Part shown: piece by piece, positions 1 to 64,000 of the stretch
Numbering within the stretch: the first letter of the stretch is position 1
Layout of the letters: each line of letters opens with the position of its first letter
Assembly (NCBI GenBank): GCA_002919235.1
Contig: PKEX01000009.1
Location: forward strand, 67,617 to 131,616
Reading direction: 5' to 3'
Length of the DNA stretch: 64,000 nt
From: Clostridia bacterium
GTDB taxonomy: Bacteria; Bacillota; Limnochordia; DTU080; RSA5
Translations under genes and position numbers: made by a program
The notes under the pieces: generated by a model
Seen by the model: the letters and a program-made list of their open reading frames with translations, nothing else
What the model was told of the DNA's origin: nothing
Databases searched by the model: none

Positions 1-141
1 TTCCCCGCACAGCACGAAGACGGGGAGGGTCAAAGGCAGCGCTTCCCGCTGCGCCACGGCGCCCCCGCTTCCGCCCAGCAACGCCGGGACCACGAGCCCG
101 GCCCACAGGAGCGCGGCTCTCCTTTTCCTCCACTCAGGCAT
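1..141 (-). CDS. 5' part of a probable exported protein (runs off the window start)
   Basis: ATG at 141 opens MPEWRKRRAALLWAGLVVPALLGGSGGAVAQ..., a basic, hydrophobic, AxA signal-peptide pattern that stays open to position 1. Confidence 0.5.
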   Translation of the reverse strand, partial: MPEWRKRRAALLWAGLVVPALLGGSGGAVAQREALPLTLPVFVLCGE

Positions 142-304
142 CGGTTCCCGTCCTTTCGCCCGGGTGTTCGGAGCCGGTACACCCTATGCCGCTCCGGACC
201 CGGGTAGGCGCCCCCGCTCGTGCCTCGGCTTGCCCTCCCGCACCGGCCTCGGGTACCATAGGAGGCAGGTGCCAGGCTTCCACTACCTTCGACGAGGTGT
301 CGCG

Positions 305-796
305 ATGAGCAAAGTGCGGGTCTTGTTCGTCTGTCTCGGAAACATCTGCCGGTCGCCGATGGCGGAGGCGGTGTTCCGGGCGCGGGTAGCGCAGCGGGGT
401 CTTGCGGACCGGATCGAGGTGGCGTCGACGGGCACCGGCCACTGGAACCTGGGCCAGCCGCCCCACCGGGGGACCCAGCGGATCTTGCAGGAGCGGGGGT
501 ACTCCTTCGACGGGATGCGGGCCAAGAAGCTGCCGGCCAGCGAGATCCTGACGTACGACTACATCGTGGCGATGGACCGCTCCAACGTGGAGGACCTGGT
601 GGCCATGGGCGTTCCCCGGGAGCGCATCCGCATGCTCACCGACTACGTGCCGGGAAAGGAAGGGCAGGACGTGCCCGACCCCTACTACACCGGCAACTTC
701 GAGGAGGTCTACGAACTGGTAGATGCCGGCGTCGACCGGCTGCTGGACGAGATCGCCTCGTCGCCCAACCCCAGCGCTTCCACCACGTCCCGGTAA
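305..796 (+). CDS. Low molecular weight protein-tyrosine phosphatase
   Basis: FVCLGNICRSP active-site loop, DPYY motif, GAGGTG RBS before ATG 305. Confidence 0.93.
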   Translation: MSKVRVLFVCLGNICRSPMAEAVFRARVAQRGLADRIEVASTGTGHWNLGQPPHRGTQRILQERGYSFDGMRAKKLPASEILTYDYIVAMDRSNVEDLVAMGVPRERIRMLTDYVPGKEGQDVPDPYYTGNFEEVYELVDAGVDRLLDEIASSPNPSASTTSR

Positions 797-1476
797 GTCT
801 CCAGCGCCGCCCGCCCGGCGTCCGTAAGGCCGTAGACGCCGCGGGAGAGCCGCTCAAACCAGCCGTAGTAGTTCCGCTGCAGGATCGACCCTGCCCGCGC
901 TGATGCGCAGGCGGCGCGGATCTCCCGCACGGCGCTGGGCCCCCGGGCGGCGAGGAAACCGGCGATGCGCAGCGCTTCCTCCCGGTAGGCGGTGACGAGG
1001 GGGCGGCCTGCACTGCCGCCCACGTTGAAGTCGCCCGAGCGGGTTTCAAACTCCGCCAGCACTCGGGACCTGCGGCTGGAACGCTTTCGTACAGCGGGGC
1101 TCCGGGGGGTTCCTGGCTCGCAGGCCACTTGGACCCAGCCGCGGCCTTCCCGGCCCAAAGAGACAAAAAGAAGGCCCAGCCCCAGCGTGCGGCAGAGGCG
1201 GACCACCCGATCCCAGTGGGTGCGGCGACGTCCCTTCGGCGTGGGAACGGCCAGGTACACCCGGTCCGTGATGGCCTTCCGATTGAGCCCCTGCAGGATG
1301 AGGGATAGGTTCATCGACCCCTTGAGCTCGACCACCACCACGTCCTCGCCCCGGCAGGCGACCAGATCGCACCCTTCCACCTCGCCGCGCACGGTGTAGC
1401 CCTGCGCGGCCCAAAACTCCTTCACCGGCTGGTAAAGCCGGCTCTCCCGGAGCCTTTCCTCTCGGACTTTGCCCAC
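709..1476 (-). CDS. DUF2161 family putative PD-(D/E)xK nuclease-fold protein
   Basis: LYQPVK..GY.VRGEV..CD....VELK N-terminus, TAYRE.AL and NYYGWFER..RGVY.LT motifs typical of DUF2161. Confidence 0.8.
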   Translation of the reverse strand: MGKVREERLRESRLYQPVKEFWAAQGYTVRGEVEGCDLVACRGEDVVVVELKGSMNLSLILQGLNRKAITDRVYLAVPTPKGRRRTHWDRVVRLCRTLGLGLLFVSLGREGRGWVQVACEPGTPRSPAVRKRSSRRSRVLAEFETRSGDFNVGGSAGRPLVTAYREEALRIAGFLAARGPSAVREIRAACASARAGSILQRNYYGWFERLSRGVYGLTDAGRAALETYRDVVEALGLGDEAISSSSRSTPASTSS

Positions 1477-1591
1477 CCCCGACCGCCGCCGTACGGCGCC
1501 GGAAAAACTCAGACGTTACACCTTCATCCCGCGAGGAGCAGCCCCTTGCCCGGGCGTACTCATCGGGTACCACTCTCGACAGGTACCCGCA

Positions 1592-2020
1592 GTGCGCAGG
1601 CAAAGGCAGGTTTGTCTCAACACCCCGGCTGCGGCCTTTCGCCGTCTCTTCTTGGCTGCCGGCCTTCTCCTCCTGGCCGGCCTGGCGGCGGCTCGCGCCG
1701 CCGGGATGAATCCGGATCACGTCCGGGTATACGAGCCGCGGGCCACCGCCGCGAAAGAAGGCCCGCGCGCCGCCGTGGATCGCATCGTCGACGGGACCCT
1801 GGCCGTGATCTTGATCGGCCCGGCCGGCCGCGAGCGCCTCGTCCCCCTGGCCGAGCTGCCCGCGGGGACGCGGGAGGGAGACTGGCTGGTCGTGGGCGAC
1901 GGCGCTCCCGGTGCGGGTTCTTACGCGCTGGACCGCCGCGCCGCCGCCCGGGCCCGGGCGAGAATCGCCGGTAAACTAGAGGTCCTCAAAGCCCGGGGAT
2001 GCGCGGTCACATGCCTTTGA
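1592..2020 (+). CDS. DUF3006 family protein with N-terminal signal/TM segment
   Basis: VDRIVDG.LAV.L....ER.VP...LP.G.REGDWL motif, preceded by hydrophobic RRLFLAAGLLLLAGLAAARA; start uncertain. Confidence 0.65.
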   Translation: MRRQRQVCLNTPAAAFRRLFLAAGLLLLAGLAAARAAGMNPDHVRVYEPRATAAKEGPRAAVDRIVDGTLAVILIGPAGRERLVPLAELPAGTREGDWLVVGDGAPGAGSYALDRRAAARARARIAGKLEVLKARGCAVTCL

Positions 2021-2264
2021 GGCCCCGCCGGCGCAGCGCCTCCAGCTTGGCGGCGATCCGCTTTTTCACTCGTTCGGTTTCCTCGTGATCGATCTCCGCT
2101 TCGACCAGGGTCTCCCCGTCAAACCGCACCTCGAGCCACATTCCCTCGCGGACGCCTTCCGGCAGGCGCGCCAGGGGGACGATGCGCTCCTCTTCGGACT
2201 CCCCCACCAGGAGGACGGCGTGGAGGCCGTCGACGATGCGGTCGACCACTGCCTTGTCCTTCAT
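2007..2264 (-). CDS. DUF3006 family protein
   Basis: AVVDRIVDG.HAVLLVG...LPEGVREGMWL; GAGGAGG RBS; lies downstream of a ComEC-like gene as is usual for this family. Confidence 0.8.
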   Translation of the reverse strand: MKDKAVVDRIVDGLHAVLLVGESEEERIVPLARLPEGVREGMWLEVRFDGETLVEAEIDHEETERVKKRIAAKLEALRRRGLKGM

Positions 2265-2309
2265 GGAGGCAACCCTCCTCGCCCCCGCCGGGCGAGCGGC
2301 GCCGGCGTG

Positions 2310-3431
2310 CTACGGCATTTCAACGCAGGCAAGTCCCTGCTTCTTGATGTCGCCGAGACGTCCCTGCCCGATCCCGGGGATCCGCAGCAGGTCGTCCAGG
2401 GAGTGGTAAGGCCGCCTGGCGATGAGCTCTTGCGCCCGGACCTCGCCGATGTGGACGATCTTGGCCAGCTCCTCGGCGCTGGCCGTGTTGACGTTCACCT
2501 GCCCGGGGAGGCACTTCCCTCCCGCCAAGGCCGACGCCAGGGCCACCGGCCCCCGGTCTTCCCGCTCCACGGTGACGCGGTAGGTGGTCCCGTCCGTGAC
2601 CACTTTGATGGTCCCGTGGACGTCCGTCCCGTACACCGTCACGCCGTGCTGGAGCAGCCGCTCGAGGGTCTCCGCGTGGGGATGCCCGTAGGAGTTCCCC
2701 TCGCCGGCCGAATAGATGGCCACCCGGGGCCGGACGGCGGCCAAGAACGCGTCGCTGGTGGACGTGCGCGACCCGTGGTGCCCCACGTGCAGGATGTCCG
2801 CGGAGAGGTCGTGGCCCCGGGCGATCATCTCCAGCTCCGCCGGCGCCTCGGCGTCGCCGGTAAGCAAGATGGTTACATCACCATACACCACCCGCATCGC
2901 GATGGAGCCGTTGTTGAAGTCCCCCGTCACCTCCGCCGGGTGGACCACTTCGATCCGGGCGCTGCCCAGCTGGAACACTTCGCCCGCCCGCGGCTCGTGA
3001 TATCCGGCCCCCGACTCCAAGATCGCGTCGATAGTCTCCTCGAAGTTGCGGGTGGTGTGCACGTCGCCCGAGAGCCAGACGTCCACCACTGGAAAGCTCC
3101 TCAACACCCGGGGAAACTGCCCGATATGGTCCGAATGCGGGTGGGTGCCCACCAGGAGATCGATGCGCTCGACCCCGGCCGATTGGAGATACGGCACCAC
3201 GTCATTCCGGTCGTGCCGTCCGGCATCCACCAGCATGACGAAATCGGGGCCCAGAAAGAGCGTGGCGTCGCCTTGCCCTACGTCGATAAAGTGGATTTCC
3301 AGGACCCGCGGCGCGCCCGCCGCGCCCGGGCCCGCCGCCAGCAAGAGGCTGAGGACGAAGGCCGCGAGCAAGAAGGCCTTGGCCCACGCCTTCTGCAATC
3401 CAAGCCGCCGCCGGATCCGCTTGCCGTTCAT
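2310..3431 (-). CDS. Exported ComEC/Rec2-type metallo-beta-lactamase-fold hydrolase with C-terminal ComEA-like HhH domain
   Basis: Signal peptide; FIDVGQGD, THPHSDHIG, LTGD, GHHGS, NSYGHPH; C-terminal VNVNTAS.EEL...IG..RA..I...RPY HhH. Confidence 0.88.
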   Translation of the reverse strand: MNGKRIRRRLGLQKAWAKAFLLAAFVLSLLLAAGPGAAGAPRVLEIHFIDVGQGDATLFLGPDFVMLVDAGRHDRNDVVPYLQSAGVERIDLLVGTHPHSDHIGQFPRVLRSFPVVDVWLSGDVHTTRNFEETIDAILESGAGYHEPRAGEVFQLGSARIEVVHPAEVTGDFNNGSIAMRVVYGDVTILLTGDAEAPAELEMIARGHDLSADILHVGHHGSRTSTSDAFLAAVRPRVAIYSAGEGNSYGHPHAETLERLLQHGVTVYGTDVHGTIKVVTDGTTYRVTVEREDRGPVALASALAGGKCLPGQVNVNTASAEELAKIVHIGEVRAQELIARRPYHSLDDLLRIPGIGQGRLGDIKKQGLACVEMP

Positions 3432-3916
3432 CGGGCCCGAAACGCCTCCCTGGCCCGGACGATGGCATCGACGGCCACGTCCTTGTCGGCCCAGCCGCGC
3501 ACCTCTACTTTCCGGCCTTCCAGCTCCTTATAGACCGCGAAGAAGTGGCTGATGGCCCGCAGGGTGTGGCTGGCGATGTCGGCGAGACTTTGGATGTGCT
3601 GCTGGTACGGGTCGACGGCGCAGACCGACAGGATCTTGATGTCCTTGCCCTTGTCGTCGGTCATGTCCAGCGCCCCGATGACCCGGGCGGGGACGATGCA
3701 GGTCGGCTGAAAGCGAGCCGGCCCCAGCACCAGGATATCGAGGGCGTCGCCGTCTTCGGCCAGCGTCTCCGGGATGTAGCCATAGTTGGCCGGGTACACT
3801 ACGGGGCTCGGCAGGATGCGATCGACCCGCAGGACTCCTCGTTCTTCGTCGATTTCGTACTTGATCTGGCTCCCTTCCGGCAGTTCGATCAATGCGTCCA
3901 CGATCACTGCGATCAT
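3428..3916 (-). CDS. ppa: Family I inorganic pyrophosphatase
   Basis: IKYE, YPANYGYIP.TL.EDGDALD, D.KI, FF..YK.LE motifs; start at ATG 3916 or a nearby GTG. Confidence 0.92.
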   Translation of the reverse strand: MIAVIVDALIELPEGSQIKYEIDEERGVLRVDRILPSPVVYPANYGYIPETLAEDGDALDILVLGPARFQPTCIVPARVIGALDMTDDKGKDIKILSVCAVDPYQQHIQSLADIASHTLRAISHFFAVYKELEGRKVEVRGWADKDVAVDAIVRAREAFRAR

Positions 3917-4075
3917 CTCCTCGCCAACCCGGCGTTCTGGCATGCCATAACCTTTAGCCATCCGGCCGGACACGTCCTCCAGCCCGGTCCGCCCGGCCTT
4001 CGGCTTGACACCGCCTCGGCGCCCGTGATAGAGTGCTGATCGACGATGTTCGATCAAGCCGCGGGCGGTGAAACC

Positions 4076-4390
4076 ATGGCCGAGGAGGTCCTCTCCACCG
4101 CGGAGGACCGCGAGATCGCATTGATCGGCAAGGCGCTGTCGAACCCCATCCGCGTGCGGATGCTCCGCTTCATCGGGGCGCAGGGTGCCTATTGCGGGGA
4201 CTTGACGGAGCGGTTTGGCCTGGCACAGTCCACCGTCTCCCACCACATCCGCATCCTCAAGGAAGCAGGGCTGATCGAGGGAGAGGAGCAGGGCACGTCC
4301 ACCTGCTACCGGGTGGTGCCCCGCCGGTGCGAGGCGGTCTGCCGGCTCATCTCCGAAACCTTGCGGGGCGCGGCGGGCCTTGCCCGCTGA
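4076..4390 (+). CDS. ArsR/SmtB family transcriptional regulator
   Basis: KALSNP.R..ML, LAQSTVSHH.RILKEAGLI; several Cys residues. Confidence 0.88.
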   Translation: MAEEVLSTAEDREIALIGKALSNPIRVRMLRFIGAQGAYCGDLTERFGLAQSTVSHHIRILKEAGLIEGEEQGTSTCYRVVPRRCEAVCRLISETLRGAAGLAR

Positions 4391-4497
4391 GCCCGGCAGG
4401 CCGGCGTTCCCGCCCGTTTCCGCACGCCTTAAGGCAGGGAGAAGCGGCCCCCGGGTGGAATACCCCCGGAGAGCGCCTCATCGTCGCCGGGCCGCGC

Positions 4498-4713
4498 TCA
4501 GTCGTCCTCCCGGTGGCCGTAATGCTTGGTGACGCTTTCCACCGCGTCGCCGTCGATGACGTACGTGGCCTTGGGCCCGCGTAAGGTGAGGAGCCGCCGC
4601 TCCGTGTCAAACTTGGTGTCGCCCAGGTGGAGCTCAAAGGTCTGGCCGCCGGCGGTGTGGATGATGAGCTCGCCCCACTCTTGCAGGAGCTCGTGGACGA
4701 TTTCCATCTTCAC
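4498..4713 (-). CDS. Small hypothetical protein (~70 aa, beta-rich)
   Basis: GGGAG RBS before GTG 4713; codon usage fits the genome. Confidence 0.6.
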   Translation of the reverse strand: MKMEIVHELLQEWGELIIHTAGGQTFELHLGDTKFDTERRLLTLRGPKATYVIDGDAVESVTKHYGHREDD

Positions 4714-4802
4714 GAGAACGCACTCCCTTGCAGTCGGTGTGGCCGCGAAGCGGCCCGGCAAGATGCCAGGTCTAGTTTTTCCATGAGGAAGAGCGGCATA
4801 TC

Positions 4803-5447
4803 ATGAGACGACGCGGTTTTGCCATCATCGCCATCATGATCCTGCTGGCGCCTTTCCTCTTTTCCGGAGCGGCCGTACACGGGGCCAGCGGCGAGGTGCG
4901 GGAGTGGCAGCTGGGCGAGCGCACCCTGGCGCGAGGCTCCTGGGGCGCCGACGTGTTTACGCTCCAGATTTACCTCAAAGAGCTGGGATACGAGCTCGCG
5001 GCGGACGGGCTCTACGGCTCTGAGACCAAAGCGGCAGTCGAAGCGTTCCAGAGGGACTACGGCCTGCCGGTGACGGGAATCGCCGGGCCGCAGACCATCG
5101 AGCGGCTGGCCTGGGCGCGCCTTCGCCGCATGGAGACGATGCCGTACACCGTGCAGCCGGGAGACTCCTTGTGGTCCATCGCCCGCACCTTCGACACCAC
5201 CATGGAGGTCCTGATCGAGATCAACGACCTGCCCGACCGGCCGCTGCGGGCGGGTGAAGTGATCGAGGTGCCGGCGCTGGCACGGTACGAAGTAAAGCCC
5301 GGCGACACCCTGTGGGGGATCGCCCGGCGGTTCCGCACCACGGTCCAGGAGCTGGCCGGCCTCAACGGCATCTCGCCCGACGACACCTTGCGGGTGGGCA
5401 CCGTCCTGTGGCTCCCCAGGGGCTCGGTCATCTTGCCTGATCCGTGA
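4803..5447 (+). CDS. Exported peptidoglycan-binding protein (PG_binding_1 plus two LysM)
   Basis: Signal peptide; ADGLYGSETKAAVEAFQ...GLPVTGIAGP.T; two Y.V.PGD.LW.IAR.F LysM repeats. Confidence 0.88.
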   Translation: MRRRGFAIIAIMILLAPFLFSGAAVHGASGEVREWQLGERTLARGSWGADVFTLQIYLKELGYELAADGLYGSETKAAVEAFQRDYGLPVTGIAGPQTIERLAWARLRRMETMPYTVQPGDSLWSIARTFDTTMEVLIEINDLPDRPLRAGEVIEVPALARYEVKPGDTLWGIARRFRTTVQELAGLNGISPDDTLRVGTVLWLPRGSVILPDP

Positions 5448-5474
5448 CACACGACGAAAGGCGGCGACTTTGGT

Positions 5475-6377
5475 TTGAGCCAAGCTCTACCCAGACGATC
5501 GCTGGAAGCTGCTGAGGGGCGCGCCGCTGCGCCTTCTTTTCGCGACTTTGTCGAGATCACCAAGCCCAAGCACCAGTTTGTCCTCTTCACGGGCTTCGTG
5601 ACCATGCGCCTCGCCGCGCCGGAGCTCCCGTGGGACCTGGCTCTCTTTACCCTGCTGGGCACGGCGCTGGCCGTCGCGTCGTCCCACGTCTTCAACCAGA
5701 TCTTTGACCGGGACATCGACGCGCTCATGGAACGGACCAAGAACCGCCCCATGGCCGCGGGCAGGATCCGGGTCCCGCAGGCCGCGGCCTTCGGCAGCGT
5801 CCTCGGCCTCCTCTCCCTCGCGGTGATGGCCTGGAAGACCAACCCGCTGACCGTGCTCTTGACTGTCGCCGGATGGTTTGTCTATGCAGTGGTGTACTCG
5901 TACTGGCTCAAGCGCCGCAGCCCCTGGTGCACCTTGGTGGGCGGCATCTCCGGGGCGATGCCCACGCTCATCGGCTGGGCGGCGGTGAAAGGGAACCTGG
6001 AAGCCGTCCCGCTGCTCTTCTTCGCCTTTATGGCCATCTGGCAGAGCCCGCACTTCTTTGCCCTCTCGCTCTACCGGGCAGATGAATACCGGCGGGCCGG
6101 CATCCCGGTGGTGGTGGTCCGCTACGGCATCCGCTCCACCCTGCGGCGGATGCTGGTGCACGGGCCGCTCCTCATCGGCTGCACGCTGCTGCTTTCCGCC
6201 CAGGGCGTCGGCGGTGCGTTCTTCCTCTACACGACGCTCATCGCAGGGCTCCTCTACTACGCCGGCATCATCCAGGCGAACCGCGAGGGCGAAAAAGCAG
6301 CCGCTGCCTGGGGCAAGCGGCTCTTCCACGCGTCGTACGCCTACATGCTGCTGGTCTTCGCCTGCGCTCTCGTGTGA
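5475..6377 (+). CDS. ctaB: Protoheme IX farnesyltransferase (heme O synthase)
   Basis: ITKP, NQIFDRDIDALMERTKNRP, WLKR, IWQSPHF..L......EY. Confidence 0.92.
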   Translation: MSQALPRRSLEAAEGRAAAPSFRDFVEITKPKHQFVLFTGFVTMRLAAPELPWDLALFTLLGTALAVASSHVFNQIFDRDIDALMERTKNRPMAAGRIRVPQAAAFGSVLGLLSLAVMAWKTNPLTVLLTVAGWFVYAVVYSYWLKRRSPWCTLVGGISGAMPTLIGWAAVKGNLEAVPLLFFAFMAIWQSPHFFALSLYRADEYRRAGIPVVVVRYGIRSTLRRMLVHGPLLIGCTLLLSAQGVGGAFFLYTTLIAGLLYYAGIIQANREGEKAAAAWGKRLFHASYAYMLLVFACALV

Positions 6378-6399
6378 CGGGCGCCGCCCCGGCGCGGCC

Positions 6400-7392
6400 C
6401 TACGAAATCCCGAAGACCCGCACGATCAGGGGCGTGTCGACGGTGACGTGGGGCGCGATGGCGTGATAGGCCCAAAGGTGCACCCACGCGTTGCCCGTCC
6501 TCAGGGTGAGGACGGACTTGATCAGCCCGGGGTACGCAAACTGCAAGAAGACGAAGGCCACGCTGAGGAGCCCGTGAGCCAGCGAATCGTACACGGTCCA
6601 GTACTCCACCAGATGCAGCCCGGCGTAGGTCAGAGCGCCGAGGACCGCCGCTGAAGCCCGTGATCCGGTCACCTTGAGGTACCGGGGAAAGAGCAGGGAG
6701 TAGATGAAGATCATCACCGGCAGGCCGGTGCCGAGCAGGTGAAGGACCAGCGTCAGCGGCACGCCCAGCGCGAGCTGCCTCGCGCTGAGGGAGAAGATCC
6801 CGGGAAACGTGACCAGCTCGCCGATGCTTTCCACCAGCAGGATGACGGCGATGACGAGGAAGTCCTTCTTCGCGTCTTCAGACTTCAAGCCCAGCTCCCG
6901 GTGCCCGTAGCCGCGCCGGCGGAACACCAGGTACGGGATGAGAGCAAAGAACACCCCGTTGTAGATCGCCCACACCACGGCGTCGGCCGGCGCCAGGTGG
7001 TGAGTGGGTCCAAACACCGAACCGTGCAGGTGCAGGCCGATCCCGAACGCGTTCCCCACACCCAGCACCACCGCGCCGTAGACCAGAAGAGCAATCATCT
7101 CGCGCCTTGCCGCCGTGACGCCGGGCGTGCGCGCCTCGAAATCCACGGCCGGCCGTCCCCGGGTCGCCAGGAACGCGAGGCCGATGATGACCAGCGCAAA
7201 GGCAATCTGCATGAGCTGGGTCATGAGGTTGGGGATCAGCTCGTGTGTCCCCACCGCAGGCCGGTCGAACGGCAGGCCGCCGGATCCCAGCACAAGAGCC
7301 ACGCCGAAGGCGAGCACCGTCGCCCCCGCAAACCCGTGCAGGGCACGGAAGGATTCCCCGGACTTCGTCTGAATGGACGGCGATACGTTCAT
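6400..7392 (-). CDS. Multi-pass membrane protein, possibly a degenerate CPBP/Abi family member
   Basis: About 8-9 TM segments; C-terminal YAGLH and RTGNAWVHLWAYH resemble CPBP motifs, but the EExxxR motif is absent. Confidence 0.55.
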   Translation of the reverse strand: MNVSPSIQTKSGESFRALHGFAGATVLAFGVALVLGSGGLPFDRPAVGTHELIPNLMTQLMQIAFALVIIGLAFLATRGRPAVDFEARTPGVTAARREMIALLVYGAVVLGVGNAFGIGLHLHGSVFGPTHHLAPADAVVWAIYNGVFFALIPYLVFRRRGYGHRELGLKSEDAKKDFLVIAVILLVESIGELVTFPGIFSLSARQLALGVPLTLVLHLLGTGLPVMIFIYSLLFPRYLKVTGSRASAAVLGALTYAGLHLVEYWTVYDSLAHGLLSVAFVFLQFAYPGLIKSVLTLRTGNAWVHLWAYHAIAPHVTVDTPLIVRVFGIS

Positions 7393-7501
7393 CTTTCACG
7401 CAGATCCTTTCTTGTGTGCTGATGCTGAAACTTCGGTCTTGCCCCGCTCCACCGGCCGGCGGCGCCTCTCGCACGGGCGTCCGGCACCTCTCGCCTTATC
7501 G

Positions 7502-8161
7502 TTATGCCTCTACCACCGCATAGGCCCTCACCGGAAACGCGCTGCACCCCCGCACCTTCACCGGGACCGCATGAAACCGGAAACCCGAGGCGGGAAGCTG
7601 CTCGAGGCCCCGCAGGTGTTCCACAATGAGGATGCCGGCGGCGAGCAGGATCGAGTGGACGGGCCGCTCCCCGGTAACGGTGTCGTCGATGTTCAGCGAG
7701 TCGATCCCCACCAAGGCGGGACCGGCCGCCTTCAGCCATTCGGCGGCCTCCGCCGTGAGGAAAGGATGGCCGTGGAAGTACGCCTCCGTACCCCAGTGCC
7801 GCGCCCAGCCCGTATGGACCAGCACCGCCTTTCCCCTCACGTCCGCCCCGGCGAACAGCTCCGGGCCGATGGCCCGCCGCGCGGGGTCCGCGCGAAAGAC
7901 GATCCCTTCCAAGTCGGCGACCTGCTCCAGCGGGAGCTCCGCCAGGTCTTTCTCTCCTTCGTAGCGGTGGAAAGGGGCGTCGATGTAGGTGCCCGTGTTG
8001 CCTACCATCTCGATCTTGCCGATGTGGAAGGTGGTTCCCTGGGCATAGCGGTCCTTCGAGGCCTCCCGGCTCAGGTAGTCGGAGATCACCGGGCCAGGAA
8101 GACCCGGATAGGTCACCATGCCGTGCTCCACCGCGTGGCTGAGATCGATCAGCCGGCGCAT
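7502..8161 (-). CDS. Cyclase family (kynurenine formamidase-like) protein
   Basis: IDLSH, GTYIDAPFH, VGIDS, H..LL..GI.IVEHL, PVRAYA. Confidence 0.88.
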   Translation of the reverse strand: MRRLIDLSHAVEHGMVTYPGLPGPVISDYLSREASKDRYAQGTTFHIGKIEMVGNTGTYIDAPFHRYEGEKDLAELPLEQVADLEGIVFRADPARRAIGPELFAGADVRGKAVLVHTGWARHWGTEAYFHGHPFLTAEAAEWLKAAGPALVGIDSLNIDDTVTGERPVHSILLAAGILIVEHLRGLEQLPASGFRFHAVPVKVRGCSAFPVRAYAVVEA

Positions 8162-8280
8162 CCAACGGTCACCTCTGTCAGGCAGTTGCGAGATTTAGCT
8201 CCATTCTTTCCGCGCCGGCACGCGACTTCCTTGTCAGACGGGCCAGCAGGCACTCAAGACCGGGCGCCGCCTGGCTCGAG

Positions 8281-8328
8281 AAAAAAGATCAAGGGGTTTC
8301 GCGTCGCCTTGAGGCGCCGAAACCCCTT
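8281..8328 (-). terminator. Intrinsic terminator after tRNA-Arg
   Basis: AAGGGGTTTCG...CGAAACCCCTT hairpin followed on the minus strand by a T-run. Confidence 0.7.
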
Positions 8329-8332
8329 AACC

Positions 8333-8409
<77 letters not shown>

Positions 8410-8507
8410 ACGGCAAATGGAGCAGAACTTAATATATCAGATCCCCGGCGAAAGTTCAACCACCTGCTTGCCGCCAGTTGCTCCCGGGGCCCCGGCGGGC
8501 GCCGGGA

Positions 8508-9518
8508 TCACCCTGAAACCGGCCGCGGGATGTACACGATGTTCCCCGTCCAGCTCTGGCCCGGTTCCAGCACGATCATCCCCGCGTCGACGCCTCGCGC
8601 CGCGAGGTTGAAGGCGTCGGTCACGCAGGTGTACGGCTCGAGGCAGATCACGTCCCGCGACAGCGGCGCGTAGATCACGAACTCGCGAAAGGCGCTGTCC
8701 GAGCGGACGGCAATCTCCACGCCGGTGCCGGGATCGGCGTAGACCACCTCCGACGGGCCGTGCTGGTTGAGGCCGGTGTAGACGTCGTCGTACTCCTCGT
8801 CCGCCAGCGGCACGTCGCGGGAGAGGTCCCGGGCCGGCGCGGGCTGCCGGATCTCGCCGGTGGGCAGGAGCCGCGCGTCCAGCTCCCAGACCCCCGTCAC
8901 CGGCGCTTTCACCCGGCACTGGCTGCGGCGGCCCTTGGGGGAGAGGGGCAGCGGGAACCACGGGTGCAGGCCGTAGCCCATGGGCATAGGCCCGGAGCCC
9001 GTGTTCTTCGCGGTCATCTCGTTGGCGAGGGCGCCGTCCTTGAGGCGATAAGTAAAGAGCACCTCGAACGGGAAGGGGAACGCGGCTTCCACCTCGGGGT
9101 GGGCGCTGGACGCAAAGCGGAGCGTCACCCACGCGCCCTCTTCGTCGCTGGCGCCCTGGCTCACCACTTCCCAGGGCCGGTTGTAGACCAGGCCGTGGAT
9201 GGCGTTGTTCCGCTCGGGCTCATTGATGGGCAGAGCCGCCTGTTTCCCCCCAAAGGCAAAGCGGCCGTCCCGCACCCGGTTGGGATAGGGAAAGAGAATC
9301 GGGTTGCCGTAGAGGTACGGCCCCTCCCGGAGGGCGTCGTAGTCGGGAGCGCTGACCAGGAGCTCCAGCGGCTGGCCCTGATGCTCCCACACGTACCGGT
9401 TGCAGTTGGCGCCCACCGTCGGCACGATGGTGGCGCTGCTCTTGGTGCCGGCGTCGATGAGCTCGACCACCTGCTCGCCCCTGTCGACCCTCTGCGCCAC
9501 GGAGTACCTGCTGCTCAT
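8508..9518 (-). CDS. Aldose 1-epimerase family protein
   Basis: ILFPYPNRVRDG, NAIHGLV, G.HPWF, ICLEPYT; GGAGG RBS. Confidence 0.9.
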   Translation of the reverse strand: MSSRYSVAQRVDRGEQVVELIDAGTKSSATIVPTVGANCNRYVWEHQGQPLELLVSAPDYDALREGPYLYGNPILFPYPNRVRDGRFAFGGKQAALPINEPERNNAIHGLVYNRPWEVVSQGASDEEGAWVTLRFASSAHPEVEAAFPFPFEVLFTYRLKDGALANEMTAKNTGSGPMPMGYGLHPWFPLPLSPKGRRSQCRVKAPVTGVWELDARLLPTGEIRQPAPARDLSRDVPLADEEYDDVYTGLNQHGPSEVVYADPGTGVEIAVRSDSAFREFVIYAPLSRDVICLEPYTCVTDAFNLAARGVDAGMIVLEPGQSWTGNIVYIPRPVSG

Positions 9519-9693
9519 GCTCGTCCTCCCAAGAGATTGGTGCGCGGGCACGCGCCGGCGGCCGCCGGCGCTCGGCGCCCGGGCGCCTTTGCCCCAGGGA
9601 AAATTGTACCAGACGCGCTCTGCGGGCGAAAGGGCGACGGGCAGATGCCGGATGCGCCCAAAGATCGCCGGGCGAGATCGCCCGGCGGGCCCG

Positions 9694-10236
9694 TTACGGC
9701 CGCCGGAACGTGGCGGGCGTCACCGCCATCGTGACGGTATACACGTCGTGGAGAAAGTCGAACAGCATCTCTTCCACGACGGCAAAACCCAGCTCGCGCA
9801 GGATCTCAAGCCCCTGCTGGTCCGTGCTGGGGATGTCGATCAGCAGCTTTTCGACGCCGTGATGGGAAAAGGCATACTCGGTGATGAGGGCGATGGCTTC
9901 CCGGCGGTAGTCCGGTGTCGTGAGATACCGCAGGTCGCCGACCATAGGGGTGATCCACGCCTCGCCCCGGATCACGTGGATGCTGTGCAGGTCGATATCG
10001 CCGATGTACTCGCCGTCCTTGGTCTCGATGGCCCACTGCTCGCTGAAAGGATCCTCCTGGAGCGCGTAAAACCAGCTCTCCATGTCAAACCTGGTATTTG
10101 TATCGCCCGGAGCGCCGATGTAGAGCAGCTGCACCTCGCGGTCGTTCACCATCTCCAGGCGCCGGTCGAGATCGCTTTCGGCCAGCGGCCTGAGGTTGAC
10201 CCGCGTCCCGGTGATCTTGGCCTGGGCCTTTTCCAT
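9694..10236 (-). CDS. RimJ/RimL-type GNAT N-acetyltransferase-like protein
   Basis: V.LRPL.ESD, WAIETKDGEYIG.I.L, YAF, LGF; acetyl-CoA loop degenerate. Confidence 0.7.
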   Translation of the reverse strand: MEKAQAKITGTRVNLRPLAESDLDRRLEMVNDREVQLLYIGAPGDTNTRFDMESWFYALQEDPFSEQWAIETKDGEYIGDIDLHSIHVIRGEAWITPMVGDLRYLTTPDYRREAIALITEYAFSHHGVEKLLIDIPSTDQQGLEILRELGFAVVEEMLFDFLHDVYTVTMAVTPATFRRP

Positions 10237-10363
10237 GGATATCACCCTCGTACAGTATTTGCCCGGAGCCGGGGCGCCACCTGCACGCGGCCCGGACCGG
10301 TGAAGGGCTTGCCGCCGTCGAATCGAATTGATGACAGGGTACCATCACACGGAGGCATCGGCG

Positions 10364-10636
10364 ATGAGCGATATAGACCGTGACGTCGTACAACGCATCA
10401 TCAACGAGATCGACGAGCTGCTGGCCATGCGCCAGGGATTCGTGGACGCGTACCGCGACTGGCGCGAAAAGGCGCTGGAGGAAGTGCGCGCCGCCTTGGG
10501 CCAGGAGCGGGCTGAGGAGTTTGACGGGCTCGGCCCGCGCCAGGCGCCGGTGAACCGCCAGCATCGCGTCCACATCTACCGGCAGCGGCTCCACGCGCAG
10601 CGCAAGTACCTCTCTGACCTCTTGGAGAGCCAGTAA
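10364..10636 (+). CDS. Hypothetical helical protein
   Basis: GGAGG RBS, genome-typical codon usage. Confidence 0.6.
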   Translation: MSDIDRDVVQRIINEIDELLAMRQGFVDAYRDWREKALEEVRAALGQERAEEFDGLGPRQAPVNRQHRVHIYRQRLHAQRKYLSDLLESQ

Positions 10637-10740
10637 GCTCCGGCCGCCCGCCGTTGGCGGCCGGACCCCGCGCGAACCGCCGCAAGACGCGAAGAGGGCC
10701 CTGGGCGGCACCGGCCGCCAGGGCCCTCACGTTCGTGTCG

Positions 10741-10833
10741 TGGCGGAAGGGGAGGGATTCGAACCCTCGGTAGGACTTTTGGTCCTACTACGGTTTAGCA
10801 AACCGCCCGGATCGGCCACTCTCGCACCCTTCC
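10741..10833 (-). tRNA. tRNA-Ser(GCT)
   Basis: Reverse complement GGAAGGG...GCGGT-TTGCTAA-ACCGT, long variable arm, GGTTCGAATCC, CCCTTCC-GCCA. Confidence 0.92.
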
Positions 10834-11064
10834 GCGCCGATACGCCGCGAGCAGGGAACCCTCCCTGCTCGAAGAGCGCCTTTATTCTAGCACAAACCGC
10901 TCCCGGGCGTCAACGGATGCGGGAAACACCAGGAACGGCCAGCCAGCGCGTCAAAGTAGCTCTCGCATGCCTGCCGCGTCGCTGGAGCACCCTAGCCTCG
11001 GGGATGGCATCGATTCGCGGCATTCCTGGAACGCCTTGGGATGCCGGTCGCAGGCGGTGAGAGT

Positions 11065-11406
11065 ATGGGCGGTGAACCCATCGGCGGCTCGATCGACTGG
11101 CCCGTCATCGGCCAGCAGGTGGGCCTTGGGATGCTCTTGGGCTTTGCCGTAGGCTACCTGGCCAAAAAGGCGTTGAAGGTCGCGCTGGTCGTCGCGGGCA
11201 TTCTGTTCCTGATCCTCGTCGGGCTGCAGCACTACGATTTTATCGCAATCAACTGGACCCGGATCGAAGAGACGTATTCCCAGGCCCTCAATCCCCCGGG
11301 CGGGCTCGACGCGGTGATCCGCGGGTGGGTCGACTCCCTCGCGGCCGTCATCCCCGGCGCCGGGGGCTTCGCCGTCGGCTTCTTCTGGGGCATGCGCAAA
11401 GGCTGA
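11065..11406 (+). CDS. FUN14 family membrane protein
   Basis: Q.G.G.LLGFAVGY.AKKALK.....G..F..L..LQ....I.INW and C-terminal GGFA.GF..G. Confidence 0.8.
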   Translation: MGGEPIGGSIDWPVIGQQVGLGMLLGFAVGYLAKKALKVALVVAGILFLILVGLQHYDFIAINWTRIEETYSQALNPPGGLDAVIRGWVDSLAAVIPGAGGFAVGFFWGMRKG

Positions 11407-11519
11407 GCCGGATTCACCTCCCGCCGCCGGTCGCCACCTGGCCCGCCGCTCCTAGAATTTGGTCCGAAACCAGGTCAAAGGCAGGGGAGAGACTACGGCA
11501 TCGAAAGGAGGTCTCTCTC

Positions 11520-11885
11520 ATGGCCAGAGGACAAAAGCGAAACCAGCCGCTGATCCAGCAAGCGGGGCAGGCTCTCGAGCGTTTCAAATACGAGGTGGCT
11601 CAAGAGATCGCCCAAAACCCCAGCGACCCGCAGGCGCAGCTGCTCCAGCAGTACCTGTCGGGCCAGACGGGCGGCTACGGCGGCGACATCCCGTCCCGTG
11701 TCTGGGGCGCCGTCGGCGGGCACATGGTGCGCCGCATGATCGCCGCAGCGGAACAGACCCTCATCTCGCAGGCGCAGGCCGCGGTGCAGCAGAGCTTCCG
11801 CCAGGGCCTGCAGGGGACCCTGACCGGCACGACCCAAACCGGGTTCCCGCAAGGGCAGACCGGGACCCAGACCCAGACCATCTGA
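11520..11885 (+). CDS. Alpha/beta-type small acid-soluble spore protein with Q/T-rich C-terminal extension
   Basis: ALERFKYEVAQEI and G.I.SR..GAVGG.MVRRMI..AEQ.L; AAAGGAGG RBS. Confidence 0.85.
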   Translation: MARGQKRNQPLIQQAGQALERFKYEVAQEIAQNPSDPQAQLLQQYLSGQTGGYGGDIPSRVWGAVGGHMVRRMIAAAEQTLISQAQAAVQQSFRQGLQGTLTGTTQTGFPQGQTGTQTQTI

Positions 11886-12079
11886 CGGCCGCGACGCGTC
11901 GCCGGCGGATCGGGGATCCACTGAGGCCAGCTGCAAGACGCCTCGTCGTGAAGGAAACCGGGAGACGGCCATCCGGCCGTCTCCTCTCGCGTTCCGGAAA
12001 AGGTGAGCCGCCCGGGGCGCCGAATCGTAGTGGAAGAACGTGCGGACGGCACGCAGCATCATGAGGAGGCTCACGACGC

Positions 12080-13129
12080 ATGGCAGCAACCACCACCAGA
12101 GTGCGCTGGGGCATCCTGGGCACAGCCGACATCGCACGCACCGCGTTCATCCCGGCGGTGCGCTTGACGGACAGCGGCGAGGTGCGGGCGGTGGGGAGCC
12201 GCAGCCGCGAAAAGGCCCAGGAGTACGCCAAGGCGCACGGCATCCCGGTCGCTTACGACTCCTACGACGCCGTACTGGACGATCCCGAGATCGACGCAGT
12301 CTACATCCCTCTGCCCAACACGCTGCACGCGGAGTGGATCATCAAAGCGGCCCACGCCGGCAAGCACGTCTTTTGCGAAAAGCCCCTCACGATGACCTAC
12401 GAGGAGGCGAAAAAGGCCGTCCAGGCCTGCAAAGACGCCGGCGTCATGCTGGTGGAAGCCTTTGTCTACCGCTTTCACCGCCAGAGCCGCCGCCTGCGGG
12501 AGATCATCGAAAACGGCGAGATCGGCGACGTGCTGCACACCGACGCCCGGTTCCACTACTCGTTCCGGGGCGACCGGGACAACATCCGCGTCCGGCCCGA
12601 GGTGGGCGGCGGCGCCCTCTTGGACATCGGCTGCTACGTGTTGAGCTGGACCCGGTTCGTCATGGGCGGCCTGCCTCTCGCCGTAGCCGCCACGTCGGTC
12701 ACCGACGAGCCCACCGGCGTCGACAAGACCACCGTGGCCACGCTCCGCTTCTCGCGGGGCCGCACCGCCAACGTCTCCTCCGGCATCCGCATGTTCGGCG
12801 GCCAGCAGGCCACCATCTACGGCACCGACGGCCAGATCGACGTCAGCCAGCCGTTCCATCCCAACCCGCCGCAGGGGGGCTGGCCCGGCGCCCGGGTGAC
12901 GGTCTTTAAGCGCGGCGAGGTGCTGGACCGGAGCGTCCCCGTGGACAAGCCGCCGTTCTACGAAGCGGTGGAGACCATCCAGCGCTCGATCCTCAAGGAC
13001 GAGCCTCTCCCGTTCGACACGATGGAGGATGCCCTGGACCAGGCCCTCCTGATGGAGGCGTGCCGCCTCTCGGCCGAAGAGGACCGCTGGGTGGACCTGC
13101 CGTCGATTGACTGCCGCGCGGTTTCGTGA
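12080..13129 (+). CDS. Gfo/Idh/MocA family oxidoreductase
   Basis: VRWGILGTA.IA, VYIPLPN..H.EW, HVFCEKP, GGGALLDIGCY. Confidence 0.92.
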   Translation: MAATTTRVRWGILGTADIARTAFIPAVRLTDSGEVRAVGSRSREKAQEYAKAHGIPVAYDSYDAVLDDPEIDAVYIPLPNTLHAEWIIKAAHAGKHVFCEKPLTMTYEEAKKAVQACKDAGVMLVEAFVYRFHRQSRRLREIIENGEIGDVLHTDARFHYSFRGDRDNIRVRPEVGGGALLDIGCYVLSWTRFVMGGLPLAVAATSVTDEPTGVDKTTVATLRFSRGRTANVSSGIRMFGGQQATIYGTDGQIDVSQPFHPNPPQGGWPGARVTVFKRGEVLDRSVPVDKPPFYEAVETIQRSILKDEPLPFDTMEDALDQALLMEACRLSAEEDRWVDLPSIDCRAVS

Positions 13130-13214
13130 TAGATTGAAACCGCCGGGCGGCGCAGCCGAAAGCCCGTTCACAAAAGGGTTTGCGGCCCGTCCGGCGATGC
13201 GTCGGGACGTGCGC

Positions 13215-13303
13215 GGAAGGGTGGCCGAGCGGACGAAGGCAGCGGTCTTGAAAACCGTAGACGGCCCCGCCGTCCGTGGGTTCGAATCCCACCCCTTCCG
13301 CCA
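13215..13303 (+). tRNA. tRNA-Ser(TGA)
   Basis: GGAAGGGTGGCCGAGCGG...GCGGT-CTTGAAA-ACCGT, variable arm, GGTTCGAATCC, CCA. Confidence 0.96.
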
Positions 13304-13348
13304 CCTGTCCTTTCCTGTTTTTCTCGCTTCTTCTTGCGCTCTCATCAG

Positions 13349-13378
13349 TTGACAGCGCCCCCCGGGCAGCCGTATAAT
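13349..13378 (+). promoter_or_regulatory. Consensus sigma-A promoter of the met transporter operon
   Basis: TTGACA-18 nt-TATAAT. Confidence 0.85.
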
Positions 13379-13433
13379 CATCTCAACGTCGCGACGGACA
13401 AACGTGTTGGTCCAAGCCAACACCAAAGCGTGC

Positions 13434-13562
13434 AACTCTTATCGAGAGTGGTGGAGGGACTGGCCCGATGAAACCCGGCAACCGGCCGTCTCCCGGCGGC
13501 GAGCCGCGGAGCGGCAAGGTGCCAAGTCCTGCCGGACGCGATGCGTCTGGAGAGATGAGAGG
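13434..13562 (+). ncRNA. SAM-I (S-box) riboswitch
   Basis: CTCTTATCGAGAG-TGGTGGAGGGACTGGCCCGATGAAACCCGGCAACC...GGTGCCAA.TCC...AGATGAGAG; upstream of metNIQ. Confidence 0.95.
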
Positions 13563-13579
13563 AGGAATGCGCGATCACA

Positions 13580-13607
13580 GGCCTCTTCTCGTCGAAGAGG
13601 CTTTTTT
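13580..13607 (+). terminator. Riboswitch expression-platform terminator
   Basis: GCCTCTTC-loop-GAAGAGGC followed by TTTTTT. Confidence 0.85.
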
Positions 13608-13722
13608 GTTGCTGAAACAGCGGCAGAACCGGTCGGAAGCCACAGGCTGCCGCGGGAGAGGTCGAGAGCCGTCCGGTTGGTTTGGCGTCGGTTCCTGGTC
13701 CCAGCTGTCGAGGTGATCTTCT

Positions 13723-14511
13723 TTGCCCGCCCACGCCGCGAGCGCCGCAGCAGCGCCACAACCTATCTTGAGCTTGAGGGACGTCGAAAAGACCTACGGC
13801 CGGGGGAACAAGCAGGTGGATGCCCTGCGCGGGGTCACGCTGGACGTCTATCCCGGTGAGATCTTCGGCATCATCGGGCCCAGCGGTGCCGGAAAGAGCA
13901 CCCTGATCCGCTGCATCAACCTGCTTGAGCGCCCCGAGAAGGGCCAGATCTTCATCGACGGCGTGGACGTGACGGGGTTTCGCGGCAGGCGGCTGCGGGA
14001 AGTGCGGCGGAACATCGGGATGGTGTTCCAGCACTTCAACCTCCTCTCCAACCGGACGGCCGCGGGAAACGTCGCGTTTCCCATGGAGATCGTCGGCATC
14101 CCCAAGGGGGAGCGAGCGCGCCGGGTCGCGCAGCTCCTGGCCTTCGTGGGCCTCGAAGAGAAGGCCGATCGCTATCCCTCGGAGCTCAGCGGCGGCGAAA
14201 AGCAGCGGGTGGGCATCGCCCGGGCGCTGGCCATGGAGCCCCGGATCCTCCTCTGCGACGAGGCCACGTCGGCGCTGGACCCGGACACCACCGTCGCCAT
14301 CCTCAACCTGCTCAAGAGCATCAACCAGCGGCTGGGGCTCACCATCGTCATGGTGACGCACCAGATGCACGTGGTGCGCTCCATCTGCCACCGCGTCGCG
14401 GTGATCGACCAAGGGCGCATCGCCGAGGTCGGCCCGGTGATGGAGCTCTTCTCCAACCCCAGGGCCACCGCGACCCGCCGCCTGGTGGGGGAGGCGGCCG
14501 GCATTGCTTAA
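13723..14511 (+). CDS. metN: Methionine ABC transporter ATP-binding subunit (short form)
   Basis: GPSGAGKSTLIRCINLLERP, LSGGEKQRVGIARAL, LLCDEATSALDP. Confidence 0.9.
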   Translation: MPAHAASAAAAPQPILSLRDVEKTYGRGNKQVDALRGVTLDVYPGEIFGIIGPSGAGKSTLIRCINLLERPEKGQIFIDGVDVTGFRGRRLREVRRNIGMVFQHFNLLSNRTAAGNVAFPMEIVGIPKGERARRVAQLLAFVGLEEKADRYPSELSGGEKQRVGIARALAMEPRILLCDEATSALDPDTTVAILNLLKSINQRLGLTIVMVTHQMHVVRSICHRVAVIDQGRIAEVGPVMELFSNPRATATRRLVGEAAGIA

Positions 14512-15169
14512 CCCGCAGGTGCTCCAGCTCCTCTGGCAGGCGACCCTGGAAACGCTCTACATGGTGGCCTGCTCCAGCGCTTTGGGAGCGCTGTTCGGCC
14601 TGCCCGTCGGCGTCCTCCTGGTGGTGACGGCTCCGGGCCACATCCTGCCGAACCGGGTGATCCACCGGATCACGGGCGTGGTGGTGAACATCGGCCGGTC
14701 GGTGCCGTTCGTCATCCTGATGATCGCGATCATCCCCTTCACCCGGATGATCGCCGGCACCTCCATCGGCACCACGGCCGCCATCGTGCCGCTCACCGTC
14801 TCGGCCATCCCCTACGTGGCGCGGCTGGTCGAGAGCGCCCTCAGCGAGGTGGACTTCGGCGTCATCGAGGCGGCGGAGAGCATGGGTGCCACGCCTCTCC
14901 AGATCATCTGGAAAGTGCTCCTGCCCGAGAGCCTCCCCTCCCTGGTCCTGGGCTTCACCATCACCACGGTGAGCCTGGTGAGCTATTCCGCCATGGCGGG
15001 CGCCATCGGCGGCGGCGGCCTCGGCGACCTGGCGATCCGCTACGGCTACCAGCGGTTCCGGAGCGACATCATGATCCAGACCGTCGTCGTCCTCGTCGTG
15101 CTGGTGCAGCTGGTGCAGATGGCCGGCAACGCGCTGGCGCGGCGCTTGGACCACCGTCATCCGTCGTAA
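14504..15169 (+). CDS. metI: Methionine ABC transporter permease
   Basis: VNIGRSVPFVIL, EAA..MGA, YSAMAGAIGGGGLGDLAIRYGYQRF. Confidence 0.93.
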   Translation: MLNPQVLQLLWQATLETLYMVACSSALGALFGLPVGVLLVVTAPGHILPNRVIHRITGVVVNIGRSVPFVILMIAIIPFTRMIAGTSIGTTAAIVPLTVSAIPYVARLVESALSEVDFGVIEAAESMGATPLQIIWKVLLPESLPSLVLGFTITTVSLVSYSAMAGAIGGGGLGDLAIRYGYQRFRSDIMIQTVVVLVVLVQLVQMAGNALARRLDHRHPS

Positions 15170-15296
15170 GCCTGCCGGATGGCTGCGGCGCGGGCTTGGG
15201 GCCTCGAACCCCGCGGGCCAGCAAGAGCCGGGGGCTGCGCCGTCCCGCCCAGTCAGACGGCGGTAATACCACGTAAAGAGATCTGTTAAGGAGGAG

Positions 15297-16097
15297 TTGT
15301 TCGTGCGCAGATCCGTCCTGTCCGCCCTGGTCCTCATCGGCTTGCTTGTCGCCGGCGCTCCGCTCGCGGCCGCCCAGGCGACGGTGCTCAAGGTGGGCGC
15401 GACCCCCGTGCCCCACGCGGAGGTGCTGGAGTTTGTGAAGCCTCACCTGGCCGCCGAGGGCATCGATCTCCAGATCGTGGTGTTCAACGACTATGTCCTT
15501 CCCAACTTGGCGCTGAGCGACGGCGAGCTGGACGCCAACTACTTCCAGCACATCCCGTACCTTGAAACCTTCAGCGCCGACCACCGCCTCGACCTCGAGG
15601 TGCTGGTGAAGGTGCACATCGAGCCCATCGGCCTCTACAGCAGCCGCATCTCCAGCCTCGACCAGCTGCCCGACGGCGCGCAGATCGCGATTCCCAACGA
15701 CGTGACCAACGGCGGCCGCGCCCTCTTGCTGCTGCAGGAGGCGGGGCTCATCACCCTGCGGCCGGATGCAGGCCTTGAGGCCACCGTCCTCGACATCGTG
15801 GAGAACCCCAAGCGCCTTCGCTTCCGGGAGCTGGAGGCGGCCATGCTGCCCCGGGCCCTGGCCGACGTCGACGCCGCCGTCATCAACACCAACTTCGCCC
15901 TGGAGGCCGGCCTCAACCCGGTGAAAGACGCCCTGATCATCGAGGGCGAGGAGTCTCCTTACGCCAACGTGGTGGCCGTGCGCAAGGGCGACACCGCCAA
16001 CCCGGCCCTGCAGAAGCTGGCCGAGGCGCTGACCCGGCCCGAGGTGCGAGCGTTCTTCCTCGAGACCTACGGCGGCGCCGTTGTCCCGGTGTTCTAA
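15297..16097 (+). CDS. metQ: Methionine ABC transporter substrate-binding protein (MetQ/NlpA)
   Basis: LKVGATPVPHAE, DY..PN.AL..GELDANYFQH.PYL, PND.TNGGRAL; AxA signal and no lipobox Cys. Confidence 0.92.
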   Translation: MFVRRSVLSALVLIGLLVAGAPLAAAQATVLKVGATPVPHAEVLEFVKPHLAAEGIDLQIVVFNDYVLPNLALSDGELDANYFQHIPYLETFSADHRLDLEVLVKVHIEPIGLYSSRISSLDQLPDGAQIAIPNDVTNGGRALLLLQEAGLITLRPDAGLEATVLDIVENPKRLRFRELEAAMLPRALADVDAAVINTNFALEAGLNPVKDALIIEGEESPYANVVAVRKGDTANPALQKLAEALTRPEVRAFFLETYGGAVVPVF

Positions 16098-16168
16098 GTC
16101 TTGGGGCACCCTTCGCCCCTTCAACCCTGGGATCCCAAGATCCTGGCGTTTCACGACATCAGCGTCAC

Positions 16169-16201
16169 GGAACGAGGCCTGCCCCCGGCAGGCCTCGTTC
16201 C
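16169..16201 (+). terminator. Perfect 15-bp hairpin after metQ
   Basis: GGAACGAGGCCTGCC-ccc-GGCAGGCCTCGTTCC; weak U-tract. Confidence 0.55.
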
Positions 16202-16411
16202 TCTCCCGGCGGCCGCGCTCGCCTTCTTGTGTTCCCCGCGGTACCCAGATCCGACGTTTTTCCACCCACCTTGGACGCGGCGACCACCCCGCTTTCATGG
16301 AACCCCCTTTTCAAGCGTGTTAGCCTAACGGTGCCAGGCGGACTGACGGCCGTCTCTCCTGGTGACACCGCAAGCGGCTGACACCACTCAAGAGGTTGAG
16401 GAGGAATCGGG

Positions 16412-16903
16412 ATGGTACGACTGGGTCGACTCATGCGCATCGGGCTTGTCCTTGCGATGGGAGCCATGCTATTGGGCCTCCCGGTGCAGGCGCAGGAGGG
16501 GTTTGACTTTTTCGCCGCTGAGGAAACGGCCGCCGGCGACGACCTGTGGGTGAAGCTCGCGGCGCTCAAGGAGACGCTGGACGAGAGCGTGGTCACCAGC
16601 ACCGGCGACGTGGCATCCCTCGCTGAGACCGCCTCCGGCCTGCTCCTCGGCACGGAGGAGGAGGCAGGCGTCATCGCCCTGGTTCAGGAGCTGGCGGGCG
16701 TCGAGGACTATGAGGCCATCGACGCGGAAGGCATCGTCGAAGCGGGCGTCGACGCGCCCGAGCTGATCGCCCTGGCGCACCTGGTCCTCGCAGCCCGGGC
16801 GGTGGAGGCCGGCGCGGACCTGGACAGCTTGCTCCAGGCGGGCGAGCACGTGCGCGAGGCCGACCGGCTCCTGGCCCACCTCAATCCCGAAACCGCCCAG
16901 TGA
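16412..16903 (+). CDS. Exported acidic hypothetical protein
   Basis: GAGGAGG RBS; signal peptide ending VQA-Q; helical, D/E-rich mature part. Confidence 0.7.
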   Translation: MVRLGRLMRIGLVLAMGAMLLGLPVQAQEGFDFFAAEETAAGDDLWVKLAALKETLDESVVTSTGDVASLAETASGLLLGTEEEAGVIALVQELAGVEDYEAIDAEGIVEAGVDAPELIALAHLVLAARAVEAGADLDSLLQAGEHVREADRLLAHLNPETAQ

Positions 16904-17101
16904 CGGCTGCCAGCCGCTGCCCGGGCTCAAGCTCCGTGCGCCGCACCACGGCCGGCGAAGGCCGGCGCATGGGGCGGCACGCCCGGCAGCGTGCATGGCA
17001 GGAGAGTACACTCCGGCTCACGCCGGAAGGACCGCGGCAGGCTGCCGCGGTCCTTTCGCGTTTCGGTGAAAAGCCCCGGGGAGAGCTTCGAGAGGAACGG
17101 C

Positions 17102-17377
17102 TCAGCGGACGAAGCCCGCAAAGAGCTTCTTTGCCCGGGCGATGGCCTCTTGAGCCGATGGATCATCCCTGCCGTCCAGCAGACACGCCTCGAGATTTTC
17201 TACCATAAGTATCGTCGCGATGGAACCGATCGCGGACCGCATGGCGCTGAGCTGCGTCAGGATTTCCTCGCAGCTCCTCGCCTCGTCGAGCATCTTTTGC
17301 AGCCCGCGGGCCTGCCCTTCCACTCGCTTGAGCCGGGCCTTCACGTCGGCGATCACCTTGGGATCGATCCGCTCCAC
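17102..17377 (-). CDS. CsoR/RcnR family repressor, CstR-like
   Basis: RLKRVEGQARGLQKM..E.RSC.EIL.QLSA.RSA; ENLEAC carries Asn in place of the Cu-binding His; AAGGAGG RBS. Confidence 0.85.
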   Translation of the reverse strand: MERIDPKVIADVKARLKRVEGQARGLQKMLDEARSCEEILTQLSAMRSAIGSIATILMVENLEACLLDGRDDPSAQEAIARAKKLFAGFVR

Positions 17378-17593
17378 CGGTGCCCGCCTCCTTGTTCGAG
17401 CTTTCGTCACGGCGGCAGCCGCCGCGCCCGCACGGCGCTCCCGGCCTCGCCTCTTTACTCCAAGCTCTTCTCGCCCGGGGAGTCCCTTCCCTTGCACGCA
17501 AGCGCCCACGCTGCGCCGGCACGCCGCCCAGCCGTGGGGACCCGCCCGAGGGCAGCAATTTGGGCCTAGAGGCCGTGCCAGGCAGGGGGAGGC

Positions 17594-18181
17594 TCAGGCC
17601 CCGGCGTCGTGGGCTTTCCTCCTCGCCACCCACGCCTTCCGGATGAAGCACACGCCGCGCTCCCAGCGGTCGATCACCGTCACCACTCCCAGCAGGAGGA
17701 GCGCGAAGGCGATTCCCATGGCCACGGGGTTGACGCCCAGCGCGTCAGGCAGCGAATGCCGGCCAAAGTTGAGCGGCCGGATGAGGACCGGCTCCAGCAC
17801 CGGGTAGACCCGCGCGTACGCCAAGGCCCCCGCGAGGCCGCCGAGCACCATGGGCCAGGCATCCTTCCGCCCGGCGCCCAGCGCCGCCAGCGCGGTGCCC
17901 GGGCAGTAGCCGGCGATGGCAAAGCCCAGGCCGAACACGGCGCCGCCCGCCAGAACGCCGAGGACGTAGAGGGTCTTGCCGCCGATGCTCACCAGCCCCA
18001 AGGCCGAGAGGGGGTACACAATGAGCGAGCCGACGGCCACGGCGGTCAGCATCAGCTTGACCGCTTTGAGATTGAGCAAGTTCAGCGCGTCAAAGATGCA
18101 CCCGCACCGGGATACCCCGGACCGGTACAAGATGTAGCCAAACGCGACGCCTGTCACCAGGCCCAGTGCCAGGATGCCCAC
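17594..18181 (-). CDS. YeeE/YedE family sulfur-transport membrane protein
   Basis: G..FG..L, GG.VFG.G.AIAGYCPGT. Confidence 0.85.
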   Translation of the reverse strand: MGILALGLVTGVAFGYILYRSGVSRCGCIFDALNLLNLKAVKLMLTAVAVGSLIVYPLSALGLVSIGGKTLYVLGVLAGGAVFGLGFAIAGYCPGTALAALGAGRKDAWPMVLGGLAGALAYARVYPVLEPVLIRPLNFGRHSLPDALGVNPVAMGIAFALLLLGVVTVIDRWERGVCFIRKAWVARRKAHDAGA

Positions 18182-18748
18182 TTACACCCACCCCTTCGAC
18201 CGGAACCACTTGGCTGCCGGGATTCCCACGGCGAAGACCGCCGCTGCAAACAGAAAGCTCGCCGTTGCCAGCTGGGTCATCCCGGTGATCACGTGACCGC
18301 TGGTGCACCCGTCAGCCAGCCTGGCGCCGAACAGGACGAGAAAGCCGCCGAGAAACGCCCTCCAGCGCCGCTGCGGGCTCACGTCAACGGGATCCGCAGG
18401 GCCCGCGGCGCACGACTCCCCGCGCGGGGAAGCTTCTGCCGCCCCGGACGCCTGGTCTCCCTTGGCTCGCTCCGCCGCCTCCATCCGGGCTGTGACCCTC
18501 GAGGCGATGAACCCGCCGATGACGATGCCGATCACCAGCATCAGCTGCCAGTCGACGACGGGCGGCACTCGCTGGAAGTAGGGGTTGTCCGCGACCCACG
18601 CGGGGACCAGCGGGTTGAGAAGGAGCGCGACGGTCCGCGGGTACGACGTCGAGACGCCCAGCGGCTTGTACGTGAGAAAGGCGAACGCGCTGAGCAAGCC
18701 CAGCGCCACGCCGCCTTTGAGCCAGCTCCACTCCCGGGTCATTCCCAT
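18182..18748 (-). CDS. YeeE/YedE family sulfur-transport membrane protein
   Basis: PLGVSTSY, DWQ....G...GG, FLGGFLVLFGARLADGCTSGH..TG. Confidence 0.85.
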   Translation of the reverse strand: MGMTREWSWLKGGVALGLLSAFAFLTYKPLGVSTSYPRTVALLLNPLVPAWVADNPYFQRVPPVVDWQLMLVIGIVIGGFIASRVTARMEAAERAKGDQASGAAEASPRGESCAAGPADPVDVSPQRRWRAFLGGFLVLFGARLADGCTSGHVITGMTQLATASFLFAAAVFAVGIPAAKWFRSKGWV

Positions 18749-18777
18749 GACCTCCTCTAGCCACCAGTGTATTACCG

Positions 18778-18835
18778 TACCCCCTAGGGTATAGCGTTCT
18801 GACCCTATCCTACCTGCTCTCGGGGTATGTGTCAA
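18778..18835 (-). promoter_or_regulatory. Sigma-A promoter with CsoR/CstR-type operators
   Basis: Minus strand TTGACA-17-TAGGAT; ATACCCTAGGGGGTA operator at 18778-18792 and a second ATACCCC...GGTA site across the spacer. Confidence 0.72.
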
Positions 18836-19052
18836 CCGTTGCACTTCAGACGCCCTTGCAAAACGAGAGCCCGCCGCGGAGACCACGGCGGGCTGCGGGC
18901 CGGCGCCCGGGGCCATGACCCGGCCAATAGGCTGAGCTGCCTGGCACAGCTCAAAGAAGCTCTGCAAGAAGGCTCCACGAAGGTGCGCGCAAGGCCAACC
19001 CCCGGGAGGAAAGGCGACGCCCAGTCGCTCGCTGGGGGGGAACGCGAGCCGC

Positions 19053-19337
19053 TCAGGGGTAGAGATTCGCTTCTGGCACGTCCTCCGAGAAGCCCGGCTC
19101 TCCGGCGTCCGGAACGTCGAGCGCCGGCGCGCCGTCCGGCCCGGGCACCTCAAGCTCCGCGGGGAGCTCCGGCTGCGGGCCCTGCTCGAGATCCAGCGTC
19201 TCTCCTACCTGCCCCACGGGCTCCTGCCCTTCAGAGTCGACGCCCGACATCGTTTGTCCGACTCCACCGCAGCCTGCACTCAGCGCCAGGGCGACCAGCA
19301 GCGTTCCGGCGCAGCCAAGCCGTGTGACAGCTCTCAC
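19053..19337 (-). CDS. Small acidic Pro/Glu-rich lipoprotein
   Basis: AAAGGAGG RBS before GTG; lipobox LSAG-C. Confidence 0.7.
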   Translation of the reverse strand: MRAVTRLGCAGTLLVALALSAGCGGVGQTMSGVDSEGQEPVGQVGETLDLEQGPQPELPAELEVPGPDGAPALDVPDAGEPGFSEDVPEANLYP

Positions 19338-19481
19338 ATTCCGAGCCTCCTTTCCCGTTGTAGCATCAATGATACCGGAGGAGCCGCCGGACTCCATGAC
19401 GCGCGGGTGGCGAAAAGGTCCCAATTGCGTGGAAGCGCGCCGCGCAGGTTTTGGCGCGGTGCACCGGTGTGAGGGAGATCC

Positions 19482-21083
19482 ATGCGCTATTCCGCCGACT
19501 TGAAAGTGACCCTGGTCCTCGCGGTCCTGGCTTTTGGCGGGCTTCTCTTTCTCGCCTTCGCCGCGGTCTCGTCCTATTGGGTGACGCACGACCTTTCCGA
19601 GCAGTTCCGCCGGCGGGGCGAAGTCCTCGCCGAAAACCTGGCGGCGGAAGCGGCGGCGTCGCTGGCCATCGACAATGTCTTTGAGCGGCGCCTGCGGCTT
19701 CTCTTGCTCACCAGCCGGGCGACCATCGACGACGTCGCCTACGCCCAGGTGGTTCAGGGCGGGCTGGTGATCTCCGAGTCCATCCAGCCCGGTGGGCTGG
19801 AACTTCCCGTGATCCTCAACCCGCCGGCCCGTTTGACGGTCTCCCGATGGCAGCACCAGCATACGGAGTACCTCGATTTCATCCGCCCGCTGCCCCCCGG
19901 CGCCGGCTCCGGCTACATCCGCGTGGGCCTCAGCCTCGAGAGCGTCCAGCGCCGCACCCGGCAGGTCCTGCGGGTCATCGGCGGGCTCTCGGTCCTCTTT
20001 ACCGGCCTTGCGGTGGTGGGCGTCTTCGGCCTCTATTCCATCATTCTCCGACCGCTGGATCGGCTGATGGAGTCCATCCGCCAGGTGTCGCAAGGGGCGT
20101 TTCCCGTCTCCGCCGACATCCGGGGCTGCCGTGAGTTTGAGGAGATTTCCGCAGCGTTCAACCACATGGCCCGGGAAATCAACCGCCGGACCGAGGCCCT
20201 GCACCAGCGCAACGCTGAGCTGCAGCAGGCCAACCGGGCCAAGGCGGAGTTCCTGGCCATGGTCGGGCACGAGCTCAAGGCGCCCCTGCACAGCATCCGG
20301 GGCTACTGCCAGCTCCTCTTGGAGGAAGCCGAAGGGCCGCTCACCCCGGCGCAGCGCACCGACCTGCAGGCGATGCTGGCTGCCGCCAACCACCTGCTGG
20401 CGCTGATCCAGAACATCCTGCGCTTCATCGAGCGGGGCGCCGACTCCGTGCACCTTTCCCAAGTCGATTTGGGCGCGCTGCTGCAGCACGCCGCCGACTA
20501 CGTCCGCCCCATGGCCCAGGCCAAGGGGATCCGCGTCGTCGTCAGCGCACCGGGCCTGCCCCGGGTGCTGGTGGACGAGACCAAAGTGCGCCAGGTCCTC
20601 ATCAACCTGCTTCACAACGCGGTGAAGTACACCCGGGAAGGGTGCGTGGAGGTCTCGGCCTGGTGCGCCGAGGACGGCACCTACGTGCGGGTGCGGGACA
20701 CGGGACCCGGGATTCCCCCCGAGGAGCAGCAGCGCATCTTTGAACCTTTTGTCCGGATCGAACGGGGCGAGAGCAAGGAGGCACGAGGCATGGGCCTTGG
20801 GCTTGCCGTGGTCCAGCGCTACGTCGAAGCCCACGGAGGCTGGGTGAAACTCTCGTCGGCCCAGGGGCGCGGGAGCACGTTCACCCTCTTCCTGCCCCGG
20901 CAGGAGGCGCGCGCCCCAATCCGGGAACACCGGCAGGGCGCCTCCACCGGCGGCCGGCGGCCGGCGGGCACGGTCCTGCCTCAGGCCGTGCCCGCCGGGC
21001 CGGGGACGGCGACGGACTCGGAGGAAGGCTCCGGCCTTGCGCCTGCGAACGAGCTCGCCCCCGCAAAGGAGGAGATCGCGTGA
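19482..21083 (+). CDS. Membrane sensor histidine kinase with HAMP domain
   Basis: Two TM segments, HAMP, H-box GHELKAPL, NLLHNAVKYT, DTGPGI, GMGLGL, GSTF. Confidence 0.92.
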   Translation: MRYSADLKVTLVLAVLAFGGLLFLAFAAVSSYWVTHDLSEQFRRRGEVLAENLAAEAAASLAIDNVFERRLRLLLLTSRATIDDVAYAQVVQGGLVISESIQPGGLELPVILNPPARLTVSRWQHQHTEYLDFIRPLPPGAGSGYIRVGLSLESVQRRTRQVLRVIGGLSVLFTGLAVVGVFGLYSIILRPLDRLMESIRQVSQGAFPVSADIRGCREFEEISAAFNHMAREINRRTEALHQRNAELQQANRAKAEFLAMVGHELKAPLHSIRGYCQLLLEEAEGPLTPAQRTDLQAMLAAANHLLALIQNILRFIERGADSVHLSQVDLGALLQHAADYVRPMAQAKGIRVVVSAPGLPRVLVDETKVRQVLINLLHNAVKYTREGCVEVSAWCAEDGTYVRVRDTGPGIPPEEQQRIFEPFVRIERGESKEARGMGLGLAVVQRYVEAHGGWVKLSSAQGRGSTFTLFLPRQEARAPIREHRQGASTGGRRPAGTVLPQAVPAGPGTATDSEEGSGLAPANELAPAKEEIA

Positions 21084-21781
21084 ACGCCTGCGCCGAAGCA
21101 GCTCGGATCCTGATCGCCGACGACGATGACGACGCCCGGCGGCTGCTCGTGAAATACCTCACGGTGAAGGGGTTTCACGTCACGACCGCCGAAGACGGCA
21201 GCGAAGCGTGCCGGCGGGTGTTTGCGGACGAACCTGACCTGGTCCTGCTGGACGTGAACATGCCTGAGCTCGACGGCTGGAGCGTGCTCCAGGAGATCCG
21301 GTCGGCTACGGACGTGCCCGTGATCATGCTCACCGTCCTGGACAGCGCCCGCGACAAGGTGCGCGGCCTGGCGGGCGGAGCGGATGATTACATCACCAAA
21401 CCCTTCGACCTCAAGGAGCTGGAGGCCCGGATCCGGGCCGTCCTTCGCCGCGCCGCGCCCCAGGAACGGCCGGAGGTGATCACCATCGGCGACCTCACCA
21501 TCGACGACAAGGCGAAAGAGGTGCGGTTCAAAGGCGCGGCCGTCAGCCTCTCGCCCAAGGAATACGACCTCCTTCGCCTGCTGGCTTCAGCCCCCGGGAG
21601 GGTCTTTTCCACCCGGGAGATCCTGCGGGCCGTCTGGCCCGAGCGCCTCGACGAAAGCGGCCCCGAAGACGTGAAGAAGTACGTCTACTACCTGCGCACC
21701 AAGCTCCGGGAGCTCCCCGGTGCGGGGCCCGTGGTCCGCACCGTGCGGGGGTTCGGGTACAAGCTCGAAGCGCAGGCGTGA
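21080..21781 (+). CDS. OmpR-family response regulator
   Basis: ADDD, LLDVNMP, GADDYITKPF, LSPKEYDLL, TVRGFGY. Confidence 0.93.
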   Translation: MNACAEAARILIADDDDDARRLLVKYLTVKGFHVTTAEDGSEACRRVFADEPDLVLLDVNMPELDGWSVLQEIRSATDVPVIMLTVLDSARDKVRGLAGGADDYITKPFDLKELEARIRAVLRRAAPQERPEVITIGDLTIDDKAKEVRFKGAAVSLSPKEYDLLRLLASAPGRVFSTREILRAVWPERLDESGPEDVKKYVYYLRTKLRELPGAGPVVRTVRGFGYKLEAQA

Positions 21782-21846
21782 CGCCTGCGGCCCGTGCCCC
21801 GGGACCGGCCTCCGGGCTGGCCGGGCGGCGGCGGGGCCGCATGAGC

Positions 21847-22281
21847 TCAGGCGTACGAAAGGCCGTGAAGTGCTGCCTTGGCCTCCCGTTCCACCCGGCT
21901 CACCGGCGCGAAATCATCGGCCGCGATGTACTGCAGCAGCGACGTGGTCCCGTCCCCGGTGAACAACGAGATCACGGCGACGCTGGGCGCGACGGGAAAG
22001 GTTCCGGCGCCGAAGCCGTCCACCGGTACAGTGACGTTCACCTCGATGGTCTCGCCCTCCACTTCGTCGCTGGAGAGCTCCAAAGAGACCCGCTCGTCGC
22101 CGGGCACCTCCAGCTGCTGCCAGCGGATGCGCTCTTTGCGGTTGCCTTCGAGGCGAAGCACCTCCACCGTGGCCCGGTGAGGCTGGTTTTCCAGGTTGGC
22201 CAGGAAGATGCGCACCGACACCACTTGAGCGGCCGGAAGCTGTGCGACAGGGAACAAACCGCTGGTCAACGTGACAGGCAC
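21847..22281 (-). CDS. Hypothetical beta-sandwich protein (paralogue B)
   Basis: GAGGAGG RBS before GTG 22281; similar to the upstream gene. Confidence 0.65.
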   Translation of the reverse strand: MPVTLTSGLFPVAQLPAAQVVSVRIFLANLENQPHRATVEVLRLEGNRKERIRWQQLEVPGDERVSLELSSDEVEGETIEVNVTVPVDGFGAGTFPVAPSVAVISLFTGDGTTSLLQYIAADDFAPVSRVEREAKAALHGLSYA

Positions 22282-22319
22282 CGTGCATCCCTCCTCAGAA
22301 CGTGCGAACCAGCGCCGGG

Positions 22320-22853
22320 CTACACCGCGACCAGATCGCCCGGCGCCTTGTAGACCAGCACCAGGATTCCCCCGTCCGCCGGGAAGTACTGAGTGACGGT
22401 GACGGTGGGTACCAGCTGGTCCGAGGGGAGCGTCACTTCCACCTCGACCCGCTCGCCGGCGAGCCCGTCGACGACCACCCGCTCCGCACCGCCCGCCGGG
22501 ATGGTGAGGGCGCGGAAGAACACCGGCTCCAGTTGATTGCCGCTCACTTTCCGGACTCTCACCGACGCCGGCTGCTCCTGGTCGCTGAAGCTGCTGACGG
22601 CGACCACCAGCTGGATCACGGTATCGCTGGGCACCTGAAAGATGCCCGTGGTCCGCACTCCTCGCACTTCTTGACGCCGCCCGTCGCGCTCGCGCGGGCC
22701 CGGCGGCCTCCTCCCGGGCGGGGGCGTGCGCTCCTCCAAGTCCGGTCCGGGCCCGGAATCCCTTCCCGGCTCCGGGCCGCGCCGAGGCCTTTCGGGCGCG
22801 CGCCGCCTGCCGCCGTTGAACGTGTAGACCGGCCACTGCTTCACACGGCTCAC
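22320..22853 (-). CDS. Hypothetical beta-sandwich protein (paralogue A); start uncertain
   Basis: Core from about 22658 (TTGIFQV...VEVEVTLP...VTQYF.ADG) aligns by eye with 21847-22281. Confidence 0.55.
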   Translation of the reverse strand: MSRVKQWPVYTFNGGRRRAPERPRRGPEPGRDSGPGPDLEERTPPPGRRPPGPRERDGRRQEVRGVRTTGIFQVPSDTVIQLVVAVSSFSDQEQPASVRVRKVSGNQLEPVFFRALTIPAGGAERVVVDGLAGERVEVEVTLPSDQLVPTVTVTQYFPADGGILVLVYKAPGDLVAV

Positions 22854-23114
22854 CGCCGATCGCCCCTTTCTCCGCATCTCGCCGGTCCGTCCCGGCTTTC
22901 GAATAGGAATCAAAGACTAGCTGCGCTATGCTATGCCGGAAAGCCCCCGGCGGTCACAGCGAGGTTGCTGCCGGCACGGGCGGAGAGGAGGGGGCACAGC
23001 GGGTCCGGCGTTGCCTGCCGGCGCCATGCCTCCGCCTAGCGAATTCCGCCGGCGTCTCGTGGTATGATGGAACCGAGCAGCGAGAAGTCGCGAGAGACAG
23101 CGAGGAACAGAGAG

Positions 23115-23519
23115 ATGCAGGTTACTGAAGGCATGTTTGAAGGCACGCCGTACGAGGCGATCGGCGGGGAAGCCACCGTCGCCAGGCTGGTGGACGCCTT
23201 TTACCGGAGGGTGGCACGGCACCCCGACCTGGCGCCCATCTTTCCCAAGGATTTGACGGAGACCCGCCACAAGCAGTTCGCTTTTCTGACCCAGTTCTTC
23301 GGCGGGCCGCCGCTCTATTCCCAGCAGTACGGGCCGCCCAAGCTGCGGCGGCGGCACCTGCCCTTCCCCATCACGCCGAAGCGGGTCGAGGCGTGGCTCG
23401 GGTGCATGGCCGAGGCCATGGACGAAGCGGGCATCCAAGGGCCCGTGCGCGACCTGCTCTTCGCCCGCCTGACGGCCACGGCCCATCACATGGCCAACAC
23501 TCCGGAGGGCGGCAACTAG
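23115..23519 (+). CDS. Group II truncated hemoglobin (YjbI-like)
   Basis: YEAIGGE....LVDAFY.RV..HP.L.P.FP, KQ..FLTQFFGGP.LY, LRRRHLPF.IT, WL.CM. Confidence 0.9.
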   Translation: MQVTEGMFEGTPYEAIGGEATVARLVDAFYRRVARHPDLAPIFPKDLTETRHKQFAFLTQFFGGPPLYSQQYGPPKLRRRHLPFPITPKRVEAWLGCMAEAMDEAGIQGPVRDLLFARLTATAHHMANTPEGGN

Positions 23520-23737
23520 CGTTCAACCAGCTCCCGCACGGGGACGTGGAGCCGGCCCCGGCGGACGGACTGGCTCCACCGGTGCACCTTCCGGGCCCAC
23601 CGGCTCCGCTCGGCGCCGCCGGATATCTCCATCCGTTCTAGGATCAGCTCATAAAGGGCCCTCAGCTCGTCGACGGACAGCTCTTCGGCTCGGATCGGCT
23701 GGTCTGCCACCGGGCGTACGACCTCCTTTGCGGCCAT
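23516..23737 (-). CDS. Small hypothetical protein
   Basis: Open frame MAAKEVVRP...; overlaps the globin stop by 4 nt; weak RBS. Confidence 0.45.
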   Translation of the reverse strand: MAAKEVVRPVADQPIRAEELSVDELRALYELILERMEISGGAERSRWARKVHRWSQSVRRGRLHVPVRELVER

Positions 23738-23844
23738 CGTACCACCCAAATGTGACCGGCCCGTGACAATTTGGCTACGGTGATGTAACAGGCCGTTACA
23801 GAGCAGGAACGGGAACGGCGTGCGCCGCCGCCTCAAGCATCCCG

Positions 23845-25491
23845 CTACCTGCCGCGCGCGGCCTCGAGCGTCTGCCGCCCCCGCACCTGCAGCCGCTCCA
23901 GGAACCGGTCGGCAGTGCGGGCCGCGAGGGCCATCACCGTCTCCGTGGGGTTGCCGCCTCCGCTGGTGGGAAACACCGCGGCGCTGCAGATGTAAAGGTT
24001 GGGCACGTCGTGAGCCCGGCAGTCGGCGTCCACCACGGACGTCTCGGGATCGGCGCCCATGCGGCAGCCGCCCATCAGGTGCGCCGTGTCGGGCACCACG
24101 TACCTCGGCTTTCCCCCCGCCGCCTCGAGGATCTGATTGGCCGTCTCCACGGCGTGGGCGATGAGCTTGCGGTCGTTCTCCCCGTAGCTGAAGGTGACCT
24201 TGGCCCGGCGCAGGCCGTACTCGTCCACCTCGTCCGCGAGCGTCACCGCGTTCCGCTCGTCGGGGAGCACTTCGCCCACCAGCGTGATCCGGCCGAAGTA
24301 GTTGTAGTCCCGCAGGGCGTCCCGCAGCTCTTTCCCCCAGATGCCCGCGCTGGCGAGCCCGCCGGCGAACTCCACGGGGCGGGCGCCGTGGGCGTGCAGC
24401 GTGTAGCCCCGGGCAAAGCCCCGGGCCGGGTCCGTCTCGTAAAACTCCTGCGTGGTGGCGAGCACCGGCGTCCCTTTGTAAAGCCGGATCTCCTCGTCAA
24501 ACAGCGCGTACATGTCGTGGCTGCTGTGGGGCATGATGGCCTTGCCCACCATGCCGCTGCTGTTGGCGAGGCCGTCGGGAAAGAGCGGGCCGGTGCACTG
24601 GAGCAAGAGGCGGGGCGTCTCCACGACGAAGCTGCAAAGAAAGACGTACCGGGCCCGCTGGCGGTACTCTTTCCCGCCGTGCTGGAACACGACCCCGGTG
24701 ACGTGCCCGCGGCCGTCCACCTCCACCTGCGTTACCATGCAGTCCGTGAGCACCTCGGCTCCTTCGGCGATGGCCTTGGGGATGTGGTGGATCAAGGAGC
24801 TGTACTTGGAGTTGGGCATGCACCCCTGGTTGCAGAAGCCCCGGTTGATGCAGGGCGGGCGGCCTTCGAACGGGGCCGAGAGGATGGCGAGCGGCGCGGT
24901 GACGCTGCGGATGCCCAGCTTCTCGCAGCCCTTCCGGAACATCCAGGCGTTGGCGCTCAGGCGGTCCCGCTCGGGGTACGGGTAGGGCCCCCGGAACGGC
25001 CCCCACGGGAAATACCGGGGGCCCGAGACCGCCACTTCCTTTTCGATCTGGGTGTAGTACGGCTCGAGATCCCGATACTCGAGGGGCCAATCCACCCCGA
25101 CCCCGTCGACGGAGTAGGTCTTGAAGTCGCTTTCGTGAAACCTCAGGAAGACGCCGGTAAAATGGGTCGTGCCGCCGCCCACGCCCCGGCCCGAGTTGTT
25201 GTGGCCCAGCTTCAGCGGGTCGTCTCCCGCGACCAGGCGCGTCTGTTGCCATCCCAACCGCTGCATGGACAGCTCGTCGCTGGCAAAGTCCGTTTCCGGA
25301 TCCCAAAACGGGCCCGCTTCGATCACCACCACGTCGAGGCCCGCCCTGGCCAGCCGGTGCGCCAGGACGCCTCCGGCCGCGCCCGCCCCCACGATGCAGG
25401 CATCCACCACCTCGCCCCCGTACTTCCTGCGGTCGAGGTGGGGGAAGCGCTGCCCCGCGTAGTGGTCGCAGTGACGGGCGCTCGCGGTCAT
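23845..25491 (-). CDS. GMC family flavoprotein oxidoreductase
   Basis: IVGAGAAGG, GRGVGGGT, Cys cluster CINRGFCNQGC, HLMGGCRMG, NPT.T..ALA.R. Confidence 0.92.
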   Translation of the reverse strand: MTASARHCDHYAGQRFPHLDRRKYGGEVVDACIVGAGAAGGVLAHRLARAGLDVVVIEAGPFWDPETDFASDELSMQRLGWQQTRLVAGDDPLKLGHNNSGRGVGGGTTHFTGVFLRFHESDFKTYSVDGVGVDWPLEYRDLEPYYTQIEKEVAVSGPRYFPWGPFRGPYPYPERDRLSANAWMFRKGCEKLGIRSVTAPLAILSAPFEGRPPCINRGFCNQGCMPNSKYSSLIHHIPKAIAEGAEVLTDCMVTQVEVDGRGHVTGVVFQHGGKEYRQRARYVFLCSFVVETPRLLLQCTGPLFPDGLANSSGMVGKAIMPHSSHDMYALFDEEIRLYKGTPVLATTQEFYETDPARGFARGYTLHAHGARPVEFAGGLASAGIWGKELRDALRDYNYFGRITLVGEVLPDERNAVTLADEVDEYGLRRAKVTFSYGENDRKLIAHAVETANQILEAAGGKPRYVVPDTAHLMGGCRMGADPETSVVDADCRAHDVPNLYICSAAVFPTSGGGNPTETVMALAARTADRFLERLQVRGRQTLEAARGR

Positions 25492-26069
25492 GTGGGCTTC
25501 ACCTCGGCCTTCGCCTCCCAGGGATCGGTCACGCCCGCTTCGATCCGGTAGTAGCCCCTGGGGTACGCCGGCCCCCCGTATCCCATCTCCGACCACACCG
25601 CCGGGTGGGAGGCGTACGCTTCCACCGCCAGGGCCAGCAGCGTTTCAAAGAACTCCTTTTCGTGCCGCGATCCCTTTTGCAGTGCAGCGAGAACGGCAAA
25701 CTGCTCCGGGACGACGCAGTCGGCAAACGGCGCTCCGTGCTTTCGGACCGCGAGCTTATCGAGCGCTGCCAAGCCTTCCCGCACCCGCTGCGGCCGGGGC
25801 GGCATCCCTTCTTTACGCTGTGCTTCACCTAGAGGCGACCCCAGCTGCTGGTCGATGTGGGAGAGGACATAACCGAGGATGTCGTCCCGGTCTTCGTAGA
25901 GGAGGTGGGAGACGATAGCCCGCAGGGTCTGGGCCTCTTGCGGCGTGAGAAACGCCGGCTTGGCCGGAGGGCGCAGCCGTCTCTCGACGATGGAACGGGT
26001 ATGCGGGTCCCACGCGCCGGCGTGCGCCATCACGTCGTAGCCAGGGTATCGGGTCCTGGACTCCGCCAT
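25488..26069 (-). CDS. Gluconate 2-dehydrogenase subunit 3 family protein
   Basis: FLT..EA.TL.A, F..L....V..Y.SHP..W.E.GY.GPA.PRGY; overlaps the GMC start. Confidence 0.8.
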   Translation of the reverse strand: MAESRTRYPGYDVMAHAGAWDPHTRSIVERRLRPPAKPAFLTPQEAQTLRAIVSHLLYEDRDDILGYVLSHIDQQLGSPLGEAQRKEGMPPRPQRVREGLAALDKLAVRKHGAPFADCVVPEQFAVLAALQKGSRHEKEFFETLLALAVEAYASHPAVWSEMGYGGPAYPRGYYRIEAGVTDPWEAKAEVKPT

Positions 26070-26189
26070 CCTCTCGCCCTCCCGTCCCGGCAGGATGAGC
26101 CCCCCGCCTCGCTCCGCTTCCCGCGCCTTCCAGCAGCGGCCAAGGAGGCGATGCAGGAAGCGACCCACGGGGGCTGCCCGCCGGCACGC

Positions 26190-26582
26190 TCAGTCCATCA
26201 GGTACACCGCGATCAGGCCCAGCGCTCCCAGCGCGGAAACCAGTAGCGGCAGCGCAACCGGCGGGCCGACCATGAAGTTGTTCAGCGTGTAACCGTCGAC
26301 CCGCTCGCCCACGCCTGCCCAGTGGTAATAGGTGCCGACGAGACCCGTCAGCCCGCTGAGCGCCGACAACAGGACCAGCAAGCTCCTGAGCGCGCCGCTG
26401 TTCACCCAGGTGAGGAGCAGCGCCACCACGGCCAAGAGCGGCGTTTCGATCACCGGCGTCCACATCGACCAGTGCCTGAAATTCTGCCGCCAGTGCATCA
26501 GCGTCACTTGCGCGGCGACCGCCAGCGACACCACGCCGAGAAACAGGTAGAGGATCCGTTCCGCCGGCCAACCTGCCCACAT
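26190..26582 (-). CDS. Four-TM membrane protein of the GMC cluster
   Basis: H.RQNF....MW.PV, G..YH..GV, GPP...PL motifs; GGAGG RBS. Confidence 0.7.
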   Translation of the reverse strand: MWAGWPAERILYLFLGVVSLAVAAQVTLMHWRQNFRHWSMWTPVIETPLLAVVALLLTWVNSGALRSLLVLLSALSGLTGLVGTYYHWAGVGERVDGYTLNNFMVGPPVALPLLVSALGALGLIAVYLMD

Positions 26583-26818
26583 GCCTGCGCCCACCTCCCG
26601 CTCGCGCGGCCGGCAGCGCCCAACGTCCCAGCCGCTCGTTTTCCTCTTCTCTCCAGTCTGCCCGGGGCTCGCGGGCACCTTGACAGGAAACTGCTGCCGC
26701 CCGCCGCGGCGGGACCGCGGCGCCTGTCCGCCGGGGCCGAAGCGAAAAGGCGCCCCGCCGGGGCGAGGCGAAGTGGAAACCATGATCGCGGGAAAGCTCC
26801 TCGAGAGGGCGTGCCGAC

Positions 26819-27652
26819 GTGGGAGAGCAGGTGGACATCGCCGAAGTGACGGCGGCGGAGTTTCTCCAGTGGATGGATGAGGCGCTGTTTGAGGCGTTTC
26901 CGGGAGGCCACTTCTGGCTGGAACACCTGGTCCGGGTTCTGGCGCAGGCGGGCCCGGCTTACGACCCGGTCTGGCGCTTGTTTGCCGCCGCGTCCCCCGG
27001 AAGCCCGCGCTGGACGGCGCTCTACGCCGTCGATGCCGGCACCCGCTACGGGCTGTTTCACGCCACGAGCCCCGAGGCCGGCGCGTCGCTGCTCCGCTGG
27101 GCGCTGGACCACGAGCCGCCCCACAAGGTGCTCAGCCCCTATACCTCCATGGACCGGGCCCTCGAAGCGGGAAACCTCACGAAGAGAGTGGCCCGGGACC
27201 ACCGCGAGCTCCTGATGTCGCTGGCCCCGGGCCAGCTCGCCGTCGAACCCGACTGGGCGTACCGCCTCGCCGGAGAACAAGACATCCCCCGGCTCATTGA
27301 GTACAACAGGCTCTACAATGAAGAGCGCCGGACCCATTGGACGCGGGACTGGCGCCGCGCCATCGCCCAGCGCCTGGTCTACGTGCGCGAGCGGGAAGGC
27401 ACCGTCTCCAGCTGCCTGATCCGGGGCGCCACTCTAGGCGCCCGGGTCTCTCTGGGCGGGACGTTCACCTTCCCGGAGTACCGGGGCCGCGGGGAGGCCA
27501 CCATGCTGGTCGCCAACTTCTGCGCCGAAATGGCGCTGTACGGGTACCACGTCTGCCTCCTCGTCGACGACGACAACCTCCCGGCGCTCCGGGTCTACGG
27601 CAAAGTGGGCTTCACCCCGCTGGGGCTTTTCCGGACCACCTATTTTCGCTGA
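26819..27652 (+). CDS. GNAT family acetyltransferase (C-terminal FR47-like domain)
   Basis: GGTFTFPEYRGRGEA, L.V...N.PA.RVY.KVGF. Confidence 0.8.
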   Translation: MGEQVDIAEVTAAEFLQWMDEALFEAFPGGHFWLEHLVRVLAQAGPAYDPVWRLFAAASPGSPRWTALYAVDAGTRYGLFHATSPEAGASLLRWALDHEPPHKVLSPYTSMDRALEAGNLTKRVARDHRELLMSLAPGQLAVEPDWAYRLAGEQDIPRLIEYNRLYNEERRTHWTRDWRRAIAQRLVYVREREGTVSSCLIRGATLGARVSLGGTFTFPEYRGRGEATMLVANFCAEMALYGYHVCLLVDDDNLPALRVYGKVGFTPLGLFRTTYFR

Positions 27653-27716
27653 CTATTCTCGCTGACCGCGCCCGGGACGCGCGCCGGCCGTGCCCGCCCG
27701 GAGCGCTGCCGCGGGC

Positions 27717-28997
27717 TCATCCCGCCGGCGCGATCCGCTCCACACCGCCCATGTACGGCACCAGTACGTCGGGAATCCGCACGCTGCCGTCCTCCTCCTG
27801 GTAGTTCTCGAGAATGGCAGCCAGCGTGCGGCCGACGGCCAGACCTGAGCCGTTGAGGGTGTGCACGTACTCCGCTTTGGCGCCGGGCTCCCTGCGGAAG
27901 CGGATCTCCGCCCGCCGGGCCTGGAAGTCTTCGAAGTTGCTGCACGACGAGATCTCCACGTACCGCCCGTAGCTGGGCATCCACACCTCGAGGTCGTACG
28001 TCTTGGCCGACGAGAACGTGAGGTCGCCGGTGCACAGGGCCACCACCCGGTACGGCAGCCCCAGCCGCTGGAGCACGTCCTCGGCGTCCCGCACCAGCGA
28101 CTCCAGTTCGTCGTAGGACGTCTCGGGCTTCACCAGCTTCACCAGTTCCACCTTGTCGAACTGGTGCTGGCGGATGAGCCCCCGGGTGTCCCGGCCGTGG
28201 GCGCCCGCCTCCGCCCGGAAGCACGGCGAGTACGCCGTGTAGTACAGCGGCAGCTCGGCGCCGTCGATGATCTCGCCCATGCGGTAGTTGGTCACCGGCA
28301 CTTCCGCGGTGGGGATCAGGTAGTAGTCGGTCCCCTCCACCCGGAACATGTCGGCGGCGAACTTGGGCAGCTGCCCGGTGCCGGTCATGCTGGCGTCGTT
28401 GGCCATAAAGGGCGGCCAGAGCTCGGTGTAGCCGTGCTCCCGGGTGTGCAGGTCCAGCATGAACTGGATCAGCGCCCGCTCCAGCCGGGCGCCCAACCCT
28501 TTCAGAAACGCGAACCGGGCCCCCGTCACCTTGGCGGCCCGCTCGAAGTCGATGATGTCCAGCGAGACGCCCAGCTCCCAGTGGGGCTTGGGCTCAAAGC
28601 CGAACTGCCGGGGCTCGCCGGCCCGGCGCACCTCCACGTTGTCCGCGTCGCTCCGGCCGTCGGGGACGCTCGCGTGGGGGATGTTGGGAACCTGCAGGAG
28701 CAGCTCCTTGAGGCGGGCTTCGAGCCCTTCCACCTCCTGCTCCATGGCCTTGATGCGGGCCGCCACTTCCCGCATGCGCTCGATGGCCTCGCTCGCGTCC
28801 TTCCCCTGCCGCTTGGCCAGGCCGATGGCCTCCGAAGCCTCGTTGCGCTCGGCCTTGAGCCGCTCCAGGGCAGTGAGCTTTTCCCGCCACGCCCTGTCCA
28901 CCTCGATGAGCTCGTCCACCGGCACCTCGGCACCCCGCCGGCGCATCCCTTCTTTGAGCGCGTCGGGATGAGCCCGGATCCACTTCAAGTCCAGCAT
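27717..28997 (-). CDS. serS: Serine--tRNA ligase
   Basis: MLDLKWIR, coiled-coil arm, [48 protein letters not shown]. Confidence 0.97.
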
Positions 28998-29044
28998 TCT
29001 CTACCACCTCTCCTTCCGCCGTAGATCTCGCAGCAGCGGTCGTA

Positions 29045-29482
29045 CAAAAAACAAGAACCCGTCCCTTCCAGGGACGGGTCCGTAGCCCGCGTTGCCACCC
29101 TGCTTGGCAAGCCGGTTCTTCACCTCCGCGGACCTGCGCCCGCGCAAACCTTGCGCCGCGCAGCCCGTGCTCGCCCGCTCCGGTGGGTGATAACGGTCCC
29201 GGCCGTCGTCGCTTCGCCCACCGCTCCTCCCGCTCTCCGCCGGCGACCCCGCAAGGCTCTTACGTCCCGGGGAGAACCGGCCCCTCCTCCGCGAGGGGCC
29301 GCCGCGAGAACAGCATGATCCTCCCGGAAGAGGCAGTGGGTTACCGCGCGCCGCTCGTGAGGTGGAAACGCCCCGTCCGGCCACCGGTTTGCACCATGGA
29401 CCGCCGTCCGCCCGCCTTCGGGCGGGGGCGGCCCTCCCGGCTCTCTAGAGGTCCGGGTGCGAAGCGCCGTCCCCGTCATCGC
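29045..29482 (-). ncRNA. T-box riboswitch leader of serS (Ser specifier) with terminator
   Basis: Minus strand GCGATGA kink-turn start, AGAGAG, GGTGCAA, specifier TCC at 29364-29366, CCGTTATC, T-box AAGCAGGGTGGCAACGCG, terminator ACCCGTCCCT/AGGGACGGGT plus T-run. Confidence 0.88.
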
Positions 29483-29604
29483 GTTCTTTTCCTCTAAGAA
29501 GCCGCCGCGACCCGTGCCTGGCGGTGGGCCGGCAGCGAGCCCGTGCTGCGACCCGCCTGCCGGCTCGCGGCTTGGCTTGATGATAGCGCATCCTGCTCGC
29601 CATT

Positions 29605-31521
29605 TCAAGCCGTAGGCGCCGGCCGCCAGCGCTCCGCCGCCACCGCCCGCTGGTAGACGCCGTCGGTCACGGCGAAGAACAGCGCGTAGATGACCAAGTA
29701 CGCCGCGGCCACCAGCCAGCCCAGGGTGAGCACGGGACGGGACATGAGCGTGCTCAGCGCCTTCATCGCGAAGGTGGAGTGCAAAAGGCCCACCGCGAAC
29801 GGCACGAGAAAGACCACCCCGTTTTGGATGCGAGACAGCCTGCGCACCTCGGGCGCATCCACGCCCAGCTCGTAAAGGCGCCCGAAGTACCGCCGGTCGT
29901 CGTCCACCTCGGTGAACAGCCGGAAGTAGAGCAGGCTGCACGTGGCGGCGAAGAAGACCAGCGAGACGAAGACTGCGATGAAGAGAGCGAGGCCGAAGCC
30001 GCTCATGACGTCGTGGTACGCCTGGAGGGTGGTCGTCACCTGATCGCGGAGGTCAGCCCGTTCTGCGATCTCCCGCACGGCCGCCTCCATCGCCCGGCCC
30101 CGCCAGCCGGGGCCTGTCCAGACCGCCAGGCTGAGCGATCCGGCTTGCGGCTGCGCCCCCTTGAGCCGTTGAAACACGGAGTCACTGACCACCACCACTT
30201 CGGTCAATCCCACGGCGCCGTTGAAGAGCCGTCCTGACCCGTCGTGCACCAGGTCGAGGGAGAGCCGCTGGTTCCCCACCACCAGCTGCGCCCGCGCCGG
30301 TGGGGCATCGCCCTCTTGACCGGGGAAGGGGTGGACCACGATGCCCTGCCCGTCGCGGCTCAGGGGGAGGACCTGGCCGTGAGGCCGGTAAAGCGACCGG
30401 TACACTCCGTACGGGATCACATACACCTCTTCGCCGCCCAGTTCCCCGTGGAACAGTTCCACTCGCACCTCGGCCAACGGCACGCCGTGGCGGGCCAGGA
30501 TCTCCCGGACCGCCTCCACGCGGGCCTCGCCGGGATCCTCCGCCGCTTCACGTTCCAGCTGGACCGCCTGGGGCATGAGGTGCTGCACGTCGTCCGCGAC
30601 CACCACAAAGAGCGAGTAGGCGGTGCCCACGGCGCTCAAGATCACCGCGATCAAGAGCGAGACGGCCGTGAGGACCCGGTAGTTCTCCTGCACTCTAAAG
30701 ACGAGCTGGCTCACCACCAGGAAGGGGCGCGGGCGGTAGAAGAACCGCTTGGAGCGGTGCAGCCAGCCCAGCAGGGCGACGGAGCCCTCCCGGAGCAGGA
30801 GGTAGGTTCCCAGCGAGACGATGGCCGTCACCGGGATGACGCCGGCGATGACGGTCATAGGCGAAGGCGCGCTGGCCCAGGCGTACCCCAGGGCCACCAG
30901 GCCCAGGCCCGCCGCGGCCCGGGCGTGCGAGTACGACGGGACGCCCTTGGGCTGCCGCCGCGCCTGGATCAGCTGGACCACGCTGCGGCGGAGCACCCCC
31001 CGCAGCGACACCAGCGACACGACGGCAAAGGACGAACCGAAGACGGCCACCGTCTGGAGCCACACCGGCGCGCCGGCGTAGAGCGGGAGCTCCCGGGGAA
31101 GCCGGAGCAGGGCGCTCACCGCCATGAAGAAGAGCTTGAGAAAGAGAAGCCCGGCGCCCAGCCCGATGGCCAGCGCCGTCACGGCGATGATCAGGTTCTC
31201 CCAGAGGATCATCCGCACCAGCTGGCCGCGGGTAAAGCCCACCAGCGACAAGAGGCCAAACTCCTTCATCCGGTACCGCACGAAGGCCGCGCTGGAGTAC
31301 AGCAGAAAGAGAAAGGTGAAGACGGCGATCACCACGGCGGCGGCCCCGGTCGCGGCGGACACGTACTGAGCGCCGTAGAAGCCGGACCGAAGCTCCGGGT
31401 GGTACGTCAGCGCCGTGTAGAGGAAATAGATGGCCACGGAGAAGACGGCGCTGCCCAGGTAGGCCAGGTACCGCCCCCGGCTTTGCCAGATGTTCTTAAA
31501 GGCCAGGCGCCTCAGGTTCAC
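29605..31521 (-). CDS. BceB-type FtsX-like ABC permease (peptide antibiotic resistance)
   Basis: About 10 TM segments with a large extracellular loop; R.KEFGLL.L.G, LYFRL, F.VP..VG..HS.FA. Confidence 0.88.
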   Translation of the reverse strand: MNLRRLAFKNIWQSRGRYLAYLGSAVFSVAIYFLYTALTYHPELRSGFYGAQYVSAATGAAAVVIAVFTFLFLLYSSAAFVRYRMKEFGLLSLVGFTRGQLVRMILWENLIIAVTALAIGLGAGLLFLKLFFMAVSALLRLPRELPLYAGAPVWLQTVAVFGSSFAVVSLVSLRGVLRRSVVQLIQARRQPKGVPSYSHARAAAGLGLVALGYAWASAPSPMTVIAGVIPVTAIVSLGTYLLLREGSVALLGWLHRSKRFFYRPRPFLVVSQLVFRVQENYRVLTAVSLLIAVILSAVGTAYSLFVVVADDVQHLMPQAVQLEREAAEDPGEARVEAVREILARHGVPLAEVRVELFHGELGGEEVYVIPYGVYRSLYRPHGQVLPLSRDGQGIVVHPFPGQEGDAPPARAQLVVGNQRLSLDLVHDGSGRLFNGAVGLTEVVVVSDSVFQRLKGAQPQAGSLSLAVWTGPGWRGRAMEAAVREIAERADLRDQVTTTLQAYHDVMSGFGLALFIAVFVSLVFFAATCSLLYFRLFTEVDDDRRYFGRLYELGVDAPEVRRLSRIQNGVVFLVPFAVGLLHSTFAMKALSTLMSRPVLTLGWLVAAAYLVIYALFFAVTDGVYQRAVAAERWRPAPTA

Positions 31522-32272
31522 CGTTTCCACCTCCCATCAAGGAGAGCGCGTCCAGGATCCGCTGGAAGAAGAGCTGGCGGCTCTCGCCCCGGTGCAGCTC
31601 GCTGTGGCGCTGCCCGTCCCGGATGAAGATGATCCGCCGGCAGAAGCTGGCCGCAAAGGGATCGTGGGTGACCATGACGATGGTCGCGCCTTGCGAGCGG
31701 TTGAGGTGGGAAAAGGTCTCCATGAGCTCGCGGGCGGCCCGAGAGTCCAGGTTGCCGGTGGGCTCGTCGGCCAAGATCACGGCGGGCCGGTGAATGATGG
31801 CCCGGGCCGCGGCCGCCCGCTGCTGCTGGCCGCCGGAAACCTCATACGGGTACTTGTCGAGGATGTCCCCGATGCCCAGCTGCCCCGCGACCTCCTGCAC
31901 GGCGGCCTGGATCTCGCGGGGTGCGAGCCGCTCCAGCACCAGCGGCAGGGCGATGTTCTCGCCGATGGTCAGAGTGTCCAGCAGGTTGAAATCCTGAAAG
32001 ACAAACCCCAGCTTGCGGCGGCGAAAGGCGGCGAGCTGCGAGCCTTTGAGAGCGGCGGTGTCGACCCCCTCGATCAGCACCTTGCCCGCCGTCGGCCGGT
32101 CGATGGTGGCCAGCAAGTTGAGGAGCGTGGTCTTCCCGCTACCCGAAGGCCCCATGATCCCGACGAATTCGCCCTTTTTCACTTCCAGCGAGAAGTTGGA
32201 GAGGGCGCGCGTCGCCACCTTGCCCTGGCTGGTATACACCTTGGTCAAACCCTCGGTCTGGAGGACGGTCAC
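31496..32272 (-). CDS. BceA-type ABC ATP-binding protein
   Basis: GPSGSGKTTLLN.LATID, VSGGQQQR, LADEPTGNLDS, VTHDPFAASFC. Confidence 0.92.
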   Translation of the reverse strand: MTVLQTEGLTKVYTSQGKVATRALSNFSLEVKKGEFVGIMGPSGSGKTTLLNLLATIDRPTAGKVLIEGVDTAALKGSQLAAFRRRKLGFVFQDFNLLDTLTIGENIALPLVLERLAPREIQAAVQEVAGQLGIGDILDKYPYEVSGGQQQRAAAARAIIHRPAVILADEPTGNLDSRAARELMETFSHLNRSQGATIVMVTHDPFAASFCRRIIFIRDGQRHSELHRGESRQLFFQRILDALSLMGGGNGEPEAPGL

Positions 32273-32364
32273 CGGGCGTACCTCCTTCGCGTGTCGATGG
32301 TGCAGCCTGCCCCGGCGCCATGCGGCCGCCTCCCGGCGCGGCGCCGCGTCGAGGCTGCGCCCTC

Positions 32365-32441
32365 AGTGTACCGCCCGGCCGGCGGACGTGCCATCGCTGG
32401 AGCTTACACAGAAGGGCGGGCATCTTACATTCCTGTCACCT
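32365..32441 (-). promoter_or_regulatory. BceR-type binding site and -10 box
   Basis: Minus strand TGACA-ggaa-TGTAAG, a second TGTAAG half-site downstream, then TACACT; matches the ACA-N4-TGT sites of Bce-like systems. Confidence 0.7.
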
Positions 32442-33569
32442 TTCGCCGGGGAGGGGGGTGGGCGAAAGGCCGGCGTGGAGGGTGCGCTCGGGAGCAAAGT
32501 AGAGCCGCACCCGCGTCCCTTGGCCGGGCGCCGAGGCGATGCGGATCTCGTGCCCCAGGCGCCGGCAGGCCTCCCGGGCAAGGTACAGGCCCATGCCCGT
32601 GGCGCGGGCGTTCATCCTCCCGTTCGCGCCGGTAAAGAAGGGTTCAAACACCCGGCCCAGGTCCTCGGGGGCGATGCCGATCCCGTCATCGGCCACCTCC
32701 AGGACGACGCCGCCGTCTCCGAGCCGCTCAAAGCGGATGCGGACGCTGCCTTCCCGGTCGGGCCGGGCGGAGTACTTGATGGCGTTGGTCAAGACCTGTT
32801 CCAGGATGAGCCGCAGCCACTTGGGGTCGCTCTCCACGGTGAGGCCGGAAGCCGGGCACTGGCCGGGGCCGGGCTCCTCGACCGTGGGATAGACGCGGTG
32901 GGCGATGAACGCCCGCCGGTGGTCGTTCACCACCCGGCGAGCCAGCGCCAGGAGATCGACCTTTTCCACCCTGAGGTCGCCGGAGAAATCGTCCAGGCGG
33001 TTGAGGTTGAGGAGCATCTGCAAGAGCGCGTCGAGACGGGCGTTCTCCTCGGCGATGCTCGCGAGCAGGGCCCGCAGCTCCGGCCCAGGCGCGCGGGAGC
33101 CCAGCTCTCCCGCCAGGTTCGCTGCCTTGTCCAGCTCGAGGTGAATCACCGAAACGGGCGTCTTCATGTGATGCGCCCACTGGCTGATCATGGCGACCCG
33201 CTTCGCGCCGCGCTCCCGCTCTTTCGCCAGTTCGCTCTGGAGCCGGGCGTTCAGCCTCTGCCAGGCGTCGTACACCAGCCGCTGCTCAAGGCTGGCCGGC
33301 TTCTCCAGGGCGCCCAGCGCGTCGAGGTCGTCCGCGGCTGCGGCCTCCTCAAGGCTCCGGCAAAACCCGCGGCTTCGGCGGTACTCGTAGAGGAGAAAAA
33401 GAAAGAGGCCCACGAGACCCAGGAGCAGGAGGTACGCGACGTTGACATAGCGCAGCGAGGCGCCGGAAATCGCCAGGTCCAGCTGGACGACGGCCACCAC
33501 CACGAACCCGAAGATGAGATACGCGGCGATGTACGCCGCGCGATCCCGCAGGAAATGGCTGAGCTTCAC
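32436..33569 (-). CDS. BceS-type intramembrane-sensing histidine kinase
   Basis: Two close TM segments, QWAHHMKTPVS, SDPKWL..ILEQ.LTNAIKYS, ATGMGLYL. Confidence 0.9.
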   Translation of the reverse strand: MKLSHFLRDRAAYIAAYLIFGFVVVAVVQLDLAISGASLRYVNVAYLLLLGLVGLFLFLLYEYRRSRGFCRSLEEAAAADDLDALGALEKPASLEQRLVYDAWQRLNARLQSELAKERERGAKRVAMISQWAHHMKTPVSVIHLELDKAANLAGELGSRAPGPELRALLASIAEENARLDALLQMLLNLNRLDDFSGDLRVEKVDLLALARRVVNDHRRAFIAHRVYPTVEEPGPGQCPASGLTVESDPKWLRLILEQVLTNAIKYSARPDREGSVRIRFERLGDGGVVLEVADDGIGIAPEDLGRVFEPFFTGANGRMNARATGMGLYLAREACRRLGHEIRIASAPGQGTRVRLYFAPERTLHAGLSPTPLPGER

Positions 33570-33600
33570 GACGCCTGCCCCCTTCTCCCGCGCCCCGTGG

Positions 33601-34302
33601 CTACTCCCCGACGAACAAGCGATACCCCTGGCCCCGCTTGGTCTCGATGGCGTCTTCAAGCCCCAGCTCCGCGAGGCGCCGCCGCAGCCGGGCCACGTTC
33701 ACCGTGAGCGTGTTGTCGTCGACGAAGTGCACGTCGTCCCAGAGCGCCTCCAGCAAATCCTCACGGGCCACGATCTGCCCGTGGCGCTCCATGAGCAGCG
33801 AGAGCAGCCGGGCTTCTTTGGGCGCGAGTTCCACTTCCTTGTCGCCGCAGCTGGCCCGGTTGTCGCTGCGGCGCAGCCAAAGCTTTCCGGCCCGGATCAC
33901 ATCGGCTTCGGGGCCCAGGGCGTATTCGCCGTACGTCCGCCGGATGAGGCTTTGGATCTTGGCGATGGCCAGCTCCAAGGTGAAAGGTTTCGTAATGTAA
34001 TCGTCGCCCCCGTTTTCCAGCGCCCGCACCTGGTCGAAATCGCTGTCCCGGGCGGAGATGAAGATGATGGGCACCTTGGAGAGGGTCCGGATCTGCCGGC
34101 ACCAGTAGAAGCCGTCGTAACGGGGGAGGTTGATGTCCAGCAGGACCAGGTCGGGTTTGAGCGCCATGAACTCCTCTTTCACCCGGCCGGGATCGACGGC
34201 CCGGACCACGTCGTAGCCGAAACGCTCCAGCTCGCCGGCGAGCACCGAGGCCAGCTTTTCATCGTCTTCCACCACCATGATGCGAAACGGACGGCCGTGC
34301 AC
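33601..34302 (-). CDS. BceR-type response regulator
   Basis: LLDINLP.YDGFYWCRQIR..S.VPIIFISAR, DDNTLTVNV.RLR. Confidence 0.92.
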   Translation of the reverse strand: MHGRPFRIMVVEDDEKLASVLAGELERFGYDVVRAVDPGRVKEEFMALKPDLVLLDINLPRYDGFYWCRQIRTLSKVPIIFISARDSDFDQVRALENGGDDYITKPFTLELAIAKIQSLIRRTYGEYALGPEADVIRAGKLWLRRSDNRASCGDKEVELAPKEARLLSLLMERHGQIVAREDLLEALWDDVHFVDDNTLTVNVARLRRRLAELGLEDAIETKRGQGYRLFVGE

Positions 34303-34308
34303 GCCTGG

Positions 34309-35940
34309 TCACGCTCCCGGTCGATGGTCCTGCTCCGAGGGATCGTCGCCGCTCGCCCCCGGTTCACCCTGCTTGAGGGCCTCCTGGAGCGCGGTCTCCA
34401 CCCGGCGCCGCTCCATCTTTTGCCGCAGCCGCCGCTCGAGGAGCCTGGCCCGCAACCGCCGCACCACCCGCCCCGGCAGCTGGGCCGCCTCGTGCGGCAG
34501 GCGTTTGAGGGCCCCGGCGGAGACGGGGATGAAGTCGCGCCAGGTGACCGGCCGCTCGTGCGCCGTCTTGAGCCGGTAGGCGAAGGCCCACCACGCGGCG
34601 AGGCGGATCAGCGTCGACGCCAGGAACACCGGCCGGGCGCCGAACAAGTCGGCGGCCACTCCGCCCAGGATGGGCCCGGTGAACTGCGAGAGGCCGATTA
34701 GGGCGTTGTACGCGGCCACGTACGTGCTGCGCCCCCGGTCCGGCGTCACCTCGAGGAGCAGGTTGAAGGCGGCCAGGTTGAACCCGGCCCAGCCCAGCCC
34801 CGACAGCAAGTTGATCCACAGGGCGTGCTCGGGCCTGTAGGCCAAGAACCAAAGCCCCGGGATGACGCCCGCGATGATCCCTCCGGCCACCAGGACGCTG
34901 CGCCCGCCGAACTGGTCATTGAGCCGGCCCCAGTACCGCTGCCCCAGCACGGTAGTGAAGAACGTGGACGCCGACACCACGCCCCAAAAGCCGGGCGTCC
35001 CGCCCAGCACCTCCACGAAGTGCACCGGAAACAGCGGCTGCGGCGCCATGACGCCAAAGTTCCAGACCGCCGAGGCCAGGGCGTAGGTCACAAAGCTTTT
35101 TTCCTGCCGCACGCCGGCGAGGAACTCCTGCAGGTTGAAACCGGCCGCGGGCCGGCCTTGCGCGCGCCGCCGCCAACCCGGCCCTCGCCTGCGCGCCGGA
35201 GCCGCACCCGCCTCCTGCCCGGCGCGCGCTGCCAGCCGCGCCGGCGCGTCGAAGTCGGGAAAGCGGGTGGTGGCGCAGCCCGCGGCCAAGCCGAAGGCGG
35301 CGGCGATGAGAAACACCGCTTGGTAGCCTACCGGTTCACCGAGGTACCGGAGGACTGCGCCGGAGGCCAGCGTGGCCGTGAACGCCGAAAGGTTGATCAA
35401 GATGTTCCGGTTGCTGAAGTAAGCGCCCCGTATGCTGCGGGGGGTCATATCCGCCATCAGCGACGTCCAGGCCGGCATCGACGCCGCCGCGAACACCGAC
35501 CGCAAGGCCAGCAGCGCGATGTAGGCCAGCACCGCCGCCCCGGGGGACACGGCGAAGTAGGGGATCAAGGCGATGGGCAGCCACGAGACCCGCATGCCGC
35601 CGCCCCCGATGACCCAGAACGCCTTGCGGCGCTGAAGACGGTCCGAAAGGATGGCAAAAGGAATCTGGAGCACGTTGGTAAGCAGGGCGGGCAGGGCGTT
35701 GACCAAACCGATCTGGGTGTTGCTGGCTCCCAGCGACAGGGCGTACAAGGAGACGTACGGGCCGGCGAAGTTGTCGCTGGCCAGGGCCAGGACCCCTTCG
35801 ACGTTGGCGACCCGCATCGCCCGCCGGGTCTCTTCTCCCAGTCCAGGGTCGCCGTCTAACCGGGGGGATTCGCTCTCGCGCACCGCGCTCACCGCCAGCG
35901 CCTCCTCAACCGTCATGGGTCGCCGTGCTCCCGTGCTCAC
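34309..35940 (-). CDS. MFS transporter
   Basis: About 12 TM segments, LSDRLQRRK and WGRLNDQFGGR loops; basic C-terminal tail. Confidence 0.85.
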   Translation of the reverse strand: MSTGARRPMTVEEALAVSAVRESESPRLDGDPGLGEETRRAMRVANVEGVLALASDNFAGPYVSLYALSLGASNTQIGLVNALPALLTNVLQIPFAILSDRLQRRKAFWVIGGGGMRVSWLPIALIPYFAVSPGAAVLAYIALLALRSVFAAASMPAWTSLMADMTPRSIRGAYFSNRNILINLSAFTATLASGAVLRYLGEPVGYQAVFLIAAAFGLAAGCATTRFPDFDAPARLAARAGQEAGAAPARRRGPGWRRRAQGRPAAGFNLQEFLAGVRQEKSFVTYALASAVWNFGVMAPQPLFPVHFVEVLGGTPGFWGVVSASTFFTTVLGQRYWGRLNDQFGGRSVLVAGGIIAGVIPGLWFLAYRPEHALWINLLSGLGWAGFNLAAFNLLLEVTPDRGRSTYVAAYNALIGLSQFTGPILGGVAADLFGARPVFLASTLIRLAAWWAFAYRLKTAHERPVTWRDFIPVSAGALKRLPHEAAQLPGRVVRRLRARLLERRLRQKMERRRVETALQEALKQGEPGASGDDPSEQDHRPGA

Positions 35941-35942
35941 GC

Positions 35943-38730
<2,788 letters not shown>

Positions 38731-38737
38731 GGCCGGC

Positions 38738-39319
38738 GTGATCTTGCCCATCCGGGCCTACGGCGACCCCGTCCTGCGGGAGCGGGCCCACGAGGTGAAA
38801 GAGGACTCGCCCGAGCTGCAGAAGCTGATCGACGACATGATCGACACCATGCGCCGGGCGAACGGCCAGGGCCTGGCTGCCCCCCAGGTGGGACAGCCGG
38901 TCCGCGTCTTCGTGGCCGATCTCCGGCACGCGTGGAAATCCCTCGCGCCCCGGGACCGGCCCGAGATTCCCCGCCAGCCCATGGTGGTGATCAACCCTGA
39001 GATCGTTGAGGCGAGCGAGGCTACGGCGGAGTTCGACGAAGGCTGCCTCTCGGTGCCGGGAATCGTGGTCCCGGTGAAGCGGCCGATCCGGGTCACCTTG
39101 CGGTACCTGGACCGCACGTTCACCCCCAGGACCATCGAGGGATTCAGCACGGTGGCTTCCGTGCTCCAGCACGAGTTTGACCACCTCGAAGGTGTCCTGC
39201 ATATCGACCGGCTTTCCGCTTTGGCCAGGGCGCGGCTTCGCCCGCAGCTGCGCAAGATCGAGCAGGGGAAAGTGGAGACGCCCTACCCGATGCAGTTCCC
39301 AAAGGATGCGGGGCGCTAG
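38738..39319 (+). CDS. def: Peptide deformylase
   Basis: G.GLAAPQVG, EGCLSVP, QHEFDHL.G. Confidence 0.93.
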   Translation: MILPIRAYGDPVLRERAHEVKEDSPELQKLIDDMIDTMRRANGQGLAAPQVGQPVRVFVADLRHAWKSLAPRDRPEIPRQPMVVINPEIVEASEATAEFDEGCLSVPGIVVPVKRPIRVTLRYLDRTFTPRTIEGFSTVASVLQHEFDHLEGVLHIDRLSALARARLRPQLRKIEQGKVETPYPMQFPKDAGR

Positions 39320-39347
39320 GCCCGCTGCCCGGAGTCTGGCAGGCGCA

Positions 39348-39381
39348 AAAAGCCCGGTGGGCCTGTTCCCACCGGGCTTTT
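39348..39381. terminator. Bidirectional terminator between def and glyA
   Basis: AAAAGCCCGGTGGG-loop-CCCACCGGGCTTTT. Confidence 0.8.
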
Positions 39382-39429
39382 CCCCAAAACGCGGCCGTCC
39401 GGAGAGCTGCTCCACCGGAAGGAGAGCGC

Positions 39430-40710
<1,281 letters not shown>

Positions 40711-40724
40711 GGCCCGAGCTCCTT

Positions 40725-42086
40725 TCATCTGCCGACCTTCGGCAAGTCTTTCAGTGCCTCTTGGATCAGCTCGTCGGGGTACTCGTAGTCTTCGAGCTTT
40801 CCGGCGAGGTAGGCGTCGTATGCTGCCAGGTCGAAATGGCCGTGCCCCGAGAGCCCGAAGAGGATGGTGCGGGGCTCTCCCACTTCCTTGGCCGCCAGGG
40901 CCTCCTCGATGGCGGCCTGCACCGCGTGGGCCGACTCCGGCGCCGGCAAGATCCCTTCGTGGCGGGCGAAGAGCACGGCCCCCTCAAAGATCTTCCGCTG
41001 CGGCAGCGCCTTGGCTTCGATAAATCCTTCGTGATAGAGCTGGCTGACCAAGGGCGAGTCTCCGTGATACCGGAGCCCGCCGGCGTGGATGCCGGGCGGC
41101 ATAAAGGTGTGGCCCAGGGTGTACATGAGCATCATGGGCGCGAGCTTCGCCGTGTCGCCGAAGTCGTAGGCGTAGTGCCCCTTGGTGAGCGTGGGACATG
41201 CCGTAGGCTCCACCGCGACGGCCCGCACCTCCTTGCTCCCCGCAAACTTGTCCGCCAGGAACGGGAACGCCAGGCCGCCGAAGTTGCTGCCGCCGCCGCA
41301 GGCGCCGATGACCACGTCGGGGTAGTCGCCCACCAGCTCCAGCTGCTTCTTGGCCTCAAGCCCGATCACGGTCTGGTGCATGAGAACGTGGTTGAGGACG
41401 CTTCCCAGGGCGTACTTGGTGTCCTCGTGGGTCGCGGCGTCCTCCGCCGCCTCGCTGATGGCGATCCCCAGGCTCCCGGGCGAGTCGGGGTCGGCCTCCA
41501 GGATCGTGCGGCCCGCTTGCGTGCGGGTGCTGGGGGAGGGGATCACCTCCGCGCCCCACACCTGCATCAGGGAGCGGCGGTACGGCTTTTGCTCGTAGCT
41601 CACCTTCACCATGTACACGGTGCACTCAAGGCCGAAAAGGCTGCAGGCCAGGCTCAGCGCGCTGCCCCACTGGCCGGCGCCCGTCTCCGTCGCCAGGCGC
41701 TTTACGCCTTCCTTCTTGTTGTAATAGGCCTGGGCGACGGCAGTGTTGGGCTTGTGGCTCCCGGCCGGGCTGACGCCTTCGTACTTGTAATAGATCTTGG
41801 CCGGGGTCCCGAGCGCCTGCTCCAGCCGCCGGGCCCGGTAGAGCGGGGTGGGCCGCCAGAGGCGGTAGATGTCCAGCACTTCCCCGGGGATGTCGACCCA
41901 GCGCTCCTGGCTCACCTCTTGCTCGATGATGGCCATGGGAAAGAGCGGGGCGAGATCGTCGGGCTTCACCGGTTCGCCCGTCGCCGGGTGCAGCGGCGGC
42001 GCCGGCGGATTGGGCATGTCCGCCATGATGTTGTACCACTGCCGCGGCATCTGCCCTTCGTCCAGCAGGATCTTGGTGTAGCTCAT
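40725..42086 (-). CDS. trpB: Tryptophan synthase beta-like protein (TrpB2)
   Basis: [52 protein letters not shown] (TrpB2 signature). Confidence 0.92.
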
Positions 42087-42434
42087 TCCGTCGGCCGGGG
42101 GCGCTCCCTCCGTGCACCCCGGCCTCCACCTCCCGGTCGCTTGGTAGCCGTTGTTGGATCGGCAAAACGGCGGGTGACAATCGGGTCGCAGCCGCTGCGG
42201 CGGCCGACGGCGCGGCCCGTTCCGGCGCGACGAAACGGCAACCTACTTCGGCAAAGGAATACCGCCTCCTCCTGCCTTGGGGAGCGCCCTCTCCAAGGCT
42301 CCCCGTCCCGCCCCGGGCGGCTCGCGGCGACATAGCGCCCCGGCGCCGGGCGTACCGTTAGGAAGGACGAGCAGAAAAGGGGAGCGGGTGGCGATGCCGT
42401 GTTTCACAGCTCCCGTGCGAGGTCGGGTGAACGC

Positions 42435-42707
42435 ATGGTAGGCGACGAGTCGCGCATCGTCTGGGGCATGGCGCTGTTTCGGATTTTCTCCGCCGCGGTG
42501 GAGTTTACCGCCGCCCTGTTGATGCTCCGCTTCCAGCGGGTGGAGACGGCGTTTCAGATCAACGCCGCCCTGGGTCTTTTCGGCCCATCGATCATGGTGA
42601 TCGTCAGCGTGCTGGGCCTGGTGGGCCTTGCCGGCCGCATCCCGTTCAACCGATTGGCCCTGGTGGCCGCCGGGGTGATGCTGATCCTCTACGCAGCACG
42701 AAAGTGA
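42435..42707 (+). CDS. yqhV: YqhV (DUF2619) family membrane protein
   Basis: MA..R..SA.VE..AALLM......E.A..INA.L.L.GP......S.LGL.GLA. Confidence 0.78.
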   Translation: MVGDESRIVWGMALFRIFSAAVEFTAALLMLRFQRVETAFQINAALGLFGPSIMVIVSVLGLVGLAGRIPFNRLALVAAGVMLILYAARK

Positions 42708-42728
42708 CCAACGGCGCCGGAGCGCCCC

Positions 42729-43217
42729 TTACCGGCCAGGCACCCACAGCCGGCTGCGAGCCGCGCCGCCTTCGTCATCCCGCCCCCCGGAGGACCGGCT
42801 CCCTTCGGCGGCGGCTCCAGCGGCTCCCGAAGCGCCGGCCCCCGCGGACCCGGCGGCCGGGCCTGGCGCCGGGGCCTGCGGCAGTTCGATCCCCACCGCA
42901 CCGGCCAGGATCCGCTGCACCTCGGCGAAGGTGACGGCGAAGGCGGCTTCCGCTTCCAAGAGCTTGCGCACGTACGGATTGAGGGCGACGATCTGCATGG
43001 CCTGCTGGAGCGCCTGGACTTCTTCGTCGCTCGGGGTTTCCCCCGCCAGCACCTTGGCCTCCAGCGCCGCCTGCTTTTGCCGGAAATCCCGGTACATGAT
43101 CCGGGCCGCCTCGTGGCGCTCCAGCTCTTCCCGGGCTGCTTTGACCGCCTGGTACACCTCGGAGTTGGCCAGCGCGTCCGCCAGCGCTTCGGCTTTCGCT
43201 CGAATCTCCGGATTCAC
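42729..43217 (-). CDS. YlbF/YmcA family regulator with low-complexity tail
   Basis: KA..LA..L..SE.Y, NP.V..LL.AE..F; GGAGG RBS. Confidence 0.8.
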   Translation of the reverse strand: MNPEIRAKAEALADALANSEVYQAVKAAREELERHEAARIMYRDFRQKQAALEAKVLAGETPSDEEVQALQQAMQIVALNPYVRKLLEAEAAFAVTFAEVQRILAGAVGIELPQAPAPGPAAGSAGAGASGAAGAAAEGSRSSGGRDDEGGAARSRLWVPGR

Positions 43218-43414
43218 TCGACGACGCCTCCCGGTAACGTCCCTGACTTGCGAGCGTCCGTCTCATCCCGCGTTTCCAGTTGCAGTATAGCACAATCCCC
43301 ACGGGGCGGCCCCCCGGGAAACGCCTTTCCGGAGGCGCTTATCCGGACCGCGCGGCGCTACAAGGACTCCTCCCGCGCCCTACAGAACTCAAGAGCCATG
43401 CGAGGTGACTCTCC

Positions 43415-44170
43415 ATGAAACTAGCCAACAAAGCAGCGGTGGTCACCGGGGCCGGCGCCGGGATCGGCCAGGCCGTCGCCTTGCTCTTTGCATCCGAAGG
43501 CGCGCACGTGTTCGCTTTAGACATCGATGAAGCGGGACTCAAAGAGACGGAGGCCAAGGCGCCTTACGGCGCCAAGCTGTCGGTGATGGTGGTCGACGTC
43601 ACGAAGGAAGAGACGATGCGGGACGCCCTTGAGGCCGCAGCCGCCCAGGCAGGGAGGCTGGACATCCTGGTGAACAGCGCCGGGATCCGCGTGGCCGGCA
43701 CGGTGGAGGAGACCCGCGAGGACGACTGGGATCGCGCGATCGCGATCAACCTGCGCAGCGTCTTTTTGGGGTGCAAGTACGCCGTGCCCTTGATGAAACG
43801 CCACGGCGGGGGCGTCATCATCAACGTGGCCTCCGTCGCCGGGATGGTGGGCGTCAAGAACCGGGCGGCCTACAGCGCCTCCAAGGCCGGCGTCATCGGC
43901 CTCACCAAGGCCATGGCGGTGGACCACGCCGCCGACGGCATCCGCGTCAACTGCATCTGCCCCGGGCCCGACGACGGGCCGTGGCTGGAAGAGGCCCTGG
44001 AAGGCAGCTCCGGCCGGAACCAGGCTCTCCGCCCGGCGGCGGTCCAGCGGGTGGGGCGCTTGGGCACACTACAGGAGATCGCCCACGCCGCGCTCTACCT
44101 GGCGCAGGACGAGTCGGCTTCCGTCCACGGGACGACGCTGGTCATCGACGGCGGCTACACGGCGCAGTGA
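43415..44170 (+). CDS. SDR family oxidoreductase
   Basis: VVTGAGAGIG, NSAG, YSASK, IRVNCICPG, IDGG. Confidence 0.92.
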   Translation: MKLANKAAVVTGAGAGIGQAVALLFASEGAHVFALDIDEAGLKETEAKAPYGAKLSVMVVDVTKEETMRDALEAAAAQAGRLDILVNSAGIRVAGTVEETREDDWDRAIAINLRSVFLGCKYAVPLMKRHGGGVIINVASVAGMVGVKNRAAYSASKAGVIGLTKAMAVDHAADGIRVNCICPGPDDGPWLEEALEGSSGRNQALRPAAVQRVGRLGTLQEIAHAALYLAQDESASVHGTTLVIDGGYTAQ

Positions 44171-44277
44171 CGCTGCGGCGCAGTGCCGCGCCGCCTGCTG
44201 TTGGCAGGTTTCGCCGCGTCGTGCCGGGAATCAAACGTGGTGAAGAATTCCACGCATCGCAGGGAGGGGTAACCTGT

Positions 44278-45453
44278 ATGGGGCTTGGCAGGAAGATTCG
44301 CTACGGCATGGTAGGCGGCGGTCCCGGAGCCTTCATCGGCGCGGTGCACCGCCAGGCAGCGGCTCTCGACGGTGAGATCGAGCTGGTGGCCGGGTGTTTT
44401 TCGTCATCGCCTGAGAAATCGCAGGCCCAGGGGCGGGCGCTCTTTCTCGATCCCAAGCGGGTATACAACTCCTACCAGGAAATGGCCGAAAAGGAAGCGC
44501 AGCTTCCGCCCGGGGAACGGATCGATTTCGTCGCCATCGTGACCCCCAACAACTCGCACTTTCCCATCGCCAAGACCTTCATCGAGGCCGGCTTTCACGT
44601 GGTCTGCGACAAGCCCATGACCACCACCATCGAAGAAGCGGAAGAGCTTTGCCGCCTCGTCCAAAAGCACGACGTGGTCTTTGCCCTGACCCACAACTAC
44701 ACCGGCTACCCGATGGTGAAAGAGGCCAGGGAACTCGTCCGCAGCGGCAAGCTCGGCGAGATCCGCAAGATCGTCGTCGAGTATCCCCAGGGCTGGCTTT
44801 CCAAGTACATTGAGAACGAGTCGAAGCAGGCCAGCTGGCGGACAGACCCTGCGCAGGCCGGTGTCTCGTCGTGCATCGGCGACATCGGTTCCCACGCGGA
44901 AAACCTCGCCCACTACATCACGGGCCTTGAGATGACCGAGATCTGCGCGGACCTCACCACCTTCGTCCCCGGCCGCCAGCTGGAGGACGACGGCAACATC
45001 CTGGTCCGCTACGAGAACGGGGCCCGCGGGATCCTCTACGCCTCGCAAATCTCCATCGGCGAGGAGAACAACCTGCGCATCAGGGTGTACGGCACCGAGG
45101 CGTCCCTCGAATGGCGGCAGGAGTACCCCACCGACCTCTGGGTCCGCTACGGCGACAGGCCGGCGGAGCTGCTTCGCATGGGGAACCCGTACCTCTCCGA
45201 CCGGGCCAAGCACTTCACGCGGCTTCCGGCCGGGCACCCCGAGGCCTTTATCGAGGCGTTCGCCAACATCTACCGGAGCGCCGCCCGCACCATCGCCGCC
45301 AAGATCGCGGGCGAGACGCCGCACCCCCTCGACACCGACTTCCCCACGGTGTACGACGGCGCCCGCGGCGTGCACTTCATCCACAAGGCGGTCGAAAGCG
45401 GCAAGTCCGACGCCAAGTGGGTCGACGTGCGCTACACCCCGCCGGGGGCGTGA
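44278..45453 (+). CDS. Gfo/Idh/MocA family oxidoreductase
   Basis: GMVGGG.GAFIG.VH, IVTPN..H, HVVCDKP, GDIGSHA, PAGHPE; GGAGG RBS. Confidence 0.9.
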
Positions 45454-45619
45454 GGCTGGCGCCGCCGGGCTTGAGTTTTGGACAGCACACGGACGGAGGG
45501 GGAGCTCCCCGCAGGGACGCTCCCCCTCCGCCTCTTACTGCCCGATATCCTCGCCGCCGCCGGTGATGATCTGTTGGTATTCCACGCTTCGCCGACCTCG
45601 CTCTCTTTCGCTTCCGGGA

Positions 45620-45885
45620 TCACGGGTTTTCCTTTCGCGCCCAGAAGATGTACCCGCCCGCGAACTGGTCGTCCAGCCGTTCGACGATGGCAGCGTGTCC
45701 GCCATGATGTCGACGCACACCACCGTCGCCGGGTTGGGGTGGCCCTCCCGCCGCTGGCGATAGGCGAAGAGCTCGCAGATGCCGGGCTTGATGTCGACGC
45801 TGGTCAGACTGCCGCAGCCGGCCAAGAGGTCGAGCCCTCGGCAGGAAGCCTCCGGACTATCGCTAATAGCTACATTCTTGAGCAT
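45620..45885 (-). pseudogene. Possible remnant of a class I SAM-dependent methyltransferase
   Basis: LDLLAGCG, SVDI and VVCVDI in one frame, then a frame change to ...FAGGYIFWARKENP*; internal parts appear missing. Confidence 0.4.
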
Positions 45886-45923
45886 CGGAAACCCGATTAA
45901 AAAGCGAACAGTAGTAGGAGTGG

Positions 45924-46796
45924 ATGCACATGCCGCTGTCCCGGCGCGCCTGCCTGCTGATTTCCTGCCCCGACCGGCCGGGGATCGTCGCGTCGGTCTC
46001 GGGGTTTCTCTTTGAGCGGGGCGCGAACATCGTGCAGCTCGACCAGTACTCGACGCACCCGGAAGAGGGCACGTACTTCATGCGCCTCGAGTTCGACGCC
46101 GAGTGGGTGAACGGCGACCGGGCCCGGATCGAAAGGGAGTTCGCCCAGCAGGTCGCCGCCGCGTACCAGATGGACTGGCGCTTCGCCTACGCCGACCACA
46201 TCAAGCGCATGGCGGTCTTCGTCTCCAAAGAGGATCACTGCCTGCTGGAGCTCCTTTGGCAGTGGCGCTGGGGCGACCTTCGCGCGGAGATTCCCATGGT
46301 CATCAGCAACCACGACACCCTGCGGGAGACGGTGGAGTCGTTCGGCATCCCCTTCTACCACCTGCCCATCACCAAGGAGACCAAGCGCCAGCAGGAAGAG
46401 AAAGCCCTGGAGCTCATGGAGGGCCGGGTCGACTTCATCGTCCTCGCCCGGTACATGCAGATCCTCACGGGGGACTTCATCCAGCACTACCCCAACCGGA
46501 TCATCAACATCCACCATTCGTTCTTGCCGGCGTTCGTAGGCGGGCGGCCGTACGAGCAGGCCTACGAGCGGGGCGTGAAGATCATCGGCGCCACGGCGCA
46601 CTACGTCACCGAGGAGCTGGACGCCGGGCCCATCATCGAACAGGACGTGGCCCGCGTCGACCACCGCAACGACGTAGCCCAGCTCAAGGCCATCGGCCGC
46701 AACATCGAGCGGACGGTCCTCGCCCGGGCGGTCCGCTGGCATATCCAGGACCGCATCCTCGTGCACGGCAACAAGACCATCGTCTTCGCGGGGTGA
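45924..46796 (+). CDS. purU: Formyltetrahydrofolate deformylase
   Basis: ACT domain SCPDRPGIV, SK..HCL, VISNH, LARYMQIL, INIHHSFLPAF.G, GVKIIGATAHYV. Confidence 0.96.
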   Translation: MHMPLSRRACLLISCPDRPGIVASVSGFLFERGANIVQLDQYSTHPEEGTYFMRLEFDAEWVNGDRARIEREFAQQVAAAYQMDWRFAYADHIKRMAVFVSKEDHCLLELLWQWRWGDLRAEIPMVISNHDTLRETVESFGIPFYHLPITKETKRQQEEKALELMEGRVDFIVLARYMQILTGDFIQHYPNRIINIHHSFLPAFVGGRPYEQAYERGVKIIGATAHYVTEELDAGPIIEQDVARVDHRNDVAQLKAIGRNIERTVLARAVRWHIQDRILVHGNKTIVFAG

Positions 46797-46805
46797 AAGC
46801 TCCCG

Positions 46806-47546
46806 ATGGCCGGCTCTCTTCGCCCCGTCCCGCTCCGGAGCGTCTTCATCGACGCGACGCCGATCGCGCTGAGCTACGTCCCGTTCGGCGTCCTCTTCGG
46901 CGCCTTGGGCCAGCGGGCCGGCCTCTCCCTTTTCGAAGCCAGCGCGATGTCGCTGTTGGTGTACTCGGGCGCGGCGCAGCTGGTGGCGGCCCAGATGCTG
47001 GCCGTAGGCGCGGCGCCGTACACGGTGGTGGCGGCTTCGGCCATTCTCACCATCCGGCACGTGCTGATGGGCGCCTCGCTCTCTCCGTACACCCGGCGGC
47101 TGCCGGCCTGGGCCAAGCTGCTCTTGAGCCCCTTGATGACCGACGAGAGCTTCGCGCTGGCTTGGGGCCGCTACCGCCGCGAACCCGGCGCGCACGGCTT
47201 TTTCCTCGGCGCGAACCTGTACCTTTACGCCACGTGGAACCTCTCTACCGTGGTCGGCTACTTCGCCGGCCAAGCGGCCCCCGCGCTGCTGGGCCTCGGC
47301 CTCGACCTCGTCTTCCCGCTGCTCTTTGTGGCCATCCTCGCCGGCATGACCCGCAGCGGGAGCGAGCTCCTGGCAGCCGCAAGCGGGATCGCCGCAGCCG
47401 CGATCGGCCGGCGCTGGCTGGGAGCGGAGTGGGCGATCCCCGCCGGCGGCGTCCTGGCCGCCGCCGTGGGCCTGGCTGCGGAGAAGGCTCTGGGCTCTCA
47501 GGGCGCGGGCGGGCACCCGAAGGCGGTGGACGCGCCCGATGAGTGA
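46806..47546 (+). CDS. azlC: AzlC family branched-chain amino acid exporter subunit
   Basis: P.....VPFG..FG, MS..VY.GAAQ, RH.LMG.SL, TDE.FA. Confidence 0.88.
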   Translation: MAGSLRPVPLRSVFIDATPIALSYVPFGVLFGALGQRAGLSLFEASAMSLLVYSGAAQLVAAQMLAVGAAPYTVVAASAILTIRHVLMGASLSPYTRRLPAWAKLLLSPLMTDESFALAWGRYRREPGAHGFFLGANLYLYATWNLSTVVGYFAGQAAPALLGLGLDLVFPLLFVAILAGMTRSGSELLAAASGIAAAAIGRRWLGAEWAIPAGGVLAAAVGLAAEKALGSQGAGGHPKAVDAPDE

Positions 47547-47853
47547 CTCTCTCATCCTCATGATCCTGGCCATGAGCGTCCTGACCATGGGCAGCCGCGT
47601 GCTCGGCTTCTTCGCAGTGAGCGAGCCCAAAGGCGCGCTGGGGCGGGCGCTGCACTATCTGCCGTTCGGGCTTTTCGGCGCGATCGTGGTGACGGGACTG
47701 CCGCAGGATCCGGGCGCCTCCTGGCCCGCGGTAGCCGCGGCGATCCTGGCCACCGCCGCCGCCGCCTGGCGAAAGTGGCCCGTCGTCCTCGCCCTCGCCG
47801 CAGGCTATACCGCCTGGGCCCTGGCCCGGTGGATCCTGCCGCCGGTTTCGTGA
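47539..47853 (+). CDS. azlD: AzlD family membrane protein
   Basis: Small four-TM protein overlapping azlC; T...R..GF, L.YLP. Confidence 0.8.
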   Translation: MSDSLILMILAMSVLTMGSRVLGFFAVSEPKGALGRALHYLPFGLFGAIVVTGLPQDPGASWPAVAAAILATAAAAWRKWPVVLALAAGYTAWALARWILPPVS

Positions 47854-48037
47854 TGCGGGTCACACAGGCCCGGCCTGAGCAGAGGTTAAGATGGGTGTGA
47901 TTCCGGTTTCTCACCTGTGAAGGAATGTGAGCGCATTTTCTGGAAGTTACGTAGAATAGGCCGCTGCGGCGGATCGTCGCCAGGGAAGCCAGTATGACCA
48001 CCGGCCAGCAGCCGGCACGGGGAAGGAGCGTGTCAGC

Positions 48038-48103
48038 ATGCTTTCGTTGATCGGTCTCATCGTGGTGATCTGGTTCATCATCGAACACCTGCAGAACCTG
48101 TAA
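48038..48103 (+). CDS. 21-aa hydrophobic peptide (not in the ORF track)
   Basis: GGAAGGAG RBS, ATG, MLSLIGLIVVIWFIIEHLQNL*, with its own -10 (TAGAAT) and terminator. Confidence 0.6.
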   Translation: MLSLIGLIVVIWFIIEHLQNL

Positions 48104-48169
48104 ACGGACGCGCCGTCACGGCGGTTTCTTCCGGTGACGGCTGCACCCAGAGCACCGAGCGAGGCACCC

Positions 48170-48201
48170 AAAAGGCCCCGGCACCGGCGCCGGGGCCTTT
48201 T
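48170..48201. terminator. Bidirectional intrinsic terminator
   Basis: AAAAGGCCCCGGC-loop-GCCGGGGCCTTTT. Confidence 0.8.
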
Positions 48202-48264
48202 GCCCGCCGGTTCTGCGCATAATCGCGGCCCGCCCCGGCATAGGTAATTCGCCGGGGTGTTGCT

Positions 48265-49074
48265 GTGGTGCGCCAACGGCAGGCTTTCTTCCTGGCGGTG
48301 TCGGCACGCCGCCTCGTCTTTCTCGCCTCGGTGTTTATCTGCTGCTTCTGCTTGGGCGCCCTGCTGGGCGCTTTCGAACTCCTGGGCGGCTCTTTCGCCC
48401 TGTTGAAGGGTCTCGGCCGCCCCGCGACCGGGAGCGGGCCGGGCCAGCCCGTTCTTGAGCTGCCCCCCGGACCGCTGGCGAACGGCGTCCTGAAAGACCT
48501 GCTCATCGTCCTCGACCCCGGCCACGGCGGCGCCGACCGGGGCGTCTGCCACTTCCCCGACGACTTGATCGAGAAAGAGATCAACCTGGACATGGCCAAC
48601 CGCGTCCGGGCGGTGCTGGAGGCCGCCGGCGCCCGGGTCCTCCTGACCCGCGCCGACGACGTGTTCCTCTCCCTGGACGACCGCGCCCGGGCCGCCAACG
48701 AGGCGGGCGCCCATCTTTTCCTGAGCCTTCACGTGAACCGCATTCCGGGGCACCCCGAGTGCTTCGGGGCGCAGACCTTCTACTTCCCCGGCTCGACCCA
48801 GGGCGAGCGCCTGGCCAGCATCATCCAGGAAGAGCTGATCAAGGTGGATCCCGAAAACTACCGGGATCCCCTGCCGGGCAGCTACCGCGTCCTGCGCCTC
48901 ACCACCATGCCCGGAGCCTTGGTGGAGATCGGCTTCATGACCAACGCGCGCGACCGCGAGCTCATCGCCACGGAGGCGTACCGCGACCGGATCGCCCGGG
49001 CCATCGCCGCCGGCGTGGCCCGCTACGTGGCGGAGCAGGGCCTCACTGCTGGAAAAGATCAAACCCCGTCGTGA
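48265..49074 (+). CDS. N-acetylmuramoyl-L-alanine amidase (Amidase_3, CwlD-like)
   Basis: N-terminal TM; IVLDPGHGG.D.G, EKEINL, LTR..D, LSLHVN, GAQTFY, LVEIGFMTN. Confidence 0.9.
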   Translation: MVRQRQAFFLAVSARRLVFLASVFICCFCLGALLGAFELLGGSFALLKGLGRPATGSGPGQPVLELPPGPLANGVLKDLLIVLDPGHGGADRGVCHFPDDLIEKEINLDMANRVRAVLEAAGARVLLTRADDVFLSLDDRARAANEAGAHLFLSLHVNRIPGHPECFGAQTFYFPGSTQGERLASIIQEELIKVDPENYRDPLPGSYRVLRLTTMPGALVEIGFMTNARDRELIATEAYRDRIARAIAAGVARYVAEQGLTAGKDQTPS

Positions 49075-49541
49075 TCGCCACCCGCACGTGCGAGCCGCCG
49101 CCCGCGCTCTCCCCCGTCGGGAAGATGACGTCGGCGTTGAGTTCGAACGGGAGCGACGTCCGGCCGAACAGGTCCACCTGGGTGCCCGCGGTGAGCCGCA
49201 GCGTCACCCCCTGCGGCCCGCCCGTCCGCATGGGCGACGCAAACCCGATCCCCGTGCCGAAGAAGCCACCGCTGGTCCTCTGGATGGCGTCCAGAGTGAA
49301 GAACAGGGCCTCGCTGGGCTCCACCTCCAGCTCGATGGTGAACATGCCGTCGGAGAGCAGCGAACTGAAGACGTTGGTCAGGAAGGAGAGCGGGTTGCTG
49401 GCCGCGGTCTCGAGCTCTTTGGTCACCTGTCCTTGCTGCGCAGCCCGGGGCCGCAGGTCCACGGTGGGCGTGATGCGAAGCCCCAGACAGTGCGAGCGCA
49501 ACGAGCCACACGACGGGAAAACCGGCCGGGAAGTACGTCAT
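49043..49541 (-). pseudogene. Hypothetical protein apparently frameshifted at a G4 run
   Basis: RBS GAGAGGTG and ATG 49541 (MTYFPAGFPVVWLVALALSG) joins the well-formed 49043-49501 frame if one G is removed at 49481-49484. Confidence 0.5.
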
Positions 49542-49692
49542 GCATCCAACACCTCTCTGCCCGGCTTGACGAAAAGAGCCCGGGCTAGTCTCCCGACCCC
49601 CGGCGGTCGCATCACTCCCGGATTTCGAAACGGAAGCGCCTTCCCCTCTTGGTGCCCTTTGACCTGCCCTTGCCTACGGGATGTGCCTCGCA

Positions 49693-50838
49693 CTACTCCA
49701 TCCCCAGCTGCCGCTTGAGCCACTTCGCGAAGAGCGCCTCCACAAAGGCGTAGCGCCCCCGGTCCATCCGGGCGATGACGCCCTGCTCCTGGAGGCGGCT
49801 GAGAATCTCCGTGACCCGTCCCGAAGGAATCCCCAGCCCGTAGGGGGGTCTTTCAGCCAGCAGGGCCTGAACCACTTCAGGCGCCTGCTTCACCTTTCGG
49901 ACATCTTCCCACTCCTTTTCGTAGATAGGGGTGAGGCGGGCGAGGACGTCTTCTTCCAGCGTGGCCAGGACCAGCTCTGCGGAGACGGCAGGCTTTTGCC
50001 GTGGCAGGCAGCGGAGGTAGACGGCGTTGGCCAGCTGCATCATGCCGAAGGGATGCCCGCCCGTCTCCCGGATCATGATCTCCAAGGCCACGGTGCTGGT
50101 CTTGATGCCCACCGACTCGTACTTGCCCCGCAGGTATTCGAGCCACGCTTCGCCGGGCACCGGGGGCAGCGCTTTAATAGAGGCGAAGCGGTAAAACGCC
50201 TGCCTCCGGTCGCTAAAGAGCGTTTTCAACGTGGATTCCTGGCTTCCCAAGAGCAAGTACGTGCAGCGCTCCTGGGCCTGGAAGATCGAGCGGAGCTTCT
50301 TGATCAACGGCGTGCCGCCCAGCCGCTCGAGCTCTTGGAACTCGTCCAGCAGCACCACGAAGGGCGCTCCCTGCCGCGCCGCCCAGCGGTCCGCGTACTC
50401 CAGGGCCAGGGCCAATGCCTCGTCGGGCCGGGGCGCCTCCCCGTGCAGGGGGAACTGGATTTCGACGTCGAAATCCCCGATGCTCTGCGTCAAGACGATA
50501 TGGCGGATTCGCTCCTGGATGCCCTTGAGCGTGCGGATCACGGCCCGGCTGGGGCCAAAGCGCTGTTCCAGGACGAGCTGCCAAAGGAGCGACGCGAACT
50601 CCTCGACGGAAGCGACGTAAAAGAGGTCGATCCTGCCCCCGTGGCACCCTTGCGCCTTGAGACGCCGCAGGATCTCCAGGGCCACGCTGCTCTTTCCGAT
50701 GCGCCTCGGCCCGGTGACGAGGATGCTCTGCCCGCTGAGAAGCTCCCGCACCGTATCCTCGATGAACTCCTGCCGGTCGACCACGTCTTCGGGTCCAGCC
50801 AATCGCCCTACCGGGAACAAGGCTCCTGGGCGGCGCAC
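49693..50838 (-). CDS. AAA/archaeal-type ATPase (ATPase_2-like) with probable C-terminal winged helix
   Basis: VDRQE, Walker A GPRRIGKSS, Walker B VLLDEFQ, LGSQ, TGGHP; GGAGG RBS. Confidence 0.82.
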   Translation of the reverse strand: MRRPGALFPVGRLAGPEDVVDRQEFIEDTVRELLSGQSILVTGPRRIGKSSVALEILRRLKAQGCHGGRIDLFYVASVEEFASLLWQLVLEQRFGPSRAVIRTLKGIQERIRHIVLTQSIGDFDVEIQFPLHGEAPRPDEALALALEYADRWAARQGAPFVVLLDEFQELERLGGTPLIKKLRSIFQAQERCTYLLLGSQESTLKTLFSDRRQAFYRFASIKALPPVPGEAWLEYLRGKYESVGIKTSTVALEIMIRETGGHPFGMMQLANAVYLRCLPRQKPAVSAELVLATLEEDVLARLTPIYEKEWEDVRKVKQAPEVVQALLAERPPYGLGIPSGRVTEILSRLQEQGVIARMDRGRYAFVEALFAKWLKRQLGME

Positions 50839-51035
50839 ACGGACACCTCCTCCGGAGCGGCATCATAGCACAAGTCTTATATCATTATACCATGTCGATG
50901 ATGCCAAACCAGCTGGACCGCAGGCCCGGCGTTCCGGAACCAGAAAGGGTGAGCCCTGTGCTTCACGAATACACTTTAGGTGCGGCTGAAAGAGCGCCGC
51001 GAACATCTAACAAGGAGGGCGGGGGTCGGCGATCG

Positions 51036-51740
51036 ATGTTGTCGCTATGGCGTGAAACGCTGGCAGAGGTTTTCAAGTCTACGGCACCTATCGTCGCGCT
51101 CTTGATCGTCCTGCGACTGACCTTGATCGAATTCGACGTCACCGAGGTCTCCGTGGTCATCTTAGGCAGCCTCATGGCCCTCGCCGGCTTAGTGCTGTTC
51201 TTGTTCGGCGCCCGGGCAGGCATCGTTCCTTTCGGCGAACGATTGGGCGCCCAGCTGCCCGGCTACCGCTCGCTGGTCCTTCTCATCGTGTTCGGCGTCA
51301 TCATCGGGCTTGCGATCACCGTTGCCGAGCCCAACGTCCGGGTGATGGAAGCGCAGGTGAACCAAGCGGCGCCCGGGTTCCTTCCCCCCGGCTCGCTGGT
51401 GTGGGCCATCGTCCTCGGCGTGGCGGTCTTCACGGGACTGGGCATGGTGCGCACGGCCTTTCAGATCCCGCTGATCTGGCTCTTGGTCCCCAGCTACCTG
51501 CTGAGCTTCATCTTGATCTTCCTTGCCCCGCCGGAATTCGTAGGCATTGCATATGACTCGGGAGGCGCGGCTACGGGGCCGCTTTCGGTACCGTTCATCA
51601 TCGCATTTAACGTAGGTGTCGTCTCCGTTCTCGGCAGGGCCAAGGGAGTGGAGGACAGCTTCGGCGTGGTGGCCCTGGCCTCAATCGGACCGGTCATCGC
51701 GGTGCTCCTCCTCGGGGTGCTGCTCGGAGGTATCCGCTGA
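51036..51740 (+). CDS. DUF1538 family membrane protein
   Basis: GL.LFL.G, T.AEP.V, GIAYDSGGAATGP.SVPFI, FG.VA.AS.GP. Confidence 0.85.
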   Translation: MLSLWRETLAEVFKSTAPIVALLIVLRLTLIEFDVTEVSVVILGSLMALAGLVLFLFGARAGIVPFGERLGAQLPGYRSLVLLIVFGVIIGLAITVAEPNVRVMEAQVNQAAPGFLPPGSLVWAIVLGVAVFTGLGMVRTAFQIPLIWLLVPSYLLSFILIFLAPPEFVGIAYDSGGAATGPLSVPFIIAFNVGVVSVLGRAKGVEDSFGVVALASIGPVIAVLLLGVLLGGIR

Positions 51741-51742
51741 CG

Positions 51743-52510
51743 ATGGAAATCCTCCAGGCGCTCTTCCGAGACATCGACGAAACGCTGAAGGTGGTCCTCG
51801 CGGCCATCGGCCCCATCTTCGTCCTCCTTTTGATCACCCAGGTGACGATGCTGCGCATGAACCGCAAGGAGCTCCGGGCCAAGCTGCGCGGTTTCTTTTT
51901 CGCCACGGTAGGCCTGCTCCTGTTCCTGCAAGGGGTGGAGGTGGCCTTCATCCCGGTGGGGGAGGCTTTGGGCTACTCAGTCGCGGTCAAATGGTCGCCG
52001 TGGTGGCTGGTGCCCATCGGCTTTGCCCTGGGGTTCCTCGCGACGTTCGCGGAGCCGGCGGTACAGCTCTTGGCGGACGAGGTGTATAATACGTCGGGAG
52101 GCGCCATCCCCCGGGGCCTGGTCCTCTGGACGCTGGCCATCGGGGTGGGCGTCTCCGTCGCGCTGGCGATTACCCGCACTATTTTGGGAATCCCGCTGTG
52201 GCTGCTGCTGGTGCCCGGGCACCTTGTGGGCCTGGCCTTGATCCCCTTCTGCGACAAGGACTTTGTCGGCATCGCGTACGACTCGGGGGGCGCGGCCACG
52301 GGGCCCATGACGGTCTCGTTCATCGTCGCGCTGGCGCTGGGCGTCGCCGCGGCGTTTCCCGACAGGAATCCCGTGATCGACGGCTTCGGGCTGGTAGCCT
52401 TTGTGCTGCTCGCGCCCATACTAAGCGTGCTGGTCGTCGGGGTGCTTTACGCACGAAAGAGGAGGGCCTTGGATGCAGAGTCCGAGAGAGTTGAACAACC
52501 AGGCGTTTGA
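51743..52510 (+). CDS. DUF1538 family membrane protein
   Basis: T.AEPAV, GIAYDSGGAATGPMTV.FI.AL, DGFGLVA. Confidence 0.85.
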   Translation: MEILQALFRDIDETLKVVLAAIGPIFVLLLITQVTMLRMNRKELRAKLRGFFFATVGLLLFLQGVEVAFIPVGEALGYSVAVKWSPWWLVPIGFALGFLATFAEPAVQLLADEVYNTSGGAIPRGLVLWTLAIGVGVSVALAITRTILGIPLWLLLVPGHLVGLALIPFCDKDFVGIAYDSGGAATGPMTVSFIVALALGVAAAFPDRNPVIDGFGLVAFVLLAPILSVLVVGVLYARKRRALDAESERVEQPGV

Positions 52511-52820
52511 CCTCATCGTCACCATTGTGAATCGGGGTGCGGCAGAGGACGTCATCGACGCCGCCCGCGAAGGAGGGGCGGAGGGAGCCACCGTGGTGCT
52601 GGGCAGGGGCAGCGGGATCCACGAGAAGGGGACGTTCCTCGGCATTCCCATCGAGCCCGCCAAGGACCTGGTCCTCATCGTGACCCCGGAAGAAAAGACC
52701 GACCGGATCTTGGAATCGATCCAGCACAAGGTGGAACTGGACAAGCCGGGACACGGCATCGGTTTTGTCATCCCGCTCAAGAAGGTCGTGGGCATCGCGC
52801 ACCTCGGGCGGACGTCGTGA
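52473..52820 (+). CDS. PII-like signal transduction protein
   Basis: LIVTIV.RG....V..AAR..GA.G.T...GRG.G, EP.K..V.I, PG.GI.F..P...V.G. Confidence 0.85.
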   Translation: MQSPRELNNQAFDLIVTIVNRGAAEDVIDAAREGGAEGATVVLGRGSGIHEKGTFLGIPIEPAKDLVLIVTPEEKTDRILESIQHKVELDKPGHGIGFVIPLKKVVGIAHLGRTS

Positions 52821-53073
52821 CGCACCGGGATCGCGGCGCGCCCCCGGCTCCCGGAACGCCGCGTCCGTTTTCTCCCCTGCCGCAAGAGTGAGTGACCCAT
52901 CCGCCGCAGGCCCCGGGAAACGCCCCGCGGGTCTTGCGGCGTGATTTGCTTTGGGACGACGACGGGGCTTTCCGCCGAACTCTTCCCGTCTCCACTCCCG
53001 CGGTCCGGGGCGCGTCCCGGCCCGGGCCCCCGACCAGGAGATCCCCTCGCCGGAGTAGAAGCTTTTGGCAGCG

Positions 53074-53088
53074 GTGAAACGTTTTCAC
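53074..53088 (+). promoter_or_regulatory. LacI-family/cre-like operator upstream of the xylanase
   Basis: GTGAAACGTTTTCAC near-palindrome with central CG, about 30 nt before the start codon. Confidence 0.65.
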
Positions 53089-53118
53089 TCTTAAGATCAG
53101 CTTGTGGGGAGGATGTAG

Positions 53119-54984
53119 ATGCGCCTGAGACGCACGGGGTTGCCGCAGGTGTTGTCGCTTCTCTTGAGCCTTTTGGCTTTGGTCGTCGCCGGGGCGGCCG
53201 CGCCGGCCGCTGCGCAACCGGAGGCGCAGGATCAGGCCGCCGCCGGCTCCGGGCCTTACCGGAACACCCGGGGCATTCCTTCGCTGAAAGAGATCTACGC
53301 CGACAAGTTTCTGATCGGCTTTGCCACGGGCCTCTACTACTCGGAAGTGGAGGACCTGATGGCTCACCTCTACAACGCCCTCACGCCTGAAAACGAGATG
53401 AAGTGGCAGTCCGTCCAGCCCGCTCCGGGGCGGTTCAATTTCAACGCCGCGGACCAGCTGGCCCGCTTCGCCGAGCAGAACGGCATGAAGCTCATCGGCC
53501 ACACGCTGGTGTGGCACAGCCAGACGCCCCTCTGGGTGTGGCAGCGGCCCGACGGCACTCGCCGCACGCGCGAGGAGCTGCTCCAGATCATGGAGGAGCA
53601 CATCCGCAGCGTGGCCGGGCGCTACGCCGGCCGCATTTACCAGTGGGACGTGGTGAACGAGGCGGTCGAGCAGTACGGCGGCGTCTGGCAGCTGCGCCGT
53701 TCGCCGTGGCTGGAGATCATAGGCGAAGACTACATCGAGCACGCGTTCCGCATCGCCCACGAAGTCGATCCCCGGGCGATGCTCCTCTACAACGACTACA
53801 GCAGCACCGATCCGGGAAAGCGCGACCGCATCTACCAGCTTCTCAAGGACCTGCTGGACAAGGGCGTACCGGTCCACGGCGTCGGCATGCAGGGCCACTG
53901 GAACCTTTACTACCCGTCGGCCGAACAGATCCGCCAGGCCATCGAGAAGTACGCCTCCTTGGGCCTGCGGGTGAACATCACCGAGCTCGACATCAGCGTC
54001 TACGAATGGTCGGACCGGAGCAACCGCTACCCCACCGGCCTGCCCGAGAGCATGCTCGAGCGGCAGGCGGAGCGGTACGCCGAGATCTTCCGGGTTTTCC
54101 TGGAGTACCACCACGTCATCGACCGGGTGTCGTTCTGGGGGACCACCGACCGCCGCAGCTGGCTCAACAACTACCCGCAGCCCAACCGGCCCGACCACCC
54201 GCTTCTGATCGACAGGTACGGCCAGCTGAAGCCGGCCTTCTGGGCCATCGTCGATCCGTACCGCCCGTGGTACGTCAACAAGGCAGAGTACCTGGGTGCC
54301 GCGGTGTTTGAGACGGCGGACGGAACCGAGGTGGGAACCCTTATCCCCGGCAGGTACCAGCTGGAGGAGCTGGCGGCCAAAGGGTTCGACCTCGCCCGCG
54401 TTGAGCGGCTCGCGATCGAGCGCGGCCACATGGTCACCTTCTATGAAACTGCCGACTTCGACGGCGAATCGTGGGCGTACACGGGAACGACAGCCATCGA
54501 CGGGGCCGGCCTGGCGCAAAAGGTCCGCTCGATGGTGATCGAGTACACCGGAGCCGCGAACGTCGCCGCCCAGCGGCCCGTGACGGCCAGCGCCGATGAG
54601 GCGCGGGCCGTCCGGGCCGTGGACGGCGACCCCAACACCAGCTGGTCTTCGAACCGCGGCGCGCCCTATTGGCTCGCCGTCGACCTGGGAGACGAGTACA
54701 CCCTCACCGGCTGGGCAGTGAGACTGGCCGGGAGCAGCTCGCTGCTGGGCGGTCCCTCCGAAGGCCCTCTCAACGCCGCCGACTTTGAACTGCAAGTGAG
54801 CCGCGACGGGGTGAACTGGACCACCGTCGACCGGGTGGAAGGCAACACGCAGAGTATCGTCGAGCGAGAGATCCAGCCGGCCACCGGCCGGCACGTCCGG
54901 CTGTACGTGAGCAAACCCACGTCGCTGGAGTTCAACAAGAATCTCGTGGTGTACGAGTTCGAGGTCTACGGGTTTACGCGGTGA
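53119..54984 (+). CDS. Secreted GH10 endo-1,4-beta-xylanase with a beta/gamma-crystallin-like domain and C-terminal CBM32 (F5/8 type C)
   Basis: Signal peptide; TPENEMKW, GHTLVWHSQ.P, WDVVNEA, YNDY, GMQGH, ITELD; AVDGD..T.W, WL.VDLG, S.DG.NWT, RHVRL, EFEVYG. Confidence 0.92.
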   Translation: MRLRRTGLPQVLSLLLSLLALVVAGAAAPAAAQPEAQDQAAAGSGPYRNTRGIPSLKEIYADKFLIGFATGLYYSEVEDLMAHLYNALTPENEMKWQSVQPAPGRFNFNAADQLARFAEQNGMKLIGHTLVWHSQTPLWVWQRPDGTRRTREELLQIMEEHIRSVAGRYAGRIYQWDVVNEAVEQYGGVWQLRRSPWLEIIGEDYIEHAFRIAHEVDPRAMLLYNDYSSTDPGKRDRIYQLLKDLLDKGVPVHGVGMQGHWNLYYPSAEQIRQAIEKYASLGLRVNITELDISVYEWSDRSNRYPTGLPESMLERQAERYAEIFRVFLEYHHVIDRVSFWGTTDRRSWLNNYPQPNRPDHPLLIDRYGQLKPAFWAIVDPYRPWYVNKAEYLGAAVFETADGTEVGTLIPGRYQLEELAAKGFDLARVERLAIERGHMVTFYETADFDGESWAYTGTTAIDGAGLAQKVRSMVIEYTGAANVAAQRPVTASADEARAVRAVDGDPNTSWSSNRGAPYWLAVDLGDEYTLTGWAVRLAGSSSLLGGPSEGPLNAADFELQVSRDGVNWTTVDRVEGNTQSIVEREIQPATGRHVRLYVSKPTSLEFNKNLVVYEFEVYGFTR

Positions 54985-55052
54985 CCGGCCCGGGCAGACA
55001 GGCCTCCATTCTACAAGACCTGTGTGCTGACGGCAAGGGCTGGGAAGCGAAC

Positions 55053-55097
55053 AAAAAGCCCGGGACGCCGGCCACCTAAACGCCGGCGTCCCGGGCT
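55053..55097 (-). terminator. Terminator between the xylanase and hsp20
   Basis: AGCCCGGGACGCCGGC / GCCGGCGTCCCGGGCT hairpin with an A-run on the plus side. Confidence 0.75.
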
Positions 55098-55121
55098 CGC
55101 TCTCGTCCCGGCGACCGGAGG

Positions 55122-55541
55122 CTAGTTGAGCGCGATCCTCCACCGTCTCTCCGCGTCCGCCTTGGGCAGCGTGATCACCAGCTCACCCTTGTTGAATTCA
55201 GCGGTCACCCGGTCGTGGGCGATCTCGCCGGGGAGCTGGATGCGGCGCTCGAACCGGGTCACGCTGCTGGCCCGCTCCCGGCGCAGGAACCGCCTGCCTT
55301 CGTTCTGCACCCTCTCGCCCTTGATGATGAGGACGTTGTTGCGAAGCTCGATCTCGATGTCCTTCTTGTCAAAGCCCGGAAGCTCCGCCGTGACGATGTA
55401 CGCCTCGTCGGTCTCTTCGACGTCCACCGGCGGGGTGAGGGCGAAGGGAGCAAAAGCGAACGCCGGGAACTGGAACGCCCGGTTGAAGAACTCATCCATC
55501 TCCGTCCAGATATCCATGGGCCTGGGAACGAGAAATCTCAT
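55122..55541 (-). CDS. Hsp20/alpha-crystallin small heat shock protein
   Basis: PVDV.ET...Y.V.AELPG..K.DI, L.I.GER, RRER, F.R...LP, A.F..G.L.ITLPK. Confidence 0.92.
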   Translation of the reverse strand: MRFLVPRPMDIWTEMDEFFNRAFQFPAFAFAPFALTPPVDVEETDEAYIVTAELPGFDKKDIEIELRNNVLIIKGERVQNEGRRFLRRERASSVTRFERRIQLPGEIAHDRVTAEFNKGELVITLPKADAERRWRIALN

Positions 55542-55568
55542 GGCTTCGGGACCTCCCTCTCGCGGATC

Positions 55569-55624
55569 TGACCTTTCCTGACCTTTCGCCTTCATCTTAC
55601 CACCATTGGTCAAGATTGGTCAAG
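55569..55624 (-). promoter_or_regulatory. CtsR-type heptad repeats overlapping the hsp20 promoter
   Basis: GGTCAAGattGGTCAAG (plus) and AGGTCAggaaAGGTCA (minus), each with 10-nt period; minus strand TTGACC-18-TAAGAT with extended TG. Confidence 0.75.
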
Positions 55625-55669
55625 ACCCGCGAGCGGAGGTTCTGGTCCGGAAATCGAACTGCGTCCCGC

Positions 55670-56068
55670 TTATCCCGCCTGCCCTCGCGCTTTTTGCATC
55701 CACGGCAGAACCGCGGTGTTGTAGATCCAGCAGCCGATGCAGAACTGGACGCTGGCCTGCAGCGCCGCAGCCGCGAAGGTCAGGGCGGCGAGCACCAGGG
55801 CCAGAACGCCCGCGCCCGCGATCCCCGCCAGGGCGGCGCCCAGGAGCATCGCTCCGCCCATGCCGGCCGCAAAGCGCTTGGGATGCAGCGTGGTGCGCTG
55901 CTCCGTCCCGCTGAGCACCGAGACCCAGCGGTCCAGGAGGTTTGCCTCCGGCCGGATGGCCCCCACCAGCATCATCGCGCCGAACACGCCCAGAAGCCAC
56001 CACAGCCCCGCGAGCGAAAGAACCGCCGTCACCGTCAGGACCGTCAGCGGTTGGATCCTTGCCGCCAT
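55670..56068 (-). CDS. DUF4395 family membrane protein
   Basis: PKRFA..MG and C-terminal FCIGCWIY. Confidence 0.75.
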   Translation of the reverse strand: MAARIQPLTVLTVTAVLSLAGLWWLLGVFGAMMLVGAIRPEANLLDRWVSVLSGTEQRTTLHPKRFAAGMGGAMLLGAALAGIAGAGVLALVLAALTFAAAALQASVQFCIGCWIYNTAVLPWMQKARGQAG

Positions 56069-56196
56069 CGCTCCGTCTCCTCCCCGCGCCGGGTTTCCCG
56101 GCGTCCTGTTGTCTCGACCTGTCTCCCTAAATCCTATAGATCCGATCTAAGTTATTATAATTAGCGCGGCGGTCGGCGGCAACCTCCCGTCCTCCC

Positions 56197-56997
56197 TCAC
56201 GAGGTGAGCGGCAGCCAGCTTCGATCCGCGCTGCGGAAGGCTTCCAGGAGCAGGCGGTTCGCCCGCTGGTTGATTCGCGCGGCGGCCCGGTGCGCCGGGC
56301 TGTACCTTTCGACCGGCGACACCGGGTATTCACCGCAGATGTCCGCCCCGCGCAGCGTGCGCCGGCTGGCGATGAACCGGATCAGCTCCGTCACGACGTC
56401 CAGCTTCATCGAGCCCTGTTCCCAGTCGGTGACGGCATCCGCGGGGTCGAGGACGTCCTTGTCGACGCTTATATAGACATCCCGAGTGGTAAGGCGGGAC
56501 ATGACGGCAGGAAGGATGATCTTCGCATTCTCGCCGGTGACCGGTCCAAAGATGGAGACTTTCCGTCTCAGCTCCGGGCCGAAAGCGGGCGGGATCGCCT
56601 TGGCCGCGTCGCTCCGGGCGCCGACAATCACCACCTGTTTGAGCATGGGTAGTTCCGCCAGCGCCTTCAGCACCCACGACCCGCAGGTGATGAGGCTCTC
56701 GTCCGGGCTTTCGATCATGTCGGTGTGGTAGTCGAAAAGCACGAGGGAAAAGGGCGTCTCGATCTCCGCCAGGAGGAGGTAGGTGACGTAATGGTAGCTC
56801 CCGCTCCCGATCAACGTGACGCCCCGCCGCCGGCGCCGGCCGAGCCTCCGCCGGATGACAGCCAGGGTCTCGAGGGAGCAGTACCGCTTGGTGCCGGGAA
56901 GATCCGAGAGGTCGATCCACTCGACGGCCTGCTCATTGAGGAAAGACTGCCATTGGTAGCTGTGGTCAAAGTCAAGAACGGTAACGCCCTCGTACAT
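56197..56997 (-). CDS. Arginase/ureohydrolase-fold family protein
   Basis: GSGSYHY, LVLFDYHTD, CGSWV, VYISVDKDVL, TDWEQG, GADICGE. Confidence 0.82.
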   Translation of the reverse strand: MYEGVTVLDFDHSYQWQSFLNEQAVEWIDLSDLPGTKRYCSLETLAVIRRRLGRRRRRGVTLIGSGSYHYVTYLLLAEIETPFSLVLFDYHTDMIESPDESLITCGSWVLKALAELPMLKQVVIVGARSDAAKAIPPAFGPELRRKVSIFGPVTGENAKIILPAVMSRLTTRDVYISVDKDVLDPADAVTDWEQGSMKLDVVTELIRFIASRRTLRGADICGEYPVSPVERYSPAHRAAARINQRANRLLLEAFRSADRSWLPLTS

Positions 56998-57418
56998 CTG
57001 TACCGCGCTCCCTTCCCTCGCCCCAGATGCCTATGGCCGCTACCGGTGATTTGACTTTGCACCCAATGGCTCGACCGCTGTCACATCGCCGCTTCACGTC
57101 TACGGGACCGATACTGCGGCGAAACCATTTCTCTCGTTGAGTCGTCCTGCGCCGAACTTGAGAAACGGCTCTTCAATCAATCTCTTCAATCAATATAGTA
57201 GGGCGGCGGCTTCCTTCTTGCCAACGGCGGCCTGGCAGCGCCTTTGGTGAGACCCGCCGCGCAGGGGACAAGATGAAGACTCTACAAAGGTGAATTCCGT
57301 GCCGGTGCGGAAATTCTCACGAATGTAAGCCTCCTGCTGCAGACCGATTGACATTTCCGCCGTCGAGGCGTTCAAATTTTACGAGGCACCAGCGATCACC
57401 CTTCGAGGACGATGCCAG

Positions 57419-58252
57419 ATGACCGGAGCGCGGGAAGATTTCCCGGGGGCCTTTAAGGCTTCCGCGCTGATCACCTTGGAAGACGTGACGTATCTCTACC
57501 CCGGTGCGGACACGCCGGCTCTCTCCGGCGTCTCGCTCACCGTTTCGCCTGGAGAACGCCTGGCCATCATCGGGGCGTCCGGCTCGGGCAAGTCCACCCT
57601 GGCCAAGCTGATGGCGGGCCTTCTCCAGCCCACTTCCGGCCGGGTGGTGCGAGAGCACGGCGATGCGGCCATCGTCTTTCAAAACCCCGAAACGCAGCTC
57701 ATCGCCGCCACCGTCGAAGAGGACGTCGCCATCGGGCCCGAAAACTTGGGACTTCCCAGCGACGAGATCCGCCGGCGGGTGGAGAACGCCCTGGCGACGC
57801 TGGGCATTTCCCATCTGGCCAAGCGCCCGGTCTCGGCGCTTTCCGGGGGCGAAAAGCAGCGGGTGGCCGTGGCCGGCGCCCTGGCAATGGAGCCCAAATG
57901 CTTGATCCTGGACGAAGCCACGGCCATGCTCCACCCGCAGGCCAAGCGACAGCTGGAGGAAGCGCTCTTGCGGATCTCCGCCCGCTCCGTGGCGATCGTC
58001 CAGATCACCCATGACATGGACGAAGCCGCCCGGGCCGACCGCGTCGCCCTGGTTCACCGGGGCAGGCTGGCGGCGTGCGGCCCGCCGGATGAAATTCTAA
58101 GCGAAGCAGAACTGATCTCCGCCGCCGGCCTGGAGCCGCCGGCCGCGGTCCAGCTGGCCCTGGCGCTCAGGCGGCGCGGCCTGCCGCTTCCGGACGTGCC
58201 GCTGGACGTGCGTTCCCTGGCTGACGCCGTCCTCAAGGCGGTGGTGCCATGA
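57419..58252 (+). CDS. ecfA: ECF transporter ATPase EcfA
   Basis: GASGSGKST, VFQNPETQ....TVEEDVA.GPENLG, LSGGEKQRVA.AG.LAM.P, LDEATAML, ITHDM. Confidence 0.9.
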   Translation: MTGAREDFPGAFKASALITLEDVTYLYPGADTPALSGVSLTVSPGERLAIIGASGSGKSTLAKLMAGLLQPTSGRVVREHGDAAIVFQNPETQLIAATVEEDVAIGPENLGLPSDEIRRRVENALATLGISHLAKRPVSALSGGEKQRVAVAGALAMEPKCLILDEATAMLHPQAKRQLEEALLRISARSVAIVQITHDMDEAARADRVALVHRGRLAACGPPDEILSEAELISAAGLEPPAAVQLALALRRRGLPLPDVPLDVRSLADAVLKAVVP

Positions 58253-60150
58253 GCATCGAAGCCCGGGACGTCGCGTTTTCCTACGACGGGGAACGGCCGG
58301 TTCTTCGCTCCGTCTCCTTCTCCGTCGGTCCGGGAGAGCTCTGCGCTCTGGTGGGCCCCAGCGGTAGCGGCAAGAGCACGCTGCTCCTGCTCCTCGCGGG
58401 CCTCGACCGCCCCGAACGGGGAGCCATCCGCGTGTTCGGCGCCGATCCCGCCCGGCGAGACCCGCGGACCCAGGCGCCCGGCGCGGGCCAGCCGGGGCAC
58501 GGCCCGGTGCGTGCCGAGATCGCGCTGGTCTTGCAGCAGCCGGAGCGGCAGTTTTTCAACCAGACGGTGGAGGCCGAGATCGCCTTTTCCCTCAAGCGGA
58601 TGGGCCTATCCCCTCAGGAGATCGACGAGCGGGTAGCCCGGGCCCTGCACGACGTAGGCCTGCCGCCCGACGTTTACCTCAAGCGCTCGCCGTTCCACCT
58701 GTCCGGAGGCGAGCAGCGAGCGGTGGCCATCGCCGTCGCCCTGGCCCTGTCGCCCCGGGCGCTGCTCCTCGACGAACCCACGGCCGGCCTGGACCCGGCC
58801 ACCGCCCGCCGCATCCTGGACCAGCTCGATGCCTGGCGCCGGGCGCACCACGCCCCGGTGATCCTCGTCACCCACGACATGGCCTTTGCCGGGGCGAGAG
58901 CCGACCGCCTCCTGGCGCTGTCGCAAGGAGAAGCCGTCTTCTTCGGCCGGCCCGCGGCGTTCTTTCGCGAGAAGGCGCTGGTCGAACGGCTCGGGCTGGA
59001 CGAGCCCGCGCCCTCGGCCTTTCTCCGGCATCTCTGCGAGCAAGGCCTGGAAGTGCCTTACCCGCTCTTTGACGTGGAGGAAGCCGCTGCGGCGGTCGCA
59101 GGGGCTGTTGCCCGAGCCACCGGCACCGCCGGAAGCCTAGGGAACGCACGGAGCGTAGGGAACGCAGAGGGTCCTCGGAGTGCAGGGATTTCGGGGATCA
59201 CGGCGCCCGCTCGCTGCGCCGGGAGCGCCGGGGAAACCGGAAACAGCGGGAGCGCCGGCCGCATCGGAAGCACCGAGGGCACTGAGAGTACTGGGAACGG
59301 CGGCGACAGCGGGAACACCGGAAGCGCCGGCCACAGCCACCGCCGCCGGCAAAAAAACCGGACCGCCGGGAGCGGCCCCCACAGGGGCTATCTCGACGTT
59401 CCTGGTCCACTGCACCCTCTCGACCCGCGGGCGAAGACCCTCGGAACCCTTTTCCTGCTCGCCGGCGTCTTTGCCCTCGAATCCTGGTGGGGATACGCCG
59501 CGATTTCCGCCCTGCTCCTCCTCGCGGCGGCGTACGGCAAAATCCCCCTGGCCCGGCTCACCGCCGCGGTGCGGGGTATCAGCTTCCTGCTCTTCTTTAC
59601 GGTGGTCGTCAACGGGCTCTTCTCGCCCGGGGAGCCCCTCGCGCAGCTGGGCCCGCTCACGCTGACGGACAGGGGGCTCGTCCGGGGAACCGTCCTCGGC
59701 ATGCGGCTGGTCCTCATCGTCGGAGCGACGACGCTGCTGACGGCGGTAACGAAGCCGCTGGATCTGGCGTATGCCCTCGGCTGGATCCTCGGGCCCTTTC
59801 GCCTCGTGCGGGTCCCGGTGTCCGAACTGGCCATGGTGACCAGCATCGCCTTGCGCTTTATCCCTGTGCTCTCCGCGGAAGCCCAGCGGATCCAACTGGC
59901 GCAGAAGGCCCGGGGAATCGGCATCGAAGACCGTCCCTTGAAGCGGGCGCTGTCGCTGGCCCCCATCATCGTCCCCCTTTTCGCCGGGGCTCTGCGGCAG
60001 GCGGACGAACTCGGCCTCGCCCTCGAAGCCAGGGGGTACGTGCCGGGAAGGCCCCGCACCCGGCTCCATCCCTTGCAGTTCCGCACGGCGGACGCCGCCT
60101 TCCTCGCGGCCTGCGCCGCCCTGGCCCTGGTCGCCTGGCTCTGGCTCTGA
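58249..60150 (+). CDS. Fused ECF ATPase EcfA' - transmembrane EcfT
   Basis: N-half GPSGSGKST, QQPE.QFF..TV..EIAF, SPF.LSGG; low-complexity linker; C-half LH.LDPR.K, IALRFIP, AQKARG, ALEARGY; single open frame. Confidence 0.85.
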   Translation: MSIEARDVAFSYDGERPVLRSVSFSVGPGELCALVGPSGSGKSTLLLLLAGLDRPERGAIRVFGADPARRDPRTQAPGAGQPGHGPVRAEIALVLQQPERQFFNQTVEAEIAFSLKRMGLSPQEIDERVARALHDVGLPPDVYLKRSPFHLSGGEQRAVAIAVALALSPRALLLDEPTAGLDPATARRILDQLDAWRRAHHAPVILVTHDMAFAGARADRLLALSQGEAVFFGRPAAFFREKALVERLGLDEPAPSAFLRHLCEQGLEVPYPLFDVEEAAAAVAGAVARATGTAGSLGNARSVGNAEGPRSAGISGITAPARCAGSAGETGNSGSAGRIGSTEGTESTGNGGDSGNTGSAGHSHRRRQKNRTAGSGPHRGYLDVPGPLHPLDPRAKTLGTLFLLAGVFALESWWGYAAISALLLLAAAYGKIPLARLTAAVRGISFLLFFTVVVNGLFSPGEPLAQLGPLTLTDRGLVRGTVLGMRLVLIVGATTLLTAVTKPLDLAYALGWILGPFRLVRVPVSELAMVTSIALRFIPVLSAEAQRIQLAQKARGIGIEDRPLKRALSLAPIIVPLFAGALRQADELGLALEARGYVPGRPRTRLHPLQFRTADAAFLAACAALALVAWLWL

Positions 60151-60180
60151 GCCCGGCCCATGGCCGTGGACCGCGCGAGG

Positions 60181-60200
60181 TGACGGCGGCGCCGCCGTCA
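60181..60200. terminator. Perfect 20-bp palindrome / hairpin after the ecf genes
   Basis: TGACGGCGGC-GCCGCCGTCA. Confidence 0.5.
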
Positions 60201-60249
60201 GGAGCGCTGCCGCTGCTTCATGCTTCTCGCGGGCTCGACGCCCGGGTGC

Positions 60250-60595
60250 TGCCCGTTCTTGGGCGGAGACGAGGCTCTTGTCGCCCATTTGTGAGCATGG
60301 AGATCCTCCCGGCCGCCCACCGGCGGGGAGCTTGATGACTTGTGAGCACTTTCACAATGCGGCCCGGTTCTGGGTACCTCGTTTAGCTGGGACATAGACG
60401 AAACGACAGCGGCCCTGCCGGGCGCGTCCGGCCCCTCGCGACCGCCCTTGCCCGGTTCTGGGCAGCCGAGACCACTCTCTTGCCCATTTTTGGGCAAGAA
60501 GAACGCTGAAGCCGCCCATATGCGAGCCGATTGATGACTCGTGGGCACTTTCACAATACGAACCTGAGCCGCTCACTCCGTTTCGCTGGACAAAC
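60250..60595. repeat. Degenerate direct repeat with 199-bp offset containing phased palindromes
   Basis: Blocks TGCCCG, GCCCATTT, GCCGCCCA, TTGATGACT.GTG.GCACTTTCACAAT and GTTT.GCTGG all recur exactly 199 bp apart. Confidence 0.8.
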
Positions 60596-60720
60596 AGGGG
60601 GACGGAAAGGCCGCGATTCCAGAGACCGCAGTTCGCTGCAGTTCCGTAAAGCCTGCGACTTGCTGCCGCTCAAATAGGACTCCAGCCTAGCGGAATCCGA
60701 TAAACAACACACACTGCAGC

Positions 60721-61770
60721 TCAATAGAGCAGGGCGTCGTATTCGGGTTCGGCTGTATCCGAAGGGCTTTGGCCCACGATGGTGATGAGCACTTGGAAGG
60801 GGACACAGGCGATGGCTTCCCGGGGGTGGCCGATCCAGCCGGTGCCGACGCAGACCTGGTTGCGGCAGGTGGATTCGGCGACGCGCACTCTGCCGTCCCG
60901 GTATTCGATGACCATCCGCTCACTGCCGAGGACGAGCTCGTGGCGGCCTTCGCCCTCCAGCGGCAGGACGGCGTACACCTCGCCGTTGACCGTGACTTTG
61001 GCTTGGGGATGAGCCACTGCGGCGGGCTGCCAGAGCGTTGAAAGGGCGAGGCCGGCCCCAATGGCCACCAGCACCGTCCCGGTGAGCCAGGCTGCCTTCA
61101 GCTCAAAGAGCCGCCGGCCGGCGGCTTCGGCCCCGGCTCGACCTGTCCCCGCCGCCAGCGACACGAAGGGCAGAAGCCTCTTCGCCGCCACGCCCACCAG
61201 AGCGCCGCTGGGCACGGCGAACCACAGGAGATAAGGGAGATAGTAGAACACCTGCGCCTGTCCCAGCATGGCCCACGCGGCCAGGAGCTGCCCCACGTTG
61301 TGGGCGGTCGCGCCCATCAGGCTGACGGCCACCGGTCCCAGGGCGCCGGCCAGGCGAAGCACCAGCGCCATCACGGCGACACTCACCACGCCGCCCGTCA
61401 GCCCGAAGACAAATGCCGGCGCAAAGAGGGTGCCCGTCACCAGGGAACCAACCAGCTGCCGCATGACGACGATCAACAGCGCTTCGCGAAAGCCCCAAGC
61501 GTAGAGGGCGAACATGGAAACCAGGTTGGCCAGCCCGATCTTGGCACCGGGGATCGGCAGAGCGGGAAGCTGCGCTTCGAAGATGTGGAGCGCGGTCGCC
61601 AGCGCCAAGAACACGCCCAGCCGGGCGACGTCCCGGGCGCTCCAGCCCGCGGCGGCGCCTCCGGCCTTTGCGGCCGGTGCGGGCGCCCCCCGACCGCGCC
61701 CGAACCCGGCCACCGGCAGCGAGCCTGCGCCCGCACTTGCGGAAGCGGCGGCAGACCCCCGTGCCCACAT
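60721..61770 (-). CDS. Gx transporter (Hpre_diP_synt_I, ECF S-component-like) fused to a C-terminal NusG domain II (DUF1312-like)
   Basis: E..LP...PGAKIGLAN, S..GA..HN.GQL, YYLP.L; an extra TM; then VRV.ES.C.NQ.CV..GWI......I.C.P. Confidence 0.82.
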   Translation of the reverse strand: MWARGSAAASASAGAGSLPVAGFGRGRGAPAPAAKAGGAAAGWSARDVARLGVFLALATALHIFEAQLPALPIPGAKIGLANLVSMFALYAWGFREALLIVVMRQLVGSLVTGTLFAPAFVFGLTGGVVSVAVMALVLRLAGALGPVAVSLMGATAHNVGQLLAAWAMLGQAQVFYYLPYLLWFAVPSGALVGVAAKRLLPFVSLAAGTGRAGAEAAGRRLFELKAAWLTGTVLVAIGAGLALSTLWQPAAVAHPQAKVTVNGEVYAVLPLEGEGRHELVLGSERMVIEYRDGRVRVAESTCRNQVCVGTGWIGHPREAIACVPFQVLITIVGQSPSDTAEPEYDALLY

Positions 61771-61771
61771 A

Positions 61772-63016
61772 TCACTGGCCCTCCAAGAGGTCGACTTTAC
61801 CCTCGAGCCCGCTGGTGATCAACACGTTCAGATCCTTGTCGACGAGGATCCCCTCCACGCCCGGGAGCGACTCCAGGAGGGCGAGGCCTTCTTCTTTCCC
61901 CAGGACAAAGACGGCCGTCGACAAAGCGTCCGCCCACACGCCGTGGGGAGCCACCACCGTGACGCTCGCGAGCTCCATCGCCGGCCAGCCGGTGCGGGGG
62001 TCGACGATGTGCGAATAGCGGACTCCTTCGTATTCGAAGTAGCGCTCGTAATCGCCGGAGGTGGCCACTGCCGCGTCGCTCACGTGCAGGATGCCCAGGA
62101 TCTGCCCGGCGCGTCGAGGATGCCGGATCCCCAGCCTCCAGGGCGTGCCGTCGGGCCGGGTGCCCAGGGCGTAGACGTCTCCGCCCAAGTCCACCAGGGC
62201 CCGCACGACCCCGTGTTCCTTAAGGAGCTGCACGGCCCGGTCCGCGCCGTATCCCTTCGCGATGGCGCCCAGGTCGATGGCCTGTCCCGGCCGGGCCAGC
62301 CGGGCCCGGCTGTTTTCGGCGTCGATCTCAAGGCCGCGGAAATCCACCCGCGCCAGCGCGGCCGCGAGCTCCCCGGGATCCGGGGGAGCGTAGCCGATGA
62401 GGCGCGTCGGCGACGTGCCGGAGCGGGCCGGCCCTTGGCCGCTCTCACCGCCGGCGGCACTCTCCGCCGCGTCACCGGACCCTGTGCCGGACAGCACGCC
62501 CGGCGGCTCGCCGGCCGGAACGCCGTGTGGGCGAGCCTCATCTCCGTGACCGTGGTGCTCGTGGGCCTCCTCCTCCGGATACGTCCCTTCCTCGACGAAC
62601 CCCCACAGGTCCACCACGGGCGCCACGGTGGGGTCAAAGGCGCCGCCCGAAAGCTCCGCCAGGCGGACGGCCTCCTCCAGCAGCGCCAGCACTTCGGCGG
62701 AGACGGTCACCCACTCCCCGCCCGACCCGTTCAGCGCGGCCACGTCCCCGAAGGGGCGAAAGCGGTCGAGAAGCACGGTGAGCCGGTCCAGCTCCTGCAT
62801 GACCGCAGCCACGGCCGCGCCGGCAGCGGGCCCCTCGGCGACGACTCGCGCCACCGTGCCCATGGTAAAGCCGATGCTCTCCTCGCGCTGCAGGGGGGCC
62901 ACCGCTTCCCCCGGCGCCTTGCGAAGGCCGAGCCCCCACGCGCCGGCCAGCAGGACCGCCGCGGCCAGCAGCCCCAGCGCCGCCTTTTTCCCCGTGCTCA
63001 TTCGCCCCGTGCTCAT
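61772..63016 (-). CDS. apbE: FAD:protein FMN transferase (ApbE)
   Basis: TMGT, SGGAFDPTV.P..DLWGF, IDLGAIAKGY..D, LGGD, W..GI.HP, ATSGDYER, HI.DPRTG.P, ADALST. Confidence 0.93.
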   Translation of the reverse strand: MSTGRMSTGKKAALGLLAAAVLLAGAWGLGLRKAPGEAVAPLQREESIGFTMGTVARVVAEGPAAGAAVAAVMQELDRLTVLLDRFRPFGDVAALNGSGGEWVTVSAEVLALLEEAVRLAELSGGAFDPTVAPVVDLWGFVEEGTYPEEEAHEHHGHGDEARPHGVPAGEPPGVLSGTGSGDAAESAAGGESGQGPARSGTSPTRLIGYAPPDPGELAAALARVDFRGLEIDAENSRARLARPGQAIDLGAIAKGYGADRAVQLLKEHGVVRALVDLGGDVYALGTRPDGTPWRLGIRHPRRAGQILGILHVSDAAVATSGDYERYFEYEGVRYSHIVDPRTGWPAMELASVTVVAPHGVWADALSTAVFVLGKEEGLALLESLPGVEGILVDKDLNVLITSGLEGKVDLLEGQ

Positions 63017-63085
63017 CCGCTTCGCCTCCCCGGGCGCCCGCCTCAGGCGGCGCCCGCCTCTTCCGGCAAGCCTCTTCGCCCGCCC

Positions 63086-63922
63086 TCACACCGCGGTGAG
63101 GACGCCGGCGTCCTCCAGGATGATCTGCATGGCATCGGTCGGGCACTTCTCCACGCAGATGCCGCACGCCGTGCACCGGTTGGGATCGACGCAGGCCAGG
63201 TGCCCCAGCATCTCCACGGCGTTCTCGGGGCAGACCCGCACGCAGATGCCGCAGCCGATGCAGCCCACTTCGCAGACGGAGCGGACCTGCTTGCCCGGCG
63301 CCGTCGAGACGCAGCGGACGAACACCTCCTGGGAAGCGTCCATCACCGCGATCACCCCGCGGGGGCAGGCCGCCTCACACAGGCCGCACCCGGTGCACAG
63401 CGCCTCGTTGACCACCGGCAGCCCCGTCGGGCTCATGGTGATCGCCCCGTAGGGGCACACCCGGGAGCACGTGCCCAGGCCCAGGCAGCCGAAGACGCAG
63501 CCCTTCCCGCCTTTGCCCACCAGGTCTGCCGCCCGGCAGTCCAGGACCCCTTCGTAGTCGGCCCGCCACTGCGAGATAGCCCGGTGCCCGCCGCAGCGGA
63601 CCCTGGCCACCCGCCGCTCGCGGTGCACCGTCTCCGTCAGCCCCAGCGCCTCGGCGAGCTTTTGGATCTGCGACTCCGACGCGACGGGGCAGCTCTGCGG
63701 CACGGCCTCGCCTTTGGCCAACGCCTGCGCCAGGGCCGCGCAGCCCGCCATGCCGCAGGCACCGCAGTTGTTCCCCGGCAGCAGGTTGGTGAGCAGCTCG
63801 ATCTGCTCGTCCTCAGCCGACGCAGTCCTCTTCGCCAGGGCGACGAGGGCGATGGCGAAGAACGCGCCCACCGCTCCCATGGTCGCCGTCGCCGTCACGA
63901 TCGTGCTCACCGTCGCACCCAT
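63086..63922 (-). CDS. rnfB: Rnf electron transport complex subunit B (polyferredoxin type)
   Basis: N-terminal TM, LPG.NCGACG..GC, C.FGCLGLG.C...C, several CxxCxxCxxxCP clusters. Confidence 0.9.
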   Translation of the reverse strand: MGATVSTIVTATATMGAVGAFFAIALVALAKRTASAEDEQIELLTNLLPGNNCGACGMAGCAALAQALAKGEAVPQSCPVASESQIQKLAEALGLTETVHRERRVARVRCGGHRAISQWRADYEGVLDCRAADLVGKGGKGCVFGCLGLGTCSRVCPYGAITMSPTGLPVVNEALCTGCGLCEAACPRGVIAVMDASQEVFVRCVSTAPGKQVRSVCEVGCIGCGICVRVCPENAVEMLGHLACVDPNRCTACGICVEKCPTDAMQIILEDAGVLTAV

Positions 63923-63983
63923 CGCCGATCATCCCTTTCTCCGTATCTCCCCGAAACCATCCGCCCGCTTGGCCGCTGGCCGC

Positions 63984-64000
63984 TCACGACCCCAGCCCGG
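63984..64000 (-). CDS. Probable 3' end of the upstream rnf gene (rnfA expected)
   Basis: ...GLGS* fragment at the window edge; call rests on rnf gene order only. Confidence 0.3.

Follow-up and report, generated by a model that had tools for sequence, protein, structure and literature searches.

The supply of FAD to ApbE on the outer side of the membrane was a gap in the understanding of Rnf and Nqr biogenesis, and the answer offered by ECF-type export has so far been tested in Listeria only. The locus described here raises this question in a Clostridia bacterium. Within the 64,000-nt stretch of DNA that was analyzed (the window), two plus-strand genes, ecfA and an ecfA'::ecfT fusion, face three convergent minus-strand genes, namely rnfB, apbE and one that fuses a Gx-type transporter to a NusG_II domain. 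All five genes of this preliminary description were confirmed by their open reading frames and by Pfam and NCBIfam searches, with CbiQ/EcfT, Hpre_diP_synt_I, NusG_II and ApbE domains matched in the expected genes. The A, A', T and S parts and the accessory domain are indeed carried by three polypeptides (EcfA, EcfA'::EcfT and Gx::NusG_II). The features are as follows.

57419..58252, plus strand: ecfA, ECF-type ATPase, 277 aa (ABC_tran, 111 bits)
58249..60150, plus strand: ecfA'::ecfT fusion, 633 aa (ABC_tran and CbiQ/EcfT)
58249..59118, plus strand: EcfA' ATPase domain, residues 1–290 of the fusion (motifs intact)
59119..59373, plus strand: G/S/A/T-rich linker of ~85 aa between A' and T (pLDDT ~30 over residues 295–385)
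59374..60150, plus strand: EcfT domain (CbiQ; Pfam and match to solved group-II EcfT chains)
60151..60720, no strand: convergent intergenic spacer (two direct-repeat copies)
60721..61770, minus strand: PF07456::NusG_II (EetB::EetA, Gx) fusion, 349 aa (Pfam)
61150..61638, minus strand: EetB-like (PF07456, Gx) six-helix S-component fold, residues 45–207 (Pfam, AF2, Foldseek)
61030..61125, minus strand: seventh helix, residues 216–247 of Gx::NusG_II (AF2 model)
60775..61005, minus strand: EetA-like NusG_II/DUF1312 beta domain, residues 256–332 (Pfam, Foldseek, profile match)
61772..63016, minus strand: apbE (FAD:protein FMN transferase), 414 aa (ApbE, 293 bits)
63086..63922, minus strand: rnfB, 278 aa, final gene of rnfCDGEAB (FeS PF04060 and Fer4 domains)

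The ECF half of the locus resembles the canonical group-II ecfA-ecfA'-ecfT module, for which structures have been solved (4HUQ, 4RFS, 5D3M), in that the two ATPases are intact and both ARG coupling motifs are present. EcfA retains its Walker A motif (residue 52), LSGGE signature (141), Walker B motif (162) and H-loop (196). The ecfA'::ecfT gene shares its first 4 nt with the end of ecfA; the A' domain of the fusion matches ABC_tran over residues 19–179 (99 bits), and the T part matches CbiQ/EcfT over residues 387–603 (121 bits), has its Ala-Arg-Gly motifs at residues 554 and 594, and matches by profile two EcfT chains from solved group-II structures, 4huq_T (260 bits) and 5d3m_D. The top NCBIfam match of EcfA is TIGR04520 (ECF_ATPase_1) at 270 bits, under the cut-off of 315, and that of the A' domain is TIGR04521 (ECF_ATPase_2) at 231 bits, under the cut-off of 330; that both ATPases lie under these ECF equivalog cut-offs counts against the exporter reading proposed below.

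In the model of the EcfA'::EcfT fusion, both domains are confident (block-mean pLDDT of A' mostly 88–97, low at residues 71–90 and from ~251) and the linker is disordered, with a pTM of 0.49 that is uninformative on the placement of A' against T. A frameshift or assembly artifact at the A7 run near 59351 was excluded: A' and T share one frame across the ~255-nt linker. The nearest relative (G003) lacks this linker, its A' and T being encoded by two genes with a 4-nt overlap. Nor is the fusion an assembly slip, because, among the 15 members listed for its 90% cluster, 8 have the 633-aa length, and one was found on 109 contigs. A search of proteins of 348–1108 aa for other A'::T fusions with a similar T domain recovered this cluster alone. 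The convergent spacer contains two ~115-bp direct-repeat copies (72% identity), and the equivalent gap in G003 is ~20 bp. Rfam had no match at E ≤ 0.1 across 56900–64000, so the idea of a riboswitch or another RNA ahead of ecfA or within the spacer was dropped, and a promoter and terminator scan gave no signal over shuffled expectation. The ecf genes run towards the rnf-apbE-eetBA operon from the opposite strand and are not co-transcribed with it, a second observation that counts against the exporter reading.

On the minus strand, RnfB matches TIGR01944 (104 bits against a cut-off of 68.7), and the remaining rnf genes (rnfA, rnfE, rnfG, rnfD and rnfC) lie past the window end on the same strand, with a gene for a 254-aa two-domain FMN_bind protein (PplA-like) at the head of the operon. 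RnfG and RnfD, with TGAT flavinylation-type motifs at residues 168 and 193, respectively, and the two-domain protein are putative flavinylation targets encoded in one operon with apbE. This locus holds the sole ApbE and all four FMN_bind domains of the genome. ApbE has an N-terminal hydrophobic anchor (residues 13–31) and a His/Gly/Ser-rich insert (~residues 135–205); its N-terminal region contains no cysteine and hence no lipobox. The apbE-to-Gx gap is 1 nt, and the S gene lies 0.6 kb from the ecf genes.

The Gx half of the adjoining fusion matches Hpre_diP_synt_I (PF07456) over residues 55–199 (137 bits, cut-off 30), and the C-terminal half matches NusG_II (PF07009) over residues 236–334 (70.5 bits). 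Taken at its Pfam name, PF07456 would be component I of heptaprenyl diphosphate synthase and the gene one of quinone synthesis. This reading, which draws on the family name and on the source label 'heptaprenyl diphosphate synthase' of one homologue and on nothing else, deserves almost no credence: the AF2 model (pLDDT 80) is a six-helix membrane protein with the ECF S-component fold, the neighbors are apbE, rnf and ecf genes with no prenyl synthase genes, and the PF07456 family has been experimentally reassigned (PMC9973259). Foldseek matched the Gx half to TmRibU (5kbw_A, TMt 0.71), FolT (4huq_S, TMt 0.74) and RibU (3p5n_A, 0.66), and the NusG_II tail to 4esn_A (TMt 0.86), 4obi and 3ld7; the tail also matched 4esn_A by profile (E 1.4e-15). 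The NusG_II domain is fused behind helix 7, which is preceded by a variable, positively charged linker and should place the C-terminal domain outside the membrane. The only cysteines of the protein, C302, C307 and C322, all lie in the NusG_II domain and are invariant in 33 homologues.

The preliminary description knew of no report of this architecture. However, the concept and nearly every element are found in Rivera-Lugo et al. 2023 (PMC9973259), and the locus is a member of the published EetB/EetA-ECF system. There, EetB (PF07456) is an FAD-binding, ECF-S-like exporter subunit that, with the ECF-T protein FmnA and EcfA/A', feeds ApbE, and PF07009 is labelled EetA in the supplement (PMC9973259). 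In the same study, the PF07456 family lies beside apbE in 2,169 genomes, and eetB has ECF-T, ECF-A/A', eetA, apbE and Rnf genes as neighbors; its text names fusions of EetB with T, of EetB with A, and of EetA with EetB as a single chain, and subunit fusion in these clusters serves as evidence for a single complex (PMC9973259). An A'::T fusion is not mentioned in the parts consulted (PMC9973259). The rnf-apbE-eetA-eetB cassettes of Clostridia (572 genomes; PMC9973259) and other Bacillota have the same genes before or after rnfCDGEAB; in most of them the two are separate genes in the order eetA-eetB, whereas here they are fused. Likewise, eetB clusters with their own ECF-T and ECF-A/A' (Fig. 2B–C, Data Set S1, PMC9973259) resemble this locus as self-contained exporters with their own T and ATPases beside apbE, and one Paenibacillus cluster reads CbiQ - ABC_tran - ABC_tran::EetB - EetA - ApbE (Data Set S1, PMC9973259).

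The experimentally studied counterpart is the Listeria monocytogenes set EetB-FmnA-EcfA-EcfA' with FmnB and EetA (mBio, PMC9973259). Both systems combine an S-like subunit of family PF07456 and its PF07009 partner with a paralogous ECF-T, a pair of ECF ATPases and an adjacent ApbE. In both, the targets, putative ones in the present case, are FMN_bind proteins that become flavinylated, among them a two-domain protein of the PplA type. They differ in that EetB and EetA form one chain here, as do A' and T, and in that the client is Rnf instead of the Ndh2/DMK EET chain. The Listeria genetics also bear on direction. Gx::NusG_II could be an importing S-component that salvages an outside flavin or another cofactor, with ApbE obtaining FAD via another route; every structurally characterized ECF S-component is an importer, and the top structural match, TmRibU, is a riboflavin importer subunit. 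Yet Listeria EetB failed to replace RibU in flavin uptake and was required for export-dependent flavinylation (PMC9973259), the position of the family beside apbE in so many genomes points the same way, and nothing else related to flavins in the genome would account for the close coupling of apbE and Gx. RibH, which suggests that the cell can make riboflavin itself, was found and RibU was not, so importing flavin is not the obvious task; judged by RibH, the single marker searched, the cell presumably makes its own flavin. We therefore consider import through Gx::NusG_II quite improbable.

Whether the ECF genes belong to the exporter exclusively is a separate matter. The system had been called dedicated, a term that does not hold because the rnf-linked module is the sole ECF module of this genome. 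The whole genome contains a single CbiQ, a single PF07456 and a single ApbE gene, and self-built profiles run on 19,882 six-frame ORFs recovered EcfT and Gx exactly once each. The earlier remark that no other S-component gene is nearby extends to the whole genome, where the only other S-type protein found is one BioY, encoded on another contig and adjoining a birA-like gene. PF07155, QueT, ThiT and CbiM had no match genome-wide, and PF12822 had none over the cut-off, its weak match being to BioY alone. Unlike the canonical group-II module, which occupies the rplQ-truA slot, the rnf-linked module lies outside the housekeeping order rpoA-rplQ-[ecfAA'T]-truA, in a genome without PF12822-type S-components over the cut-off; here rplQ is followed directly by truA, leaving the slot empty, and the module sits on another contig beside rnf. 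Nor do several scattered S-components share the module, as expected of a housekeeping one, since only BioY and Gx were found. With the rplQ-truA module missing, the rnf-linked module probably also energizes BioY, unless BioY acts alone.

These observations allow another reading, in which ecfA-ecfA'::T is a general energizing importer module for BioY and undetected S-components that lies beside rnf by inherited order, while Gx::NusG_II acts without the module or uses it only incidentally. The module is the only one in a genome that has a BioY gene, the ecf and rnf genes do not form one operon, Listeria FmnA is able to replace EcfT in import (PMC9973259), and, unlike in the ATPase tree, the linked-type EcfT groups with the canonical slot EcfT of other orders (96/92). 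Related genomes, however, argue against this reading. The rnfCDGEAB-apbE-Gx(::)NusG_II array converges on ecfA-ecfA'-ecfT in G003, G004, G009, G011 and G005, which are five of five other same-order genomes with a Gx contig that is long enough (G008, with a Gx contig of 1,428 bp, was left out); in G005, a 5-kb metal-transporter insert of unrelated genes separates the two parts. This adjacency is retained at 27–63% EcfT identity and in three families. Moreover, a further ECF module, arranged as rpsD-rpoA-rplQ-[ecf]-truA, is present in those relatives and could serve BioY. The separate housekeeping ecfAA'T that the preliminary description proposed to look for is thus present in same-order relatives and absent from this genome; likewise, of the circumstances that it had named against itself, a sole module unlinked from rnf-apbE in relatives, the first part is true here and the second is false.

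The phyletic pattern points in the same direction. The order, represented by 12 genomes, probably belongs to class Limnochordia; Gx, RnfD and the linked-type EcfT occur in the same 7 of these genomes and in none of the other 5, so that no genome has the linked module without Gx and Rnf. The 12 genomes are kin and not independent, and a single contiguous segment gained or lost as a whole could explain the co-occurrence, which makes it weaker than independent events. BioY is present in all 12, including the 5 without the linked-type module, and is therefore independent of the module there. PF12822 S-components exceed the cut-off in 1 of the 12 order genomes versus 26 of the 29 other genomes of the class. 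Taken with the conserved adjacency and the slot modules, the distribution of BioY and of the linked module makes a general importer module unlikely. A linked module is not essential, since rnf-apbE-Gx::NusG_II stands without an ecf neighbor in three other class members searched (G019, G027 and G039) and at two wider-scan loci (L075 and L078). At G030/L014 and L076, only ecfT lies beside Gx::NusG_II, like Listeria with fmnA, and L079 has ecfA-ecfT-rnfCDGEAB-apbE-eetA-eetB, all on one strand. Rnf genes adjoin Gx in 12 of the 29 wider-scan loci, and EcfT falls within the retrieved flanks in only 4 of the 29.

In the ATPase tree, the linked and slot copies of the order group into a single clade that excludes the slot copies found in other orders (A 95/96, A' 97/95), pointing to duplication within the lineage. 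By these sequences, the rnf-linked ecfAA'T appears to be a lineage-specific paralogue of the rplQ-truA slot module, a relationship that is new here. In Listeria only the T is dedicated and the ATPases are those of the housekeeping module, whereas A, A' and T all appear duplicated in this lineage, and this genome has lost its housekeeping module. Fusion patterns vary among the relatives: slot modules are A::A'::T (719–785 aa) or A'::T (519 aa), and linked modules, A plus A'::T in the window, are A::A' (465–493 aa) with a separate T in G004, G009 and G011 and unfused in G003. An A'::T fusion was therefore rejected as a hallmark of exporter modules.

The direct observations on this locus are its gene content, folds, intact motifs, synteny, paralogy and phyletic pattern. 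An ECF-type FAD exporter that feeds ApbE for Rnf flavinylation, as originally proposed, fits the S-component fold, the linkage, the separate module of the relatives and the co-occurrence of Rnf and Gx, and we consider it probable that the locus encodes a complete unit for flavin trafficking and flavinylation, with FAD exported by the ECF complex for ApbE and Rnf. FAD as substrate, the outward direction and the T-S contact are carried over from Listeria genetics (PMC9973259). In the proposed mechanism, EcfA, EcfA'::EcfT and the S-like EetB with its tethered EetA would assemble into a three-polypeptide ECF complex that moves FAD from the cytoplasm to the outer membrane face. Membrane-anchored ApbE would then take the FAD and attach FMN to threonines of RnfG, RnfD and the PplA-like two-domain FMN_bind protein.

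A bolder scenario can be put forward only tentatively. The whole A, A', T module may have been duplicated in this order of high-GC Bacillota, with one copy becoming dedicated to the EetB::EetA exporter for Rnf maturation and the housekeeping copy then deleted here, so that ECF would serve mainly or only cofactor export by a minimal machine of A, A'::T and S::EetA. The tethered EetA, with its three invariant cysteines, might then be an obligatory outer-face domain for hand-off or gating between EetB and ApbE; in Listeria, ΔeetA had no phenotype (PMC9973259).

The locus brings no new principle. What is new is the paralogy to the slot module, the co-occurrence with Rnf and EetB in seven genomes, the loss of the slot module, the single locus for ApbE and FMN_bind proteins, and the varying fusions. 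It is a compact natural case, with a single ApbE, a single candidate exporter, a single ECF module and every FMN_bind target within ~13 kb. The lineage also permits exporter-linked and housekeeping modules to be compared as recent paralogues, which could help find what sets ECF export apart from import and what the EetA domain does.

The locus is real and well-formed, and the five genes named in the preliminary description are present as it reported. The G+C content of 63-73% gives the region many long spurious open reading frames (ORFs), among which family matches single these genes out.

Layout of the locus (window coordinates; "::" marks a fusion in one chain)
57419-58252, +, ecfA (family match)
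58249-60150, +, ecfA'::ecfT, 633 aa; ABC_tran (ECF-type ATPase) at residues 19-179, CbiQ/EcfT at residues 387-603
60151-60720, convergent spacer, 570 bp; two ~115-bp direct-repeat copies, 72% identity, 199 bp apart
60721-61770, -, Gx::NusG_II, 349 aa; PF07456 (Hpre_diP_synt_I, "Gx" family) at residues 55-199, NusG_II/PF07009 at residues 236-334
61772-63016, -, apbE; after rnfB and 1 nt before the Gx::NusG_II gene
63086-63922, -, rnfB; upstream of apbE on the same strand
past the window end, -, rnfA, rnfE, rnfG, rnfD, rnfC and a 254-aa FMN_bind protein; same strand as rnfB

The two ecf ORFs overlap by 4 nt. Judged by generally known motifs, Walker A, signature, Walker B and H-loop are intact in EcfA and in the EcfA' ATPase, as are both Ala-Arg-Gly coupling motifs in the EcfT domain. 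The convergent spacer has no Rfam match, and short pieces resembling it occur on contig C8; in G003, the nearest relative with the locus, it measures about 20 bp instead of the 570 bp of the present genome (G000). Upstream lie genes for a GH10 xylanase with an F5/8 type C domain (53119-54984, +), an Hsp20 (55122-55613, -) and an arginase/agmatinase-family protein (56197-56997, -), none related to the finding.

Both fusions, A'::T and Gx::NusG_II, are real. One reading frame runs through the A' and T domains across a G/S/A/T-rich linker of ~85 residues, disordered in the AlphaFold model (pLDDT about 30, residues 295-385), and the 633-aa length recurs in 8 of the 15 listed members of the 90%-identity cluster, one member being on 109 contigs. 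The ecf module beside rnf-apbE-Gx (the linked module) consists of A + A'::T in G000 and of three separate genes in G003, where A' (290 aa) and T (277 aa) overlap by 4 nt; G004, G009 and G011 carry A::A' (465-493 aa, two ABC_tran stretches) plus T. A second module, in a slot between rplQ and truA, is often a single A::A'::T ORF of 719-785 aa in same-order relatives (loci L028:3911-6070, L029:3875-6184, L033:3896-6253 and L036:2549-4735; Pfam confirmed the domains of the first two), and in G010 comprises A (238 aa) + A'::T (519 aa). Since a search of 348-1108-aa proteins found A' joined to a close relative of the G000 T only in the window's own cluster, the A'::T fusion is species-level; the fusions are not the novel point.

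Both PF07456 and NusG_II domains occur in 34 of 38 database clusters matching Gx::NusG_II at E <= 1e-10. An AlphaFold model built from 33 homologues (pLDDT 80, pTM 0.69) has six helices (residues 45-207), a variable, positively charged linker, helix 7 (residues 216-247) and a small beta domain. Foldseek against the PDB matched the helical part to ECF S-components (TmRibU 5kbw_A, TMt 0.71; FolT 4huq_S, 0.74; RibU 3p5n_A, 0.66), whereas the PF07456 family name would make it a prenyl synthase, a reading we give almost no credence. The beta domain matched DUF1312 structures (4esn_A, TMt 0.86; 4obi; Lin0431 3ld7), an assignment shared by a profile search. Both termini of ECF S-components are cytoplasmic; with the additional helix 7, the NusG_II domain should therefore lie outside the membrane in this model. 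The protein has just three cysteines, C302, C307 and C322; all of them fall in this domain, and none varies in the alignment. In G009, the Gx gene spans two overlapping frames (L012 ~10640-11123; G009:C5:75658-76093), probably through a frameshift or assembly error.

The preliminary description did not know this architecture to be described; in substance, its hypothesis is the model set out by Rivera-Lugo et al. (2023, mBio, PMC9973259). There, Listeria EetB (PF07456) resembles an S-component in its model and co-purifies with FAD in pull-downs, and FmnB, the ApbE homologue, needs each of EetB, the ECF-T paralogue FmnA, EcfA and EcfA' to flavinylate PplA. In that survey, eetB colocalizes with ECF-T genes in 291 genomes, ECF-A/A' in 796, eetA in 3,328, apbE in 2,169 and Rnf genes in 572 Clostridia genomes; EetA and EetB form a single chain in 14 genomes, and EetB+T and EetB+A fusions are also known. 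In its supplement, NusG_II (PF07009) goes by the name EetA, and Limnochordia are among the rows. The lineage of our locus is probably this high-GC class, within the phylum surveyed. Rnf clusters with multi-flavinylated RnfG had already been described (Méheust et al. 2021, PMC8238504), and our literature search found no later paper altering this picture. By analogy with Listeria, on which substrate and direction rest, the locus probably serves FAD export; that Gx::NusG_II, for all its S-component fold, is instead an importer appears improbable.

Among the 12 sampled genomes of the order, Gx and RnfD occur in the same seven (G000, G003, G004, G005, G008, G009 and G011) and neither in the other five; Rnf, Gx and the linked module co-occur perfectly. 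A few block losses could suffice for this pattern because the genes are contiguous, and related genomes are non-independent. The proposed linkage of ecf to rnf-apbE holds in G003, G004, G009 and G011, which share the G000 layout; in G005, the two sides are separated by 5 kb holding genes for metal transporters (CDF, P-type ATPase, ZIP), and G008 has one EcfT inside the linked clade and a Gx contig of only 1,428 bp. In other lineages, G030 and L076 have only ecfT beside Gx::NusG_II, the Listeria fmnA arrangement, with no ECF ATPase in the extracted G030 locus. In L079:1461-10084, a metagenome-assembled contig labelled Deltaproteobacteria, ecfA-ecfT-rnfCDGEAB-apbE-eetA-eetB lie on one strand, with one ATPase gene detected. 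G019, G027, G039, L075 and L078 carry rnf-apbE-Gx::NusG_II without an ecf neighbour.

The separate ECF module envisaged alongside the linked one is present in every Gx-bearing relative of the order, though gone from G000. It lies within rpsD-rpoA-rplQ-[ecf]-truA in 9/9 relatives examined, and the rplQ-truA slot is filled in 15/15 other genomes of the class examined. In G000 (99.45% complete), truA directly follows rplQ (G000:C1:193380-195614, L072; about 100-140 bp between them), so the slot module has been lost. Genome-wide searches found a single gene each for CbiQ, PF07456 and ApbE, and two profiles, one of 47 EcfT domains and one of the Gx alignment, each matched one of 19,882 ORFs. As the linked module is the sole ECF module remaining in G000, the description of it as dedicated is unsupported. 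A general ECF module merely adjacent to rnf-apbE-Gx would accommodate BioY, the only PF12822 match in G000 (weak), which adjoins a birA-like gene on another contig and may use the linked module or act alone; BioY occurs in 12/12 order genomes, including the five without the linked module. Set beside the conserved linkage, this alternative seems unlikely. PF12822 proteins exceed the cut-off in 1/12 order genomes versus 26/29 others of the class; in G000, PF07155, QueT, ThiT and CbiM gave no match, and RibH is present.

In an IQ-TREE phylogeny of the ATPases (44 rows), the linked and slot copies of the order form one clade apart from other orders' slot copies (A 95/96, A' 97/95), which indicates that the module was duplicated within the lineage. 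In the EcfT tree (45 rows, two long rows excluded), the order's slot T form their own clade (99/97), whereas the eight linked-type T, whose single clade is not rejected (AU p 0.50), are sister to 13 canonical T of other orders (joint clade 96/92). This conflict with the ATPase tree may reflect faster change of slot T.

All four FMN_bind domains of G000 lie within this locus. RnfG (356 aa; L007:8874-9944, -, past the window) has two, separated by a Gly/Ala-rich linker; the first carries the flavinylation-type motif TGAT and the second TMAT at the equivalent place, and hence may not be flavinylated. The 254-aa protein (L007:12375-13139, -; G000:C4:136374-137138) combines a membrane anchor with two FMN_bind domains bearing the variants VTQAT and ITGST, a layout similar to Listeria PplA, and may provide Rnf with an additional outward electron route; tblastn places matches to it ahead of rnfC in G003, G005 and G027 (L073, L074 and L077) and in L075 and L078. 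ApbE has a single N-terminal hydrophobic segment in a region without cysteine, hence without a lipobox, and is probably anchored in the membrane, its catalytic domain lying outside. A His/Gly/Ser/Glu-rich insert of ~70 residues (HEHHGHGD..., residues ~135-205) divides its Pfam match in two; comparable low-complexity inserts are also seen in the linkers of A'-T and RnfG and at the N-terminus of Gx.

Our preferred reading is that the linked module is a lineage-specific paralogue working with EetB::EetA. Three features are of local note: the paralogy of a whole module, a housekeeping module that has been lost, and a compact flavinylation locus that holds everything in one place.
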